From positions 32,001 to 96,000 of the forward strand of contig CAWFJP010000005.1 in assembly GCA_963816145.1 (NCBI GenBank): DNA of 64,000 nt, in the 5' to 3' direction. This stretch comes from an uncultured delta proteobacterium. Lineage in GTDB: Bacteria > Desulfobacterota > Binatia > UBA9968. The notes under the pieces are model-generated. The model did no database searches, was not told the origin of the DNA, and saw nothing but the letters and a program-made list of their open reading frames with translations. Positions 1 through 64,000 of this stretch are shown piece by piece (within the stretch, counting starts at the first letter, position 1; every line of letters begins with the position of its first letter). The position numbers were made by a program, and so were the translations under genes.

Positions 1-110
1 GGTAAAGCTCGGTAACAAGATTTCACTGGATCACCTAGTCTCCGGATTGCGCGCCGGGTAAATTTTTACAGTTGGGCAATTGTACCAGACCCAAGCTTGG
101 CGCGGCAACC

Positions 111-1184
111 TCATCGCGCCGAAACCGCCGCACGCAGATTGTTAACCAGAAACAGTAAGATGGCGAGGGCGTTGAACAGGCCGCCCAATTTTTGCCCACC
201 GGGCAAGAATGCGAGGTCGCCGGCAATGCGGAGCAGCAGCGAGATATGGAGCAAGCCGGCATGGAGGTAGAACGCATTATCGAACGGCAACGCCAGTCCG
301 GTGATGGTCGGCAAGATGATCGGCGCATGGGCGAAGATCATCGAGAAAATGAAGCCGAGAAATACCGTGTGGAGGGCGGCGTCGTAAAGCGGTCCTGCGC
401 CAAAAAAACGCGCAAACCAGATCCAAAAGACGCCGCCGAGGGCGAGCCAAAAGTAGCCGCAAATCAGGCAGCGCGCCATGAAGCGGGGCAAACCTGGCAG
501 TTTGACGCTCTGCCAAGCGAGATCGTAGCGCAACAACCAGAGAGCCACGGCGATCAGCCCGGCGCCGGCGATGCGCACGCCGAGTCGGAAGTCGACAAGC
601 GTCAAAGCTAGGCCGGCGACAAAAATCAACAGCGCGACGCGCAACGACAGCCGCACCCAAAGGGGCGGACGGCGCACCCGGCCGATCTCCAGCCTTTCGC
701 CGGCGATCATGACGACGAGAAAACCGGCCCACCAAGGCACGACTTGGAAGATCGTTGACTCCAGCCACCAGAGAAGATTGCCGCACAAGAGCAATGCGGC
801 GCTCAGTTGCATGACGATGAAATGTTCTTCGCGCCGAAGGCGAAAAAGCTGATAGAAAAACAGCATCAGCAATGCCGCCGCGATGACGGCGAAAAACGCC
901 GACAGCTTTTGTGGCCCACTAAGGATTAACGTGACAATGGTAAAGACGCTAAGCAGAGGTATACCGTAAACCCACCAACGGTCGACTGCGGAGGCACGCT
1001 CCAAGCCGATCAAGGTCAGCAAAAAGCCGATGGCCATCAATGGGCCGTGTAAAGCGATCATGGCCGGATTCGGCAGCGGCAGAGCGACGCCGAGCCGTGC
1101 GATGCCGATCCAAATGCCGGAGAGCAGTGACAAGCCGGCGAAGCCGATGAAGAGAAAGCGAAGCGGGCGAGGCGGCGCGTTCAT
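111..1184 (-). CDS. Polytopic membrane protein, NnrS-like (family often found near nitrite/NO-reduction genes)
   Basis: 357 aa, about 11-12 hydrophobic segments; motifs HGPLMxxGFLxTLIxLERA, GERLE, YDAxLHxVFLGFxFSMIFAHAP. Confidence 0.55.
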   Translation of the reverse strand: MNAPPRPLRFLFIGFAGLSLLSGIWIGIARLGVALPLPNPAMIALHGPLMAIGFLLTLIGLERASAVDRWWVYGIPLLSVFTIVTLILSGPQKLSAFFAVIAAALLMLFFYQLFRLRREEHFIVMQLSAALLLCGNLLWWLESTIFQVVPWWAGFLVVMIAGERLEIGRVRRPPLWVRLSLRVALLIFVAGLALTLVDFRLGVRIAGAGLIAVALWLLRYDLAWQSVKLPGLPRFMARCLICGYFWLALGGVFWIWFARFFGAGPLYDAALHTVFLGFIFSMIFAHAPIILPTITGLALPFDNAFYLHAGLLHISLLLRIAGDLAFLPGGQKLGGLFNALAILLFLVNNLRAAVSAR

Positions 1185-1230
1185 CGTCGGTATTATTTAT
1201 GAACCGTTGACCGGAAGTTCAAGCACTCAT

Positions 1231-1315
1231 TTCACCACGAAGAGCACGAAGGACACGAAGGTAAGACAAGAAAATATTTCCGAACCCTCTGTGCTCTTCG
1301 TGTCCTTCGCGGTGA
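1231..1315. repeat. Palindromic element, family A (CACCACGAAG-nnCACGAAG-nnCACGAAG ... inverted arm)
   Basis: TTCACCACGAAGAGCACGAAGGACACGAAG ... TTCCGAAC ... GTGCTCTTCGTGTCCTTCGCGGTGA; same element at 5867, 26999 and 51983. Confidence 0.85.
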
Positions 1316-1348
1316 GTATCTAATTTGGTACTTGCCGCTAATGCTCAT

Positions 1349-3133
1349 TTACACCGCAGCAGGTGTGGTGCCGCTGGGTCCCGCGTGCATGTCATGATGC
1401 ACGCCGAAGCGGCGGCCGAAATAGCGCACTAAAAGGGCGCCGGTGACGGTGAAGGAGATGATGAAGATGCTGAGGATGCTCGCCGCTTCGCGGTTGCCGA
1501 CGGCATTGGAGGAGAGCTCCAGCGCCATCAATGAAAGCGTCATGGTGTCGCGGGAAGCTAGCAAAATGATGCTGCTAGTGGCACCGGAGGCGGCGACGAA
1601 GTTCATCACCGCCAGCAATACCAAGGTCGGCATGAGCAGCGGCAGCCAGATTTTGAAATAGGTTCTAATCCAGCCGGCGCCGGAGACGCGCGCGGCTTCT
1701 TCCATGTCGGCGCCGACCTGAACAAGCACGCCTTTCATAATATTGACGCCGGTGGTTTTGCCTTGCAGGATGACAACGATGATAAGCGCCCAGATGGTGC
1801 CAAAGAGCGCATTTAGACCAGGCGTGCCGATGAACACCCAGAGAAGCCCAAGGCCGGCGAGTATCCCGGGGATCGCGCCGGCTCCCCAGATCATTAGATC
1901 GAGTGTCGCGCGTCCGGGCAGCCGTGTGCGCACAAGAATGTAGGCAAGCACGGAAAAAATCAGCGGGCTCAAGACCGCCGCGGTGAGCGCCAGGGTAAGG
2001 GTCGTGCGCAGCGCTTTGACGAAAACCGGGTCGGTGAGTACCAAGCGCCAGTGTTCCAGTGTGAAGCCCAAGACGAAATAGCCGATGCGCTGCATGAAAC
2101 TGCCGAGCACTAGGACCCCCAGAGGGCCGGCGGTCAAGAGCGCCAAAACTGCTGCGAGTATCGCGAAGGCGATGTAATTCCAATGGCCGAGGTCGATCAA
2201 GCCGGGACGAAAATTGCCGGTGATCGTGGTGTAGCGGCGCCGCTCCAAAATCCAGCGCTGCAGCGGGATGATCAAGACGATCATCAAGAGCGTGATGCTC
2301 GCCAGAACGGTGGCCTCGCCGTAGTTTGGAATCTGGTTCCGCACCAGAGCGAAAATTTTTGTCGAATAAACGAAAAATCCGAACGGCATGCCGAGCAGGT
2401 ATTCAGTTTCGAACGACTGAAAGACCCGCAACAATTGCAAGGCGAGCACCATCATCATCGGCGAGATCATCAACGGCAGAGTGACTTTGAAGAGCGTGCG
2501 CAGATTGCTCGCGCCGCCGACCCGGGCGGCTTCTTCCAAGGTCGAATCCATGTTGCGGAACGCCGGGGTCAAAAGCATCACCTTGATCGAGATGCCGTGG
2601 CCCATCAGATTGGCCCAGACGATGCCGGGCACGCTGAAAATATTGAATGGCCCCTGCTCGAGACCGAAGAGACTTTTCAAACCGACGTTGATCATGCCGA
2701 TGTCCGGGTCGAGCAAAGTGATCCAGGCGATGGTGGTCGGCAAGCTCGGCACCATGTAGGACACCCAGAATAAAAATTCCAGCGTGTGGCTGAAGGGGAT
2801 TTTGCTGCGCGCCAAAATCCACGCGATGGCGACGCCGACGGGAAAGCTGATCGATACCGTGAGCGACCAGATGAGAAGCGAGTTGCCCAGCGAGGCAACC
2901 AAGCCGGGGCGTTGAAAGGCGTTTTGCCAATGTTTGGCGCCCCAGACGCGCGGCTCGACAAACCAGTCGTTGGCGGCATTGAAACTGTTGATCAGTAACA
3001 GCAGCACCGGCCAGATGAGAAAATAACCGAGCACGATCAACAGCACCGCCATGATGAAATGGCCGCGGCTGAGGCGCGGCGCGGCGAGGGGTTGCGGCAC
3101 TACGACTTGGTCCAGGGTTGGGGAATGCTCCAT
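1349..3133 (-). CDS. ABC transporter permease, FbpB/iron-thiamine type (two BPD_transp_1 domains)
   Basis: 594 aa, multi-TM, two EAA loops (LEEAARVGGA, MEEAARVSGA); in an operon with an SBP and an ATPase. Confidence 0.9.
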   Translation of the reverse strand: MEHSPTLDQVVVPQPLAAPRLSRGHFIMAVLLIVLGYFLIWPVLLLLINSFNAANDWFVEPRVWGAKHWQNAFQRPGLVASLGNSLLIWSLTVSISFPVGVAIAWILARSKIPFSHTLEFLFWVSYMVPSLPTTIAWITLLDPDIGMINVGLKSLFGLEQGPFNIFSVPGIVWANLMGHGISIKVMLLTPAFRNMDSTLEEAARVGGASNLRTLFKVTLPLMISPMMMVLALQLLRVFQSFETEYLLGMPFGFFVYSTKIFALVRNQIPNYGEATVLASITLLMIVLIIPLQRWILERRRYTTITGNFRPGLIDLGHWNYIAFAILAAVLALLTAGPLGVLVLGSFMQRIGYFVLGFTLEHWRLVLTDPVFVKALRTTLTLALTAAVLSPLIFSVLAYILVRTRLPGRATLDLMIWGAGAIPGILAGLGLLWVFIGTPGLNALFGTIWALIIVVILQGKTTGVNIMKGVLVQVGADMEEAARVSGAGWIRTYFKIWLPLLMPTLVLLAVMNFVAASGATSSIILLASRDTMTLSLMALELSSNAVGNREAASILSIFIISFTVTGALLVRYFGRRFGVHHDMHAGPSGTTPAAV

Positions 3134-3144
3134 GGGCGGTTAAT

Positions 3145-3243
3145 AGTTCCAGCCGTTCCAGTGGTTCCAATCGTTCCAGTCGTCTCGATCGATGGCTGTC
3201 GTTAACAACTGGAACTTTTGGAACTATTGAAACCTTTGGAACT
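3145..3243. repeat. Inverted array of 9-bp GTTCCAnnn / nnnTGGAAC repeats
   Basis: 4x GTTCCA at 9-bp period, a spacer, then 4x TG(G/A)AAC at 9-bp period. Confidence 0.85.
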
Positions 3244-3251
3244 GTTCTTTC

Positions 3252-4505
3252 TTATTTCTGCCGACTCTCCCAAAGTTTGAACACCCACTTCTGGATTTCT
3301 TCCGTTTTTTCGCTGCTGGTCGGCTCGGCGTCGGGGAAGGCATACTCCTTGCCGTAGCCGCGACGCTGCTGCGGTGATACTTCACCGAAAGGAATATCAT
3401 TGCGCAGCGACGATCGGTCGAGATTGGGAATCAGCGTATGGGTCGCCGTCTGGCCTTCCTTGCTCAAAAACCAATTGATGAATAGCTTGGCGGCGTTGGG
3501 ATGGGAAGCGTTAGCAAACGCCGAAATGCAGCAGCCCGAGCCCGAAGCGCGCAGCACGCCCTGCTTCTTGACCAAGTAGCGCGGCTTGATCGGCAAGCCT
3601 TTGCGCGACAGGGCGACGTAGTCTTCGGTGCCGGTGGCGACGAACTGCAGCGGGAAGCGGCCGTTCACCAGCCAAGTCTCAAGTATGCGCCGATCGTCAG
3701 TGAAGGTGACGCCGGTGTCGAGCATGTATTTCTTGACCCAGTCGGGACCGCGGTCGGGCTCGTAGTAGCTATCGATCATCTGGCGGATGCCCGAGGGATC
3801 GCCCAGGCCTTGACCGGCGATCTTGCCCTTCCAGCGCGGATGAAACACGTCGGTTTGCAAGTTCAGGGTCGCGATCTCGGCTTCTTTGATCTTGTCGGTG
3901 TTGTACCAAGTCTCGTACTGGTCCTCCAAGCCGGCGTGGTAGATCATCGTGAACTTGCCGAACTTGTCGGTGTACATGTGGCGGCCTTTGTACCACTTCG
4001 ACAGGTCGGTGACCTCGGGATGGATCATCAGAGGCGCGAGCGGAACCACTGATTCCGAGGGCACCAGGCGCTGCTGATTTTCGCGCGAGCTGATCAGCGC
4101 CACGTCCATGGTGAATTTACCGGCTTTGCGCTCGGCCAGCACGCGATTGACCGTATCGGTGGCGTTGCCGGTGGACACTTCGACTTTGACGTTGAATTTT
4201 TTACTGAAGAGATCCACCACTGGCCGATACTGGCGCGACGGCGCGCCGCCGGAGGCGATCGACACGGTGCCTTCCTGCTGCGCCGCGGCGATGAGCTTGG
4301 ACCATTCCTGCTCGAAGTTGGCGCTTGTTTGCGGCGCGGCTTTGGTTGGTGCCGGTGCCGTGGCGGCGAGAATGGTGGCGGGGATTAAGATGCTGACAGC
4401 GAGGAGAATGAAGAGGGCCGTATGGCAATACGCCCCTACGAATCGCCCGATTCGGTTGGGCGGGTTGTCTTGCCTGCACCGAGGAGCCGCAGGATTATTG
4501 ATCAT
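3252..4505 (-). CDS. ABC transporter extracellular solute-binding protein, FbpA/AfuA-like
   Basis: 417 aa; GGAGG RBS; hydrophobic signal; motifs AAQQEG, PRWKGKI, HPNAAKLFINWFLSKEGQ. Confidence 0.88.
   Translation of the reverse strand: MINNPAAPRCRQDNPPNRIGRFVGAYCHTALFILLAVSILIPATILAATAPAPTKAAPQTSANFEQEWSKLIAAAQQEGTVSIASGGAPSRQYRPVVDLFSKKFNVKVEVSTGNATDTVNRVLAERKAGKFTMDVALISSRENQQRLVPSESVVPLAPLMIHPEVTDLSKWYKGRHMYTDKFGKFTMIYHAGLEDQYETWYNTDKIKEAEIATLNLQTDVFHPRWKGKIAGQGLGDPSGIRQMIDSYYEPDRGPDWVKKYMLDTGVTFTDDRRILETWLVNGRFPLQFVATGTEDYVALSRKGLPIKPRYLVKKQGVLRASGSGCCISAFANASHPNAAKLFINWFLSKEGQTATHTLIPNLDRSSLRNDIPFGEVSPQQRRGYGKEYAFPDAEPTSSEKTEEIQKWVFKLWESRQK
4414..4439 (-). repeat. GTAG-type REP inside the 5' end of the SBP gene
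   Basis: Minus strand GTAGGGGCGTATTGCCATACGGCCCT: GTAG plus a hairpin with one mismatch; translated as VGAYCHTAL. Confidence 0.7.
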
Positions 4506-4563
4506 GACTGATACCTCCGATGGGTTCTTGTTGCTTTGGCGGCGTATTGTCTACGCCCATCCT

Positions 4564-5751
4564 TCAATCGTCTCGATGTGACCAATCCGATGTCCAGGCG
4601 CTGTGGCCGTCGGGGCGCAGCTTGAGCCAAACTTTGCTGCCCTCATCGATGGGTTGGTGCCGTTCGCCGTAGAGCAATACCGTGTTTTGCCCTTCGACTT
4701 CGACTTGGTACTCGATCCGCTCGCCGATAAACAGCGCCGCTTGCGCGCTGCCGCCAATCATCCCGGATGGCGGCTTGGTCCCGTTTGCCGGTAAGATCTC
4801 GACATCCTCCGGGCGCACGCCGATGTAAACGGCGGCGCCGGTTTTGATGCCGTCGGGATGATAAGTGCGGCCGAACACGACGCAGTCCGGCGCGCCTTCG
4901 AGGGCGATGGCCAACTGCCCGGACGGATTACCGCTCTGCACTTTGCCTTTGAAGAGCAAAGTTCTACCGACGAAGTCGCGAACAAATTCATTGGCCGGCT
5001 CTTCATAAAGCAAACGCGGATCGCCCTCCTGTTGGACCACTCCGAAATTCATCAGGGCGATGCGGTTGGATAAACTCAGCGCTTCGATTTGATCATGGGT
5101 GACGAACAGCATGGCGATGTTCAGTCTTTTTTGCAGCAGCTTGACGCCGATGCGCATCTGCTCGCGCAGTTTGGCGTCAAGGTTGCTGAACGGTTCGTCG
5201 AGCAGCAGCACGCGCGGTTCAGTAACCAAAGCGCGGGCGAAGGCGACGCGCTGCTGCTGGCCGCCGCTCAGGAGCGGTCCTGGACGGTCTTCGAAGCCCG
5301 CCAAGCCGACCAGTTCGAGGGCCTTCAATACGCGATCTTTGATCTCGCCTTTGGGAAAGTGTCGCGCATGGAGCGGAAACGCAACGTTCTCGGCCACCGT
5401 CATATGCGGCCAAATCGCGTAGGATTGAAAGACCATGCCGACATTGCGCTTGTCGGGCGGCATGAATAGCCGTTTTGCGGTCATGACCACGGCCTGTTCG
5501 GCGAAGAGAATATCGCCGGCGTCGGGATGCTCCAGACCGGCGACCATGCGCAACGTCGTGGTCTTGCCGCAGCCGCTGGGGCCGAGCAGCGTGAGGATCT
5601 CACCGTCGCGAATGTCGAGCGACAAATTCTGCACCGCCGGTTTGGTGCTGCCGGCGTAAGTCTTCCACAAGCCGCGCAAACTCACGGCGACTTTGGGCTT
5701 TGCGCTGTTAGCTGCCTGCGAAGCGGCAGATTTGGGCACGGCACTCGTCAT
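4564..5751 (-). CDS. ABC transporter ATP-binding protein (PotA/FbpC-like, C-terminal TOBE)
   Basis: Walker A GPSGCGKT, signature LSGGQQQR, Walker B LLLDEP, VTHD. Confidence 0.95.
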   Translation of the reverse strand: MTSAVPKSAASQAANSAKPKVAVSLRGLWKTYAGSTKPAVQNLSLDIRDGEILTLLGPSGCGKTTTLRMVAGLEHPDAGDILFAEQAVVMTAKRLFMPPDKRNVGMVFQSYAIWPHMTVAENVAFPLHARHFPKGEIKDRVLKALELVGLAGFEDRPGPLLSGGQQQRVAFARALVTEPRVLLLDEPFSNLDAKLREQMRIGVKLLQKRLNIAMLFVTHDQIEALSLSNRIALMNFGVVQQEGDPRLLYEEPANEFVRDFVGRTLLFKGKVQSGNPSGQLAIALEGAPDCVVFGRTYHPDGIKTGAAVYIGVRPEDVEILPANGTKPPSGMIGGSAQAALFIGERIEYQVEVEGQNTVLLYGERHQPIDEGSKVWLKLRPDGHSAWTSDWSHRDD

Positions 5752-5866
5752 GGTGCTGATTCTTCTTACACGAAAGTGGGCGAGGACTCTAGAGGGTTTC
5801 GCAGTGTGATTGAAAATACGCCTCTACCAAGGTAGTGCAGTCGCATTTGATGAGGCAAGCATGTTA

Positions 5867-5946
5867 TTCACCACGAAGGCACGAAGGACGCGAAGATTCG
5901 GATAATAAGTTTCCGAGCTTCGTGCTCTTCGTGTCTTCGTGGTGAA
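5867..5946. repeat. Palindromic element, family A
   Basis: TTCACCACGAAGGCACGAAGGACGCGAAG-ATTCGGA ... TTCCGAG-CTTCGTGCTCTTCGTGTCTTCGTGGTGAA. Confidence 0.85.
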
Positions 5947-5991
5947 ACTGGAGTTCTCGTCATTCGCTCGATTGCTGGCGACAAAAATCGG

Positions 5992-7014
5992 TCAGAAGCC
6001 TTTGGCTACCTCTTTCATGTAGAAACCCAGTTTCTTCATCGCCGGCCAATCGTCGATAGAGAAAAGTATCGTGTCGTCGCTACTGCTATTCTCATGATGG
6101 TGCCAGGTCCATGCGGGCACGGCGAAGATGTCGCCCTTGTGGTAATTCAGCCGTTCGCCGTCGATGACCACGACGCCGGAACCTTCGAAGGCGAAGTAGA
6201 AGGTCGTGCTGTTGTGGCGGTGCGCCAGGGTTTTCTGTTTCTTCGATAACAACTGCGCGTGCCATGCGATGGTCGGCAACGTCGGCCCGCCGTCTACCGG
6301 GCTCGCAAGCATGATCATGACGCCGTCGTAGGGATCGCTCTCGTTGTTCTCACGCAGCGCCGTCAAGGCCGCATGCGTGTCCGCCCAGGGGTAGCGCATC
6401 GGCGGCAGCGGAAACGGCGCGTCATTGGCAATAGGCCGCGCGAGTCCGAGAGTTCTCTGGCCGTAGCCCGCCGGCTTTGTCACGTCTTCGTACGGATTAT
6501 CGTTCGGAAAGCGCTCGTTGATGTTGACGTTGGGGTTGTAACCGTTGTCGTAGCCGTCGATCCAGACCGCCGGTGTTTTGTCCCTATTCCAGTGGTCGTG
6601 ATAGGTCCAGGCCGGACTGATCACCACGTCGCCGCGCTCCATCGGGTAGGCCTCATACTCGCAGACGAATACGGCGTCCTTGGGCGCTTCGCAGACGAGT
6701 CTCGTTTCGCTGCGCAGATTGCGGTGGCACTGGGTACGTTCGCCGGGCATGAGGATCTGGGCGTTCATCCAGATCGGGAAGTTCTTCGCTTCGATGCCGA
6801 CCACCGAGCGCATGCCGGTCATGCCATCCGGGCCGACCGTGACGATCTCACCGGAGCGCTGCAAGCCGCGGTAAATACCGTCCCACTTCCAGTGCGCCGC
6901 GGTTTTGCCAGTGCGTGGAGTTACGCGCTTGTCGCGCTTTAACCCGGCGCCGACTAGATAGTGATCACCGAGAAAACGTTCCAAGTCTTCGTGGGTTGAA
7001 CCTACATCGCTCAC
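5992..7014 (-). CDS. Bicupin ring-cleavage dioxygenase, gentisate 1,2-dioxygenase-like
   Basis: Two cupin motifs (HRN...PAWTYHDH; HRH...VPAWTWHHH), YPWAD, GGPTLPTI; start moved to GTG 7014 (AAGGAG RBS) because the ORF extension is repeat DNA. Confidence 0.8.
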   Translation of the reverse strand: MSDVGSTHEDLERFLGDHYLVGAGLKRDKRVTPRTGKTAAHWKWDGIYRGLQRSGEIVTVGPDGMTGMRSVVGIEAKNFPIWMNAQILMPGERTQCHRNLRSETRLVCEAPKDAVFVCEYEAYPMERGDVVISPAWTYHDHWNRDKTPAVWIDGYDNGYNPNVNINERFPNDNPYEDVTKPAGYGQRTLGLARPIANDAPFPLPPMRYPWADTHAALTALRENNESDPYDGVMIMLASPVDGGPTLPTIAWHAQLLSKKQKTLAHRHNSTTFYFAFEGSGVVVIDGERLNYHKGDIFAVPAWTWHHHENSSSDDTILFSIDDWPAMKKLGFYMKEVAKGF

Positions 7015-7034
7015 GGAATTAATCTCCTTTTTGA

Positions 7035-7104
7035 TTGGAACGGCTGGAACTTTTGGAACAGTTGGAACGGGTTCCAATCGTTCCAGCAGTTCCAGTCGTT
7101 CCAA
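7035..7104. repeat. Inverted array of 9-bp TGGAAC / GTTCCA repeats
   Basis: 4x TGGAAC followed directly by 4x GTTCCA, 9-bp period; arm order opposite to the copy at 3145. Confidence 0.85.
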
Positions 7105-7118
7105 ACGTTATCGGATCC

Positions 7119-8273
7119 TCAATCGTTCAAGTGAAAGTACCGTACGCAATTATCGACCAACATGGCGCGCCGTTGGTTTTCCGGCACGCCGGCGAAGTCG
7201 GCTTCGACGTATTTTTGCGAGTTGGGATAGTCGCTGGCGGCGTGGGCGAAGTCGGTGCCCCACATGAGTTTGTCGTAGCCGACACTATCGCGCCGTTTGA
7301 TACCCACCGGATCGCGCAGAAAGCCCCAGTAGTTGCGGTCTTTCAGATATTCGCTCGGCATGCGGTCCAATTTTGGCAGTCCCCAGGCGTCATGGATCAT
7401 GCCCATATAGCGTTGGTAATGATCGTCAACTTGCCACATGCCATACTCTAGCCAGCCGACCATGGTCTCGGCCCAATAGAATTCGAGTTTAGGAAAACGA
7501 TCCCAGACGCCGGCGAAGGCCATTTGCAACGGCGCGGTCATGGCGTCGTTGCTGAAGCGGGTAAAAAACTTGAACGCGTCTTTCTGATGGACATCGTGGC
7601 CGGGGTCTTTGGCGTAGAGATAATCGGGTTCACCTTTGCCCGAACCCATGTTGCCGTTGTTATGATTGGTCAGCGCCATGCGCATATCGATTGCTGCGGA
7701 CCAAAATTTGTCGTCTTCGGCGGTGGGATAACTCTTGCCGCTCGGATAGCGGTCGAGCTTGACGCCTTTCATGCCGAGCTTGGCACAGTGCGCCATTTCC
7801 TTGATTGCGTCGTCGACACCGGTGGTTGGCATGGTGCCCATGCAAACCAAACGGTCGGGTGCCGGCGCCATATATTCTTGGCCGAGAAACTCGTTGTAGG
7901 CGCGGATGCAGTCGCGATAAAAATCGTCGTCCTTGGTTTGCCGCAGGACGAAAGTAATCTGCGAGAAAAGAATCTCGCAGTCGATGCCATCCTGAACCTG
8001 TTCCTCCAACCGTTGCTGCGGCGAGCCGGTGCCGGCGCAGGTTTCAAATGTCGGCACTTGCTTGGCGAGATCCGTGTGGGCGACGCGCACGCTGCGGGTA
8101 ATGCCGATGGTGTTCGGCTTGCCGCCGTCGATGACTACGGCGTCGGAGCCGTTGGGCATTTTGACGCGCTTGGGCGCTCGCTCGCGATACTTCGCCTGAA
8201 CGCGGTCGCGCCAGATGTCGGGATTCAGATCGATATGGCCGTCGCCGGAAATGCATGTGTACTTCCTAGCCAT
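7119..8273 (-). CDS. Amidohydrolase_2 family metallohydrolase
   Basis: ISGDGH at the N-terminus, GVWDRFPKL, LMWGTDFAH. Confidence 0.88.
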   Translation of the reverse strand: MARKYTCISGDGHIDLNPDIWRDRVQAKYRERAPKRVKMPNGSDAVVIDGGKPNTIGITRSVRVAHTDLAKQVPTFETCAGTGSPQQRLEEQVQDGIDCEILFSQITFVLRQTKDDDFYRDCIRAYNEFLGQEYMAPAPDRLVCMGTMPTTGVDDAIKEMAHCAKLGMKGVKLDRYPSGKSYPTAEDDKFWSAAIDMRMALTNHNNGNMGSGKGEPDYLYAKDPGHDVHQKDAFKFFTRFSNDAMTAPLQMAFAGVWDRFPKLEFYWAETMVGWLEYGMWQVDDHYQRYMGMIHDAWGLPKLDRMPSEYLKDRNYWGFLRDPVGIKRRDSVGYDKLMWGTDFAHAASDYPNSQKYVEADFAGVPENQRRAMLVDNCVRYFHLND

Positions 8274-8374
8274 GGAAAGCAATCCTTTCTTACTGCTGGA
8301 TATGCTTTATAAACTAGATTGAAGTATCACTGTCAACCGGCCGGCGTTTCGGCGACTGCAATTGCCGCTGTGGC

Positions 8375-9088
8375 TTACTTCTGGTCGGTCGCCGATTTTG
8401 GCCACCGCGCGCGGCTTTGTTTGAGACCGAGGCCGGCCAGCAATGCCGCCATCCGGATCGGCGCACCGAAGCCCTCGACCACCGGCACGCCGAGTTGCTC
8501 TTGCAACCATTTTGGTTGGATATGAACCGGGCACTGGCTGATGCCCATGGGGATGATGACTTCGGCGCCGAGTCCGATCAACCGCTTTGCTTCGTTGACA
8601 AAATTTTGCACCACTTGATCGCGGTGGGCAGCCAAGTCCGGTAGGTCGAAACCGCTCGTGCCAAAACCGACAATGCGCTGTTCCATGCCGTAACGGCGTA
8701 CGATGGCGCGGTTAAAGGCGAGCAGTTTTTCGTGATAGATAATCAAGCCGAAGCGGTCGCCAAGCAGTGCGGCGACGTGGAGGCAGGCCTCCATCGGAGC
8801 GATAACCGGAATATCCACGGCCGATCTACCGCCATCAACGGCTAAATCGAGCATGCCGAGCGGCACCGCGGCATCATAGCCTTCCTTCTCGGCGCGCCTG
8901 TAGGCATCGATGAACGCCGGCGCCACGAGGGCGATTTCCGTCGGCGTTATGCCGTAGAAGTATGGCGAAGCATCGACGTTGATAATCCCGACCTGAACTT
9001 CCGCGTTGGAATAAGACAAAGCGAGATCGGCGCGCCGCTTGAATTCTTCCGGCGGATAGCCGCCGATACAAAACGCGATTCGGACCAT
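8375..9088 (-). CDS. Asp/Glu/hydantoin racemase-fold protein (paralogue 1)
   Basis: AEKEGYDA, RSAVDIPV, LLGDRFG, LGVPVVEG; near-duplicate of 12381..13085; GGAG RBS before MVRIAF. Confidence 0.75.
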   Translation of the reverse strand: MVRIAFCIGGYPPEEFKRRADLALSYSNAEVQVGIINVDASPYFYGITPTEIALVAPAFIDAYRRAEKEGYDAAVPLGMLDLAVDGGRSAVDIPVIAPMEACLHVAALLGDRFGLIIYHEKLLAFNRAIVRRYGMEQRIVGFGTSGFDLPDLAAHRDQVVQNFVNEAKRLIGLGAEVIIPMGISQCPVHIQPKWLQEQLGVPVVEGFGAPIRMAALLAGLGLKQSRARWPKSATDQK

Positions 9089-9097
9089 AATATCTCC

Positions 9098-9241
9098 GTT
9101 CAAGGTTCAAAGTTTAGCGTTGAAAATCGGTTTTTCTCGGTTTCTTTTGCGTCCCTTGCGTTTTTTGCGGCTACTTCTTCCGATTTGGAATCTTTGTCTT
9201 CGAACGATTTGAGCGGCTTGAACGATTGGAACAGCTTGAAC
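9098..9241. repeat. Composite intergenic repeat tract (GTTCAA units, TTGCG half-arm, TTGAAC nonamers)
   Basis: GTTCAAGGTTCAAAG; TTTTGCGTCCCTTGCGTTTTTTGCGGC; GAACGATTTGAGCGGCTTGAACGATTGGAACAGCTTGAAC. Confidence 0.7.
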
Positions 9242-9254
9242 ATGTTCGTTCTGA

Positions 9255-10406
9255 TTATTTAGGCTGCCATAATGCCGTGGTCTCGTGCAGCTTATTCATA
9301 TCGATATCGACGCCGAGCCCAGGGCGATCGGAGACGCGCAGGGTTCCTTGCTCGACGGTTAACCCCGACGCGGGATCATCGTTCAGGCTTTCGAACTCGC
9401 CGATCTCAGCGCCGGCGAACAAATCCGGGATCGACGCGCAAAAGTGCAGTTGCATCGCTTCCATCAGTTGACTGCCGGCGGTGCTGCCGACGTGAACACT
9501 GACGTTAGCGGCGCTGCAAACCGAGGCGATCTCGCGGGATTTGTAGTAGCCGCCCATTTTCCAAATCTTGATGCTGACCGCGTCCATGGCGTCGGCGTCG
9601 ATCAATCGCAATGCGTCGGACGACGTGGTCACGCCTTCGTCGGCCATGATCGGAATACTCACGTTCTTGCGCACAAACGCCATGCCGCGCACGTCGTCTT
9701 GTCTGACGGGTTGCTCGACCACGACAAGATTGCAGGCTTCGAGTTGGTTCAAGACTTTTACCGCGTGCATCGGCGTGTAGGCTTGATTGGCGTCGACGGA
9801 AATGAACACGCCTTCACCGAGCGCGTCGCGGGTTCGCTTGACCGTTTCGATATCGCGCTTGTCATCGAGGCCAATTTTAATTTTTACATAACGATAGCCG
9901 CGCTCAACCAGCGCGAGCGCTTCATCGGCGGTTTCCTTGGGCGGCTTGAGACCGAGCATGCGCATCACCGGCACTTCGCGGCGGCAGAGGCCGCCAAATA
10001 AATTAAACAGCGGCGTCTTCATGCGCTTGGCTTGGAGATCGAGCAGGGCCTCTTCGACGGCGAATTTAAGCTGAACGTTACCACCGATGGCGAGATCGAT
10101 ATCGCGCATGATTGGCTGTACCCCGTCGAATGGGCCTTGGCTGAGCAACGGTACAATGGTGTTGTGGAGCAACGCCTCGGCCGTCGCCGTCGACTCCCCA
10201 ACGATCAGCATCGCCGGCATGTAGCCGTAGCCGGTAATGCCGTTGTCGTCCGTGAGGCCAACGACGGTGGCTTCAATGTCGCCTTTCGTGTAGCGCGCGG
10301 TCTTCCAAACCGTTGGCCGGCGCAAGGTCGCGCGCCAACTTTGGACGTTGGCGATCTTTAGCGGCGCTGAATTCTGCCCGCTATTGTTCGGGGTTGTCGA
10401 TGCCAT
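9255..10406 (-). CDS. Enolase superfamily, muconate-lactonizing enzyme / dipeptide epimerase subgroup
   Basis: KxK (YVKIKIG), metal ligands DANQ, EQP, ADE; second Lys in SIKIWKMGG; PGLGV at the C-terminus. Confidence 0.88.
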   Translation of the reverse strand: MASTTPNNSGQNSAPLKIANVQSWRATLRRPTVWKTARYTKGDIEATVVGLTDDNGITGYGYMPAMLIVGESTATAEALLHNTIVPLLSQGPFDGVQPIMRDIDLAIGGNVQLKFAVEEALLDLQAKRMKTPLFNLFGGLCRREVPVMRMLGLKPPKETADEALALVERGYRYVKIKIGLDDKRDIETVKRTRDALGEGVFISVDANQAYTPMHAVKVLNQLEACNLVVVEQPVRQDDVRGMAFVRKNVSIPIMADEGVTTSSDALRLIDADAMDAVSIKIWKMGGYYKSREIASVCSAANVSVHVGSTAGSQLMEAMQLHFCASIPDLFAGAEIGEFESLNDDPASGLTVEQGTLRVSDRPGLGVDIDMNKLHETTALWQPK

Positions 10407-10434
10407 TTGTTATCTCCTTAGTAGATATCCGCGA

Positions 10435-11424
10435 CTAGCGTTTGAACACAGTCTTGAGGAACCCTTCTTTTTCAAGCTTGCGCGCGATGGTCAAATCGAA
10501 AACTTGGCCGATGGTTGCTTTCTTGGCCAGCGGTTCACGCTCGCCGATCTCATCCATCAAGTCTTGGAAACTCTTGGGGTCGGGCTCGATGTTTTCGGCG
10601 TAAAAATCATTGGCGATGAAATCGTAGGCTTTATTGAGCACGTCGGTTTCGTTGGACTTCATGTAGCGCGCCAGCGCATTGATGCCTTCGTCGCGGTTAC
10701 GCTTGAAACGGGCGATGCCTTCGATGAAGGCTTTGAGGAAAGCTTCGGCGGTGGCGGGATTTTCGCGCAGGAATTTACCCGACACCATCGGGCCGAGATA
10801 GGGATAATTCAGATTGAGTTGCATCAGCACCGGAAAGCCGAGCTTGGCCAACCGAAGCCCGGACATGAAATCCATCGCCGCCGCTTGCACTCCGCCGGAT
10901 TGCAATGCGGCCAAACGCTGCGGCGAGCCACCAATTTGCATCATGGTCACGTCTTTTTCCGGGTTGATCCCAAGTTTGCGCAGCGCGAGCTGCGAACCGT
11001 AAGCGCTCACGTCGCCGATCCGGTTAATGCCGATCCGCCCGCCGATGAGATCCTTGGCGTTTTTGACGCCCTTGGCGGCGATCAAACTATAGGGAAAAAT
11101 CTTCGAGGTGACGCCCAGCATTCGCACATCTCCGCCGCGGAGAATTGCCGTCACGGTTTCGGCAATGCCGTTTTGCGCCGCTTGAACCTGGCCGGCAATC
11201 ATCGCTTGCAGCAACACGCTGCCGCCTTGAATAAAAACCAACTTGCCGTCCAGGCCGTACTTTTCATAGAGCCCGACGTCGCGGGCAAACCACAGCGGCG
11301 TGAACTGGCTGCTAGTGGTCGGATAGGCGATGATGATGCTTTCCAGCGCGCAGGCCGGAGCAAACGAGTGCAGGCACGCCATGAGACCAAAAATAGCCGG
11401 AAGGAAACGCTTGCCGACCTTCAT
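10435..11424 (-). CDS. ABC SBP, NMT1/THI5 (SsuA-like)
   Basis: Signal peptide; PLWFARDVGLYEKYGL, PEKDVTMMQIGG, C-terminal EKEGFL. Confidence 0.85.
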   Translation of the reverse strand: MKVGKRFLPAIFGLMACLHSFAPACALESIIIAYPTTSSQFTPLWFARDVGLYEKYGLDGKLVFIQGGSVLLQAMIAGQVQAAQNGIAETVTAILRGGDVRMLGVTSKIFPYSLIAAKGVKNAKDLIGGRIGINRIGDVSAYGSQLALRKLGINPEKDVTMMQIGGSPQRLAALQSGGVQAAAMDFMSGLRLAKLGFPVLMQLNLNYPYLGPMVSGKFLRENPATAEAFLKAFIEGIARFKRNRDEGINALARYMKSNETDVLNKAYDFIANDFYAENIEPDPKSFQDLMDEIGEREPLAKKATIGQVFDLTIARKLEKEGFLKTVFKR

Positions 11425-11434
11425 GAGTGCAACT

Positions 11435-12253
11435 CTACTTTTCTTTTTTGAACGCGCCGAATCCCGGTCGATACTCCCCTTCGATAAACTGCTTGATGCC
11501 CTGATCTTTCCACGCGCCGCCCTGCAGAAAAGAAAGCTGGTCGCTTTTTGCCGAGCTGTAACTCAAGGCGGTCTCGTAGTCGGGTATAATCAGGCTGTCG
11601 CGGTACGCGTCCTTACAAGCGCGGAGCGCGAGCGGGTCCTTTTCAGCGAGCTTATTGGCGAGCTTGTTTGCTTCCTCCATCAACGACGATCTTGGCACTG
11701 AAAACGTCACAAAACCAATTTCCGCCGCCCGTTTGCCGTTGAAGGTATCGCCGGTGAGGATGTAATAGATCGCGTCGCGGACGCGCATGATCTGCGATAT
11801 CTGCTTGGTCACCGGGCCGCCCGGGAAATGGCCGAAGTTCACTTCCGAGAGTCCAAAGGTGGCTTCGTCTGCAGCGATGGCAATGTCGCAACCGGATACG
11901 ATCGAAAATGCGCCGCCGAAGCAGAATCCATTGATCGCTGCGATGGTCGGAACTGGAAATGCGCGCAGGATGCGCACGCGCCACTCCAAGGCTTTTTCCA
12001 ACAGCCGCTCGAACTCCATGCGGTCACGCTGTTCGTAAAAAAATTCTTTGAGATCCTCACCTGCGGAAAAGCTCTCGCCGGCGCCGGTCAGGATAAGCAC
12101 CCGCAAGTCCTTATCGAATCTTAACTCGCTCAAGACTTCGACCATCTCATGATGCAGCTTTGGGTTCATCGCATTGCGCTTATTGGGCCGGTTGAAAGTG
12201 ATCGTTGCGATGTTGTCCTGGCGGTCGACTAAAATAGTTTCATAATTCGTCAT
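11435..12253 (-). CDS. p-Hydroxycinnamoyl-CoA hydratase/lyase (crotonase family)
   Basis: NRPNKRNAMNP, AGEDLKEFF, FGLSEVNFG, YYILTG and the HCHL-type tail GIKQF..YRPG; start at MTNYET after GAAGGA. Confidence 0.8.
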   Translation of the reverse strand: MTNYETILVDRQDNIATITFNRPNKRNAMNPKLHHEMVEVLSELRFDKDLRVLILTGAGESFSAGEDLKEFFYEQRDRMEFERLLEKALEWRVRILRAFPVPTIAAINGFCFGGAFSIVSGCDIAIAADEATFGLSEVNFGHFPGGPVTKQISQIMRVRDAIYYILTGDTFNGKRAAEIGFVTFSVPRSSLMEEANKLANKLAEKDPLALRACKDAYRDSLIIPDYETALSYSSAKSDQLSFLQGGAWKDQGIKQFIEGEYRPGFGAFKKEK

Positions 12254-12275
12254 ATCGATTCCTTCGCGCGTACAG

Positions 12276-12302
12276 AGGGCGGACACGCAGGTCCGCTCCT
12301 AC
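12276..12302 (-). repeat. GTAG-type REP
   Basis: Minus strand GTAGGAGCGGACCTGCGTGTCCGCCCT, with GCGGAC/GTCCGC stem. Confidence 0.7.
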
Positions 12303-12329
12303 GAATTCCGCTTTTCTTAAAAGTCTTAC

Positions 12330-12357
12330 CTTCGTGTCCTTCGTGCCTTCGTGGTGA
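12330..12357. repeat. Half copy (right arm) of palindromic element family A
   Basis: CTTCGTGTCCTTCGTGCCTTCGTGGTGA. Confidence 0.8.
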
Positions 12358-12380
12358 GAGATGACTTGCATCTTGAACGG

Positions 12381-13085
12381 CTAATTCCGCGACTTCACCC
12401 AGCGCGCGCGGCTCTGTGAAAGTCCCAACCCGGCCAGCATCGCCGCCATGCGAATCGGCGTGCCGAAGCCTTCAACCACCGGTACGCCGAGCTGCTCTTG
12501 CAGCCAAGCCGGTTTGATATGCACCGGACACTGGCTGATGCCCATAGGATAAATCACTTCGGCGCCGTCGGCGACCAGCCGTTTGGCTTCACTAACGAAA
12601 TTATTGACGACCTCATCGTGATGCGCCGCCAAATCCGGCAAGTCGAAACCGCTCACGCCGAAGCCGACAATCCGGTCTTCCATCCCATAGCGGCGAATAA
12701 TCGCACGGGAAAAACTCACCAAACTCTGGTGATAGACCATTACGCCAAATCGGTCGCCGATCAACGACGCGACATGCAAGCAAGCTTCGGTCGGCCCGAC
12801 CACTGGAATGTCCACCGCCGATTTGCCGCCATCGACTCCCAAGTCGAGCGTGCCCAAAGGCACGACGGCGTCGTAACCTTCTTTCTCGGCGCGCTTGAAG
12901 CTATCGATGAACGCTGGCGCGACCAGCTGTATCTCGGTTGGTGTCATGCCATAAAAATAGGGGCTGGCAGCTACTTCCACGATGCCCACCTGAATTTCCG
13001 CCGTTGAATAGGAGAGCGCCACATCGGCGCGCCGTTTGTGTTCTTCGGGCGGATATCCGCCGATGACGAATGCGACTCGAATCAT
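12381..13085 (-). CDS. Asp/Glu/hydantoin racemase-fold protein (paralogue 2)
   Basis: Same motifs as 8375..9088, with long identical stretches such as PMGISQCPVHI and WLQEQLGVPVVEGFG. Confidence 0.75.
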   Translation of the reverse strand: MIRVAFVIGGYPPEEHKRRADVALSYSTAEIQVGIVEVAASPYFYGMTPTEIQLVAPAFIDSFKRAEKEGYDAVVPLGTLDLGVDGGKSAVDIPVVGPTEACLHVASLIGDRFGVMVYHQSLVSFSRAIIRRYGMEDRIVGFGVSGFDLPDLAAHHDEVVNNFVSEAKRLVADGAEVIYPMGISQCPVHIKPAWLQEQLGVPVVEGFGTPIRMAAMLAGLGLSQSRARWVKSRN

Positions 13086-13125
13086 GATCGCTCCTTGTCG
13101 GAAAAGTTCCCTTCGGCGCGCCGCG

Positions 13126-14088
13126 TCATAGGGCTAAGAGCGTCCGCGCATTGGCAGAGAAGATTTGTTTTTGCTCGGTTTCGCTCAATCCCGATTCCTC
13201 GACGACGCCGACGGCGTGCTCGACGTATTGCTTGCCCTCTTGGCCAAGACCGAAAGGGTAGTCGGTGCCGAACACTATTTGCTCGGAACCGAACATTTTC
13301 GCCACCGCGGCCAGGATCGCTTCGTGGGTGGGGCCGGATGTGTCGTAGAAAAGTTTGCTGAAATAGTGACTGGGCCGGTGTTGGCTTGTGCCTTCGCGAA
13401 AGGCGCGCTCGATGCGCGGCGCGAGGAACGGGAGAGTGCCGCCGACATGGGCAGCGATGATTTTGATATTTGGGTAGCGATCGAAAAAGCCGGACAGCGC
13501 CAGGCGCGCAAGGGTAAATGTCGTGTCGACAGGAAGGCCGATCAAATGCTCGAGCCGGTAACCGTACCACTCTTTGGGGAAAGGTCGCTGCAGTGGATGC
13601 AAGAAAATCACTACGCCCGCGGCATTGGCGTGCTCAAAGAAAGAAGCGAAGGCGGGATCATCCAAGGTTCGTTCGTGCAGGTTAGTGCTGAGGCTGATTC
13701 CGGAGAATCCCGGCATGGCTTTCGCGCGATCGAGTTCCGCGCATGCGCGCTCGAAGTCGGGAAGGGGAGGGGCGGCGAAAAAGCGAAACCGCTCCAGCCT
13801 GCGCGCGCAAATCTCGCCGAATTCATCGTTAGCGCGGCGGCAAAGCTCGACGCCCAACGCGCGATTTTCCGGGTCGTAATATTCGTAAACATGGGGCAGC
13901 GACAGTACTTGCATGCTGATCTGCCAGCGGTCCATTTCAGCCAGAAAGCGGCTTTCATCCCATTCCCAATTGCTTCTAATATCGAGCGGCCGCGGCGGGT
14001 GGCTCCTGAGCGTTCTCATGAACTCAGGAGGAAACGCATGAGCGTGGACATCGATCCGCATTTGGGAATTTGTCAGTGACTCAATCAT
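13126..14088 (-). CDS. Amidohydrolase_2, ACMSD/aromatic-acid decarboxylase-like
   Basis: IDVHAH, IFLHP, AAHVGGTLP, FGTDYPF. Confidence 0.85.
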   Translation of the reverse strand: MIESLTNSQMRIDVHAHAFPPEFMRTLRSHPPRPLDIRSNWEWDESRFLAEMDRWQISMQVLSLPHVYEYYDPENRALGVELCRRANDEFGEICARRLERFRFFAAPPLPDFERACAELDRAKAMPGFSGISLSTNLHERTLDDPAFASFFEHANAAGVVIFLHPLQRPFPKEWYGYRLEHLIGLPVDTTFTLARLALSGFFDRYPNIKIIAAHVGGTLPFLAPRIERAFREGTSQHRPSHYFSKLFYDTSGPTHEAILAAVAKMFGSEQIVFGTDYPFGLGQEGKQYVEHAVGVVEESGLSETEQKQIFSANARTLLAL

Positions 14089-14102
14089 AAGTTTAGACCG
14101 CG

Positions 14103-15098
14103 CTATTTGAAAAAGCCCTTCGCCGACAGTTCCTGGACGAAGCTGGCGTCGAAAACATCCTCGATCCGCAGCGCGCCGACTTTGGGATTTCTCGGCGCCA
14201 ATATATCAAAAACCAACTTAAATCCTTTTTCCGTCGCCAGGGGGACTTTCTCGAAGACATGGTCCTTGCGTACTGCCACTGGCGCTCCAGCAGTTCACGA
14301 TTGGAGGTTCTAAGATTGCGCGCCGTTATGGCCAACGATTCTTCCTTATTCTGTTGAAAGAAACGAACACCCTCATGTAGCCTCTAATCAGCCCCAGCAC
14401 CGCATCACGATTGGCCGCGGCGAATCGTCGCGTGGTAAAGATCGCGGTAAAGGGAAATTCCACACCAAGATCGGTCAGATCCAAAACCTTGTGGAGCCCG
14501 GCGCCGCCGCCGATAAAAGTCGCACCGCCGACGGTGGCGGCATCGACGGAGCCGACGCGCAGCGCGGCAAGCCGTTCCGCCGATCCGCCGGTCACCAACA
14601 TCGTCACGCTCCCTGGGTCAACGCCCAGTTGGCGCAAGGCGATACGCGTGGCGACTTCATCGGAACCGCCAACGGCACCGATGCCAATTTTCTTGCCGGC
14701 TAGATCGCTCGCGCTTTTGACCGGTTGGCGCGCCACGAAGGTGTAGTCCAATCGATTCATCGGCACCGCCACGATGACTGCGTCTTCGCCCGCCGCCCTT
14801 GCCGCGATCGGGCCCGGCGGAACCGGCGATGCCCGCCTGAACCTCGCCCGCGATCAGGGCCTGAACGCCTCTGATGTTTCCTTGGATGTAGGTTATCTCC
14901 GACGTCAATACGTTCGTCGCGAAAAAAGCCTTTTTCGCGCGCGATCCAGAGCGGCGCGAAATCGATAACGATGCTCGGGATGGCGATGCGCATCTTTTTA
15001 AGCGCCTCGGCGGCATCCGCCTGCGCCCACGAGCATAGTAACAAACAGATAATGTTCGTTGCCGCTGAAGTTACTCTATTGCATTGACGTTTCTTCAT
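14103..15098 (-). pseudogene. NMT1/THI5 ABC SBP interrupted by about 4 single-base indels (possible sequencing error)
   Basis: Fragments join into a full SBP: ...APLWIAREKGFF / EITYIQG... / AVPMNRLDY... / ...DVFDASFVQELSAKGFFK*; shifts near 14900, 14813, 14372 and 14268. Confidence 0.8.
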
Positions 15099-15281
15099 CT
15101 GGCTCCACCTTCCCAGGGAATATACTTTGTAGACATCTTTAAACCTTGAATTGTGTGTTTGACAAGTGCTCTAATCAGCTGCCGCGTTCCGGTACGTAAT
15201 ATAGCTGATGTCGCCAACATGCTATGACCGCTGAAGAGCGCAAATATTAAAAACAAGGTTGCAGATTTTTAACTAATCCGA

Positions 15282-16199
15282 TTGATCATGGACCGCTTTC
15301 GCACCATGCAGAGCTTCGTTGAAGTCATCAAACTTGGCAGCCTCTCCGAGGCCGCGAAGCTGCTCGGGCTCTCGCGCGCATTGGTTTCGCGTCACGTGAC
15401 GGATCTGGAAAAGCACCTGGGAGTTCGGCTGCTGACCCGGACGACGCGGCGTATCACGCTGACCGAGGCCGGCGCGGCGCATTTTAATTTTTGCCAGCGG
15501 CTCATTCAGGAAACCGAAGAACAAGAATCCTCTCTCAAGCGGATGCAAAAGGAGCCGGCGGGCGCGCTCAAAATACTTGCGCCAAAATCGCTGACCACAT
15601 TGGCGCTCGGCGATGCGATCGCTAGTTTCGCCGCAGCCTATCCACACCTTAATATCAACCTGATGCTCGACGACCTTTCGTTTCGCAGCTATGATTTTAT
15701 CGAACGCGGATTCGACGTCGCGGTGCATACGACGCCAATTCGCGAATCGAGCTTGGTCGCCAGAAAAATTGCCAACTTGCGTTGGCTGCTTTGCGCGTCG
15801 CCCAATTATCTCACGCAGCATGATGAGCCGCGTCGGCCGAGAGATCTCACCCGACATCAATGTCTAGTCCATATTAACTCGGACCCAAGCGACCGAGTTT
15901 GGCGACTTCGCGACGGGGCGGGCGTCACTTCCGTGAAAGTTCAGGGGTCATTTGCCTCGAATAGCGTGCTCGTGCTGCGTAAAGCTGCGCTTGAGTCGCT
16001 GGGTATCGCGATTTTACCCCTCTATTGTGTCAAAGAAGATCTCAGAAGCGGCGCTTTGCGCGAAGTCCTAACTCACTTCCCTATCCCGGTGCACCCTCTG
16101 TCTCTGGTCTTCTCACCTGGGAAACCAACGCCGCAAAAAATTCGCTCGCTGGGGGACTTCCTCGTAGAGTGGTTTCGTAAGCATCCGATACCGCAGTAG
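15282..16199 (+). CDS. LysR family transcriptional regulator (CrgA/DmlR-like)
   Basis: HTH GSLSEAAKLLG...LEKHLGVRLLTRTTR; ASPNYL; divergent from the catabolic operon. Confidence 0.93.
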   Translation: MIMDRFRTMQSFVEVIKLGSLSEAAKLLGLSRALVSRHVTDLEKHLGVRLLTRTTRRITLTEAGAAHFNFCQRLIQETEEQESSLKRMQKEPAGALKILAPKSLTTLALGDAIASFAAAYPHLNINLMLDDLSFRSYDFIERGFDVAVHTTPIRESSLVARKIANLRWLLCASPNYLTQHDEPRRPRDLTRHQCLVHINSDPSDRVWRLRDGAGVTSVKVQGSFASNSVLVLRKAALESLGIAILPLYCVKEDLRSGALREVLTHFPIPVHPLSLVFSPGKPTPQKIRSLGDFLVEWFRKHPIPQ

Positions 16200-16237
16200 A
16201 TCTCGTAGGCTCAGCAGATCCAATAGTTTGTTCGCGA

Positions 16238-16807
16238 TTAGCCATAGGCCAACGCACGGCGAAAATTTTCCCGGTGCATTCGTGCTGGCCAACCTCGCGG
16301 AAGTCTTCTGGATAGATTTCGCCAGTTTCGACTTTGAGGTCGACGAAAAGCGGCCCTTCTCCTTTGAGCAGGTCAGGCAGCTTGCTTTCCCACTCGGCGA
16401 GATCGGCAATCTCGTAGGTCTCGACGATACCCCGCGGTTTTAGCCAGCTCGGCAAAACGTATTCGCCCTGCGCGCGGGATGGGCACGGAGCCGTTGGTTT
16501 CGTAGCAGCCGTTTTCGCACAGGCAATGAACTAAGTTCGTCGGCGCTTGATTTGCTATCGTCACCAAGCTGCCGAGATTCATCAGCAAGCTTCCGTCGCC
16601 GTCGAATAAAATCACCCGTCTATCCGGGCGGCCCAGTGCCAAACCCAATGCGTGCGAAGAACCCTGACCCATTGCGCCGACGAAGGTGTAATTCAGATCG
16701 CTGGGGGAGATATGCGTGATCTCCTGCGCCGCCGTGTAGACTGCGACGACGATCTCATCCCTGCGTTGGCGCGCGAACGCATTGAACATTTCGTCCCGTT
16801 TCATCAT
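16238..16807 (-). pseudogene. TPP-binding protein (sulfopyruvate/phosphonopyruvate decarboxylase beta-like), frameshifted
   Basis: GAMGQ, GDGSLLMNLG...ENGCYE TPP motif; continues in another frame (IVETYEIADL...GPLFVDLKV); 3' end approximate. Confidence 0.75.
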
Positions 16808-16863
16808 TGCCTATGCGACTCCCTTCCGATCAGAACTGCCTCCCCGAGGACGAAACGTAGAGG

Positions 16864-17998
16864 TTATCCCCAAACATCATGGGCCACGTTGACGACTAGG
16901 GACAGTTTGGCAAGCTCGGCTTCGACGGTGATGTTGTTGCCTAAAACCGTGCTGGAAAAGCCGCATTGAGGGACTGAGCGCTAGCTGGTTCGAAGGGAAC
17001 GATAGCGGCTCGCTTCGTCGATGCGCCGTTTGATATCCTCGGCACTTCTCCAGATCGCCGGTCTTGGAGGTAACCAAGCCGAGCACGATCTTCAAATCCC
17101 TTGGCACGAAGCGCAGCGGCGAAAAGCTTCCGGCTCGCGGCGAGTCATATTCCAGAAAAAAGCCGTCGAGCTTAAACTCGTTGAATAGGATTTCCGCCAC
17201 TGGATCGTAGCCGCCTTCGGCCGCCCAGGCGCTGCGGAAGTTGCCTCTGCAGATATGCATGCAGACCGTCATGTTGGCGGGACGATCCTTAATGCATTCG
17301 TTTATGAGTCGGGCATAGGTTAGCGGCAGTTGGTTTGGGTCTTCGCCGATATGACGGACGCCGTCGCGCATCTTTTCGTCGCAGAGATAGGCCAGATTCG
17401 GATCGTCAAGCTGGAGATAGGTGCAACCAAGATCTGCCAACGCGTGAATTTCCTCTCGATATACTCGCGCCAGGTCCGCGTAGAAACCGTCCATGTCGGG
17501 ATAGGCTTGTCTATCGATGGCGTCGCGGCCGCCGCGCATGTGCAATATCGTCGGCGACGGAATACAGATTTTTGGCGTTCGATGGGTCACCGAGGCCAAG
17601 TACTTGAAATTATCGGTCTCGATGCCGTGGCTGCGTTTGAGGCCTGCGGCAACTTCAAATCTGGTCGGCTTTCGCTCGATTTCTTCGTCCCCGGACTGAA
17701 ATTTTCTGACTACTCCGCTTTCATTCGCCACGCCTTCCTTGACGATCACCCCGTTGATCTGGCGAAGAAAGTCCGCGTGCCAAATGGTTCGGCGATACTC
17801 GCCGTCGGTAATGCTCTGGAGGCCGATGTCCTCTTGCATCTTAACGACATCGCGAATGCAACGATCTTCGATTTGGCGCAATTCAGCAGCCGACAATTCG
17901 CCAGTCTGCCGACGTTCGCGAGCCTGTAAGAGCTCTTGCGGGCGCAGCAAGCTACCGACGTGGTCGGCGCGAAAGGGCGTTTTCTTGATATCAGCCAT
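16864..17998 (-). CDS. Cobalamin-independent methionine synthase II-like (MetE C-terminal/YxjH family); C-terminus frameshifted
   Basis: PFRADHVGSLLRP, HICRGN, LEYD; the third Zn ligand SPQCGFSS and the end VAHDVWG* are in another frame (stop at 16864). Confidence 0.85.
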
Positions 17999-18237
17999 CG
18001 CCTTCTCTCCTGTATTCGATTTTGTGATCGTCACCGAACCATATGACTGGCCGATACTAGTGGTTTTCCATGCGGAACGGGAAGACCACGGAGACTCAAT
18101 GCTAGGTTGCAGAGTTTTAACGAATCAGCGCGATTGCCAACCCCTCTATGCTTGGCCGTTGGAGATCTCAGCACTCAATCCGGGGCACGGTCGAGTACAG
18201 ATTAGAACGAAGGGGTCGCTTATTTTCGGCTGATGGG

Positions 18238-18666
18238 TTATTTGCCCAACGCCGCTGCTGCGGTTTGCGCGACGTCGATGTCCTTGCCACCCGCGCCGCT
18301 GACGGCGACGGCGCCGACGATTTCCCCTTCGGAGAAGAGCGGAAAGCCGCCTTCGATGGTCACGAACGAATCGGTGCCGGCAGCCAATGTGATGGCCAGA
18401 GCGTGATGATCGCTCCTTTCGTTACCGGTGGGGCTTTTCTTGCCCGAGGGGAATCTGGTCAACGCCGCGCTCTTCGCCTTCGTCTGGGCGATCGCAATCG
18501 AGTAGAGCTCGGCCTTTTCGGAGCGCGTAAAGGCGATCAGATGTCCGCCGTCGTCGACCACAGCGATGCTGACATGACAATTCAGCGCGTGCGCTCTCTC
18601 GACCGCGCTATTGAGCACCTTCATCGCGCCTTCGCGCGTTAATTTTCTCGAAGTAATCGTATCCAT
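18238..18666 (-). CDS. GlcG/HbpS (DUF336) heme-binding family protein
   Basis: SIAVVDDGG, KAKSAA, GGFPL..GEIVGAVAVSG. Confidence 0.9.
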   Translation of the reverse strand: MDTITSRKLTREGAMKVLNSAVERAHALNCHVSIAVVDDGGHLIAFTRSEKAELYSIAIAQTKAKSAALTRFPSGKKSPTGNERSDHHALAITLAAGTDSFVTIEGGFPLFSEGEIVGAVAVSGAGGKDIDVAQTAAAALGK

Positions 18667-18883
18667 GAATTCTCCCCTCTGGTTCTTTAGTCCGCGACTT
18701 CCAAGGCCATTGGAACTTTTACAACAGGATCACAAAAAACACGAACGATGCCAGCGCTCACTGGTTACTTTGCTGCAACAGTGGTTTTAACGATCACGCG
18801 TGCCATACCATAAAATTCGCTGGCGCGATGAACGCCGTCAGTGATAGCCTGAGAGCGATCGAAGCCAAGGAGCTAGGCACATT

Positions 18884-19549
18884 ATGGAACAAAGAAAAGA
18901 TCGGCGCGCGGTGGGCGTCAAAGTCCTACCCGAAGGGGTCGAAGAGTATTGCGAACGGCATACCACGGCGCTCACGGAGCTGCACGAGAGGTTACTACGC
19001 GAAACCGAAGAGAAAACCGCCACGGCGAATTTTCTGGTCGGCGAGATCGAGGGCGCTTTTCTCAAGATGCTGGTGCGCATGACCCAAGCCAAAAAAATCC
19101 TCGAAGTCGGCATGTTTACCGGCTACAGCGCGCTGTCGTTTGCCGAGGCATTGCCCGCCGACGGTTCCATTGTCACTTGCGAGCTAGATCCTCACGCCGT
19201 CGAAATCGCACGGCATTTCTTTGCCCAGAGTCCACACGGGAAAAAAATCGAAATTAGAGAGGGCAGGGCGGCGGACACTTTGAAAACGCTCCACGGTCCC
19301 TTCGATCTCTGCTTCATCGACGCCGATAAACCGAGTTACGATTACTACTACGATCGTTGTGTGGAGTTAGTGCGCAAGGGCGGGCTCATCGTGCTCGACA
19401 ATATGCTGCGCTATGGGCGGGTGTTGAATCCGGTCGAAGAAGACGCCCGGATCGTCAATGTTTTGAATGGGCGAATTCACAACGACCCGAGAGTAGAAAA
19501 CGTGCTGCTGCCGTTTCGCGACGGCATCATGCTGGCGTACAAATTATAA
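18884..19549 (+). CDS. Class I SAM-dependent O-methyltransferase (caffeoyl-CoA OMT-like)
   Basis: LEVGMFTGYS, FIDADK, LDN, RDGI. Confidence 0.9.
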   Translation: MEQRKDRRAVGVKVLPEGVEEYCERHTTALTELHERLLRETEEKTATANFLVGEIEGAFLKMLVRMTQAKKILEVGMFTGYSALSFAEALPADGSIVTCELDPHAVEIARHFFAQSPHGKKIEIREGRAADTLKTLHGPFDLCFIDADKPSYDYYYDRCVELVRKGGLIVLDNMLRYGRVLNPVEEDARIVNVLNGRIHNDPRVENVLLPFRDGIMLAYKL

Positions 19550-19582
19550 ACCGGCAGCCCGCAAGGAATCACGAGGTAGATT

Positions 19583-20614
19583 ATGGCCGGATCTAAAGTG
19601 ATCGATGCCGACGGGCATATCATCGAACGCACCGACGAATTGCGCAAATATTTAAAATCTCCGTTCGACAAACGCGGCGGGCCGCTGACCGCGTCGGAGC
19701 CCTGGGACCGGGATCTCCGGCAAACCTTGCCTCCCGAGCCGCGGAATTTTCCCAGCGCGCCGAGCGCGCAAGACTGGTTGCGTTTGTTGGATGACCATGG
19801 CATCGAGCAGGCGTTCCTGTACCCGACCGCGATGGGCAATGTGTCGCGCATCCGCGAGCCCGACTACGCTGTGGCGCTGTGCGAGGCCTATAACGACTAT
19901 GTTCACGATCAGTACGCGAAAGTCTCAAACCGGTTGAGACCGGTCGCGCTGCTGCCCTTTCAAGACCCGGAACGAGCGGTGATCGAACTGCGCCGGGCGG
20001 TGCGCGACTATGGCTGCCGTGCCGCGGTGGTTCGCACGACGGGATTGCGCTTGCCGCTGGGCCACAAGTTTTACGATCCGATTTACCGGGAAGCCGAGAG
20101 TCTAGGCTGCGCGCTGGCGGTGCATGGTACGAATGGCGCCGAAGAGCTGGCTTCGGGATCTTTTGAAACCTTCACCGAAGTTCACACCGTATCTTTTCCG
20201 GTGGGAATGTTCGTCCAGTTTTCTAACATGATCTATCAGGGCGTGCCGGCGCGCTTCCCCAAATTGCGATTGGTTTTTCTTGAGATTGGTTCCACTTGGC
20301 TGCCCTACTGGCTGGACCGTATGGATGAACACTGGGTGAAGCGCGGCAAGATCGAAACGCCGTCGCTGAAGCAAAGACCGAGCGATTGCGTGCGCGAACA
20401 TCCGGTCTTTTTTAGCTACGAAGCCGAGGAGACGTTGCTGCCCGAAACTTTCCGTTACGTCGGCGAGAATCATTTCGTTTACGCGACGGATATTCCGCAC
20501 TGGGATTGTGAGTTTCCGGAAAACTTGCACCATACCCAAAAGCACAACGATCTTTCAGACGAAACCAAGAAGAAGCTCCTGTACGAGAACGCCAAGGCGC
20601 TCTACGCTATTTAG
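19583..20614 (+). CDS. Amidohydrolase_2 family protein
   Basis: IDADGH, RFPKLRLVFLE, ATDIPHWD, ENAKALY. Confidence 0.88.
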   Translation: MAGSKVIDADGHIIERTDELRKYLKSPFDKRGGPLTASEPWDRDLRQTLPPEPRNFPSAPSAQDWLRLLDDHGIEQAFLYPTAMGNVSRIREPDYAVALCEAYNDYVHDQYAKVSNRLRPVALLPFQDPERAVIELRRAVRDYGCRAAVVRTTGLRLPLGHKFYDPIYREAESLGCALAVHGTNGAEELASGSFETFTEVHTVSFPVGMFVQFSNMIYQGVPARFPKLRLVFLEIGSTWLPYWLDRMDEHWVKRGKIETPSLKQRPSDCVREHPVFFSYEAEETLLPETFRYVGENHFVYATDIPHWDCEFPENLHHTQKHNDLSDETKKKLLYENAKALYAI

Positions 20615-20627
20615 TAATTCCAGCGTT

Positions 20628-22307
20628 CTATTGAATTGAAGCCTCGGGTCCGGTTTGCGCGAGGGATTCCTTCAATAGGTAGCGCTGAATCTTTCCCGCG
20701 CCGCTCATGGGCCAATCCTGAACGAAGATCACTTTGCGCGGCACTTTGAAGCTGGCTAAGTGGGCCCGACAGTGGTCGACGAGCTCCTTCTCGTTGCTCT
20801 GCCGCCCTGTCTTCAACTCTACGAAGACCGCTACGACTTCAGCTAAACGCGGATCGGCCATGCCGATGGCAACCGCTTGCTTTACGGCGTCATGCTTAAG
20901 TAGCGCAGCTTCAATCTCCGCTGCCGCGACATTTTCGCCGCCGACCCGGATCATATCCTTGATGCGGCCCACCAGCCGTAGGCAGCCGTCGGTGCCGATG
21001 ACGCCCATGTCTCCCGTGCGAAACCAACCCGTTTCGTCGATCGTCTCGGCGGTTTTCTGCGGGTCGTCGTAGTAGCCTTTAGTGACGCACCAACCTTTAA
21101 AACAAACTTCGCCGGGCTCGCCTCGGCGTAAGAATCCTTTGCCCTCCGGCTGTCGAATGCCGATCTCGACGCCGGGCATGGCTTTCCCCACGGTAGTCAT
21201 TCGCAATTCCAAAGGATCGTCCAAATCGCATGCGGTGCCGCCGATATGAGTTTCCGTAAGCCCGTAAGGGCTGATGAGTTTTTTTATGCCCATCTCGTCG
21301 TGGACCCGCTTGTTGACCTCCGGGCTGGCGAAAATCATGCCTTTTTCGAGGACAAGCTTTCGCTTCTTCAGATCGGGGTGGTTGAGATATTCGATATAGT
21401 GCGGCTGGTGGCCCATTAGCACGTTGCATCGATGACGTTCCATTAGCTCCAAGGCTTCGCCGGCATCGAAATAGGGCTGCACGATCATCGTGCAGCCGGA
21501 GACCACCGGCGTGAGCATCACCTGGATCGAACCGCCGACGTGGAAAAATGGTTGCGGGCTGAAGAATCGATCGGACTCGGTCAGTTTCAGCGCCCGGCAG
21601 CCGCACTGGGCGCCGCGCAGCATTGCCGCTTGAAACAGCATCGCGCCCTTGGGCAGCGCCGTGGTGCCGGAAGTGAACTGAATCATGGCGATGTCATCGG
21701 CTCTGACCTTTTCCTCGGCCTGGCGCAAAGTGTTTTCAGAAACCTCGGCGCCGAGCGATTTTAATTCCTCGAATGAGAGCCAGCCTGCCGAACTTCGGGG
21801 CGAAGTAACGACGATTCTTTTGAGATTGGGAAGATTTTGGTTGGGCAGCGCGTCAGCCGCATGGCCGGCTCCAGGGCAGAGTTCTCTGAGCAAACTGAAA
21901 TAGTCTTTTATCGGCTCATCTTTCAAAACCAGTAGAGACGCCCGCGATTTGTTGAGCACATATTCGATTTCTTCGGGCCGGTAGCGGGTGTTGACGGGCA
22001 CGATGACCGCGCCAATGCGCATGAGTGCGAAGTAAACCAACGCCCATTCCGAATAGCCGGCCATCCAAATCGCGACTTTGTCGCCCTTGCCGACACCGAG
22101 TTGGAGGAAGCCTCGCGCGATCAAATCGGCAGTTTGTTTGAGCTGGTTGTAGGTGACCGCGCCGTTGTGGAACACGGTGGCGACTCGGTCGCCGTATTTC
22201 CGTGCTGCCTCGTCGAGCGCCAAACCTATGGTTTTAGCCGGCCAGTTTTCGTCCCACATTTCATGAACCTTGTTTTTTCCGACGGTGATTCCTTCACTTG
22301 GCGGCAT
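20628..22307 (-). CDS. Acyl-CoA synthetase / AMP-binding ligase
   Basis: FTSGTTALPKG, YGLTE, RTGD, GRIKDMIRVGGEN, GKIQR. Confidence 0.92.
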   Translation of the reverse strand: MPPSEGITVGKNKVHEMWDENWPAKTIGLALDEAARKYGDRVATVFHNGAVTYNQLKQTADLIARGFLQLGVGKGDKVAIWMAGYSEWALVYFALMRIGAVIVPVNTRYRPEEIEYVLNKSRASLLVLKDEPIKDYFSLLRELCPGAGHAADALPNQNLPNLKRIVVTSPRSSAGWLSFEELKSLGAEVSENTLRQAEEKVRADDIAMIQFTSGTTALPKGAMLFQAAMLRGAQCGCRALKLTESDRFFSPQPFFHVGGSIQVMLTPVVSGCTMIVQPYFDAGEALELMERHRCNVLMGHQPHYIEYLNHPDLKKRKLVLEKGMIFASPEVNKRVHDEMGIKKLISPYGLTETHIGGTACDLDDPLELRMTTVGKAMPGVEIGIRQPEGKGFLRRGEPGEVCFKGWCVTKGYYDDPQKTAETIDETGWFRTGDMGVIGTDGCLRLVGRIKDMIRVGGENVAAAEIEAALLKHDAVKQAVAIGMADPRLAEVVAVFVELKTGRQSNEKELVDHCRAHLASFKVPRKVIFVQDWPMSGAGKIQRYLLKESLAQTGPEASIQ

Positions 22308-22526
22308 CTATCTATCGCCGACCTGGATCAAAAGCAATGACGATTTGAACGACGAGCGAAACAATTAACCGGATCGCGCTGGTCGCCGCGTTGACTCTCC
22401 TGTCGCGCATCGGCAAGTAATATACTTTCGATTGAACTCGGACGACTCATCGGGATACATTAGCAACTCGCGCGAGGCGAGTTTTACCTCTGCGGCAAAA
22501 AACTCTCTAAATGATGGAGGCGAACC

Positions 22527-23477
22527 ATGTCCAACCCAAAGTTACGATTTTATTTTCGTGAACCGACGATCGACACCAATATCCCGATCACCGACGGCAC
22601 GGTCAAGATCGAGGGCTTTGATTGGGAATTCGTTCCCACCGAAGAGGAGTGCGATGCCTGGGACTGCGGCTTTGCCGCTCGGGTGCGCGCTTATGCCAAA
22701 GGCGAGGCGCATATTTCGATCCCGGCGTTTCCCAACCGGAAATTCCGTTTGGCTTATATATACGTCAACAGCAAAGCCGGCATCGAGTCGGCGAAAGGGT
22801 TGGAAGGACGACGCGTCGGCATCATGCAGTGGGACAACACCGCCGGCGTCTGGGCGCGCGGCGCGCTGCAACATTATTACGGCGTCGATTTGACCAAGAT
22901 CAATTGGTGCTCGCCGCGGGCGAAAAAGATGGCGCTGGTTGAAGGCATTCGCATCGAGCAAATAAGTTCCGACGACGATCCGGATCTGCTGCTCGACAAT
23001 ATGCTTTGCGACGGCAAGATCGACGCGGTCATCGGCCCCAACGTGCTGCCATCGATCACCGCGCGCGATTCGCGCACGCGCCGGCTGTTCCGTGACTTTC
23101 GCAAAGAAGAGCAGGAGTATTACCGCAAGACGAAGATATTTCCGACCAGCCACATCGTGACGTTGAAGCAGGCGTTCGTCGACAAACATCCCAACGCACC
23201 GGTGGCGCTGCTCAAAGCATTTCGCAAATCTCGCGACGTCGCATTCGATCGGCTGATCGGCCCCGATCCGCAAGTGATCGCCTATTCGTGGATCGCCGCC
23301 GCGGTGGCCGAACAGCGCGAGCTGATGGGTGACGACTACTGGGCGTATAACATTCCCAACAACGTGCGCGAGTTGGAAGCGATGACCCAATACGCGCACG
23401 AACAGGGCCTGTCGCCGACCCGCATCGACTACCGGAGATTTTTTCACCCGGAAGCGGCGGCTCTGGCGGGATTTTGA
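22527..23477 (+). CDS. 4,5-Dihydroxyphthalate decarboxylase-like protein (periplasmic-binding-protein fold, no signal peptide)
   Basis: IPAFPNRKFR, LEGRRVG...TAGVWARG, IFPTSH, DDYWAY...EQGL. Confidence 0.7.
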   Translation: MSNPKLRFYFREPTIDTNIPITDGTVKIEGFDWEFVPTEEECDAWDCGFAARVRAYAKGEAHISIPAFPNRKFRLAYIYVNSKAGIESAKGLEGRRVGIMQWDNTAGVWARGALQHYYGVDLTKINWCSPRAKKMALVEGIRIEQISSDDDPDLLLDNMLCDGKIDAVIGPNVLPSITARDSRTRRLFRDFRKEEQEYYRKTKIFPTSHIVTLKQAFVDKHPNAPVALLKAFRKSRDVAFDRLIGPDPQVIAYSWIAAAVAEQRELMGDDYWAYNIPNNVRELEAMTQYAHEQGLSPTRIDYRRFFHPEAAALAGF

Positions 23478-23518
23478 ACTCGCGTAAATAGAGAGCGGAA
23501 CGAAGCCTGCGCGATTGT

Positions 23519-23542
23519 GTAGGGGCGACCGGCGGTCGCCCT
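23519..23542 (+). repeat. GTAG-REP upstream of the RAYT
   Basis: GTAGGGGCGACCGGCGGTCGCCCT, perfect 8-bp stem GGGCGACC/GGTCGCCC. Confidence 0.9.
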
Positions 23543-23555
23543 CTTTTTCTAAATC

Positions 23556-24119
23556 ATGACGACAATTTCACCCGAAACAAGACGCCGTCAGTCGATTCGT
23601 TTACAGAATTACGACTATTCCCTGGCTGGCGCGTATTTCATCACGATCGTGACACAAGGTCGAAAATGTTTGTTCGGAGAAATCGTCGAAGGGGAATTCC
23701 GCTCTAATGCTTGCGGTCAAATAGTTCAGTATGAATGGGAGAGATCAGCGCAGATACGAACAGAAATAGAACTGGATGCCTTCGTTGTGATGCCCAATCA
23801 CATTCACGGTGTTATTGTCATTTCCGAGGCGATGGGGAGGGCGACCGGCCGGTCGCCCCTACAATCCGGGCCATCCCGGCGGTCGTTAGGTGCGTTTGTC
23901 GGTGGGTTCAAAGCGGTTATCACTAAACGCTTCAATGCACTACGTGGCTCGCCTGGCACGCCGGTCTGGCAGCGCAACTACTTCGAGCACGTTATCCGGA
24001 GCGAAGATTCATTAAAGCGCATCCGCCAGTATATTCTCGATAACCCGGTGCGCTGGGAGTTCGACCGGGAAAACCCGGGTACACTGCATCCAGACGCAAA
24101 GTATACATGGCGCGATTAA
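23556..24119 (+). mobile_element. REP-associated tyrosine (Y1 HUH, IS200-like) transposase, RAYT
   Basis: RRQSIRL..YDYS..GAYFITI, HUH motif MPNHIHG, WQRNYFEHVIR, catalytic YILDNP; flanked by GTAG REPs. Confidence 0.9.
23838..23862 (-). repeat. GTAG-REP inside the RAYT coding sequence
   Basis: Minus strand GTAGGGGCGACCGGCCGGTCGCCCT; translated on the + strand as RATGRSPLQ. Confidence 0.9.
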
Positions 24120-24121
24120 CG

Positions 24122-24146
24122 GTAGGGGCGACCGGCGGGTCGCCCT
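24122..24146 (+). repeat. GTAG-REP downstream of the RAYT
   Basis: GTAGGGGCGACCGGCGGGTCGCCCT, 2 nt after the stop codon. Confidence 0.9.
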
Positions 24147-24168
24147 GTTCGCACAATTGGAGAGATCG

Positions 24169-25221
24169 ATGAAAATTTGTTTGCTATTGTCGATGTACCT
24201 TTTTTCTCTTTTGCCAACGGCGGTGCAAGCGCAGGGTATGAAAGGCCCAACCATTGCCGAGCTTGCAACTTACACCGGCCCCGACCGCGAGCAGATGCTT
24301 GCCGCCGGGGCGAAAAAGGAAGGCAAGATCGTTTGGTACACGGCGTTGGCGGGTAATTCATACCGCGATCTGGCCAAGGCGTTCGAAGCTAAGTATGGCG
24401 TGGCGGTGGAGTCTTACCGGGGCACGAGCAAGGATTTGATCTCGAAATTTCTCGCCGAGGCGCAGGCGAAACGCTATCTGATGGACGTGGCGGAAAGTTC
24501 GTTGCCGCTGCTGATGTTGATGCAGGCGCTCAAACTGATTCAGCCGTTCACCAGTCCGCATATCGGCCGGCTTATTCCCGATGCCAAGGAAGAGGCCGGC
24601 AAGGGCTTGGTCTATTGGGGCACGGTGCGCGAATCCTACATGGGATTCGCTTATAACAAAAACAAACTGCCGGCCAATGCCGTGCCGAAAAACTACGACG
24701 ATCTCTTGAAGCCGGCGCTTAAAGGGCGGATGTCGTTCGTTACTACCGATACCGGCTCACGCACAGTGGGCGGCATGTTGCTAACCAAGGGCGAGGAATA
24801 TCTCAAACGGCTGCGTGGCCAAGAGATCACCATGCACTCGGTTTCCGGCCAGGCGTTGAACGACATGATTGTCGGTGGCGAAGTCGAAGCGTCGCCGACG
24901 ATCTTTCGCAACCACGCCCTAGTGGCGGCGCAGAAGAAAGCGCCGGTGGTGTGGGTGCCTATGGACATCGTGCCGGCCAGCGCCGGCAGCGCCGCACTAT
25001 CATCGCAAGCACCGCATCCATACTCAGCTGTGTTGTTTGTCGACTTTCTATTCAGTTCGGACGGCCAGAAAATACTCGAAGCCTATGATTATGGCAGCCC
25101 GGCGAAGGAGTATGGCTTCAAACGATGGTACGCCGAGAAGGGTTTGAACATTCAGCAACTGGAAAAAGAAGTGGACAAGTGGGAGCGCGGGTTGCGGGAT
25201 CTCGGTCGAAGGCCGAGTTGA
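24169..25221 (+). CDS. Extracellular solute-binding protein, FbpA/AfuA-like (orphan)
   Basis: Signal peptide MKICLLL..AVQA; AKKEGKIVWYT, PKNYDDLL, APHPYSAVLFVDFLFSSDGQ. Confidence 0.88.
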   Translation: MKICLLLSMYLFSLLPTAVQAQGMKGPTIAELATYTGPDREQMLAAGAKKEGKIVWYTALAGNSYRDLAKAFEAKYGVAVESYRGTSKDLISKFLAEAQAKRYLMDVAESSLPLLMLMQALKLIQPFTSPHIGRLIPDAKEEAGKGLVYWGTVRESYMGFAYNKNKLPANAVPKNYDDLLKPALKGRMSFVTTDTGSRTVGGMLLTKGEEYLKRLRGQEITMHSVSGQALNDMIVGGEVEASPTIFRNHALVAAQKKAPVVWVPMDIVPASAGSAALSSQAPHPYSAVLFVDFLFSSDGQKILEAYDYGSPAKEYGFKRWYAEKGLNIQQLEKEVDKWERGLRDLGRRPS

Positions 25222-25261
25222 GTTCAAAGCGTTCAATCGCTGCGCTCCGTTCAAGTCGTTA
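25222..25261. repeat. GTTCAA 9-bp-period tract after a stop codon
   Basis: GTTCAAAGCGTTCAATCGCTGCGCTCCGTTCAAGTCGTTA. Confidence 0.6.
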
Positions 25262-25590
25262 ACCTCAGGGTGCTGCCGGCCGGATAGCCGACCATGAAGC
25301 GAATTGCTTTGCCTGGGTCGTTCGGTGTCTGGGCTCGCGGTTTTGCCGATCAACCGAATGACATCAGTATGATTGGTATGAAGATTCGCATGGGCATACC
25401 AGCGGCGCAGTTGCGCTAAACCCGTCAAATTAATGATTGCAGTTCAGTTTATCTTGGTTCGATTCCCACGACCGGGAAGGATTTGTCGTTTCGCTGGAGA
25501 TGACAGCAACTCCCGTTTGACAGTGCGAAGGATGAGATAGTATCGCATGAGGTACGACAGCTTGGCATAAACCTAGAAACGGATGGAATC

Positions 25591-26574
25591 ATGCAAAAAA
25601 TTGTCAGTGCGATTGTCATATTTCTTAGCGGGCTAATTGTTGTCGCCGACGCTAGCGCCGCCAATGAACCAGTGCGGCTCAAGATTATTTACTCGTCATT
25701 TACCGGCGCGTACACGCCGCTCTGGCTGGCGGTGGAGGATAAGTTGGGGCGAAAGTACGGATTGGATTTCGAAGCGGTGTACGCCGGCCGGGCGCGGCCG
25801 CATCAGCTCTTGCTCAGCGGCGATGCCCAATATGTCGTCTCCACCGGCACCGGTGTGGTGTCGAGCTATGCCGTCGGCACCAAAGATCTGGTCATCATCG
25901 CGTCCTTTGTCAACGCCACCGGCTCGTCGATTTTCTCCAAGCCGCAGATCAAGACCGCCAAAGAGCTGCGCGGCAAGACCCTTGCGTCGGGCCGGCCGGG
26001 TGCGGTGTCGGATATTTTGCTGCACTACATTCTCAAGCGAAAAATCGGGCTGGAGCCTGGGCGCGACGTGAAGATCGTCAACGTCGGCGACACTCCGGCG
26101 ATCTTACCCGCGCTGGAGAAAGGCGTGGTCGACGGCGCGATGCTCACGACCCCTTCAAGACTGGTGGCGAAGAAAGCCGGTTTCCGGGAGCTGGTCGATT
26201 TCGACGATCTCGGCGTACAGTATCCTTACGTCGGTATCTCTACACTGAAAGTCAATGTCAAAAAGAGCCCCGATGTCGCTTTGCGCCTGGTACGCGCCCT
26301 GACCGATAGCGTGCAGATCTTCAAGACCAACCGCGAGCGCAGCATGGCGGTGATGAGGAAATATCTGCGCGGCGCCAGCGACGAGATGCTCGATGAAACC
26401 TACGGCTATTTCAGTGCGCGCATGCCGCGCTTTCCCTATCCATCGGTGGAAGCGATCAAGACGGCGTTGGAGATGATGGCCGATCAATTTCCCCAAGCGA
26501 CCAGCGTCGATCCGCAGGAAGTCGTCGACCTATCCTTCGTGAAGCAAGTCGAGAGTAGTAGCGCAGTAAAGTAG
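25591..26574 (+). CDS. ABC SBP, NMT1/THI5
   Basis: Signal peptide; YTPLWLA..KYGL, PGRDVKIVNVG, PYPSVEAI, DLSFV. Confidence 0.85.
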   Translation: MQKIVSAIVIFLSGLIVVADASAANEPVRLKIIYSSFTGAYTPLWLAVEDKLGRKYGLDFEAVYAGRARPHQLLLSGDAQYVVSTGTGVVSSYAVGTKDLVIIASFVNATGSSIFSKPQIKTAKELRGKTLASGRPGAVSDILLHYILKRKIGLEPGRDVKIVNVGDTPAILPALEKGVVDGAMLTTPSRLVAKKAGFRELVDFDDLGVQYPYVGISTLKVNVKKSPDVALRLVRALTDSVQIFKTNRERSMAVMRKYLRGASDEMLDETYGYFSARMPRFPYPSVEAIKTALEMMADQFPQATSVDPQEVVDLSFVKQVESSSAVK

Positions 26575-26582
26575 GAATTCCG

Positions 26583-26957
26583 ATGGCTGCAAGCTCGCTT
26601 GCCGCGATGATTCTCATCATTTGTCCATGGTTCGGCGGTTTTACGCCCGGGGCGCAGGCGGCGGAATCGGCGGCGCTCCGGGGAGCGGATCTAGTCATGG
26701 TGGCGGCGCTGAGCAACTATCTGAACCAGGTGCGCGCCGTGGCGCCGGACTACATCGCCGATGCCCTCGATCATTACAACCGCGACTTGAACGATCGGCC
26801 ATTCCCACGGGCTGAGGGCGTCAAAATTGCGCTGGAGCTGACCGCGCAGTAAACGCCTCTTGCCAAAGGTGTCGATGCCGAGCGGTTTATTGATATGTCG
26901 CTGTTGCCTGAGATAGAGCGCAGCTGCTTTTTCGCCAGTCTCAGCGGCGCGAAGTGA
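26583..26957 (+). pseudogene. Internally deleted NMT1-type SBP remnant with an in-frame stop
   Basis: Signal-peptide-like start joined to an SBP C-terminus (PFPRAEGVKIALE); after TAA at 26850 the same frame reads PLAKGVDAERFIDMSLL..E..CFF. Confidence 0.7.
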
Positions 26958-26998
26958 TTTAACGTTGGTCCGAATTTGCAGTGGATTGACCCCGATTG

Positions 26999-27080
26999 TT
27001 CACCACGAAGGCGCGAAGGACACGAAGGGTTCGGAGAGCCAATTGGTCCGAGCTTCGCGTGCTTCGTGCCTTCGTGGTGA
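26999..27080. repeat. Palindromic element, family A
   Basis: TTCACCACGAAGGCGCGAAGGACACGAAG-GGTTCGGA ... TCCGAG-CTTCGCGTGCTTCGTGCCTTCGTGGTGA. Confidence 0.85.
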
Positions 27081-27113
27081 GAGAGCGTTTCAATAACAGG
27101 TGCTGCTCTTGGT

Positions 27114-28337
27114 TTACTTCCAGCCCGGTAGCAAGCCGCCTAAGAAGTCGAGATGGGCGATCAGGTAAATCAGCACGGAGACTATGCAGAGTAGCAGGTA
27201 AGCGATTTGAATCCATTCCGCCTTGGTCAGCGTTCTTGGCTGAAACACGCGCCGATGAAGTTGTGGCGCGAGCGCTAGCGCTTGCTGGCGCAGGGTCGGC
27301 ATCGCCAATAGATCTGCGACGATGTTGTAACCGTCCATTTCGAGAAAATTAAACGGGTAAAGATTGATTAGCGCGCCCTCCCAGAGCAGTACGCCGACAC
27401 CGAACAAGAGCGCTTGGCCGATACCAGGATTGGCCTGATAGGCGGCGAGAAAAGCCACGCTGCCCCAAAACAATTCGACCAACGGGCCGGCGAGATCGAC
27501 GATCACACGCGCCCGCCGCGTCGACATGAAAATATCGGTGACGTCGGCGTAAAACGTCGGCAGGACTCCTTGCAGGAGAAAAAATCCGATCTCGCGAACG
27601 CGCCGGTTGTGGGCTTTGCATGCCAGCGCGTGCACCGTGACGTGCATCATCGATACCGCCAAGAGCGACGCTAGCATGAACACCGCGCTGAGCCATGGCT
27701 TGGCGGAAAGCGTTTGTGTGAACTGCTTGGCTTGCTGACTCAAGTGTATCGCCGCAGACCCCGCCAGCAGCGCGAGGATGACGGTTAAGCCAAGCGTCAC
27801 CCGGTGAAATAAGACAAAGCCGCCGCAGCGATATAACGTCGTGCAAAGCCGGTCGGCATTAGGCACGGTGAAAGAAAGCTGGCGCCAGCATTTTGCTACG
27901 GTTGTGAATCCCATCGCCCAAAAATTTGCTCGACTGCGAGCGAGGCTTTGTTGTAGCGCCAGATTCTCCCGTTCGATCAGCAGACCGGCTTGGTACAGCT
28001 TCGCCAAGAGCTGGCGGATTATCGCGAAGTCGAAAGCGCCGAACTGAAGATAAAATGAGCGCGCGATCTCTTCGAGGGAATGACAGCCGTCGAACAATTC
28101 CCAAAGAAACGATTCCTGACTATCGATCAACAGGTAGCGGTCGCGCTGATGATTTTTCAGGATGAAGTTGCGCCTGCCGTCGGGACTTTGCGGCTGGGCA
28201 GTGATCTCCCAGATTTCGTTCGGCACCCGCTGCGGCCGGTAGCCGAGGTAAGCTTGGCTGCTCTCGATTTCGTGGATTTGAAATTCTGTTTCACCCGGCT
28301 TGCGGGTGAGCAGTTGGAGTTTTGCCGGCTCGGCCAT
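27114..28337 (-). CDS. M50/site-2-protease-like membrane protein with an N-terminal PqqD/RRE-like domain; HExxH altered to HVTVH
   Basis: FLWELFDG..SLEEI...LLAKLYQAGLL; HVTVHALACK, FYADVTD, LAGP, NLYP...MDGY. Confidence 0.75.
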   Translation of the reverse strand: MAEPAKLQLLTRKPGETEFQIHEIESSQAYLGYRPQRVPNEIWEITAQPQSPDGRRNFILKNHQRDRYLLIDSQESFLWELFDGCHSLEEIARSFYLQFGAFDFAIIRQLLAKLYQAGLLIERENLALQQSLARSRANFWAMGFTTVAKCWRQLSFTVPNADRLCTTLYRCGGFVLFHRVTLGLTVILALLAGSAAIHLSQQAKQFTQTLSAKPWLSAVFMLASLLAVSMMHVTVHALACKAHNRRVREIGFFLLQGVLPTFYADVTDIFMSTRRARVIVDLAGPLVELFWGSVAFLAAYQANPGIGQALLFGVGVLLWEGALINLYPFNFLEMDGYNIVADLLAMPTLRQQALALAPQLHRRVFQPRTLTKAEWIQIAYLLLCIVSVLIYLIAHLDFLGGLLPGWK

Positions 28338-28345
28338 GGTGGCGC

Positions 28346-28861
28346 TCAGGTTGATTTGCGTCCGAACAGCGACTGTTTGCCGGAAGCATAACCGGTGGCT
28401 TCCAGTCCCCAGCGGACGGCGTCGCGGGTCTGCTCGTTGGTGACGCGCAGCCGCTCAATAAAAATCGTCACCAGCCGGTAGCAAATCTTCGCGGCCATTT
28501 CGGGATGATGCGAAAAAATATCGTGGAAAACGCCGCGGTCAAGTTGCCAGAGGAGCGAGTCGGTTTCGACGTTAGCGGTGGCCGAGCGCGGTGCGTTGTC
28601 GAACAGTCCCATCTCGCCAAAGAAGTCGCCTGGGGTAAACCGCGTCAGCACCATATCGACATCGCCGCTGACATGTTTGCTTACGACCACTGACCCTTGT
28701 TCGACGATATAGAGCGCATCGGAAACGTCCAACTCGCGAAAAATCACCGTGCCGGCGGTGAATTTCTTGGCGATTAGTAACGGCGCCAGAGTCGCTATGG
28801 AATCGGCTTCGAGATCCTGGAAAAGGACGACCTTGTTCAAAATGTCGGGTATGAGTGGCAT
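28346..28861 (-). CDS. Stand-alone cyclic-nucleotide-binding domain protein (no HTH)
   Basis: IFRE.D.SDALYIV..G, phosphate-binding cassette FFGEMGLFDNAPRSATA; 171 aa. Confidence 0.9.
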   Translation of the reverse strand: MPLIPDILNKVVLFQDLEADSIATLAPLLIAKKFTAGTVIFRELDVSDALYIVEQGSVVVSKHVSGDVDMVLTRFTPGDFFGEMGLFDNAPRSATANVETDSLLWQLDRGVFHDIFSHHPEMAAKICYRLVTIFIERLRVTNEQTRDAVRWGLEATGYASGKQSLFGRKST

Positions 28862-29011
28862 ATACGCACGAGCTTATCCGCGGATGCTAGCGGGCTCGGC
28901 GCTAAAGCGCAAGTAAACCGTTCGACCCTATACGTTGCCGTTTTTGCGGCAGCGACTTTGATTGGCGCTGAAGATGGGAAACGGTCGATTAGGAAGGTAT
29001 TACCGGCGCCG

Positions 29012-29995
29012 CTAGGCCGCGGAGTCCATTTTTTTGAACGGCAGTTGTTCGTTACGGTCGTAGGCTTTGACCGGCACGGGTTTCAGATCCCAGATAATGC
29101 CGAACAAAGATAAGGTCTTGAGAATGTAGTAGGTAACGTCGATTTCCCACCAGTAAAAGCCTTGGCGGACGCAGCCCATGTGTTGATGGTGGTTGTTGTG
29201 CCAGCCTTCGCCGAGGGTGATCAGCGCCAGCCAAAAGTTGTTTCTGCTTTCATCACCGGTGTCGTAGCGCTTTTTACCGAATATGTGCGCGAGTGAATTG
29301 ATCGTAGCAGTGGCATGGAATAGCACCGTGGTGCTGATAACGAAACCCCAAACGAAGAGTTGCAGGCCGGTTACACCAAGGGATGGCGCCGCTCTTTCAA
29401 GGCCGAACCCGATGATGTAAAGCAACACCGCCATCGATAGCGGCACAGCCTTATCGAAGCGATTGAGCCAGACGAGCTCGGGAAAGCGGGCGAAATCTTG
29501 AATCCGAGCGTACTGGGTCGCATAGTAACGCCGGCACATGAACCAGCCGGCATGGGAGCGAAAAAAACCGTACTGTACGGGCGAATGGGGATCCTCAGGC
29601 GTGTCGGAATTGCGGTGATGTTCTCTATGATTGGCGGCCCACCAAAGCGGCCCGCGCTGGGTCGCCGAGGCGCCCAATAGCGCGAAAATAAACTGTGTTG
29701 GGCGCGAGGTTTTGTATGTGCGATGGGAAAAATAACGGTGATAGATACCGGTGATCGCGAACATGCGCACGAAATACAGCGCGCATGCGGTGGCTACCGC
29801 GGTCCAGCTCCAACCAACCAGGAAGACGCCGAGACAACCCAAGTTCATGACAATAAACGGCGTGGAGCGTACCCAGTCGATGCGGTCGATATTCTTGACC
29901 CTGCTCACTTCGCCGGTGGCATGAAAGTCAGCATTGAACCATTGGACCAATGAGGCGGTCGCAGTTCGAAGGAATGAGTGCTTCATTAAACTCAA
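29012..29995 (-). CDS. Acyl-CoA delta-9 desaturase family protein
   Basis: His boxes HRYFSH, HREHH, HNNHH; INSLAH. Confidence 0.92.
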   Translation of the reverse strand: MSLMKHSFLRTATASLVQWFNADFHATGEVSRVKNIDRIDWVRSTPFIVMNLGCLGVFLVGWSWTAVATACALYFVRMFAITGIYHRYFSHRTYKTSRPTQFIFALLGASATQRGPLWWAANHREHHRNSDTPEDPHSPVQYGFFRSHAGWFMCRRYYATQYARIQDFARFPELVWLNRFDKAVPLSMAVLLYIIGFGLERAAPSLGVTGLQLFVWGFVISTTVLFHATATINSLAHIFGKKRYDTGDESRNNFWLALITLGEGWHNNHHQHMGCVRQGFYWWEIDVTYYILKTLSLFGIIWDLKPVPVKAYDRNEQLPFKKMDSAA

Positions 29996-30135
29996 GAATA
30001 TACCATGAGGGAGGGGACGCTACAATAAAATTGGCAATTATTTACGTTTATTAAAGGCATGGGTGCGGCAATGCGCGCCACATCGTGCCTAAGAGCCGTA
30101 TAAAATTGGGCAATTAGCTTGCCGTTAGTTACAGG

Positions 30136-31221
30136 TCAAAGATGATACAGTCTCGCGGGGTTCTTGTTCAGGATCTTCTCGATGGTTTCGCTGCTCAGAT
30201 CACCGCGCTTAATCAAGCCCTGGGCCAATTGGTCTTGACGAAAAGCGTCGCCATGGGGAAAGTCGGTGGCGGTGATGATGAAGTCGTCGCCAAGCTTGCC
30301 AGCGACATAGGGCAGATCGTCGTCGATGGCGCAAGAAACGAATACCTGTTCGGCGAGCCAGCGGTCTATTTTGGCGCGGTTTTTTACTCCCAGCCCTTTG
30401 ACCAAACGGGGAGCCCATTCAATACCGGCTTCGAGAAAGCCAACTCGCAGTTTGGGGAAATCGTCGAGCAGGGTCGAGCTGAGGATCTGGGTGAAACCGT
30501 AGAGCACGTAGGGATTGCTGACGATACCGCGGCCGAGCGGGTGGATTTGTGGAAACTCATCGAAGTAAGGGCGTGGCACGCCTTCGAGCATGCGGCTGAT
30601 CGTCGGGCTCGAGCCGTTGCCGGTATGCACCGTCACCGGTAGATCCTGGCTCTCGGCTTCCTGGTAAATCGGCCAATGGTCCGGGTGGGTCAGCGGCCGG
30701 TCCCATTCCAAGCCGCGAGCAAAAATACCGGCGGCGCAGCCCAAAGCTTTGGCCCGACGAATTTCCTGGACAGCGAGATCGGGACGGCGCCAGGGCAGAA
30801 TGGCGACGTACCAGATGCGTCCGCCCGACTGCGCGCATTGGGTCGCCATGAATTGATTGTAACTGCGCGCCAGGGCGGCTTCGAGCTCGACATTTTCGGC
30901 GAGACAACCGAGCCACAAGGACGGGAAGACGACCTGGGTGTCAAGCCCCAATTTATCCATGCAGGCGGTGCGTTGTTTGACATCGCGCATCTCTTGCACC
31001 GGAATCGATGCGTCCTTGCCCTGGGCTCGTTTCATCAACGTGGGATTGGAGGCGAAGAAGCGCAGCTTGTAGTCGATCACCCAGGCGGCATTGTGGGTGC
31101 CGAAGCAGGTGTCTTCGGGAAAGACTACCGGGATCGGCCGGAGCAAGTAGAATTCCGGTTCGAGATATTGCCAAGTCTCGATGCTCTCTTCGACATGGGC
31201 ATCGCAGTCGATCACACGCAT
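30136..31221 (-). CDS. Amidohydrolase_2 family protein
   Basis: IDCDAH, FPKLRVGFLEAG, ATDFPHGD, NPARLY. Confidence 0.88.
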   Translation of the reverse strand: MRVIDCDAHVEESIETWQYLEPEFYLLRPIPVVFPEDTCFGTHNAAWVIDYKLRFFASNPTLMKRAQGKDASIPVQEMRDVKQRTACMDKLGLDTQVVFPSLWLGCLAENVELEAALARSYNQFMATQCAQSGGRIWYVAILPWRRPDLAVQEIRRAKALGCAAGIFARGLEWDRPLTHPDHWPIYQEAESQDLPVTVHTGNGSSPTISRMLEGVPRPYFDEFPQIHPLGRGIVSNPYVLYGFTQILSSTLLDDFPKLRVGFLEAGIEWAPRLVKGLGVKNRAKIDRWLAEQVFVSCAIDDDLPYVAGKLGDDFIITATDFPHGDAFRQDQLAQGLIKRGDLSSETIEKILNKNPARLYHL

Positions 31222-31464
31222 GTACCCCTCCAAGATTTATTGCGCAATCGCGCCAAACATTCGGGCTTCGGATCAAGCGGGAAAATAAATGACGTCCCGG
31301 CGTTTTCTATATGATCTTTTGGCCGGCACGGCAAGTAATTCAACGTTCTCGGGAACTTGTCGTGGCGCTTGGCAGTTATTGCCGGCAGGATTGTGCATAC
31401 GCCCTTGCGTCCGGCTGTGCTCGGGCTATGTTGGGCGTAGGAAGCCAGTTTCTTCGGAGGTGCC

Positions 31465-32079
31465 ATGCGGACTCTACAGATGCTAATTCGATTGGCTCTA
31501 GGTTGCGGCCTCGCGGCTCTGTTGCTCATCGCAGTGCCGACCCCTGGCAGCGCACAGACCGCCAAGGCGACGTTTGCCGGCGGTTGCTTCTGGTGCATGG
31601 AGCCGCCGTTCGATGAACTCGACGGCGTGATCTCGACGACCTCGGGCTACATCGGCGGCAAAACCAAGAACCCGACCTACGAGCAAGTCAGCAGCGGTAC
31701 CACCGGACATGCCGAAGCCTTGCAAGTCGTTTACGATCCCAAGAAGATCACTTACGAGAAATTGTTAGAAGTTTACTGGCGCAACATCGATCCGTTCGCG
31801 GCCGATGGCCAGTTCTGCGATCTCGGCAACCAGTACCGCTCGGCGATTTTTTATCACGACGCCAATCAAAAAAGCGCCGCCGAGAAGTCAAAGAAGGCGA
31901 TTCAAGCCCGTTTCAAACAACCGGTATTGACGGAAATTACCGCCGCCGCGGTCTTCTATCCCGCCGAGGAATATCACCAGGATTACTACAAGAAAAATCC
32001 GGTGCGCTACAAACTGTATTCCCATGGCTGCGGCCGGGCCCAGCGTCTGGAAGAGGTATGGGGCGCGGCGAAGAAGTAA
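31465..32079 (+). CDS. msrA: Peptide-methionine (S)-S-oxide reductase with N-terminal signal peptide
   Basis: FAGGCFWC, GHAE, AEEYHQDYY. Confidence 0.95.
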   Translation: MRTLQMLIRLALGCGLAALLLIAVPTPGSAQTAKATFAGGCFWCMEPPFDELDGVISTTSGYIGGKTKNPTYEQVSSGTTGHAEALQVVYDPKKITYEKLLEVYWRNIDPFAADGQFCDLGNQYRSAIFYHDANQKSAAEKSKKAIQARFKQPVLTEITAAAVFYPAEEYHQDYYKKNPVRYKLYSHGCGRAQRLEEVWGAAKK

Positions 32080-32106
32080 GCGCGTTGGAATTGGCGGCGC
32101 AGATTT

Positions 32107-33045
32107 CTACGCCTTAGCTAGGTAACTCGCCATTCGCGCGCGCATCCGCGCATCAGGCAGCGGGCTAAAACCCGCCTGCATATTATCGATTAGGTGGCTG
32201 ACTTTGCTGGTTGCGGGAATGGCGCAGGTGACCGCCGGATGGGCGATGATGAACTTCAGAAAATATTGAGCCCAGCTGGCGCAGCCAATCTCTTTTACCC
32301 AGGGCGGCAAAGCTTTGCCGCGGGTGCGATCAAACAATGCGCTTCCGGCGAAGGGCCGGTTGACCAGCACCGCGATGCGCTTTTCCGCGGCGAGTGGTAA
32401 CAGTCGCTCTTCGGCGTCGCGTTCCGCTATCGAGTAGTTCAATTGGACGAAATCCAACTCCTCGGTTGCCAACACCCGAGCAAGTTCGGCATAAGCTCCG
32501 GCATGGTAATGGGTCACGCCGAGGTAACGAATCTTGCCCTCATCTCGCCACTTTCGCAGCGTCGTCAGTTGCGTACGGTAGTCGACTAGATTATGAACCT
32601 GCATGAGGTCGAGTTTCGTCACGCGCAGCCGGCGGAACGATTCTTCCATCTGGCGAATGCCCGCGTCGCGCCCGCTGGTCCACACTTTGGTCGCGACGAA
32701 CAGCTGCTTGTGAATGCCAAGTTCGGCGGCGATCTCGCCGCCGACGGTTTCTGACCTGCCATACATCGGCGAAGAATCGATGACGCTGCCGCCACGCTGA
32801 ACAAACTCGCGCAGGACTTCCTTCAACGGCGCACGCTCCGCCGTGCCTGCGCCGACGTCGAAGGTTTGCCAAGTGCCGAGGCCGATGACCGGCAACAACT
32901 CACCGCTACGCGGGATCGGTTTACGCAGAATCGATTGGGCCATCGCGCGTTTTCCCATCAGAGCCAGTGCAGCTCCGCTAGCTCCGGCGCGCAATAACTG
33001 GCGGCGTGACAGCAGAGCTCGTTCGGTCAATTTGACAAAGTCCAT
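32107..33045 (-). CDS. Aldo/keto reductase with a Tat-like leader
   Basis: SRRQLL leader ending in AMA; IGLGTW, IDSSPMYG, ATK, DLMQVH, IPATS. Confidence 0.88.
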   Translation of the reverse strand: MDFVKLTERALLSRRQLLRAGASGAALALMGKRAMAQSILRKPIPRSGELLPVIGLGTWQTFDVGAGTAERAPLKEVLREFVQRGGSVIDSSPMYGRSETVGGEIAAELGIHKQLFVATKVWTSGRDAGIRQMEESFRRLRVTKLDLMQVHNLVDYRTQLTTLRKWRDEGKIRYLGVTHYHAGAYAELARVLATEELDFVQLNYSIAERDAEERLLPLAAEKRIAVLVNRPFAGSALFDRTRGKALPPWVKEIGCASWAQYFLKFIIAHPAVTCAIPATSKVSHLIDNMQAGFSPLPDARMRARMASYLAKA

Positions 33046-33205
33046 CGCCGGTCTGCCGGTTGTCGTCGGATTCAAGTCGCGGTGTAAAGGTCGAGAGAAC
33101 CGATTTTCCAGAAATAGACGAGGAGAGTCATTCCATTCTCCGGCCTGGTTAAAATTGATTGAAGTCGATCTGTGTTCCGAGTTTCGCCAAAGCCTTATAT
33201 TCTCG

Positions 33206-33706
33206 TCACTGCTGGATGCTGACCTCGACGCGGCGCGCTTCGGCATCGTTGCCGCTGCCAGCGGTTTCTTGGGGCTTTTGCATGACGATGCGCTCTTCTT
33301 CGATGCCGGCGGCTTTGAGCGCTTCGTGCACGGCTTTGGCGCGGTTCTTGGCCAGTTCTTGGTTTTGCGCTTTGTCGCCGGTTGGATCGTGGTAGCCGGA
33401 GATCACCGCTTTGCTGGCGGCGTTGGCCTTCAAGAATTCGACAATCGGTTTCATGGTGTCGCCGGCGTCATTGGGCAGATCGTTTTTACCCACTTCAAAG
33501 AACAGCTTCGCTGCCGGCGGAATCGCCGCTGCCGGAGCCGGCTCAGCAGCCGGTGTCGGCGCAGCTTGAGGCGCCACGGCTGGCGCCGGCTTGACGATGG
33601 GCGGCAATTCATGGCCGCGGGTGCAATTGAAAGTCAGCCATAACAGTGCGGCAATGCCGATGAACCAGGGTATCGGTCGTTCAGTTGCTGGACTGGCGTC
33701 AGACAT
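33206..33706 (-). CDS. OmpA-family peptidoglycan-binding protein, membrane anchored
   Basis: TM segment, Pro/Ala linker, ISGYHDPTG..NQELAKNRA, ARRVEV. Confidence 0.88.
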   Translation of the reverse strand: MSDASPATERPIPWFIGIAALLWLTFNCTRGHELPPIVKPAPAVAPQAAPTPAAEPAPAAAIPPAAKLFFEVGKNDLPNDAGDTMKPIVEFLKANAASKAVISGYHDPTGDKAQNQELAKNRAKAVHEALKAAGIEEERIVMQKPQETAGSGNDAEARRVEVSIQQ

Positions 33707-33840
33707 GTGCAGATCTCCCGAAGTGACTTTTGAATACTGTGCCATGCAATGCGCAGCACCCTAGACTTAAGCTGAGAAGGATTTGCTTTCAAGGGATGCG
33801 GTGAAAAAGCCGAGGTTTGCCAATCTGGTGTGCTTTGCGA

Positions 33841-34707
33841 TCAAATGCCCATGTTGTCTTCGGGTTTTCGTTGTGGGCCTTTTTTCCGCGGGATGCCGCG
33901 CCAGTCTCCCGACATCCAGAACTCGGTGCAGCAGCCGAACACACCGAGCGGGATCGCCAGGGCCATAATGAAATACCAAAGCTCGTCGCTCGAACCGCCG
34001 AGAAATGAGGTTACGCTAATGACGGCTTTTGCTGCGCCGCCGCCGAAGACCGCGCCCATGGCGAGCCGGGGCCAGCGCTGTACGCCATACTGCGTCGCGT
34101 AGATACCCCAGAGGCCGCCGACGAAGAACGCCAGAAATGGGGCGATAAAGAGCGCGAAAATCGGCGCAGCGCCGCGGCCGCGCAAGGACATCTCTTCGAG
34201 ATTCTCATCGGCGTTCGGCGTGCCCACACGCATGTCGCCGCGGAGCACGCGGAAGAGATAATGCACCGCGCCGTGGATGCCGAGATCGGGTCTAAGGCCG
34301 TTGATATAGAGCGCAACCTGCTCGCGTAGTTTCTCGCTAGTTGCCGGCTGCGGCAGCAATGGCTTTAACTGCGCGCCGGCATGAAAGCCGACCTCGTGCT
34401 CGGCGCGGGCGATCACCACCAGCACGGTCTTGCCGCGCTCGCTATCGCTCAATGGTAAACGGTTGAACGCGTCCTGTGCGAGATCTTCAATCTTGGCGCC
34501 ATCGAGGCTTTTGACGGTCACAATCGCGACATGGTTGGCGGTCTCGGTGCCGAATCGGTGCAGTCGGTGTTCGAGATCTTCGAGACTGGCCGGCGGAAAC
34601 ATGCCGGCGAAATCGCTGATGGTGGTTTTGAGCGGCGGCAAATCGGCGGCTGCCGAGTTCGCGACAAACCCAAATTGCAGCAGAAAAGCTAGAAGAATAG
34701 CGGTCAT
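33841..34707 (-). CDS. TPM-domain (YgcG-like) membrane protein
   Basis: Signal peptide, ISDFAGM, IVTVKSLDG..IEDLA, C-terminal TM helices; ATG overlaps the upstream TGA. Confidence 0.75.
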   Translation of the reverse strand: MTAILLAFLLQFGFVANSAAADLPPLKTTISDFAGMFPPASLEDLEHRLHRFGTETANHVAIVTVKSLDGAKIEDLAQDAFNRLPLSDSERGKTVLVVIARAEHEVGFHAGAQLKPLLPQPATSEKLREQVALYINGLRPDLGIHGAVHYLFRVLRGDMRVGTPNADENLEEMSLRGRGAAPIFALFIAPFLAFFVGGLWGIYATQYGVQRWPRLAMGAVFGGGAAKAVISVTSFLGGSSDELWYFIMALAIPLGVFGCCTEFWMSGDWRGIPRKKGPQRKPEDNMGI

Positions 34708-35534
34708 TTTCCGCCGTCGAGCGCGCCCCGGGCGCGCCGCTCTAACTCCGCCAACTGGATTTTGCTCAAGGGAAAGCCGAATTGCTCGTTGCGCATGCGC
34801 AGACGCTGGCCGCACACGACGGCGATAATCTCGGCGGCGCGATTTAAGTCGCTAGCGGTCTTGATTTGTCCGCCGAGGGCCCGGGCGCCGATGTCTTTAT
34901 GCGCGATTTCATCGAGCAGGATTTCGTGGAACACGCGGGCGATCCTTGCCTCGATGCCGGTCTTCTTGAGCTTACTACAAACTAAATATAGCGCGCCGCC
35001 GCCGCCCTCGGTCAATGTGATCGCAGCGCGTTCGAGATCCTCATCTTTGCGCTTCATCTCTCTGGGGCTCACTTTGCCCGAACCATGCAACAGTGTGGCA
35101 TAACTCTTGGAGTACTTGGCGCGGACCTTGGCGAGCTTACGGTCCGCCGGCAGCCAGGTGAGATCCCGCGGCCCGGTCTTTTTGCCGCTGATTTCTTGCA
35201 CCAGATCCATCACCAGACGCGCATGCTTGGTCTCGTCGGCGAGTTTTTCCGTCAGCTCGGCGTAGTCGTGACGATCGATGCCGCGGTCGATCTTCGGATG
35301 GAGCGCTGTCAGGGCATCGATGATCGGCTTAATCGCGGAGTATTCTTTGAAGCCCTGAGCTTTAAGCCAACGTAGATGGTCCATCGGCTTGCGCGGCTTC
35401 TTGAAAAACGCCGCGATCACGTCGGCTTCGGCGTTGGCGTACGCTTTGGCGAGTCGCGTGAGTTGTTTGACGTATCCGTTCACGAGATAGGCGTGAGGCA
35501 TGAGGCTTGAGGCGCGAGGATTCTCGGAAAGCAC
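34704..35534 (-). CDS. Ferritin-like di-iron carboxylate domain protein (start uncertain)
   Basis: KEY...DETKH...TEGGGG...DEIAH pattern of E / ExxH ligands. Confidence 0.65.
   Translation of the reverse strand: MLSENPRASSLMPHAYLVNGYVKQLTRLAKAYANAEADVIAAFFKKPRKPMDHLRWLKAQGFKEYSAIKPIIDALTALHPKIDRGIDRHDYAELTEKLADETKHARLVMDLVQEISGKKTGPRDLTWLPADRKLAKVRAKYSKSYATLLHGSGKVSPREMKRKDEDLERAAITLTEGGGGALYLVCSKLKKTGIEARIARVFHEILLDEIAHKDIGARALGGQIKTASDLNRAAEIIAVVCGQRLRMRNEQFGFPLSKIQLAELERRARGALDGGK
35489..35519. repeat. 7-bp tandem repeat AGGCnnG x4
   Basis: AGGCGTG AGGCATG AGGCTTG AGGCGCG AGG, in the 5' end of the ferritin-like ORF. Confidence 0.7.
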
Positions 35535-35685
35535 AATAATTCAATCCGGGCTGAATCACTTTCGAGCTTATCGTCGCGCATAACCTATTTCCAAACTTTG
35601 AGTCACTTGCGTTCTACGCAGCCATTTCTCCGATACCGAAGTGTTTCCCACTTTGTGGCTTTTGTGCACTTTGTGGCTAAACTCT

Positions 35686-36201
35686 TTATTTCGTTGGCGC
35701 CGGGACGGTTGTGCCGCAGTTCTTGCATGTGCGCAGTTTTTCGTCGCTCGAAAACGTTTGATAGACTTGGCCCACCGGATCGGCGCGGTAGTCGCCGACT
35801 TCGGCGGAAGTTTCGTAGACTTTCTCGCCGCATTGACGGCAAAACCATTTGAAGTAATCGATCTCACCCGCTTTGCGTTTCCGTTCGAAGACGATGAACC
35901 ACGAGTCTGCTTCAAGCCGCGGCGAATGCGGCACACCGGCGGGACAGAGCAGGATCTGACCGGCTTTGATGTTGGCGGTATGTTCCTGGTTGGTTTCATC
36001 GCGGTAGACCAGATGTTGCACGCCGGTGAGTTGTAGCGTTACCTCATCCGCCGGATCGATGTGGAAATCCCACCGCTCTTTCCTTCCGCTGCTCAAGAAC
36101 GCGATCGACTCCGAGTCCTGCCACAACACGCGCCGCGTCTTGCCCTCGGCTTTGACCTCTTCGATGACTCTAGTAACATCCAGCGGAATGAGCTTTTCCA
36201 T
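35686..36201 (-). CDS. nbaC: 3-Hydroxyanthranilate 3,4-dioxygenase-like protein
   Basis: R.DFHID..DE...Q..G, VPHSP, rubredoxin-like CRQC...CKNCG. Confidence 0.75.
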   Translation of the reverse strand: MEKLIPLDVTRVIEEVKAEGKTRRVLWQDSESIAFLSSGRKERWDFHIDPADEVTLQLTGVQHLVYRDETNQEHTANIKAGQILLCPAGVPHSPRLEADSWFIVFERKRKAGEIDYFKWFCRQCGEKVYETSAEVGDYRADPVGQVYQTFSSDEKLRTCKNCGTTVPAPTK

Positions 36202-36544
36202 GGGCCGACTATAGCGCTTTCGAAAGCGGCGGGGCAACCGGCAGGCAATCAAAGGATCTTTGTTTTAAACGGTTCGCAGACAGAATGGGGAACCGGCACT
36301 TCGATTGGATGTTTTCTCTGAGGACTTTGGCACGCACGAGCTCTCCGGGTCAGCTCTCGCGACGCCGGGCCGGCAAAACTCTAATCAACATTGAGGGCGG
36401 TTCCAAACCGACTCCGGCTGATGACCACAGCCGGGTTACGTGAAAGGGCGTTCGTTATGGTTTTGATGCAGCTACTCAAAGTTTCGCTGATCTGCGAAAC
36501 CGTTAAGTGTTTGATCTCTGCGGGTTCAATTTTGCGAATCGGCG

Positions 36545-36937
36545 CTACTCGTCGGCGATGTCATACAGTGCCTGGAACTTTTCCGCGCTGATGGCGTAGG
36601 CGTCTGTGCCGTCTTGGTTATTAGAGACTAGATAATCACCAGCCTGATAGGCCGTTTCGCCTTCTTTGGTCTTTATTTTTCCAGGCTTGTCGGCGACCTC
36701 GGCCCAAATTGGCGTCGATTTTGTATAAACGCCTGGGCTAACGAACTCGTACGTCCTCGCAAACGATTCCTGCTCTACCGTGTATTTGTCGCCGTTGTTG
36801 TCGACCAGCCAATCGCCGCGCTTGCAGACTTGCCGGCCACCCCATTTATTGTAAACGAACCCTTCGGTGTCGAGGTCCAGTTGAACCGCAGTGACAAAGG
36901 AGGTCGCCTTGCTTTTATGTTTACGTCTAATGGCCAT
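36545..36937 (-). CDS. Hypothetical protein with two tandem PGDYG-like repeats
   Basis: Repeat 1 KWGG..CKRGDWLVDNNGDKYTV..ESFARTYE; repeat 2 TKEG..YQAGDYLVSNN...AYAI..EKFQALYD; GAAGGAG RBS. Confidence 0.65.
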   Translation of the reverse strand: MAIRRKHKSKATSFVTAVQLDLDTEGFVYNKWGGRQVCKRGDWLVDNNGDKYTVEQESFARTYEFVSPGVYTKSTPIWAEVADKPGKIKTKEGETAYQAGDYLVSNNQDGTDAYAISAEKFQALYDIADE

Positions 36938-36970
36938 TTGATGCTCCTTCGACGGTGTGTTCAACCGTTA

Positions 36971-38134
36971 TCATGGCTGGAGGTCGAAGTCGGTCGGAAA
37001 GTGGTGCGCACCGACTTTTGCCGTGCCGATCCATTCGCCGATCTGTTTGAGCCGCGCCATGTTCGCCGGATCGTCCATTTCGTTCAATTCCGCTATCTCG
37101 GCGGGTGACAGACCCAAGCCCAAAGCATCAAGTGTCTCTTGTTTGAGGTCGATGTTGTAACGAAGATAGCTTAGCAGCGGCGCTGGCGTGAGCCGGTCAT
37201 TGCGGAGGTCGCCGATCTCGCCATCGATCATGCGCGCGGTTGGGCTCTGGGACATCCATTGCAGCAGCGTTTCCATCAGAGCTGCGCAATCGTCCATGAG
37301 GGAAAACAGCGCGTTGACGCCGTGCAGCGCGGCTAGGTTGCTGGGCGCCACCGCGGGATCTCGCGAACCGGTTCCCACGGAGGTGAGCAATAGGTTTTTC
37401 TCGCCCACCGGCCAGCCGACGCGATATCCTTCGATCGTGGCGTACATTAGCGCCTGCAGGGCGGGATTGTTGTAGGGGCTCACGCCGCCATCAACAAATT
37501 GTCCCCGGACGGTGTTTTTTCCCGGCGCGGTAATCTCGATGTCCTCCGGTTCAAAATATTTTGGCGCCGCCGTGGATGCGCGTACCAGGCGCCACAGCGG
37601 ATAGTCTTTGTTGGGGATGACTTCGGGTTTCGAACGGGGACCAAAGTATTTGCCCTTGGGATTGTTTCCCAGCGGCCAAGGGCTGCCGGAGTCGAGCCTC
37701 TTGGTAACGATCAACAATCCGGTTTTGAGTTCGGGACTGCCGAGCGTGGTGTGCTCGCCGAAGGTCTCTTTGAGGATGCCGATCAATTCCTGCTCGTCAT
37801 AGAGCGCGCGCAGGTAGCCATCGCGAAGACAACTTTTCTGAAAAACTCGTTGGCCCAAATCGAGATACATGTCGCTGATCGCTTCAACCGTCATGCCGCG
37901 GGCCAGGGCGGCGGCGATGATCGCGCCGGTGGAGGTGCCGGCGATCAAGTCGAAGTAATCGCTAAGGCGAAACCGGTCGTCGCCGCCGTGACGATCTTTG
38001 AGCAGCGCTTCGATCCTTGCCAGAATGCCAAGTGTGAGTATGCCGCGGACGCCCCCACCGTCGAGCGCCAAAATCCGCTTGGGATTGCCGTCCGCGAGAA
38101 AGTGCTCATCGCGAGTTTTTACCTTGTAGTCCAT
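36971..38134 (-). CDS. Patatin-like phospholipase
   Basis: DGGGVRG, catalytic GTSTG, RASTAAP, DGG. Confidence 0.92.
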   Translation of the reverse strand: MDYKVKTRDEHFLADGNPKRILALDGGGVRGILTLGILARIEALLKDRHGGDDRFRLSDYFDLIAGTSTGAIIAAALARGMTVEAISDMYLDLGQRVFQKSCLRDGYLRALYDEQELIGILKETFGEHTTLGSPELKTGLLIVTKRLDSGSPWPLGNNPKGKYFGPRSKPEVIPNKDYPLWRLVRASTAAPKYFEPEDIEITAPGKNTVRGQFVDGGVSPYNNPALQALMYATIEGYRVGWPVGEKNLLLTSVGTGSRDPAVAPSNLAALHGVNALFSLMDDCAALMETLLQWMSQSPTARMIDGEIGDLRNDRLTPAPLLSYLRYNIDLKQETLDALGLGLSPAEIAELNEMDDPANMARLKQIGEWIGTAKVGAHHFPTDFDLQP

Positions 38135-38266
38135 GATCGTCCTCCGCGCTGGCTTCGAGAGCTATATAACCAATCTGGCCGTGAATGTCACTGTGACAAT
38201 GTTACTCGGCGCTCCCGCGGCGCACAAATCGTGGCAGGTGCTGAAGTCTCGCGGATCCGAATATCC

Positions 38267-38366
38267 TCGCCCAAAGGCGCTAAGGCGCAGAGGATCGGCT
38301 AACCAGATATTACCGTCGTACGACTATTAATCTTCCGAACTTCGCGTCTTTGCACCTTTGCGCAAA
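38267..38366. repeat. Palindromic element, family B (CGCAAAG-type)
   Basis: TCGCCCAAAGGCGCTAAGGCGCAGAG ... TTCCGAAC-TTCGCGTCTTTGCACCTTTGCG. Confidence 0.7.
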
Positions 38367-38460
38367 GTGATAGGTTTTCGCTTGCGGCTCCGCCGGACGA
38401 TGTTGACGATCGAAGCGGCGCGGTGATAAGTCTTATGTCAATTCTATTCGGAGGTGTTGC

Positions 38461-39252
38461 ATGGCTGAGCGTGTTTGGGAGAAGTTTCTCACGGCGCAAG
38501 ACAAGGCTACGTTAACCGGCAAGCCGGACCGGCGCATCGGTTTCGGCGAGCGGCCGGCGTTGTTATTGATCGATCTTTATCGCTGGGTGTTTGGCGACAA
38601 ACCGGAGGCTGTGACCGAGGCGATCAAGACTTGGCCCGGGAGCTGCGGGATGGCTGGGTGGAATGCGTTGCCGCATATTCAAAAACTGCTCTCCAAGTGC
38701 CGCGAAGTCGGCATTCCGATCATTCATGTGACCGGCATGGACGGTGTCGCGGTCGAGCCCTGGGCTTTTCGCCGCGATACCAAGAAGCGCGCGACCATGG
38801 GCGCCGAGGAGCTGGATCGTTTTCGCCGTCGCTATGACATCGTCGACGAGGTCAAACCGATCCCCGGCGAGACCGTATTTAAAAAAGTTTCCCCGAGCGC
38901 CTTTTGGGGCACGCCGCTGGTCGGCCACTTAAACTTTCTCGGCGTCGATACCATCATCACCTGCGGCGAGAGCACCAGTGGCTGCGTGCGCGCCAGCGTG
39001 GTCGACGGCACGACCAACCGCCTGCGCATGGTAGTCGCCGAGGAATGCGTGTTCGATCGCCATGAAGCTTGTCATGCGATCAACCTTTTCGATATGAATC
39101 AGAAATATGCCGACGTATTGCCGCTTGATGACATCATCAAATATCTCGACGGCTGGCGCGCTGAGAAGGCCGGGCAGGTCGGTTACGCGAACAATAGCAT
39201 GGAGTATTTGAAGGACCTCGGGATTGGGGAAACGTATAAGGGCCTACGCTAG
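38461..39252 (+). CDS. Isochorismatase-family cysteine hydrolase (maleamate / N-carbamoylsarcosine amidohydrolase-like)
   Basis: D-K-C triad: LLIDL, KKVSPSAF, STSGCVRAS. Confidence 0.88.
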   Translation: MAERVWEKFLTAQDKATLTGKPDRRIGFGERPALLLIDLYRWVFGDKPEAVTEAIKTWPGSCGMAGWNALPHIQKLLSKCREVGIPIIHVTGMDGVAVEPWAFRRDTKKRATMGAEELDRFRRRYDIVDEVKPIPGETVFKKVSPSAFWGTPLVGHLNFLGVDTIITCGESTSGCVRASVVDGTTNRLRMVVAEECVFDRHEACHAINLFDMNQKYADVLPLDDIIKYLDGWRAEKAGQVGYANNSMEYLKDLGIGETYKGLR

Positions 39253-39264
39253 GCGCGCAATCCT

Positions 39265-39329
39265 GTTCAAGGTTCAAAAGTTCAAGGTTCGGACCGGGGA
39301 TCGAAACGTTGAACTTTTGAACCTTGAAC
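39265..39329. repeat. Inverted GTTCAA / TTGAAC repeat array between convergent genes
   Basis: GTTCAAGGTTCAAAAGTTCAAGGTTC ... GTTGAACTTTTGAACCTTGAAC. Confidence 0.85.
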
Positions 39330-39359
39330 GGTTTCTTTAATTCTCTACTGGTCGGCAGC

Positions 39360-40535
39360 CTATGCTACTTCGGCCGGTTGTTGCTTTAACCCTAGCCAAG
39401 TCAAAACTACCACAATGGCGGAGATGAACGCCATCGTTTGAAATCCTCCCGCATATCCCATCTGTTCGATCAGCGCGCCGCATACCAATGGTCCGATCGC
39501 TTGGCCGAAAGACGTCGACGCGCGAGAGATCCCGAGGCTGAGTTCCTTTGCGCCGGGGTCGGCCGATTGCAGCGCGAAGGTGGTGGCCCCGACATTGGTA
39601 AACCCGAACCCCATGGTCATGATCGCCAACGGCAGCATGAGAGTTATGAAATCTGCGCCATAAACCTGGAGCAAAAACATCGGCACGCCAACGATGACGC
39701 CAAGGAGTATGACCCGCGCGGGTTTGATCCGATCGCATAGCCGTCCGCCGACGTAACGCCCAAGCGTATCGCTCAGACGAGAAATCGACACGATTAAGCC
39801 AACGGTTGGCAAATTCATACCGCGCAGGTTGACCGCAAGAAACGGAAACGCCACGCGCGTGACGCCGACCAAGAACAAGAACGACTGGCAAATCGCCAGG
39901 CAGGAAGCGAGAAAAGGTGTCTTGCCAAGCAGTCTGCGTCCCTCGCGCCACAGATTGGGAGTCAGAACGCGATCCTTGCGCCGGTAGCGGTGCGCGCCGG
40001 CGGCGAAGGCGATGATTATGCCGATGAATTGCGGCGCGGCGTAGAGAAAAAATAATCCATCCGGTCCAAACTTTTTGCCGACGAAGCCGCCGAGCAGCGG
40101 GCCGAGGGTAAAACCGATGCCCAAGGCCGAGGCCATTTGCCCTTGCACTCTGCCCTGACGATTGGGCGGCGATTGGTCGAAGCCAATTTTTCTGAGCGAC
40201 AAGGCAAACATCGCTTCGGTCAGGCCGAAAATGATCCATGCTGCGACAAAAATCGGCATGGTATCCACGAAGGCATAGGCGACGATACTAGTCGCGATGC
40301 CGATGATCATGGCGGCGAAGAGCAATGCGCCCGGGCTGAAATAGGTCGCCATGATTCCGGACATGACGTCGGAACAAACTCGCCCGACACCGTTAGCGAC
40401 CAGCGGTATGCCGACCGCCGCAACGGAATATCCGTGGGCTTTCATAAAAAAGGGCGCGAGCATTGCCGCGCCGGAGGAGCCGGCGGTCTGAAAGATTGCG
40501 GCCAAGATGTATAACGCGAGAGGGGATAGGCTCAT
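39360..40535 (-). CDS. MFS transporter
   Basis: About 12 TM; GPLLGG, GRLCDRI, GPLVCGAL. Confidence 0.88.
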   Translation of the reverse strand: MSLSPLALYILAAIFQTAGSSGAAMLAPFFMKAHGYSVAAVGIPLVANGVGRVCSDVMSGIMATYFSPGALLFAAMIIGIATSIVAYAFVDTMPIFVAAWIIFGLTEAMFALSLRKIGFDQSPPNRQGRVQGQMASALGIGFTLGPLLGGFVGKKFGPDGLFFLYAAPQFIGIIIAFAAGAHRYRRKDRVLTPNLWREGRRLLGKTPFLASCLAICQSFLFLVGVTRVAFPFLAVNLRGMNLPTVGLIVSISRLSDTLGRYVGGRLCDRIKPARVILLGVIVGVPMFLLQVYGADFITLMLPLAIMTMGFGFTNVGATTFALQSADPGAKELSLGISRASTSFGQAIGPLVCGALIEQMGYAGGFQTMAFISAIVVVLTWLGLKQQPAEVA

Positions 40536-40652
40536 GGCGCGCGATTATAGCAGCAGATTTGCGGTGATCCCATGTGATCGCGGTTAAATTTATCATGGTG
40601 GACAGCCGGAAACGAGCTTGATAGAAAGACGGCATCAGGCGAGGAGCGAGCG

Positions 40653-40970
40653 ATGGAAATTCTGCAAATTCAAATTCACGAAGCGAAAAAGAAACTCGAT
40701 GAAAAGAATTGTCTGTTCGTCGATATTCGCGATCCAGGTTCGTACCAACAAGCGCATATTCCCGGCGCGCTGCATTTGCACGATGGCAATGTTCAAGAAT
40801 TCTTGCAAAATACCGCCAAGGATCAACCGGTGATTGTCTACTGCTATCACGGTAACAGCAGTATGGGTGCCACCGGGTATTTTCTTGAAAATGGTTTTAC
40901 CAACGTCGCCAGTATGATGGGCGGTTTTGAGGCTTGGCGGCAGGTTTATGAGCATGAAGCGGAAGGATAG
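40653..40970 (+). CDS. glpE: Thiosulfate sulfurtransferase (single-domain rhodanese)
   Basis: VDIRD..SY...HIPGA, active loop CYHGNSS, GGFEAW. Confidence 0.88.
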   Translation: MEILQIQIHEAKKKLDEKNCLFVDIRDPGSYQQAHIPGALHLHDGNVQEFLQNTAKDQPVIVYCYHGNSSMGATGYFLENGFTNVASMMGGFEAWRQVYEHEAEG

Positions 40971-41026
40971 TTTGGGGTTTCAGGTTTCGGGTTAAACTCG
41001 GAACTCGCAACTCAAAGCTCGCAACT
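40970..41026. repeat. Inverted 7-bp repeat array (GTTTnnG / AACTCnn)
   Basis: GTTTGGG GTTTCAG GTTTCGG GTT - AACTCGG AACTCGC AACTCAA AGCTCGC AACT. Confidence 0.75.
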
Positions 41027-41049
41027 AAATCGACCGAAGGGAGATTGAT

Positions 41050-42003
41050 ATGAGTGTGATCATCGGCAGCGGCGATTTTCGTTACGAAGTGATCGAAGGT
41101 TTCGGCAAACTGCCCGACGACTGGACGTTTCACGAAGTGGCGGCGGTGGCGGTGGACGCCAAGGAGCAGCTCTATTGCTTCACCCGCGGTAAACATCCGG
41201 TGATCGTGTTCGACCGCGACGGCAACTTTCTGCGCTCCTGGGGCGACGGTGTGTTTAAGCGCGCCCATGGCGCGACCATCGGTCCCGACGAGACGATCTT
41301 TTTGACCGACGACGGCGACCACACGGTACGCAAGTGCTCGCTCGACGGCAAGATCCTCATGACCATCGGCGTGCCGGGAAAATCGGCACCCTATCAAAGC
41401 GGCGAGCCGTTCAATCGCTGCACGCATGTCGCGTTCTCGCCGCAGGGCGATATTTACGTCTCCGACGGCTACGGCAACTCGCGGGTGCACAAGTACTCGC
41501 CGGATGGAAAGCTGTTGCTGTCCTGGGGTGAATCGGGCTCCGATCCCGGCCAGTTCAACATCGTGCACAACATCGTCACCGACAAAGACGGCTGGGTCTA
41601 TGTCGCCGACCGGGAGAATAACCGGGTGCAAGTGTTCGACGGCAAAGGCAAGTACGAGACCCAATGGAATAACATGCACCGGCCCTGCGCACTTTATATG
41701 GACACGACCAAAAAAGATCCGGTCTGTTACGTCGGCGAACTCGGACCCGGGCTCGGCGTGAACCTGAACGCGCCCAATCTCGGCAACCGGGTCGATATTT
41801 ACGACAAGCATGGCAAACGGTTGGCGCGCTTGGGCGATATCTTCGCTGGCGAAAAGCCCGGCCAGTTCATCGCGCCGCACGGCCTTGCCATCGACTCGCG
41901 CGGCGATATTTATGTCGGCGAGGTGTCCTGGACGATCATGGGCCAGCGCCTGCAGCCGCCGCGGGAGTTGCGCAGCTTGCAGAAGTTGAAGAAGCTGAAT
42001 TGA
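41050..42003 (+). CDS. NHL-repeat beta-propeller, peptidyl-alpha-hydroxyglycine alpha-amidating lyase family
   Basis: YVSDGYGNSRV, YVADRENNRVQVFD, APHGLAIDSRGDIYVGE. Confidence 0.88.
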   Translation: MSVIIGSGDFRYEVIEGFGKLPDDWTFHEVAAVAVDAKEQLYCFTRGKHPVIVFDRDGNFLRSWGDGVFKRAHGATIGPDETIFLTDDGDHTVRKCSLDGKILMTIGVPGKSAPYQSGEPFNRCTHVAFSPQGDIYVSDGYGNSRVHKYSPDGKLLLSWGESGSDPGQFNIVHNIVTDKDGWVYVADRENNRVQVFDGKGKYETQWNNMHRPCALYMDTTKKDPVCYVGELGPGLGVNLNAPNLGNRVDIYDKHGKRLARLGDIFAGEKPGQFIAPHGLAIDSRGDIYVGEVSWTIMGQRLQPPRELRSLQKLKKLN

Positions 42004-42014
42004 GAGGATGTCTG

Positions 42015-42143
42015 CACCACGAAGGCACGAAGGACACGAAGTAGGAAATTCGGACTCGGAATGTTGGCCGCAAATAACGCAAAGGTCACAAAATCCCCCT
42101 CCTCTTTCCTCCCCCGCCAGCGGGGGAGGATGAAGGTGGGGGC
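42015..42143. repeat. Composite tract: family A half-arm, family B half-arm and a C-rich/G-rich REP-like hairpin
   Basis: CACCACGAAGGCACGAAGGACACGAAG; GCCGCAAATAACGCAAAGGTCACAAA; CCTCCCCCGCCAGCGGGGGAGG. Confidence 0.75.
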
Positions 42144-42186
42144 AAACTTCACCCATGGTGGTGAGTTCTGAACGAGGGGGACGATC

Positions 42187-42999
42187 ATGCAAAGCAATAT
42201 CACTCAAGAGCGCGTGCCGATCCATGGCGATGCCGGCCATTGGGTGCATATCTCGCAGAGTCCGCGTCATGTGCGGGTGTATTTTGGCGGTGAGGTCATC
42301 GCCAACAGCAAGCGCGCCAAGCTCGTGCGCGAAGCGGAAGTTTTGCCGGCTTATTATTTCCCCAAGGAAGATGTGCGCACTGATCTGTTCACCGCGAGCG
42401 CGCAGAGAACCGATTGTCCGGTCAAAGGCTCGGCCTCGTTTTGGTCGATCAAGGCCGGGGGGCGGTTAGCAGAGAACGCGGTGTGGAGTTATGCGAATCC
42501 ACTGTCGGCGGCGACCGGAATCGAGGACCATTTCGCTTTCGACTGGCCGAAGATGGACAAGTGGATGGAGGAGGAAGAAGTGCTCTACAAGCACGCGCGC
42601 GATCCCTACAAGCGCGTCGATGCGATGCCGAGCGCGCGCCATGTGCGCGTTCTCATTGACGGCCAGACGGTGGCGGAAACCCGCCGCCCTCATCTAGTTT
42701 TCGAGACCAATCATCCGGTGCGCTACTACATCCCGCAAGAAGATGTACGCATGGATCTGCTGGTCGCGAGCGCGACAACCTCGCGCTGCCCGTACAAAGG
42801 TCCAGCTTCTTACTGGTCGGTGAAGCTTGGCGACGAAACCTTTGCTGATCTGGTATGGGGCTATATGGAAACCATTCCCGAGTGTCCCAAGATCAAAGGG
42901 CTGCTATCTTTCTTCCATGAGCAGGGTTGCGATATCTACGTCGACGGTGAGTTAGTCGAACGACCAAAGACTAAATGGGCGCGGCCGTTGCGCGGCTAG
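42187..42999 (+). CDS. Tandem DUF427 domain protein
   Basis: Two repeats of YY.P.EDVR...CP(V/Y)KG.AS(F/Y)W; linker HARDPYKRVD. Confidence 0.9.
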   Translation: MQSNITQERVPIHGDAGHWVHISQSPRHVRVYFGGEVIANSKRAKLVREAEVLPAYYFPKEDVRTDLFTASAQRTDCPVKGSASFWSIKAGGRLAENAVWSYANPLSAATGIEDHFAFDWPKMDKWMEEEEVLYKHARDPYKRVDAMPSARHVRVLIDGQTVAETRRPHLVFETNHPVRYYIPQEDVRMDLLVASATTSRCPYKGPASYWSVKLGDETFADLVWGYMETIPECPKIKGLLSFFHEQGCDIYVDGELVERPKTKWARPLRG

Positions 43000-43017
43000 T
43001 TCGTCATACTCAGCATC

Positions 43018-44028
43018 ATGCAGGCGCTTCACTGGGACGGCTCTAAGCTGCGCGCTCGTTCGGACTATCCGCTACCTGGGTCGAGGATCGATGATGGCGG
43101 ATCGCGAATGGTAGGGGCGACCGGCGGTCGCCCTCTCACCGGCGCCGGAGCTGTTGCGCTCGTCAAAGTTCATCTCGCCGGTGTTTGCTCGACCGATTTG
43201 CAAATTCTCAAAGGTTACATGGGTTTCACCGGCGTGCCGGGGCACGAGTTCGTCGGCTCCGTCGTCGATGGGCCGCAAGACTGGCTCGGCAAGCGTGTGG
43301 TCGGTGAGATCAATTTCGGCTGCGGCGTTTGCGATAGCTGCCGGCGCGACCTGGCGCGCCATTGTCCCAATCGCCGGGTGATGGGCATCGTCAACGCCGA
43401 CGGCGCGTTTGCTGAATATGTCGCCGTGCCGGTGACGAATCTGCACTGGGTTGCCGATGCGATCAGCGACGAAGATGCGGTGTTCACCGAGCCTCTGGCG
43501 GCGGCTTTTGAGATCTTGACGCAGATTCAAATCAATCCGGGTGACGACATTCTGGTGCTCGGCGACGGCAAGCTGGGTAATCTCTGCGCCCAAGTTTTGC
43601 GCCTGACCGGCGCCAAGGTGACGGTGCTGGGCAAACACGCCGACAAGCTTGCGACGATTAAAATGTCCGGCGTCAGAACGATTCAATTAAACGACAGGCA
43701 GCCGCGGCTGTTCGATATCGTCGTTGAAGCCAGCGGCTCGCCGTCGGGTTTGGAGCTCGCGCTCAACGCGGTGCGGCCGCGCGGGACATTGGTCTTGAAA
43801 AGCACCATCGCCGGCAAGCACGAAGTCTCGTTGGCACCCATCGTGATCCATGAGATCAACGTGATCGGTTCGCGCTGCGGGCCGTTTCCCGATGCCCTCG
43901 ATGCGTTGGCGGCGAAACGCGTGGCGGTGGCGCCATTGATTGAGGCGATCTATTCCTTGAAGGATGGCGTCGATGCCGTCGAACGGGCAGCGCGAGCCGG
44001 GGCTAAGAAAATTTTGTTGCGACCCTAA
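43018..44028 (+). CDS. Zn-dependent medium-chain dehydrogenase carrying an in-frame repeat/REP insertion
   Basis: GVCSTD, PGHEFVG, C..C..C...HC, EPLA, GDGKLG, GSRCGPF. Confidence 0.9.
   Translation: MQALHWDGSKLRARSDYPLPGSRIDDGGSRMVGATGGRPLTGAGAVALVKVHLAGVCSTDLQILKGYMGFTGVPGHEFVGSVVDGPQDWLGKRVVGEINFGCGVCDSCRRDLARHCPNRRVMGIVNADGAFAEYVAVPVTNLHWVADAISDEDAVFTEPLAAAFEILTQIQINPGDDILVLGDGKLGNLCAQVLRLTGAKVTVLGKHADKLATIKMSGVRTIQLNDRQPRLFDIVVEASGSPSGLELALNAVRPRGTLVLKSTIAGKHEVSLAPIVIHEINVIGSRCGPFPDALDALAAKRVAVAPLIEAIYSLKDGVDAVERAARAGAKKILLRP
43111..43134 (+). repeat. GTAG-REP identical to the RAYT-flanking REP, inside the dehydrogenase ORF
   Basis: GTAGGGGCGACCGGCGGTCGCCCT(CT), identical to 23519-23544; preceded by 7-mers TCGAGGA TCGATGA TGGCGGA TCGCGAA. 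Confidence 0.9.
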
Positions 44029-44063
44029 TCAGGAATTCTACAGTTTTGCGACGGAGGTGATCG

Positions 44064-44813
44064 ATGAAATGGGGCGAACAGCGTTGGCCGCAGATGAAAG
44101 CCTTGGACCGGTCCAAGGTCGTGACGATTTTGCCGACCGGATCGATGGAGCAGCATGGGCCACACTTGCCGTTGCAGGTGGATCATTTCATCGCCAATCG
44201 TATCGCCGAGGATCTGGAAAAACGCATGCCGGAGATCCTTACATTGCCGCCGGTTTGGGCGGGAACCTCGGGCCATCACATGGATTTTCCCGGCACGATT
44301 ACATTGCGGCCGCGGGTGTTCATCGATCTGCTGCGGGATGTTTGTGCCTGTATGCATGCTCATGGGTTTCGCCGGATGATTTTGCTCAACGGCCATGGCG
44401 GCAACCGTGCCAGCTTGCAGGTATTGGGACAAGAGCTCTATGCGGAGATGGGCTTTTCGATCAACGTGATCGTTTACTGGGACCTGGTGCCGGAGCTGGT
44501 CAAATCGTTGAAGAAATCGAAGTCCAAAGGCATGGGCCATTCGGGCGAACTGGAAACCTCGCTGATGCTTTACCTGGCGCCGCAATTGGTCGATCTGAGC
44601 GCCGTGCCAGACGGGTTTCGTTCGGATCAGCTGCATCACAGCCGATTTATCACCGGCGAGGGGATCACCCGGTACGTCAATATCAAGGAGCACTCCGAGA
44701 TCGGCGTCGATGGTTTTCCCGCAGCAGCGAGCGCCAAGGATGGCGAACTATTTTATCAAACCGTATTGACCGAGTTGGAAAAGATCGTCCGCGAGCTGCA
44801 ACAAGAAGCCTAG
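44064..44813 (+). CDS. Creatininase family amidohydrolase
   Basis: GSMEQHGPHLP..D, NGHGGN, HSGELETS. Confidence 0.9.
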   Translation: MKWGEQRWPQMKALDRSKVVTILPTGSMEQHGPHLPLQVDHFIANRIAEDLEKRMPEILTLPPVWAGTSGHHMDFPGTITLRPRVFIDLLRDVCACMHAHGFRRMILLNGHGGNRASLQVLGQELYAEMGFSINVIVYWDLVPELVKSLKKSKSKGMGHSGELETSLMLYLAPQLVDLSAVPDGFRSDQLHHSRFITGEGITRYVNIKEHSEIGVDGFPAAASAKDGELFYQTVLTELEKIVRELQQEA

Positions 44814-44814
44814 T

Positions 44815-45429
44815 TTAGAACGACGAGCCCGGCTGGGTAAGAAAGTCCAACTCCTCCGGCGTCGATGGCCGGCCGAGAACCCGGTTGCGGTGCGGAAACC
44901 GGCCGAAGCGCGCGACGATGTCGCGATGGCGAACGGCAAAATCTAGATACTGGGCGAAACTGGCTTGTTGTTCTTGCGCGGCCAGCGACAACAACTCGCC
45001 AAACAGGATTACCGCTCGTTCTTGGTGCTCCAACCGTTCCGAATGCTCCAGAGGGAGACAAAAGAACACCCGCTCGATGGGCCGCAGCAATCGATCATGA
45101 CCCTGTTCGATACCCGCGAGACTCCACTCCAGCGCTTTCGCGTCCAAGGCGAACGCCTGCGGTGAATCGCGGTAAATATTGCGAGGAAACTGATCGGTTA
45201 CAATGATCAACGCCAGCCGTCCCCGCGGTTCGGCGAGCCAATGATCGAGCTTGCCTTCGCTGGCTAGCTGCAGACTGCTCTTGAATCTCTCGCGAATCTC
45301 CCTATCGACTTCAGCATTCTTCGACCACCACAGATCGGCGCGGTCTTTGGCGAGGGTGGCTGCGTCGGGATTGGTGCCGAACCAGTAGGTCAGGATAGTT
45401 TCGCTGTCGATCATAGCCACTTGCATCAC
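44815..45429 (-). CDS. DUF924 family protein
   Basis: DQFPRNIYR, LPLEHSE, RFGRFPHRN..LGR.ST.EE. Confidence 0.9.
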   Translation of the reverse strand: MMQVAMIDSETILTYWFGTNPDAATLAKDRADLWWSKNAEVDREIRERFKSSLQLASEGKLDHWLAEPRGRLALIIVTDQFPRNIYRDSPQAFALDAKALEWSLAGIEQGHDRLLRPIERVFFCLPLEHSERLEHQERAVILFGELLSLAAQEQQASFAQYLDFAVRHRDIVARFGRFPHRNRVLGRPSTPEELDFLTQPGSSF

Positions 45430-45519
45430 GACCCGAATGATTTGGAAAGCGCCAATAATGCGCTAGCCGGTTGATCGAGCTGCATGATGTAGCCTCAATC
45501 GGGTGACGAGGTCTACTTA

Positions 45520-46269
45520 TTAGTGACTAGGTAGAGTTCTCAGCCGGGTAAAGAATTCGCCGATGGCGCCATTATGAAGGAAGTCGGCGAGATCGTCGAG
45601 CGGCGTCGGGTCGCGGTTGACAATGGCGAGCAGCGCGCCGCTGCGCTTGGCGATCACCGGGAAAGATGCCGCCGGTTGCACTTGCAAGGACGAGCCGATG
45701 ACGACGAAGACATCGGCTTGCTCGCTCCAGCGTTGGGCGCGCTGCATGGCTTCGACCGGCATCGATTGGCCGAAGGAGATGTTGGCGGATTTGAGAAAAC
45801 CGCTGCAGGCGTCGCAGGTGGGCGTCGGCAGTCCTTCATGCCACTTCTCGTAGACGTCAGAGGGTTGAAAAACTTTGGCGCATTTGAGGCAGGTGACGAG
45901 ACGGTCCGTGCCATGCAGCTCGACCAGGCGCGTCGCCGATGTGCCGGCGAGCTTGTGCAGGCCGTCGATATTTTGCGTGATCAGGCCGAGCAGTTGGCCG
46001 CGTTGTTCGAATTCGCAGATCGCCTGGTGGCCGATGTTGGGTTTGACGGTCTTGAAGAGCTCATAGGTGGCTTTTTTGAGCTGCCAATGCTGCACCCGCG
46101 CAGCTTCACTGGCGAGAAAATCTTGGAACAGCACCGGTTGATATTTCGTCCAGACACCTCCGGGGCTGCGGAAGTCAGGCACGCCGGATTCCGTACTGAT
46201 ACCGGCGCCGGTGAAGAAAACCAGCGCCTCTGACTTGCTCAACCGGCTGGCGAACTCTTCAAGCTTCAC
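45520..46269 (-). CDS. cobB: NAD-dependent protein deacylase (sirtuin)
   Basis: GAGISTESGVPDFR, TQNIDGLH, ELHG, two CxxC, GSSLQV.PAA. Confidence 0.9.
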   Translation of the reverse strand: MKLEEFASRLSKSEALVFFTGAGISTESGVPDFRSPGGVWTKYQPVLFQDFLASEAARVQHWQLKKATYELFKTVKPNIGHQAICEFEQRGQLLGLITQNIDGLHKLAGTSATRLVELHGTDRLVTCLKCAKVFQPSDVYEKWHEGLPTPTCDACSGFLKSANISFGQSMPVEAMQRAQRWSEQADVFVVIGSSLQVQPAASFPVIAKRSGALLAIVNRDPTPLDDLADFLHNGAIGEFFTRLRTLPSH

Positions 46270-46288
46270 GCTGCGCCGTCCCGTCGAG

Positions 46289-46924
46289 CTATTTTTTTGC
46301 CGGCTCTGCCGGCTTCGCCGGTTGCGGCGGCGTAGCTGATTTGGCTGCTTCCGCCGATTTCGCAGGCGCAGCCGACTTGGCAGCGGGCGCAGTAGGCGGC
46401 GGCGCCGGTTGGATGTCGACGATCTTGACGTTGAAGACGAGCGTCTTGCCCGCCATCGGATGATTCATGTCGATAACCACCGTCTTTTCTTTGACTTCCT
46501 TGATGCGCGCCAGCATGGGGCGGCCCTGGTCGTCTTGACCTTGAAGCACCGCGCCGACCTTCAGAGCGTTGGGCGGAATTTTTTCTTTGGGAATTTCCTG
46601 AAACCCGTTGGGGTTAATCTGGCCATAGGCGTCTTCCGGTTTGACGGTGACGTTCTTTTCGCCGCCGACTTTCATCCCGGTAAGTTCTTTCTCCAGCCCG
46701 GGGATCATGCTCTTTTGCCCATGGACGTACTTGAGCGGCTCCTTGCCCTTGCTGCTGTCGATCACCTTGCCGTCGGTGCCTTTGAGCGTGTATTCGATGC
46801 TGACCAACATGCCGTCCTTGACGATGTTATCGTTCTTGGCTTTCTCCGCTGCGGTGACCAATGCGGTCATGGCGAACAGAAACATTGCCGCGGCGACGAC
46901 CCAAGAGACAAGTTTAAAGTGCAT
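46289..46924 (-). CDS. SlyD/SlpA-type FKBP peptidyl-prolyl isomerase with signal peptide and Pro/Ala tail
   Basis: IPGLEKEL.GMKVG, PEDAYG, DMNHPMAGKTL.F.V. Confidence 0.9.
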   Translation of the reverse strand: MHFKLVSWVVAAAMFLFAMTALVTAAEKAKNDNIVKDGMLVSIEYTLKGTDGKVIDSSKGKEPLKYVHGQKSMIPGLEKELTGMKVGGEKNVTVKPEDAYGQINPNGFQEIPKEKIPPNALKVGAVLQGQDDQGRPMLARIKEVKEKTVVIDMNHPMAGKTLVFNVKIVDIQPAPPPTAPAAKSAAPAKSAEAAKSATPPQPAKPAEPAKK

Positions 46925-47022
46925 GTGGTGCTCCTCTCAAGCGTTTACTGAAAATGGATAGTTCACCAAGAGTACACGGTGAGGCGGGCGAACTCAACGA
47001 ATGGCGGAGAATCCGTGCGCCG

Positions 47023-47089
47023 AGATCTCTCACTTCGTTCGAGATGACAACTGTCGCCATCCTGTCGTTTCGAGTGGAGCGAAAATTCT
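47023..47089. repeat. Diverged inverted REP pair (TGTCAT-T/CTCGA type)
   Basis: AGATCTCTCACTTCGTTCGAGATGACA ... TGTCGTTTCGAGTGGAGCGAAAATTCT. Confidence 0.6.
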
Positions 47090-47111
47090 TTGCGGTTGGC
47101 AATAACCGAGT

Positions 47112-47352
47112 CTACTTACTCACGGGTTCGAAAAATCCTTCCCGTTGCAGTTCGTCGAGCAAACTCATGCGTTGGTAGATGATAACCCGTGGTGCCGGCG
47201 AAGCTGGCGCGGAGTTTCGTCAGTTGCGCAACGATCGGTTCGGGAGCGAAGATCAGCGCGCCCATTAGCAGTATGGCCGAGGATAGCTGATGGAGGATAG
47301 AGGATGGCATTTTCGCTTGCCTCCGTGTTCCTACTGTTGCCTGTTGCCTCAT
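47112..47352 (-). pseudogene. Internally deleted NMT1-type SBP remnant
   Basis: Signal plus N-terminus (AQLTKLRASFAGTTGYHLP) joined out of frame to the SBP C-terminus MSLLDELQREGFFEPVSK*; 5' end overlaps 7-mer repeats. Confidence 0.7.
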
Positions 47353-47361
47353 GCCTATTGC

Positions 47362-48354
47362 CTAGTATTTCTGAATCACTTCTTTGCCCCACTTGTCCAT
47401 GACTTGATCGTAGACGGCGTTGGGCGGTGTGAGCAGGATGCGTTTCACGCCATCGTCTTCGAGCCGTTTCACCTTGGCGATGCATTCGGCGGGGGTGCCG
47501 GCGATGGTGAAGCGCTCGAGCAGATAGTCGGTGACGAATTTGGGATCGACCCGCTCTTCGATCGGTTTCGCGATGTCGAAGTTGTCCATGAATTTCTGTA
47601 TGCCGCCGGCTTCCCCTTCAGGCACGGTTTCCATGGTGAAGCGGAAGTTGTGATGGGCGCGGTTGGCCATGCGGCTGCGCACGCGCTGGCGTGCCAGGTC
47701 GCCATTGTCGTCGACGACGATCATGCCGGCGGGCATGATGTCGATATCCTCAATTTTTCGCCCTGCGTCCTTGGCGCCTTCGGCGACCCGTTGGCGCGCC
47801 CAGTCGGTGACCTGCTTGTCGAAGCCGGTGCCCAAAATGATCCCATCGCAGGTGCGCCCGGCGACGCGCAAGGTCTTCGGCCCTTCCGCTGAGATGTAAA
47901 TCGGCACGGGCCGCTTACCGGCTTTGAGTTTGACGTTGCCGCCGGCGCGCTCATGGCTCTTGGGCACGTCAACGCCGCGGTCGTGCAAAAGGTCGCGAAT
48001 CACGCGCAGCCCTATTTCGAAATCGACGAGCTTGGTCGCGGTGCGGCCCAGGCTGTAAACCGGCCCGTCGCCGGTGCCCATGCCGACAATGGCGCGGCCG
48101 CCGGAGATTTCGTTCAGCGTCGCGTAGGAACAAGCGGTGATCGTCGGGTCGCGGTAGACCATGTTGGTCACCGCGGTGCCGAAACGGATGGTTTTGGTGT
48201 TGACCGCGCATAGCGCCATTGCCTGGTACGGGTCGACGTTGTTCATTTGGCTGTCGGCGAAAAAGATCGCTTCGAAGCCGAGGGCCTCGGCGCGCTGGGC
48301 GCGCTCGACCGCCTCTTTAACCGTGCGCGCCGATCCATGTAGACAGAAATTCAT
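47362..48354 (-). CDS. LLM-class flavin/F420-dependent oxidoreductase (Mer-like)
   Basis: IFFADSQ, GTAVTN..YRDP, SGGRAIVGMGTGD, PIYISAEGPKTL. Confidence 0.88.
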   Translation of the reverse strand: MNFCLHGSARTVKEAVERAQRAEALGFEAIFFADSQMNNVDPYQAMALCAVNTKTIRFGTAVTNMVYRDPTITACSYATLNEISGGRAIVGMGTGDGPVYSLGRTATKLVDFEIGLRVIRDLLHDRGVDVPKSHERAGGNVKLKAGKRPVPIYISAEGPKTLRVAGRTCDGIILGTGFDKQVTDWARQRVAEGAKDAGRKIEDIDIMPAGMIVVDDNGDLARQRVRSRMANRAHHNFRFTMETVPEGEAGGIQKFMDNFDIAKPIEERVDPKFVTDYLLERFTIAGTPAECIAKVKRLEDDGVKRILLTPPNAVYDQVMDKWGKEVIQKY

Positions 48355-48370
48355 GAGGCTCCTTCATGCA

Positions 48371-48442
48371 AATGGATGATTGAAAATGGAGAATGACTTC
48401 TCGGTCCGTCAATTTTCCATTATCCATTATCCATTTTCAATT
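48371..48442. repeat. Inverted 7-bp repeat array (AATGGAn / nTCCATT)
   Basis: AATGGATGATTGAAAATGGAGAATG ... TTTTCCATTATCCATTATCCATTTTCAATT. Confidence 0.8.
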
Positions 48443-49695
48443 CATTCCTCGCGTGCCAGCGGACGCAGAGGTGAATTGCCAGGCCGGAGATGATGAAGCA
48501 GAGCAGACAGACGGTAAACGACCAGGCGTAGGTGCCGGTGGTGTCGAAGAGATAGCCGCCGATCCAGGAGCCGAAGGCGCTGCCGAAGCCGAAGCTGATT
48601 TCCAAGAAATCCGAAGATCAGACCGATCTTGCGGCCGGAAAAGATATCGCCGATGACCGAGCCGTAAGTGGGATTGCCGGCGCTGTGGCCGACGCCGTAG
48701 AGGATGACGGTGAGATAGACCAGCCAGAGCGGCGCGCCGAAGGTCAGCGCGATCATGCAGGCGACGCCCAGGGTGGTGACTGTTGTGGCGATGGCGTAGG
48801 TCCGGCTGCGGCCGAGCCGGTCGGAGAGCGAGCCCCAAATCAGCGTCGCGCCGATGCGGATGAAGCCGATAAAGCCGAAGTAAAACGATGCCGCCAACTT
48901 TTCATAGCCGACGGCGACGAAGTGGGCGATGGCATGGGTGTTGATCATGAACAACGCGGTGCCGAGGGCCAAGTGGCCGATGGTGATGCACCAGAACGGA
49001 AACGACCGCGCCGCCTGGCCGAGAGTCCAATCACGGTGACTTGGGCGTTGCGAGCCGTGCCGGCCGACGGCGGCGCCGCTAGACGGCGCGGTGTCGCCGT
49101 CGGGGAACTGACCAACCTCCGCCGGTGTGCGGCGTTGAAAGAATGCATTGGCAGGCACTAGGACGAGGAGCAGCAGCGCGCCCGTCGCGACATAGGTCCA
49201 GCGCCAGCCGATGGAGCTGACGAGCATTTGCGTCGCCGGCACCATGACGAGCGCGCCCAACCCCTGGCCCATGGAAGCGATGCCGATGGCGGTGGCGCGC
49301 TTGCGCACGAACCAAAAAGAGATCAGCGCGTTGTGGCCGACGAAACTGAGCGCGCCTTGCCCCAAAGCGGTGACGATGCCGTAGGTAAAATATAGGCCGC
49401 CGAGGGATTGCGCGAAAGACGACAGCACGAGTCCCAGGCCGGTCAGAAATGCACCGAGCGGCATGAGCACGCGCGGCCCATAGCGGTCGAAGGCGAGACC
49501 CACCATCGGCGAGGCGATGGCGTAGACGAAAAAGTTCGCCGACGCGATGCTGGCGCCGGCGCTGCGCGACCACGGGAACTCTTCGAGCAAGGCGAGAAAG
49601 TAAACCCCGAAGGCGCCATTGACACCGCGCATCACCACCATGTTGGCAAAGCATAGCCCGAGGATGACGTAGCCGTAGAAAAACTTGGGATGCAT
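48420..49695 (-). CDS. MFS transporter (OFA/MCT-like) with one frameshift near 48603
   Basis: DRYGPR, WFVRKRATAIG, LSDRLGR; the C-terminus EISFGFGSAFGSWIGGYLFD is in another frame. Confidence 0.85.
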
Positions 49696-49714
49696 GGGAA
49701 CGGGCTCGAACGAC

Positions 49715-49783
49715 AGAGATTTGAGATAGAGACAGAGACCTCGGAGCGGTGGCTGGGGCGGTCTCTATCTCCGATCTCTATCT
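49715..49783. repeat. Inverted GAGA(T/C)A / T(A/G)TCTC repeat array
   Basis: AGAGATTTGAGATAGAGACAGAGACC ... GGTCTCTATCTCCGATCTCTATCT. Confidence 0.7.
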
Positions 49784-49787
49784 TATT

Positions 49788-50348
49788 TCATCTGGCTTCG
49801 GCGGCTTTGATGTCTTTGACTTTGATGTCGAAGTGGAGCGTCTTGCCGGCGAGCGGATGATTGAGGTCGACGATGACGGTTTTTTCATTCACCTTGGCGA
49901 CCTTGAGCGGGATGGCGCGGCCGTCGGGCGCTTTCATCATCAACGTGGCGCCCTCTTTCAACGCTTCGGCCGGGACCTTCTCCCGCGGGATTTCCTGGAT
50001 CGCTTTTTCATTCGGCAGGCCGTAGCCTTCTTCCGGTTTGACGTTGACTTTCTTCTGATCGCCGACCTTGAGGCCGTTGAGCTCACGCTCCAAGCCCTTG
50101 ACGATTTGTCCGGCGCCGTGGATATAGGTCAGCGGTTCCTTGCCGACGCTGGTGTCGATCACTTTGCCGCTGTCGTCGGTGAGGGTGTATTCGATGGTGA
50201 CGATGGAGCCATCCTCGATCTGCGACCCGGGCTTGAGCGTGATCGCTTGACCGGGCTGGCCGCCGCCGGGGCCGGAAAGGCTGGTCAACAAAAACAATGC
50301 CGCGGTCACCGCCCCGCTCATCACCAACAGACCCAACAGTTTTTTCAT
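49788..50348 (-). CDS. Second SlyD/SlpA-type FKBP PPIase with N-terminal signal/TM
   Basis: GLEREL.GLKVG, PEEGYG, DLNHPLAGKTLHF. Confidence 0.9.
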   Translation of the reverse strand: MKKLLGLLVMSGAVTAALFLLTSLSGPGGGQPGQAITLKPGSQIEDGSIVTIEYTLTDDSGKVIDTSVGKEPLTYIHGAGQIVKGLERELNGLKVGDQKKVNVKPEEGYGLPNEKAIQEIPREKVPAEALKEGATLMMKAPDGRAIPLKVAKVNEKTVIVDLNHPLAGKTLHFDIKVKDIKAAEAR

Positions 50349-50429
50349 GAACTCCTCGAAGTAAACCGTTACGAAAATCGCCCCGCGCCAACATATATGG
50401 CGGAAAAATTGAATACAACTAAAATGTCG

Positions 50430-50738
50430 CGCCGTCGTTTCTGTGCTTGCTGTTTGCCCTGACGGTCTCTGGAAAACTCGGCTCGCTCAAGTTTCGCGGC
50501 GGTAGGTTGCCCTATTACCGCCTCGCCGCGGTCTTCGCCCTGGTCGGCCAGCGTTCTTACCTTCCATGCACTCCACGCCGGCGAAGTCTCGGTGGTGAGT
50601 CCGATCATCAACACCACGCCGCTGTTTATTATCGTATTCACGGCGATGTTCTTGCGCGGCGAAGAAAAGATCACCCGGTTGGTGGTGATCGGCTCGATTA
50701 TGTTAGTGGCGGGAATCGCGGTGATTACCGCGCGCTAG
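50430..50738 (+). pseudogene. C-terminal fragment of an EamA/DMT transporter
   Basis: Reads ALHAGEVSVVSPIINTTPLFIIVFTAMFLRGEEKITRLVVIGSIMLVAGIAVITAR*; frameshift near 50552; no 5' half. Confidence 0.7.
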
Positions 50739-50809
50739 CGTGGATTCTAACGGTGCCGGTTAACGCCACGCTTAGCCGGCACTCTCAGCGATCGATCTGC
50801 AATGGGATG

Positions 50810-51073
50810 TTAGGCGGCGACTTCCACAGTTGCATAAAAATCCACTTCTTGCGGTGTGCGTTTTGGAGTAACGGAACGATGTCGCGGTAGTGGTGGTCTT
50901 ATACCATCTTCGCGCATACCTCGCAGGTGCAGTGAAATGGCTTTTTCGATTCGCCGAAGGGTAATATCAATGCTTTTTCCGGTCGCTACACAGCCGGGAA
51001 GGTCAGGCACTGAGGCGCCCCAATCACTAGTAGGATCTTTGTTAATGCGAACCAGATACTGTAATTTTTTCAT
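50810..51073 (-). CDS. hicB: HicB family antitoxin
   Basis: WGASVPDLPGCVATG...AISLHL.GM.EDG; ATGA overlap with hicA. Confidence 0.9.
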   Translation of the reverse strand: MKKLQYLVRINKDPTSDWGASVPDLPGCVATGKSIDITLRRIEKAISLHLRGMREDGIRPPLPRHRSVTPKRTPQEVDFYATVEVAA

Positions 51074-51267
51074 CGCCTCATTCCTTTGAGTCCGGCTTGT
51101 CGCAGAACTGACGCCAACGTGCCCTTCGGCATGTCCTCGCCTGGATGACCGCTGACCGTTACCCGACCTGGTTTCGTAGGATGTTTGAATTGTCGGTGAC
51201 TTCCTTCCGTTACGGTCAATCGCCACCCATCGGCTTCGAGCATCCGAATCACGTCACGAACCTTCAC
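51070..51267 (-). CDS. hicA: HicA family toxin (dsRBD-fold RNase)
   Basis: LEADGW....GSHRQFKHP.KPGRVTV..H...D...GTL.SVLRQAGL. Confidence 0.93.
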   Translation of the reverse strand: MKVRDVIRMLEADGWRLTVTEGSHRQFKHPTKPGRVTVSGHPGEDMPKGTLASVLRQAGLKGMRR

Positions 51268-51446
51268 ATTACTAATATATCACGGAAAAGAAAATCAGCT
51301 CTCGGTTTCTGTGCAACGCAAACGATTGGCTGTCTGTTCCGGAAAAGCTGGGCAAGTGCAAGAATCATTTATCATAATAGATCAAACGGTAATGGTTTGG
51401 TTACGAATTTGCGTCAGGCACCATACCCCGTGGTCGCCCATCCAAC

Positions 51447-51473
51447 AGGGTAGCCACAGGGGGCTACACCTAC
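51447..51473 (-). repeat. GTAG-type REP
   Basis: Minus strand GTAGGTGTAGCCCCCTGTGGCTACCCT, GTAGCC/GGCTAC stem. Confidence 0.65.
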
Positions 51474-51524
51474 ACGGGGATGTGGCCGGAATTAAACTGA
51501 GCTGCATAGCTTCATGCCAGGCGA

Positions 51525-51950
51525 TCATGCCGGCTTGAACTTCGGCAGGGTGATGCCGTCGCCGGTATCTTCGAACACGGTCACGACCGGCATGTCGATC
51601 TTTACTTGTTCGATGGGGCAGCCGATGACGTTGCTGCACAGGCGCGGGCCGTCGTCGAGATCGACCCAGGCGGTGACATAGGGAATATCGGGACCGAAGC
51701 CGCGCAGCGCGGTGCCGACGACTTCGCGAATGATCGTGAAGCAGAATATTTTCCCCTTGCCGCTGACCTGGACCCAGTCAAGTTTTTCGCTGGCGCAATC
51801 GCCGCACACCGGCCGCGGCGGGAAAACCCAGGTCGAGCAGTTGGTACACTTTTGCATCATCAATTTGCCGGCTTTGGCGCCATCCCAGAAGGGTTGGTTG
51901 ACCGGGGTCACTTCGGGGAGCGGTTTCTTAGCTATCTTTTCTTCTGCCAT
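51525..51950 (-). CDS. Zn-ribbon + OB-fold (DUF35) thiolase partner
   Basis: PFWDG, CxxC..PPRPVC..C, VSGKG, PYV. Confidence 0.9.
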   Translation of the reverse strand: MAEEKIAKKPLPEVTPVNQPFWDGAKAGKLMMQKCTNCSTWVFPPRPVCGDCASEKLDWVQVSGKGKIFCFTIIREVVGTALRGFGPDIPYVTAWVDLDDGPRLCSNVIGCPIEQVKIDMPVVTVFEDTGDGITLPKFKPA

Positions 51951-51982
51951 GGTCTACTCCATTGGTATGCGTGAGAGAATTA

Positions 51983-52065
51983 TTCACCACGAAGGTCACG
52001 AAGAGCACGAAGTTCAGAACAAAACTCTTCCGAACCCTTCGTGTCCTTCGTGCCTTCGTGGTGAA
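51983..52065. repeat. Palindromic element, family A
   Basis: TTCACCACGAAGGTCACGAAGAGCACGAAG ... TTCCGAACC-CTTCGTGTCCTTCGTGCCTTCGTGGTGAA. Confidence 0.85.
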
Positions 52066-52090
52066 ATCCTGTATTCATCGTCCGCTGCGG

Positions 52091-53284
52091 TTACGCTTCG
52101 CTGCCGAGAATCGCCGCGGCGGTGCAGCCGAAGTTTTTGCCGTAGTTGACGGCGCCGACACCGGTTGAAATGCCGAATTTGATATTCGGCACCTGGCGCT
52201 CGCCGCCCTCGCCGCGGATCTGCCGGACGGTTTCGATCACATGCAGCATGCCGCCGGTGGTCGACGGTTGGCCGCAGTTGATCATGCCGCCGCTGGTCTG
52301 GATCGGCAGGTCGCCTTTGAAGGTGAAATCGGTCTTCTCGAAGAAGGCTTTGTCGTTTCTGCCGCAGAAGCCGAGATCCTCGATCTGGATCATGACGACG
52401 GGAATATAATCGTCGTAAAGATTCAAACAGCGGATATCTTTGTGCGCTACTCCGGACATGGCGAACGCGCGCTTGCCGGCGTCGGTGATGCCGGTGATGA
52501 GCGGATTGGCGCGGTAGCGCGGCCCGAAGCTGGCGTTGTTGCACTCGCCCCAGCCGAGCAGATAGACCGGCGGTTTGCGCATGGACTTGGCGCGTTCGGC
52601 GGACGTCATGATATAGGCTTTGCCGCCGTTGGCCGGCATGACGCAATCGAACAAGCGGATCGGGTCGGAGATCATGCGCGATTTCTTGTAATCTTCGATG
52701 GTGATCGGTTTTCTCAGGTACGCGTTGGGATTGAGCGAGGCATGGTAGCGCCCGGTGACGGCGACTTTGCCGAAATGGTCGTCGGTCATGCCCGACTCGT
52801 GCATGTAGCGGCTCATCACGAAAGAAATCTTGCAATTGGGTCCCATGACGCCGAAGGGCATTTCGAAGTCGCGGGTGTCGCCATGAGCGCCGCGATGACC
52901 GCCGCGCTCGCTGAACGGCGCGGCGGCCGCGATGACGAGTACGAGGTCGCAGAGCCCTGCTGTGATGGCCGCCGCGGCGTGGCCGAGCAGCGACACCGAG
53001 CTGGCGCCGCCGTTGCCGCCGGCAAGTGAAACACCCGGCGTGATGCCGAGAATCGCCGCCACTTCTTCGGGCCAGAAGGGTTGGGAATGATTCGTGGTAT
53101 AAATTGCGGCCAAGCCCTGGCCGTCGAAGTCCTTCTTAGTCAGGCCGGCGTCTTCGATCGCCAGACGCGCCGCCCAGGCGAGATATTCGGCGGTCGATTT
53201 GCGCGGCTCGCCGGGTTTGCTGCCGAGCCGGTCTGTCGGCGTTTCGCCGATGCCGACCACCGCGGTTTTTCCTCTGATGCTCAT
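52091..53284 (-). CDS. Thiolase-fold protein (SCP-x/Ltp2-like)
   Basis: AVVGIGET, NPNAY, PIRLFDC, LYDDY, TSGG; adjacent to DUF35. Confidence 0.85.
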   Translation of the reverse strand: MSIRGKTAVVGIGETPTDRLGSKPGEPRKSTAEYLAWAARLAIEDAGLTKKDFDGQGLAAIYTTNHSQPFWPEEVAAILGITPGVSLAGGNGGASSVSLLGHAAAAITAGLCDLVLVIAAAAPFSERGGHRGAHGDTRDFEMPFGVMGPNCKISFVMSRYMHESGMTDDHFGKVAVTGRYHASLNPNAYLRKPITIEDYKKSRMISDPIRLFDCVMPANGGKAYIMTSAERAKSMRKPPVYLLGWGECNNASFGPRYRANPLITGITDAGKRAFAMSGVAHKDIRCLNLYDDYIPVVMIQIEDLGFCGRNDKAFFEKTDFTFKGDLPIQTSGGMINCGQPSTTGGMLHVIETVRQIRGEGGERQVPNIKFGISTGVGAVNYGKNFGCTAAAILGSEA

Positions 53285-53314
53285 GGAAATAGTTCCTTTC
53301 TTGATTCAAGCAGA

Positions 53315-53388
53315 ATTATTGCAGCGCACTTTGACTGTCAAGCAATCCCTCCAACTATCTTGACCCAAATGATTCAACCACCTAAGAT
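53315..53388. promoter_or_regulatory. Putative back-to-back sigma70 promoters
   Basis: + strand TTGACC(53360)-17 nt-TAAGAT(53383) before the SBP; - strand TTGACA(53341)-15 nt-AATAAT with an extended TG before the thiolase. Confidence 0.4.
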
Positions 53389-53409
53389 TGCCGCCGATAA
53401 GGAGCCAGA

Positions 53410-54393
53410 ATGAAATTATCAAGGGCAGTTTGTTTGGTTTTGGTTTATTTAGCTGTGACGGGTCGGGGTATTTTATACGCCGCCGATAAACTTGTCGCCG
53501 ACTATGGCGGTCTGTCGGGGTTTCAAAGCGCCGTGTGGGTGGCGAAAGATTTGAAAATTTTCGATAAGCACAATCTTGACGTCGAGGTGATCATGATTAC
53601 CGGCAGCGCCCGCTCGATCGCGGCGCTGATCGGCAACAGCACGCAATTCTCGACCGGCTCGGCGACCGGACCGCTGGCGGCGGCGGTCAAAGGGTCCGAT
53701 CTCAAGGTGATTGCCGCTTCGTACAATAAGTTTCCTTATGCGTTCGTGGTTAAACCGGATATCCGCAACCCGAAGGATTTGCGCGGCAAGAAGGTCAACA
53801 TCCTCAATTTCGGCGGTTCCAACGACCTAGCGCTCCAATTGGCATTGAAAGAGTGGGGATTGAAACTTTCCGACATCCAGGTGATTGTCGGCGGCGACGC
53901 GCCGACGCGCTTGGGTTCGCTCATGACCGGCCGCACGGACGCGACGATTCTTTCGCCGCCACATTTGACGATGGCGGTGAAATCCGGCTATCGCGTGCTC
54001 GCCGACATGGGCGACATGAGCGCGAATTTCCCGCAATCGACGTTGAATGTGAAGGGCGGCTATATGCGCGAAAATCGCGACTTGGTAAAACGCTTCGTGC
54101 GCTCGTATGCCGAAGCGGTTCACGTCATCAAGACGAGCCGCGATCGAACCATGAAAATTTTCGCTAAACGGATGGGCCTCGACGACCCGGCGATGGTCAG
54201 CACGACTTACGATTACTTTGCCCCGCGCTTCTCATTCCCGCCGCGGGTGAATATGGAAGGCGTGCGCGACACGCTCAACTTCTACGCCCAACAAAACGCC
54301 GAATTCAAAAACCACAAGGCCGAAGAGTTTGTCGACTCATCGATCATGGACGAATTGGAAAAAGAAGGGTTCTTTAAAAAACTCGGTGGCTGA
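53410..54393 (+). CDS. ABC SBP, NMT1/THI5
   Basis: Signal; VWVAKD..IFDKHNL, DLRGKKV, FVDSSIMDELEKEGFF. Confidence 0.85.
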   Translation: MKLSRAVCLVLVYLAVTGRGILYAADKLVADYGGLSGFQSAVWVAKDLKIFDKHNLDVEVIMITGSARSIAALIGNSTQFSTGSATGPLAAAVKGSDLKVIAASYNKFPYAFVVKPDIRNPKDLRGKKVNILNFGGSNDLALQLALKEWGLKLSDIQVIVGGDAPTRLGSLMTGRTDATILSPPHLTMAVKSGYRVLADMGDMSANFPQSTLNVKGGYMRENRDLVKRFVRSYAEAVHVIKTSRDRTMKIFAKRMGLDDPAMVSTTYDYFAPRFSFPPRVNMEGVRDTLNFYAQQNAEFKNHKAEEFVDSSIMDELEKEGFFKKLGG

Positions 54394-54467
54394 GAAGTGA
54401 AGACCGTGGTCGTGACTCGTGTTGGTAAATCCCTTCCGGACCGATCACGTTTCACGAACACGATTTC

Positions 54468-55439
54468 TTACTGCGCTTTGCGCGCAAAACTCCAATCCGC
54501 TACATCGTTGATACCGACATCCGGGGAGTTCTTCCGAGTTTCGCGCACGAGCCGGATGACGTTGCGCATGCTTTCGTCTGAGGCGATGCCGGTGCGGCTG
54601 AACAGGCCGAGCATTTCCCGATACATTTCTTCGCGGACATCGGCTTCCTTGATGCCCCATTGCTTGTCGATGATCGCCAGGATATCGGCCTTGCGCGTGC
54701 GAATATATTCCAAGCTCTTGATCAGGGCGCGGATCATTTTGACGATCTCATCGGGCTTCTCTTTCATCTTCTGCAGGTGCACTGCCAAGCCGCCGACAGG
54801 CATGCTCATGATATCGTTGAAGCCGAGGAGCTGGTTGAAGCCGCGCTTTTTGGCCATATGATTGAACGGCGGCACGATCATCGCCGCCTGGATCGCGCCG
54901 CTTTCCAGCGACATGTAGCGCGCCGAGCTGCCGCCGACCTGCAGGAAGGTCACGTCTTTTTCCGGATTCAGATTGTACTTGCGCAGAACTGCGATGGCTT
55001 CGCTGTGCGGCGTGCCGCCGAAGCTGCTGATGCCGAAGGTCTTGCCTTTCAAATCTTCGACCCGCTTGATGTTCGGGCTGGTGACGAGAAAATGATCGGC
55101 ACCGTCCATCACCGACATGACGATGCGCACCGGCGCCCCGGACATCGCGGCGCCGACGAAGTTGGAAAACGTGCCGCCGTAATCGACATGGCGGCTGAGC
55201 ACGCCGTTGACCACCACCTGGTTCTGCATGATGACGACGAGCGCGTTGAGCCCCTCGGCTTTGAAAAAGCCTTTTTCCTCGGCGACGACGTAGGGCAAGG
55301 ACGTGCTGCCGTTGCGCGTGGTAAGGCCCAAGGTAATGCGCTCTTGGGCGTAGATCGATTGGACGTATGGGACCGATAGGACCAATAAGAAAAACAGTCG
55401 GAAGCGGCCGACGGCGCGGTTAGTTCGCATCGATTTCAT
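54468..55439 (-). CDS. ABC SBP, NMT1/THI5
   Basis: Signal; VAEEKGFFKAEGL, DLKGKTFGISSFG, PEKDV. Confidence 0.85.
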   Translation of the reverse strand: MKSMRTNRAVGRFRLFFLLVLSVPYVQSIYAQERITLGLTTRNGSTSLPYVVAEEKGFFKAEGLNALVVIMQNQVVVNGVLSRHVDYGGTFSNFVGAAMSGAPVRIVMSVMDGADHFLVTSPNIKRVEDLKGKTFGISSFGGTPHSEAIAVLRKYNLNPEKDVTFLQVGGSSARYMSLESGAIQAAMIVPPFNHMAKKRGFNQLLGFNDIMSMPVGGLAVHLQKMKEKPDEIVKMIRALIKSLEYIRTRKADILAIIDKQWGIKEADVREEMYREMLGLFSRTGIASDESMRNVIRLVRETRKNSPDVGINDVADWSFARKAQ

Positions 55440-55461
55440 TCAGGTTCCTGGTGACGTTGCG

Positions 55462-56445
55462 TTAACGCGCCGCTTTGGCGATCTCATCGAGCAAGCTGGT
55501 GTCGACGAAATCCTTCGGCTGCGCCTGCTTTGCCCTGGGCTCTTTGTCGGCGAGGAAATCGAGAGCCGCTTGTATCCCTTCCATGGTCGGGTAGGGGATC
55601 GGACGAAACAGCGGCTCGCCAGTGTTGTAGCTGTATTCCAACACCACGTTGTCCTGGGTGTTCATGTATTTGCCGAGAGTTTTCATGGTGAACGCCTTGT
55701 CGGCTTTGATCCGCTCGATGGCGCCGCGATAGGCGCGCATCACCTTCAACGCCGTCGAACGATTGCGCTCTAAATATTTCCTGCTGGTCGCCAAGCTGGT
55801 GTGTTGAAAGGCAACGCCGATCTGCGGCAAGAACGCCAGCTCTTTATAGCCGGCGCGGATCGCGATCATGTTCGTCGGCGGCGACATCACGCCGCCGTGG
55901 AGCGCGCCCGCCGCCATAGCCGGGAGAATTTCCGGCACGCCGCGCATCTGCAAGATACTTACTTCGCTGTCCGCCTTGATATTCCACTTTTTGAGCGCCA
56001 GGCGCAGCGCGAAGTCGGTCGCCGAACCGAAGGTGCTGATGCCGATCTTCTTGCCGCGCAAATCATCCGGCTTGTCGATACCTTTGGTCGTGACGATGGA
56101 AAAGAACGGTGAATTAACAATGCCGGCGACGATTACGACATCGGCACCGGTCAGAGCCGCGGCGATGAGCGCGCCGCCGTAAATTTGCGCGAAGGGAACT
56201 TCGCCGCTCACCAGAGCCGACATCGTCTGCGGCCCGCCGCGTATGTAGATCAATTCGGCGGGCACGCCTTCGCGCGCGAAGTAGCCGCCGTCTTGGGCCA
56301 CCCATGTTGGCAACGACGCCACGCTCGCCGCGCCGACGGCGATGCGCACCGGTTGGGCGAAGGCGGTGACCTCGCCCAAGAGCAAGAAAGAGGCGATCGC
56401 GAGATAAAGCAGAATAGTGCGGCCGGTCAGTTCGGCACCGTTCAT
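55462..56445 (-). CDS. ABC SBP, NMT1/THI5
   Basis: Signal; WVAQDGGYFAREG, DLRGKKIGISTFGSATD, PYPTMEGI, FVDTSLL. Confidence 0.85.
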   Translation of the reverse strand: MNGAELTGRTILLYLAIASFLLLGEVTAFAQPVRIAVGAASVASLPTWVAQDGGYFAREGVPAELIYIRGGPQTMSALVSGEVPFAQIYGGALIAAALTGADVVIVAGIVNSPFFSIVTTKGIDKPDDLRGKKIGISTFGSATDFALRLALKKWNIKADSEVSILQMRGVPEILPAMAAGALHGGVMSPPTNMIAIRAGYKELAFLPQIGVAFQHTSLATSRKYLERNRSTALKVMRAYRGAIERIKADKAFTMKTLGKYMNTQDNVVLEYSYNTGEPLFRPIPYPTMEGIQAALDFLADKEPRAKQAQPKDFVDTSLLDEIAKAAR

Positions 56446-56534
56446 AACGAGTCCCCTCTCGGTTTGGACGGAGTCATGGGTTGGAATATCCACTATTTCT
56501 TTTCTCAAATTGCGACCTCACCGAATGCGGCGGG

Positions 56535-57668
56535 TTAGTGCAATCGCGGCATGATCTCTTTGGTGAATAAATTGAGCGAGTTGATCACTTTCTCATGCTT
56601 CAAGCTGCCAATGTGGAACATGCCCATGAAGTGGTCGGCGCCGACTTGTTTCATCTGGTCTTGGATCTGTTTGGCGACGCTGTCGGGGTTGCCGGCGATC
56701 AGGTAACCGGATTTGACCAGGCCGTCATAATCCATCTTCGAGAAATCGAAACGCTCGCGATTGCCGTCGCGGAAGTAACTGAAAGAACGCTCGCTGGTGA
56801 GCGCAGCTTGGAGCTGCTTGTCCACGGCGTCTTTGTTGATCGCTTCATTGAAGCCGCGGTTGAAGACGGTGAAGAAATAAGCCATCGCCGCTTCAATATT
56901 GCCCCGCGCTTTTTGCTCGGTGTCGTCGATATAAATATGACGGCAGAGAATGAACTGTTCGGCTTGGGCGTCCCAGCCCGCTTCTTTGGCCTTGGTCCGG
57001 TAATAGCTAAAAGTATCTTCGATCTGGCCGGTGGTTTGGTAAACCTGGGCGCAGGGCAGATGGCGTTTGACGCACCATTCGATAGACTCGGCGCTGCGCG
57101 CGGCGATCCAGATCGGCGGGTGCGGCTGTTGCACCGGCCGCGGCCAGATGGCGCAGTCGTGCAGTTTGAAGAACTTGCCCTCGTGGCTCCACACCGGTTC
57201 GGTCCAGGCGGTCATGATCAAGTTGTAAGCTTCTTCGAAGCGGCCGCGCGACTCCTCCGGATTGACGCCGTACCAAATGTACTCCGGCGGGATGCCGCGC
57301 ACGAAGCCGGCGATCAGCCGGCCGTTACTGAGGCAGTCGATCATGGCGTACTCTTCGGCGACGCGCACCGGGTGATTGCGCAGCGGCAAGATGTTGCCGA
57401 GGACGCCGATTTTGATTTTCTTGGTTTTCTGGCTTAACGCGGATGCGATCAGATTGGGCGAGGGCATGGTGCCGTAGGCGCTGTAGTGATGCTCGTTGAA
57501 AACCACGCCGTCGAAGCCCAATTCCTCACAATAGGTCATTTCATCCAAGTGCTCGGCGTAATTCGCCGCGCCCTTGAGCGGATCGAAATAGCTGCTCGGT
57601 ACCGGCGTGCGCGGCGCGTCGGCGGGCACATGAGGATAGGCAAGCAGATCGAAATTATAAAGCTTCAC
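56535..57668 (-). CDS. LLM-class (luciferase-like) flavin-dependent monooxygenase
   Basis: FNEHH, PSPNL, HPVRVAEE..MID.LSNGRL, WPRPVQQPHPP. Confidence 0.9.
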   Translation of the reverse strand: MKLYNFDLLAYPHVPADAPRTPVPSSYFDPLKGAANYAEHLDEMTYCEELGFDGVVFNEHHYSAYGTMPSPNLIASALSQKTKKIKIGVLGNILPLRNHPVRVAEEYAMIDCLSNGRLIAGFVRGIPPEYIWYGVNPEESRGRFEEAYNLIMTAWTEPVWSHEGKFFKLHDCAIWPRPVQQPHPPIWIAARSAESIEWCVKRHLPCAQVYQTTGQIEDTFSYYRTKAKEAGWDAQAEQFILCRHIYIDDTEQKARGNIEAAMAYFFTVFNRGFNEAINKDAVDKQLQAALTSERSFSYFRDGNRERFDFSKMDYDGLVKSGYLIAGNPDSVAKQIQDQMKQVGADHFMGMFHIGSLKHEKVINSLNLFTKEIMPRLH

Positions 57669-57740
57669 GAATTAATTCTCCTTAAACAAAACTGCGCGGA
57701 TGCTAACACTCAGGCTAGAAGGGGTCAAACAAACTTGAAC

Positions 57741-57820
57741 GGATGAAGGATGAAGGCGGAAGGATGAAGTGGATGGTTTTCGTCCGAATCTACATCCTTC
57801 ATCCCTCTGCCTTCCAACTT
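57741..57820. repeat. Inverted 7-bp repeat array (GGATGAA / TTCATCC)
   Basis: GGATGAA GGATGAA GGCGGAA GGATGAA ... CATCCTTCATCCCTCTGCCTTCC. Confidence 0.8.
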
Positions 57821-58809
57821 TACTTGTAGTACCCTTCCTTGACCAGCTGGTCGACGATGCTGGTGTCGATAAAGGACGCGGCATTGGCGCCGGCGGCTTT
57901 GGGGGTGTTTTTCTTGATCGCCTCTAAAGTCGTCTTGATGGTCTCGACCTGCGGCCGGTGGCTTTTGTCGGCCCAGCGTTTGAATTGATTGTAGGCGTAC
58001 TCCGTTTCATCGCGCGGCCGGCCGAGATACTCGGACATGATTTCCAGCGTCTTGTCCTTGTTGTCGAAGTAGAACTTGGAAGCATCGGCGGTGGCACGCA
58101 TGAAGCGGACGACGTTGTCGCGGTTGGCTTTTAAGTAGGCGTTTGGGACGATTTCGCCGTTCTGCTGCCAGGGGATTCCCAATCCAGGTAACGCCAGAAG
58201 CATTTCATAACCGCGCCGTTCGGCGATCAGATCGAAGGGCGGCGCGAGGATGCCGAACTGCACCTCGCCTTTTTCCATGGCGGCGAGAATGCTGACGGGA
58301 TCGGCGCCGGAATGTTGCACGAGTTTCACGTCTTTCTCCGGGTTGATTTTGAGACGGTTCAAAGCAAAGCGCAGGGCAGTGTCGGGAATCGTCCCAAACG
58401 GCGCGCCGACATGGCCGGTTTTACCTTTGAGGTCTTCGACCTTCTTGATGCCTTTCTGCGCCATGATTTTGTACGGGAATACGTTGACCCAGGAACCGAC
58501 GAGCGTAAAGCCGGGCGCACCTTCGAGATTGGCGGTGATAAAGGCGGCCATCCCAGCGCCGGTGGCCATCTGCATTTTGTTGGCGAGCATCGCCTGCACC
58601 GCGGCGGTGGTGTTGGTCTTGATGATTTCGACGTCCAGGCCATGCTTCTTATACAGTCCCTGATTGACGGCGATGGAGAATAATCCGGCACCCGGGTTTA
58701 CGCCGGCCTGGCCGACGGTCATTTTGCGCAGGGCGTCGGCGGCCTGGCCGATGCCACCCAGGGCCAAGACAGTGAAGCAGAGCAAGACGATTTTCCCGGT
58801 CAACTTCAT
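57820..58809 (-). CDS. ABC SBP, NMT1/THI5
   Basis: GGAGG RBS before MKLTGK; GLYKKHGL, PEKDVKL, FIDTSIVDQLVKEGYYK. Confidence 0.85.
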   Translation of the reverse strand: MKLTGKIVLLCFTVLALGGIGQAADALRKMTVGQAGVNPGAGLFSIAVNQGLYKKHGLDVEIIKTNTTAAVQAMLANKMQMATGAGMAAFITANLEGAPGFTLVGSWVNVFPYKIMAQKGIKKVEDLKGKTGHVGAPFGTIPDTALRFALNRLKINPEKDVKLVQHSGADPVSILAAMEKGEVQFGILAPPFDLIAERRGYEMLLALPGLGIPWQQNGEIVPNAYLKANRDNVVRFMRATADASKFYFDNKDKTLEIMSEYLGRPRDETEYAYNQFKRWADKSHRPQVETIKTTLEAIKKNTPKAAGANAASFIDTSIVDQLVKEGYYK

Positions 58810-58832
58810 GCAATCCTCCCGAATCGAGTAGT

Positions 58833-59678
58833 TTAAGATCTTTGCGGTTTCCACTTGTCGAGACGCGTCTCGATGGCTTTGAGCGTTTCGTTCAACCCAG
58901 CGCCCAAGCCGGCGATGATGATGATGGGGACAAACATCGCGGCCATTTGAAAGCGCTGCGCCGCCACCGAGCTCAAATAGCCCAGTCCGGTGGCGGCGCC
59001 ATATTGCTCGGCGACGACGATATACACGAGCGCGCGGCCCAACGCGACGCGCATGCCCGCGACAATATAAGGCAGGGAGCCGGGCAGCGACACCTTCATG
59101 AAGATCTGGCTGTCGCGCGCGCCAAAGGCCCGCGACATCGTGATCAAGCGGTTGTCGGTGTTGGCGATGCCGACCATGGTATTAATGAGAATCGGAAACA
59201 CCGCGGCGAGCACGGTCATGATGATTTTCGATACCGCACCCAAGCCGAACATCATGATGATCAGCGGCAGCAGGGCGATCAGCGGTGTGGCGTAGATGCC
59301 GGAGAGCAGCGGATCGAAGGTCTTGTGCACCGCCCGGTACCAACCCATGGGCACGCCCATGACCACACCGAGAACCACCGAAATGGCAAAGCCGATCAAG
59401 AAATTGGTCAGACTAAACCACATATGTTCCCAGATGGAACCATTGGCGAAGAGCTCGTAGCCCTTGGCGATGATCTTGCTAAACGGCGGAAAGTAAAATG
59501 GATTGATGAGCTCAAGGCGGGTCGACAGTTCCCAGGCGAGGAAAAAGGCGATGATGCCGATGACGCCGAGCCAGTTCGAGAGCAGCTCGCGGGTGCGCTG
59601 CCACAACCGATTGGTGGTCAACGGATTCGATTCGTCGACGGAGACTAGATCGAACGCTTCTTGCTCTGGTTTCGCCGT
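58833..59678 (-). CDS. ABC permease, SsuC/TauC-type; start at ACG 59678 or TTG 59621
   Basis: FPPFSKI, PLIALLPL, SRAFGA, LPGSLPYIVAGMR, AEQYGA..GLG. Confidence 0.85.
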   Translation of the reverse strand, partial: TAKPEQEAFDLVSVDESNPLTTNRLWQRTRELLSNWLGVIGIIAFFLAWELSTRLELINPFYFPPFSKIIAKGYELFANGSIWEHMWFSLTNFLIGFAISVVLGVVMGVPMGWYRAVHKTFDPLLSGIYATPLIALLPLIIMMFGLGAVSKIIMTVLAAVFPILINTMVGIANTDNRLITMSRAFGARDSQIFMKVSLPGSLPYIVAGMRVALGRALVYIVVAEQYGAATGLGYLSSVAAQRFQMAAMFVPIIIIAGLGAGLNETLKAIETRLDKWKPQRS

Positions 59679-59707
59679 GGCGCGCTCCTTAAGGGACGGT
59701 GCGGTTG

Positions 59708-59751
59708 AATCTAGTCGCCAGGCTTAGCCCTGTCAAGCTTACTTGACAGGG
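59708..59751 (-). promoter_or_regulatory. Sigma70-like promoter with a perfect palindrome over the -35 box
   Basis: - strand TTGACA(59736)-17 nt-TAGATT(59713); CCCTGTCAAG-CTTA-CTTGACAGGG at 59728-59751. Confidence 0.55.
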
Positions 59752-59752
59752 G

Positions 59753-59840
59753 ATTACAAATTACAGATTCCAAATTCCATATATTCGGATCGGGAGGCTG
59801 CGGCCCGGTTTGGAATATGTAATCTGGAATTTGGAATTTG
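59753..59840. repeat. Inverted 7-bp repeat array (ATTCCAA / TTGGAAT)
   Basis: ATTACAA ATTACAG ATTCCAA ATTCCAT ... TTGGAAT ATGTAAT CTGGAAT TTGGAAT. Confidence 0.8.
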
Positions 59841-59860
59841 CGATGCGGCGCTTCGTGCCG

Positions 59861-60658
59861 CTACTCCCAGCGTTTCATCTTGGTGAAATCGTAATCCAGC
59901 GAACTGTCGGCTTCGAAGCGCCAGATCGCCCGGTCTTTTTTCCACTCGCCGGCGAATACCGACTTCAAAAACGACGTGATCTGATTCCACGCCGCGTCGC
60001 TCTGCAGTTGGCGGTAGCGCCCGGGCATGGTGTCGTTGAGAAAACCGTGCGGCGCGTCGGGGTAGACCCGGACGCCGAAGCTCTTCTTGGCCGCGGCCAA
60101 GACGGTAGTCATGCGCACGATGTTGTCGAGGTGGATCAGATTGTCGAGTTCGCCGAAGACCGCGGTGAGCGGGCACTGCATTTTCTCCATCAGCGATTCA
60201 ATGGACTCGGGCCGCATCGGATGAGATTTCCAGTCGGCGTCATAGACCGCGCCGTAGAGGACCACGGCTGCGGCGAGGTAATCGCGCTTGGCGCCGACCA
60301 AAATCGGTTGGCGCCCGGTTTGACAGACGCCCGACATGGCGACCCGGGTCATGTCGGCCTGCGGCACGGTGCGCAGATAGGCGATGATTGCGTCGGTGTC
60401 GGCCAGGACGATTTCGTCATCGAGGTCGCAACGGTCGTTGCCATCGGCCAGCGCCTTGCGGTCACCGGTGAAGCGAGAAAAATAGTCGGGCACGATGGTC
60501 ACATAGCCGGCTTTGACGTACTTCTCGCCCAAGTCCAAAGTGTGCTGCACGATGCCGTAGCGCTCGTGCATATGGATAATGACCGGACGTTTGCCGATAC
60601 CTTCGGGGATGCCGAGATGGGCGTCGATGCGCTTGTCGATTTCTACCGATGTGAGCAT
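59861..60658 (-). CDS. Dienelactone hydrolase family protein
   Basis: HERYG, nucleophile GVCQTG, GELD, YPDAPHGF. Confidence 0.88.
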   Translation of the reverse strand: MLTSVEIDKRIDAHLGIPEGIGKRPVIIHMHERYGIVQHTLDLGEKYVKAGYVTIVPDYFSRFTGDRKALADGNDRCDLDDEIVLADTDAIIAYLRTVPQADMTRVAMSGVCQTGRQPILVGAKRDYLAAAVVLYGAVYDADWKSHPMRPESIESLMEKMQCPLTAVFGELDNLIHLDNIVRMTTVLAAAKKSFGVRVYPDAPHGFLNDTMPGRYRQLQSDAAWNQITSFLKSVFAGEWKKDRAIWRFEADSSLDYDFTKMKRWE

Positions 60659-60822
60659 GGTCGTGTCCTTTGTTGTGTTGCTTGAAAACTTACACGTCCT
60701 AACACTGGCGGCGAGGATTTTCTAGAGCTTTTTTGCAAATCCGGGCGATTGGTAGTTTGCGAGAAATGTCGCTCACACGAAGAGCACGGCGCGGCGGTGC
60801 CGCAACCGAGGCTCGGAATATC

Positions 60823-60930
60823 TCCCGCAAAGACGCCAAGGCCGCAAAGATCGGCGAACAGGGATAAAAATAATTTGAAAGAATTATTGTTCTACTCATC
60901 CGAACTTGGCGTCTTTGCGCCTTGGCGGGA
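60823..60930. repeat. Palindromic element, family B
   Basis: TCCCGCAAAGACGCCAAGGCCGCAAAG ... ATCCGAAC-TTGGCGTCTTTGCGCCTTGGCGGGA. Confidence 0.8.
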
Positions 60931-61063
60931 AAAGTTTCCGAATCCGAGTGGCTTCAAATTCCAGGTCATTTGCGCATACCGCGCAAATTGTAAGATATAG
61001 TAATACAGGACAGGAAGGGTTCGGGCGATTGGAAAGGGTATCGGAAGATTGTTCGGCAGCCTT

Positions 61064-61639
61064 TTAGGGCAGCTTCATCAGGACATGTTGCAGGACGGCT
61101 TTGCTGAGCTCCAAGGACGACTCCGGCTTCTTCCACGCGCTGACGGCGCCGCCGACGGTATTTTTGACAAACATGATCATGGCGGATTTGTACTCCGACT
61201 TGGGGTCGGCCTGGAGCTCGACATAAAAGGCGCTGGCGCCGAGCCCATCGATGGGGTTCATGGCGATGATTTTGAACGGGGCATCCGAACTCCCCGCCAT
61301 TTTGCGGAACTGATCCATGGTCGCTTGATGAATCGCTTGCGCCGCTTCCGCCGTGGGGAAAAATCGCAAGTTGACATCGAGAAAGCGTGCGATTTCCGTG
61401 GGATCGTCGGATTTCACACCTTGCGGCAGGTAAGTGCACAGGGAGTCGTGAGTCCAGGGCGCATTGATCATGATTTTCTTGTCGATCTTGGTAACGTCGA
61501 GCGGCGCGCCGATGAACTTCTCGGCATCCGCCGCTGTAACGGTCGTACAGGCGTTGATATCGACCGGTTCCGCCGCGCGAGCGCCCAGAGGATTCGAGAG
61601 CAGGCAGATGGTTAGCATTAAGATATTCTGGATGTTCAT
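61064..61639 (-). CDS. Hypothetical secreted protein (paralogue A)
   Basis: Signal-like N-terminus; AC..DA.KF.G.PLDV, S.CTY, LDV.L.F, DP.S.YKSA, AWKKPE shared with the neighbour. Confidence 0.65.
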   Translation of the reverse strand: MNIQNILMLTICLLSNPLGARAAEPVDINACTTVTAADAEKFIGAPLDVTKIDKKIMINAPWTHDSLCTYLPQGVKSDDPTEIARFLDVNLRFFPTAEAAQAIHQATMDQFRKMAGSSDAPFKIIAMNPIDGLGASAFYVELQADPKSEYKSAMIMFVKNTVGGAVSAWKKPESSLELSKAVLQHVLMKLP

Positions 61640-61705
61640 CGGTTCGCCTTGTCGGTGTGATTTACTCGCGCTCCGCTGTGCAATTCGGGTTAAATGAATC
61701 ATCTG

Positions 61706-62293
61706 TCAAGGCAAACGGCTGAGAATAAATTTCAATACTGCCTTGCCGGTTTCCGAAGCTGGCTCGGGTTTTTTCCATGCGGCGACGCTGCCGCCGATGC
61801 GGCCTTTGTAGAAAACGATCAACGCCGATTTGTAATCACTCTGGGGATCGGTGATTGCTTCAAAGACAAACGCTTTATCGCCGAAACCGGGCAGATAATT
61901 GATCGACGGGTTTTTAAAGCGTGGATCCGGAGTGTTGGCTAATTGGGTGTAGGTGATGACGGAGTTCTCATAAATCACTGCCATGGTTTCTGGGGAATCC
62001 AAGAAGTGCAGAGTGACGTCGAGTAAGCGCGGTGAGGTGAGCGCTTTCTCCACGTCCATGCCGGGGGCGATGTAAGTGCATATTGAATTGTAGGCGCCCG
62101 GGGCGTTGTTAATCGGCACGATGGCCTGTTCCTTCACATCGAGCGGCCCGCCGACGAATTTTTGCGCGTCTTCGCGTGTGATCATACCGCAGGCGGTCGG
62201 TTGGGAGCTCTGGCTGATCTGGCCGAAAGACCGACCTGGCACAAGCCCGAGCACGACGACAACACCCATGAGTGCCACATATGATCTAATCAC
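61706..62293 (-). CDS. Hypothetical secreted protein (paralogue B)
   Basis: Colinear homologue of 61064..61639 with a signal peptide. Confidence 0.65.
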   Translation of the reverse strand: MIRSYVALMGVVVVLGLVPGRSFGQISQSSQPTACGMITREDAQKFVGGPLDVKEQAIVPINNAPGAYNSICTYIAPGMDVEKALTSPRLLDVTLHFLDSPETMAVIYENSVITYTQLANTPDPRFKNPSINYLPGFGDKAFVFEAITDPQSDYKSALIVFYKGRIGGSVAAWKKPEPASETGKAVLKFILSRLP

Positions 62294-62434
62294 GATTCAC
62301 CTCTCCGGATGCTTCAAGCTCCTGGTTGACGGAGCGGCACTGTTCGTTCTGCATCATCCCTAACAAACCGGTTGATCCTCGGCTTTAACCCGAGGGGTTC
62401 TGAATTCGTCGACTAGAAGTCGGATTTTCTCGTC

Positions 62435-62518
62435 GTCATTCCGGCGTAGGCCGGAATCCAGGCTTTCTTTGGCCTTGCAGCGTGAGCGACCATGGATGCC
62501 GGCCTGCGCCGGCATGAC
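62435..62518. repeat. Inverted REP pair, GTCAT(T/G)CCGGC-type
   Basis: GTCATTCCGGCGTAGGCCGGAATCCA ... TGGATGCCGGCCTGCGCCGGCATGAC; each unit is itself a hairpin. Confidence 0.8.
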
Positions 62519-62728
62519 ACACGTTCTCTTCGCCCCAAGGCCAGGGATTTCAACCAACTTCGAGAGAGACATTAACAAAAATTATGATCACGAAAAAGAT
62601 TTTCCAGGCGGCCGCTGGATTCGCCGCGATCAGCTACGAATTTCACGGACCGCATATTCGATCTCGTTCTTCGCCTGCGGCACTTTTACGGGAGTTTTTT
62701 CAGGCTATGTTACAAAGCCGCTGTGCTG

Positions 62729-63718
62729 TTAGCGCTTGTAGAGTTTTTCGAACAAACCTTCGTCATCCACGCGCTTGACAAAGCTTGAGTCGACGAAGTC
62801 TTCAGGTTTCAAGCCCTTTGCTTTCGGATTGCGCAGGGCGGTTTCGTCTAGAATGGTTTTGATACCGGCCAGGGTCGGATAGGGCTTTTCCGGCATCGAT
62901 TTGATGGCGATCTCCCTGTGGGTCTCTTCGAGCGCCTCGCGGTCATCGGTTTTCAGATACTTGGCGAGGATTTTGAGCGTTGTTTCCTTTTCGCGCTTAT
63001 AGAAATAAATTCCTTCGGACAGTGTACGGATCACCGACAAAACAATGTCAGGATTATTCTTGAGGTAGGGGCGCAACGCCAACATGCCGGTCAATTGAAA
63101 CGGTATGTTGAGCTCGGCCATGTCGAGCAACGTGTTCATGCCGGCTTTGCGAGCCGTGAGGGTGAACGGCGGCGTGATGATCGTCGCCTGGACATTTTTC
63201 GATTGCAGCGCGGCATAGCGCGCGGTTTGCACGCCAATTTGCAACAACGTGACATCCTTCTCGGCGTTCAAGCCGACCTTCGCCAGCGCCATCTTGACGC
63301 TCAGATCCGTCGCGCTGCCGAAGCGGCTGACGGCGATCTTTGTTCCCCTCAGTTGATCGACTTTCTTGATTTCCGGGAGCGAGATGAGGCTGTAGGGGAA
63401 TGTGTTGAGCAGACTGGCGATGACCACGATATCGACACCGGCAAGGTGGCTCACCACTGACGAGGATCCGTCCGACAGCGTCATGGCGACATCGCCGCCG
63501 AGCATCGCCTGTATGCCCAGCGATCCGCCGGTGGTGAACACCAGCGTCGGATCGAGATTGTATTTCTTGAACAAGCCGACTTCCTTGGCGACGATCAACA
63601 CCGCCTGGTAGGGGCTGGTCGCCGTGTAGGCGATGTTGATCTTGCGCAGTTGGGCATCGACGCGGACCGATATGAAAAGACTGAGCAGGATTGCTAGCTT
63701 GAAAAAATGTCTGTTCAT
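62729..63718 (-). CDS. ABC SBP, NMT1/THI5
   Basis: Signal; GLFKKYNL, SRFGSATD, PYPTLAGI, FVDSSFV..EGLF. Confidence 0.85.
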   Translation of the reverse strand: MNRHFFKLAILLSLFISVRVDAQLRKINIAYTATSPYQAVLIVAKEVGLFKKYNLDPTLVFTTGGSLGIQAMLGGDVAMTLSDGSSSVVSHLAGVDIVVIASLLNTFPYSLISLPEIKKVDQLRGTKIAVSRFGSATDLSVKMALAKVGLNAEKDVTLLQIGVQTARYAALQSKNVQATIITPPFTLTARKAGMNTLLDMAELNIPFQLTGMLALRPYLKNNPDIVLSVIRTLSEGIYFYKREKETTLKILAKYLKTDDREALEETHREIAIKSMPEKPYPTLAGIKTILDETALRNPKAKGLKPEDFVDSSFVKRVDDEGLFEKLYKR

Positions 63719-63740
63719 GGTTGGTTTTCTCGACGTTTTT

Positions 63741-63796
63741 AGTTCCTGGTCCCAAGTTTTCGGTTAACTCGAAACCAGAAACTTGGAACCAGCAAC
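63741..63796. repeat. Inverted 7-bp repeat array (GTTnCnG / AACCnG)
   Basis: AGTTCCTGGTCCCAAGTTTTCGG ... CGAAACCAGAAACTTGGAACCAGCAAC. Confidence 0.65.
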
Positions 63797-63814
63797 GGCG
63801 AGCGTCAGCGCTCG

Positions 63815-64000
63815 CTATTTTTCCGGCTCATACTGCAAACTGTCCCGGATCAGATTCGAAATGCCGCGGGCGATCGGCCGGCGGATTTCTTCGCCGACAT
63901 GTGCGAGTCCGCCCAAGGCGCGGCCGAGGATGGCGAAGCTTTTCGACATTTGCCAGTGGAAGCCCATGTCCTGCGAAATTGCGGCGATGGCGCCGGTGAC
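63815..64000 (-). CDS. 3' end of a citrate synthase-like / citryl-CoA lyase family gene (runs off the window)
   Basis: Reads VTGAIAAISQDMG...ILGRALGGLAHVGEEIRRPIA...LQYEPEK*. Confidence 0.65.
   Translation of the reverse strand, partial: VTGAIAAISQDMGFHWQMSKSFAILGRALGGLAHVGEEIRRPIARGISNLIRDSLQYEPEK

Follow-up and report, generated by a model that had tools for sequence, protein, structure and literature searches.

A patatin-like phospholipase gene and a gene for a small protein of two tandem beta-barrels form one operon in the window (the whole stretch of 64,000 nucleotides that was analysed), and the small protein appears to be a regulatory component, not described before, of a family of phage-defence systems, because it is found beside, or fused to, cell-killing immune effectors across bacteria. 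We tentatively propose, with somewhat less than even confidence, that the operon specifies an effector together with a regulatory subunit: the small protein would be a ligand-binding module that switches the lipase on, and the trigger would be a TIR-made nucleotide. The features of the operon are as follows:

38163..38191, minus strand: promoter-like element GTGACA-17 nt-TATATA upstream of the patatin gene, from the intergenic alignment of the genome under study (G000) with G019, G010 and G002
36971..38134 including the TGA stop, minus strand: patatin-like phospholipase gene (product P0002, 387 residues), from Pfam Patatin, PADLOC and the CapV match
36938..36970, minus strand: spacer of 33 nt between the patatin gene and the small gene, with the Shine-Dalgarno sequence GAAGGAG at 36944-36950, 6 nt before the ATG
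36545..36937 including the stop, minus strand: gene of the PGDYG-like small tandem beta-barrel protein (P0001, 130 residues), from the translation, the AlphaFold2 model and the internal repeat

Both reading frames lie on the minus strand, with the patatin stop codon at 36971-36973 and the ATG of the small gene at 36937, and an RNA-library contig of 392 nt, 98% identical, spans the junction of the two genes (36666-37057); the metatranscriptome contigs reach parts of the operon only. The promoter-like block upstream of the patatin gene, which also precedes the small gene in relatives that have no patatin there, probably works as a promoter; it was not listed by the promoter scan because the scan rule demands a T at the last -10 position. 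The spacing of about 33 nt had been read correctly from the sequence alone, and so had the contrast between the pair and the catabolic genes around it, the neighbours being ordinary metabolic genes. The further claim of that sequence-only reading, namely, that the pair is bracketed by a palindrome and an inverted repeat, did not stand: at default settings, no inverted repeats were detected in either flank, and with 6-nt seeds the flanks yielded a 20-nt pair with 80% complementarity (38269-38288/38344-38363), a 16-nt pair with 75% and a 10-nt hairpin (36481-36500), all weak and none resembling the boundary of a mobile element.

The larger gene product belongs, by its sequence, to the patatins: it scores 102.1 bits against Pfam Patatin PF01734 (cut-off 27.7, E 5.6e-29), with profile positions 1-191 covered, and it carries both the predicted Ser-Asp dyad and the glycine-rich oxyanion motif. 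Specifically, the motifs are GGGVRG at residues 26-31, GTSTG at 66-70 and DGG at 215-217, and GGGxRG, GTSTG and DGG are invariant in an alignment of 12 sequences (A3); the catalytic motifs are intact, as had been supposed from GTSTG and DGG at the outset. The catalytic domain, approximately residues 20-274, is CapV-like, the nearest solved relative being CapV 8zr9 (E 8.8e-21 across 20-274), and residues 275-387 make up a C-terminal region specific to the subfamily.

CapV is the cGAMP-activated patatin effector of CBASS, and no separate small partner protein of CapV is known to us. The catalytic domain of P0002 is homologous to that of CapV, with the same Ser-Asp dyad and oxyanion motif, and the outcome would be expected to be the same, that is, cleavage of membrane phospholipids. 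In line with this homology, the PADLOC model of the CBASS phospholipase effector, PDLC00758, is matched at E 1.8e-44. The differences, however, are considerable: the C-terminal 113 residues of P0002 have no match in CapV, P0002 has a separate small partner, and the score against NCBIfam CBASS_lipase (114.7 bits, covering model positions 2-218 of 317 only) falls short of the cut-off of 200. Moreover, no CD-NTase/SMODS cyclase was found by PADLOC or Pfam among the open reading frames between approximately 20.6 and 52.1 kb, which agrees with the absence of a cyclase noted in the sequence-only reading. In the same interval, PADLOC yielded no other defence matches except one cNMP-binding protein, which matches Pycsar models through its cNMP domain only.

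The small protein indeed consists of two repeats, as had been read from its translation: its halves align with 33% identity over 36 residues (E 1e-5 in a single comparison), and the AlphaFold2 model (pLDDT 93.2) contains two similar all-beta units, each of beta5-alpha-beta form. It has 705 close homologues, and 421 cluster representatives at E<=0.001, distributed over several phyla. The suggested likeness to a widespread phage and bacterial domain is real but weak: P0001 scores 24.0 bits against PGDYG (PF14083), an uncharacterised family found in bacteria and phages, where the gathering cut-off is 27. The GD(W/Y)LV...Y...F..Y repeat is common to both. Since some relatives do pass this cut-off (for example, P0156, which reaches 36.7 bits, and two giant proteins, P0200 and P0240), P0001 is related to PGDYG without being a called member. 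It forms a subfamily of its own, in which the tandem layout is fixed. Matches of the small protein to PHROG families of unknown function were also obtained. A full-text literature search retrieved no paper that mentions PGDYG or PF14083, no published description of this small two-barrel protein was found, and PADLOC (2023 release) holds no model for the small protein or for its fusion with SLATT.

Foldseek against the PDB gave no match to the small-protein fold at E<=0.001, a profile search of PDB sequences with a diverse alignment of small proteins (A2) gave 0 matches at E<=10, and the PDB structural searches brought no match to known nucleotide sensors. In the VIA-align 2 all-against-all search, the best PDB matches were generic SH3/Tudor-like barrels (Z 4.5), and the repeats also resemble the SH3b-type domain of the cell-wall peptidase 2evr (Z 3.8). 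Proteins with a P0001-like fold are encoded by viruses as well (BFVD matches with template-modelling scores of 0.65-0.76). A complex prediction for the patatin and the small protein, run without controls, had a score of 0.00, which counts neither for nor against a complex.

Within the genus, the small gene occupies a fixed place, with the isochorismatase gene on one side and the 3-hydroxyanthranilate dioxygenase gene on the other, and its proteins are 78-85% identical, while the adjoining patatins share only 22% identity with one another. The short patatin beside the small gene is found in G000 only; same-genus relatives mostly pair the small gene with a TPR-S-patatin, which is convergent to it in three same-genus genomes (G004, G010, G022) and 10 metagenome loci. 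In six genus relatives, the small gene is present but the short patatin is not, and in two of them (G019, G021) no patatin adjoins it; no patatin remnants were detected at E<=0.01 between the isochorismatase and small genes of the same-genus loci L009-L014. Conversely, seven same-genus genomes, including G005, have a patatin with 62-64% identity but lack the small gene altogether, so that a P0002-type lipase can exist without the small protein. These data bring up the possibility that the adjacency in G000 is accidental, a stray patatin having separated a housekeeping small gene from its promoter, with products that do not cooperate. The occurrence of the two genes together in a single genome of the genus, the conserved housekeeping synteny of the small gene, and the position of the G000 patatin in the tree, where the genus's own patatins form a clade that excludes it, all speak for such an accident. 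Nevertheless, we consider it very unlikely: patatins are rare, with only 3 patatin-domain genes in the 7.8 Mb of G000, the genus relatives put a second, unrelated patatin beside the same small gene, and the same gene order with similar spacing recurs in distant phyla, also in the form of fusions. Lack of co-conservation and a housekeeping synteny had been named beforehand, together with the lack of a toxicity or phage phenotype, as speaking against a module; the first was found within the genus, and so was the second for the small gene, but the pair recurs outside it.

Indeed, in several phyla the gene immediately upstream of the small gene encodes a patatin of the P0002 subfamily. This is so in a Rokuibacteriota metagenome-assembled genome (69% and 71% identity) and in Ramlibacter alkalitolerans, as well as on many metagenome contigs; in particular, three of 13 further genome loci (L030, L027, L041) have this arrangement, and the 80 metagenome loci include 13 with a full P0002-type patatin, 6 with a partial one and 4 with a remnant. 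In P0140, the two are a single protein, which is 52% identical to P0002 over its full length, the small domain occupying residues 429-556; P0164 has the same architecture. Judging from these sequence comparisons, the linkage is beyond chance, and the patatin and the small gene appear to be a real functional unit.

The patatin is, however, only one of several partners. A conflict-type neighbour is present within 800 nt of the small gene in 45 of the 80 metagenome loci and missing in 35, mostly on short contigs; where at least 1 kb is available on both sides (n=28), it is missing in 7. Loci that lack it include L089 and L091, which have M23 peptidases. These counts overstate the number of independent events because the loci are phylogenetically related. 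TIR genes are neighbours in 9 of the 80 loci and caspase or CHAT domains in 2; altogether, TIR genes were recorded at the related loci L030, L034, L042, L051, L077-79, L083, L101 and L115. Among 38 long homologues, 7 are fusions of the small domain with DUF4231/SLATT, and in L042 such a fusion is followed by two TIR genes, so that the neighbourhood search for TIR and SLATT partners that had been suggested for the pair turned up both. In L033, L039, L116 and L119, the gene immediately preceding the small gene encodes a hydrolase-TPR-S-TIR protein. TPR-S is also found beside the small gene in L041, L117, L094, L095 and L112, in addition to the patatin-fused form in the same-genus genomes. In the first four of these loci, the third gene encodes an N-terminal TIR/nucleoside-deoxyribosyltransferase fold followed by TPR-S, with the CMP hydrolase MilB (Z 11.8, rmsd 3.1, 135 aligned) and TIR domains (Z 10-11.6) as its best structural matches. 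Together, the recurrent pairing, the fusions and the TIR, SLATT and TPR-S neighbours support the initial view of a linked patatin and small-protein module, either minimal or a fragment of something larger.

The small protein could also be a negative regulator, either an inhibitor of the lipase akin to an antitoxin or immunity protein, or a host-encoded sponge that dampens the signal and so prevents self-killing. In favour of this, the small gene lies just downstream of that of a presumably toxic enzyme, it persists after the loss of the short patatin, much like an orphaned immunity gene, the small protein is more conserved than the effector, and the occurrence of its fold among viral proteins is what one would expect of sponges. 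Still, we regard this explanation as quite unlikely, since a single inhibitor could hardly fit structurally unrelated patatin, TIR, SLATT, caspase and hydrolase partners, and covalent fusion to effectors, as in P0140 and the SLATT proteins, is what sensor domains, rather than antitoxins, typically show. Furthermore, the sequence of the small protein does not follow the type of partner, which switches 26 times on the small-protein tree (a quick tree of 104 rows); because the sequence is steady while the partner type varies, a partner-independent function, such as ligand binding, fits better than a tailored inhibitor.

What the ligand might be is suggested by the partners. According to the available part of a recent preprint, Thoeris VII consists of a TIR protein and the SLATT effector ThsH, and Thoeris VIII of a TIR protein and ThsI, a CMP-hydrolase-TPR effector, both with the canonical cADPR signal (Yirmiya et al., bioRxiv 10.64898/2025.12.03.692087). 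The TIR, SLATT and ThsI-like parts of these systems are the recurrent partners of the small protein, and the third gene of the four loci matches the description given there of ThsI as the cADPR-activated effector of Thoeris type VIII. The same part of the preprint lists phospholipases among the predicted Thoeris effectors and describes the type VII effector as a SLATT-domain protein, with no extra domain mentioned; it mentions no tandem beta-barrel or PGDYG-like component, the words 'barrel', 'SH3' and 'DUF4231' having 0 occurrences in it. Another preprint, as far as its accessible part goes, describes BcTir/Tpr, a two-gene anti-phage system of a TIR protein and a TPR protein with a glycosidase-type N-domain, and notes four Patatin-Tpr assemblies (bioRxiv 10.1101/2023.05.26.542521). 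These assemblies are similar to the TPR-S-patatin that adjoins the small gene in the genus of G000, but no small partner protein is described in that part of the work, and, unlike in the ThsI model, signal production is assigned there to the TPR protein.

The small protein might instead sense a cue other than a nucleotide, either a phage protein directly or a component of the envelope or its lipids that would target or gate membrane effectors. The many partners that act on lipids or the envelope are in keeping with such a cue; these include, besides the patatin and SLATT, a Tle1-like lipase (L037) and alpha/beta hydrolases as neighbours, M23 peptidases downstream of the small gene (L089, L091), and a 4HBT thioesterase (P0129) and a muramidase (P0123) as fusions. 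The SH3-like repeats, with their likeness to the domain of the cell-wall peptidase, point the same way, as does the lack of a signal generator in cis in G000. Yet the translation, inspected by eye, has no signal peptide, the fold matches are too weak to indicate any function, the TIR and ThsI-like neighbours point to nucleotide signalling, and the conservation of P0001, with 70-90% identity over many contigs, would be unusual for a sensor of fast-evolving phage proteins. Hence, sensing of a non-nucleotide cue appears rather unlikely.

In the scenario that we favour, with the small protein as a switch responding to a nucleotide, the patatin would be a CapV-like phospholipase that degrades membrane lipids, and the small protein, predicted to be cytoplasmic with two SH3-like barrels, would be the constant ligand-binding module of modular conflict systems, probably of anti-phage abortive infection, whose swappable killers would include patatins, SLATT pores, TIR proteins, TPR-S-fused hydrolases and caspases. 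Most likely, the small protein sets the lipase free or activates it once it has bound the trigger; we infer a role in defence, the binding of a ligand, and an activating rather than an inhibitory effect. Because the partners are TIR, SLATT and ThsI-like proteins, the latter combining a CMP-hydrolase-type domain with TPR-S, the probable trigger is a cADPR-like nucleotide made by a TIR/NADase. Against this scenario speak the lack of structural matches to nucleotide sensors, the description of the Thoeris VII effector with no extra domain, the loci free of conflict-type neighbours, the genomes of the genus that have the lipase or the small gene without the other, and the absence of TIR and TPR-S beside the G000 pair.

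Unlike the Thoeris systems, the pair in G000 has neither TIR nor TPR-S at its side. There is no TIR-domain gene in the window, the five TIR_2 matches of the genome being on other contigs (C4, C31, C15, C14, C3), and TPR-S PF20308 has 0 matches in the genome, which is 99.47% complete. The 300-nt spacer downstream of the small gene contains no remnants of a TPR-S-patatin and has no nucleotide similarity to the spacers of relatives; the only candidate for a second copy of the small gene is a weak match (E 0.236) with an internal stop. With no TPR-S gene and no TIR gene nearby, the pair would be a minimal or relic version of the system: G000 probably holds the effector half only, which might be fed in trans by one of the five TIR genes elsewhere or might be an intact remnant of a larger ancestral island.

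A more specific proposal, to which we assign a low probability, is that the tandem beta-barrel is the receptor for cADPR-type TIR signals that switches on patatin and SLATT killers, and that its phage look-alikes are sponges or decoys countering Thoeris VII and VIII; the sponges Tad1 and MoTad2, according to the available text of the Thoeris preprint, do not block these two types (10.64898/2025.12.03.692087). The idea that the small protein is a sensor or regulator is directly testable, because a cultured bacterium, Ramlibacter alkalitolerans KACC 19305, has the full operon of patatin, small gene and ThsI-like gene. The G000 pair shows the exchange of an effector at one fixed locus, with the small gene staying put. 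If the small protein is a sensor or regulator, it would add a new widespread module to the parts of bacterial immune signalling, would provide a function for the uncharacterised PGDYG-like proteins of bacteria and phages, and would add lipase effectors to the cADPR-based Thoeris systems that were proposed recently.

The two genes considered here lie on the minus strand, with the small gene downstream of the patatin:

36971-38134, minus strand: patatin-like phospholipase P0002, 387 aa, Pfam PF01734
ATG at 36937, minus strand: start of the gene for the small tandem beta-barrel (PGDYG-like) protein P0001, 130 aa

As judged from the sequence, this ATG, 6 nt past GAAGGAG and 33 nt past the patatin stop, is most plausibly the start of the small gene. 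P0002 matches the PF01734 profile with 102.1 bits (cut-off 27.7) and contains the motifs GGGVRG, GTSTG and DGG, each invariant across a 12-sequence alignment. Its closest annotated relatives are the CBASS patatin effectors, CapV (PADLOC PDLC00758, E 1.8e-44; solved CapV 8zr9, E 8.8e-21 over residues 20-274), but the matches to CBASS patatins leave the C-terminal 113 residues of P0002 uncovered, and its NCBIfam CBASS_lipase score of 114.7 bits falls short of the cut-off of 200. The whole source genome, G000, has only three patatin-domain genes.

Compared with each other, the two halves of P0001 show homology (36 aa aligned at 33% identity, E 1e-5 in this single comparison), and its high-confidence AlphaFold2 model (pLDDT 93.2, pTM 0.80) consists of two similar all-beta units. 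The PGDYG profile scores 24.0 bits, under its cut-off of 27, and there are further matches to several PHROG families that have no known function. Among solved structures there was no good match (best Foldseek E 0.019); in a VIA-align 2 all-against-all structural search the best Z was 4.5, with the individual repeats resembling SH3, Tudor or FeoA-type barrels. The whole tandem fold is common to five predicted viral proteins (template-modelling scores 0.65-0.76), and the viral contig L128 encodes a 50% identical homologue, the only close one in the viral collection, near a trypsin-like peptidase that carries a collagen-like repeat and lies 1.2 kb downstream (L128:5001-7697). Two giant proteins, P0200 (3138 aa, with a Zeta-toxin kinase domain at its end) and P0240 (1612 aa), contain several PGDYG-type repeats each and, presumably, resemble the polyvalent proteins of phages and conjugative elements.

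The genes around the pair belong to ordinary metabolism and transport. The inverted repeats that the sequence-only reading described as bracketing the pair turned out to be weak; its claim that no cyclase is present holds for about 20.6-52.1 kb of the window, where Pfam and PADLOC revealed neither a cyclase nor any other defence match near the pair. About 8 kb away, next to a fatty-acid desaturase, a 171-aa cyclic-nucleotide-binding protein (28349-28861, minus strand; Pfam cNMP_binding, 3.2e-23) matches PADLOC models of Pycsar TIR effectors and cyclases at 1e-9 to 1e-5, evidently due to the cNMP domain alone. At a distance of about 7 kb, a 249-aa SIR2-family protein (45523-46269, minus strand; Pfam 7.2e-42) that is free of PADLOC matches has the size of a housekeeping deacetylase. 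A 392-nt contig from a soil metatranscriptome library covers 36666-37057 with 7 differences, from within the small gene across the spacer into the 3' end of the patatin, and pieces of the patatin and of its upstream region occur in other RNA libraries; since these are assembled contigs, with DNA carry-over possible, they are weak evidence that the genes are transcribed and that another sample shares their arrangement.

When 40 relatives were searched (24 of the same genus and 16 others), the small gene was found in 6 of the 24 and in none of the 16. A P0002-like patatin is present in eight of the 24, at 62-64% identity in seven (among them the unpublished genome G005) and at 43% in G008. The two sets of genomes do not overlap, and no patatin of the P0002 subfamily ("short" patatin) was found at the six small-gene loci. 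The conserved gene order runs from 3-hydroxyanthranilate dioxygenase through a variable segment to the small gene, and on to isochorismatase and an MFS transporter, with the patatin as an extra 1.4 kb in G000 only. A promoter-like block, GTGACA-17 nt-TATATA, precedes the small gene in G019, G010 and G002 and the patatin in G000; in G000, therefore, the patatin occupies exactly the place that separates the small gene from its putative promoter. The relatives' small-gene loci show no remnants of a patatin there. In three of these loci (G004, G010, G022), the small gene is convergent with a gene for a 664-747-aa protein combining TPR-S and patatin domains, the sole TPR-S match in each genome. The patatin domain of this protein shares only 22% identity with P0002, so that two unrelated patatins have been placed beside the same small gene. 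G000 as a whole has no TPR-S match, and its five TIR genes are all on contigs other than that of the pair. In G021, the small gene converges on the gene for a 204-aa protein that has no match in Pfam (L011:7318-7932), with 8 nt between their ends; by eye, the N-terminus of this protein, SVFINCPYD..., resembles the TIR/deoxyribosyltransferase-type motif of ThsI-like proteins.

Inside the genus, the pair is not co-conserved and occurs in G000 only; outside it, the linkage is strong and includes TIR and SLATT partners. Chance adjacency of the two genes, a rival explanation, would suit the former distribution; the recurrence of the same pairing outside the genus, fusions included, speaks against it. 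Close homologues of the small protein number 705, and among 50%-identity cluster representatives it has 421 homologues at E<=0.001. Among 38 longer representatives scanned against Pfam, two are patatin fusions (P0140, with 52% identity to P0002 along the entire length, and P0164, with 31%), and in seven the small domain precedes a DUF4231/SLATT two-helix membrane domain; single fusions involve a 4HBT thioesterase, a muramidase and, in a 3138-aa protein, a Zeta toxin. At 13 further genome loci, the small gene has a P0002-type patatin directly upstream in three (L030, 69% identity; L027; L041) and a hydrolase-TPR-S-TIR protein in the same position in two (L033, L039); it is flanked by TIR genes in L034, fused to SLATT and followed by two TIR genes in L042, and next to a Tle1-like lipase in L037, with no such neighbour in the other five (L032, L035, L036, L038, L040).

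Metagenome loci were surveyed by scanning 124 neighbouring ORFs that lie no more than 800 nt away and encode 110 aa or more, followed by a local patatin profile and clustering.

Neighbours of the small gene at the best 80 of 499 confirmed metagenome loci (tally compiled by hand; L051 is counted twice, as short-patatin remnant and as TPR-S-patatin)
Any patatin: 32
Short patatin, full: 13 (among them L043, whose sequence is identical to the window, and L101, with the patatin downstream)
Short patatin, partial: 6
Short patatin, remnant: 4
TPR-S-patatin: 10
TIR: 9
ThsI-like: 6
Nucleoside-deoxyribosyltransferase-like only: 1
Caspase or CHAT: 2
Loci with any of these types (union): 45

Twenty-eight loci extend for 1 kb or more to either side; 21 of them fall in the union and 7 outside it. 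Because the loci are related to one another, the counts overstate independent events; the variety of layouts is unaffected by this kinship. In L085:14-1006, which may be a natural fusion, a single open frame takes in a portion of the patatin together with the small gene; in L076:3797-5071, the patatin frame runs on into the small gene, and in L075:3798-4963 the patatin occupies two overlapping frames, which suggests a frameshift. Recurrent neighbours off the patatin/TIR pattern are M23 peptidases with a sigma-54 activator (18-96 nt downstream of the small gene in L089 and L091) and HEPN/nucleotidyltransferase pairs (HEPN protein upstream in L097, L099 and L120).

In four loci (L041, L117, L094, L095), the gene order is patatin, small gene and a 470-750-aa TPR-S protein. 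The cultured Ramlibacter alkalitolerans KACC 19305 (L041:4746-8429, contig NZ_JAEQND010000002.1) has the full arrangement, with a P0002-type patatin, the small protein and a 746-aa ThsI-like TPR-S protein; the 12-kb locus contains no TIR. The N-terminal domain of the third-gene protein bears the motif ADLVVAD..N.NV.YELG and weakly matches DNPH1-type N-hydrolases (E 0.056); its model, of moderate confidence (pLDDT 61.4), has its best matches in the CMP hydrolase MilB (Z 11.8, 135 residues at rmsd 3.1), TIR domains (Z 10-11.6) and nucleoside deoxyribosyltransferases. This CMP-hydrolase-like domain plus TPR-S fits the description, in a recent preprint, of the Thoeris type VIII effector ThsI as a CMP-hydrolase-type domain plus TPR; the preprint gives SLATT as the type VII effector, and both types are reported to be responsive to canonical cADPR, a product of TIR proteins, and not to be blocked by Tad1 or MoTad2 (10.64898/2025.12.03.692087). 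A TIR and TPR pair has been reported as anti-phage, and Patatin-Tpr assemblies noted, in a second preprint (10.1101/2023.05.26.542521). The main texts of these two papers, supplements apart, do not mention the small protein as far as they were available, and a full-text literature search for PGDYG, PF14083 and PF20308/TPR-S domain returned nothing.

In a tree of 22 patatins, one row of which comes from the unpublished G005, the genus's seven stand-alone patatins form one clade (support 100/99) nested among small-gene-linked patatins, with the G000 patatin outside it. In a quick tree of 104 small proteins, the G000 copy nests in the genus clade, whose members are mostly paired with TPR-S-patatins, and partner type changes 26 times (minimum possible 4, shuffled mean 48.2). 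Near the base of this clade sits the contig L051, with a TIR gene, two short-patatin fragments on opposite strands and a TPR-S-patatin-like gene around the small gene (L051:572-3960); it may be an ancestral-like or a rearranged island. This composite content near the clade base is a hint that a larger island existed ancestrally and that its genes were then lost differentially.

As the most economical mechanism, the small protein would be a ligand-sensing regulatory subunit, because it is fused to effectors in a manner usual for sensor domains, its sequence is not tied to the type of partner, and its neighbours are TIR, SLATT and ThsI-like proteins. As less likely rival readings, it could be a non-nucleotide sensor or a targeting domain, against which the TIR and ThsI-like neighbours speak, or an inhibitor or sponge, against which the sensor-like fusions speak. 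For the sensor subunit, the identity of the ligand and activation as opposed to restraint of the lipase are matters of inference. The G000 module is minimal; its signal may come from elsewhere, or it may be a remnant. Taken together, the anatomy and the comparative data show patatin and small protein to be a functional pair, and the latter to be the constant component in a modular family whose killing domains are interchangeable.
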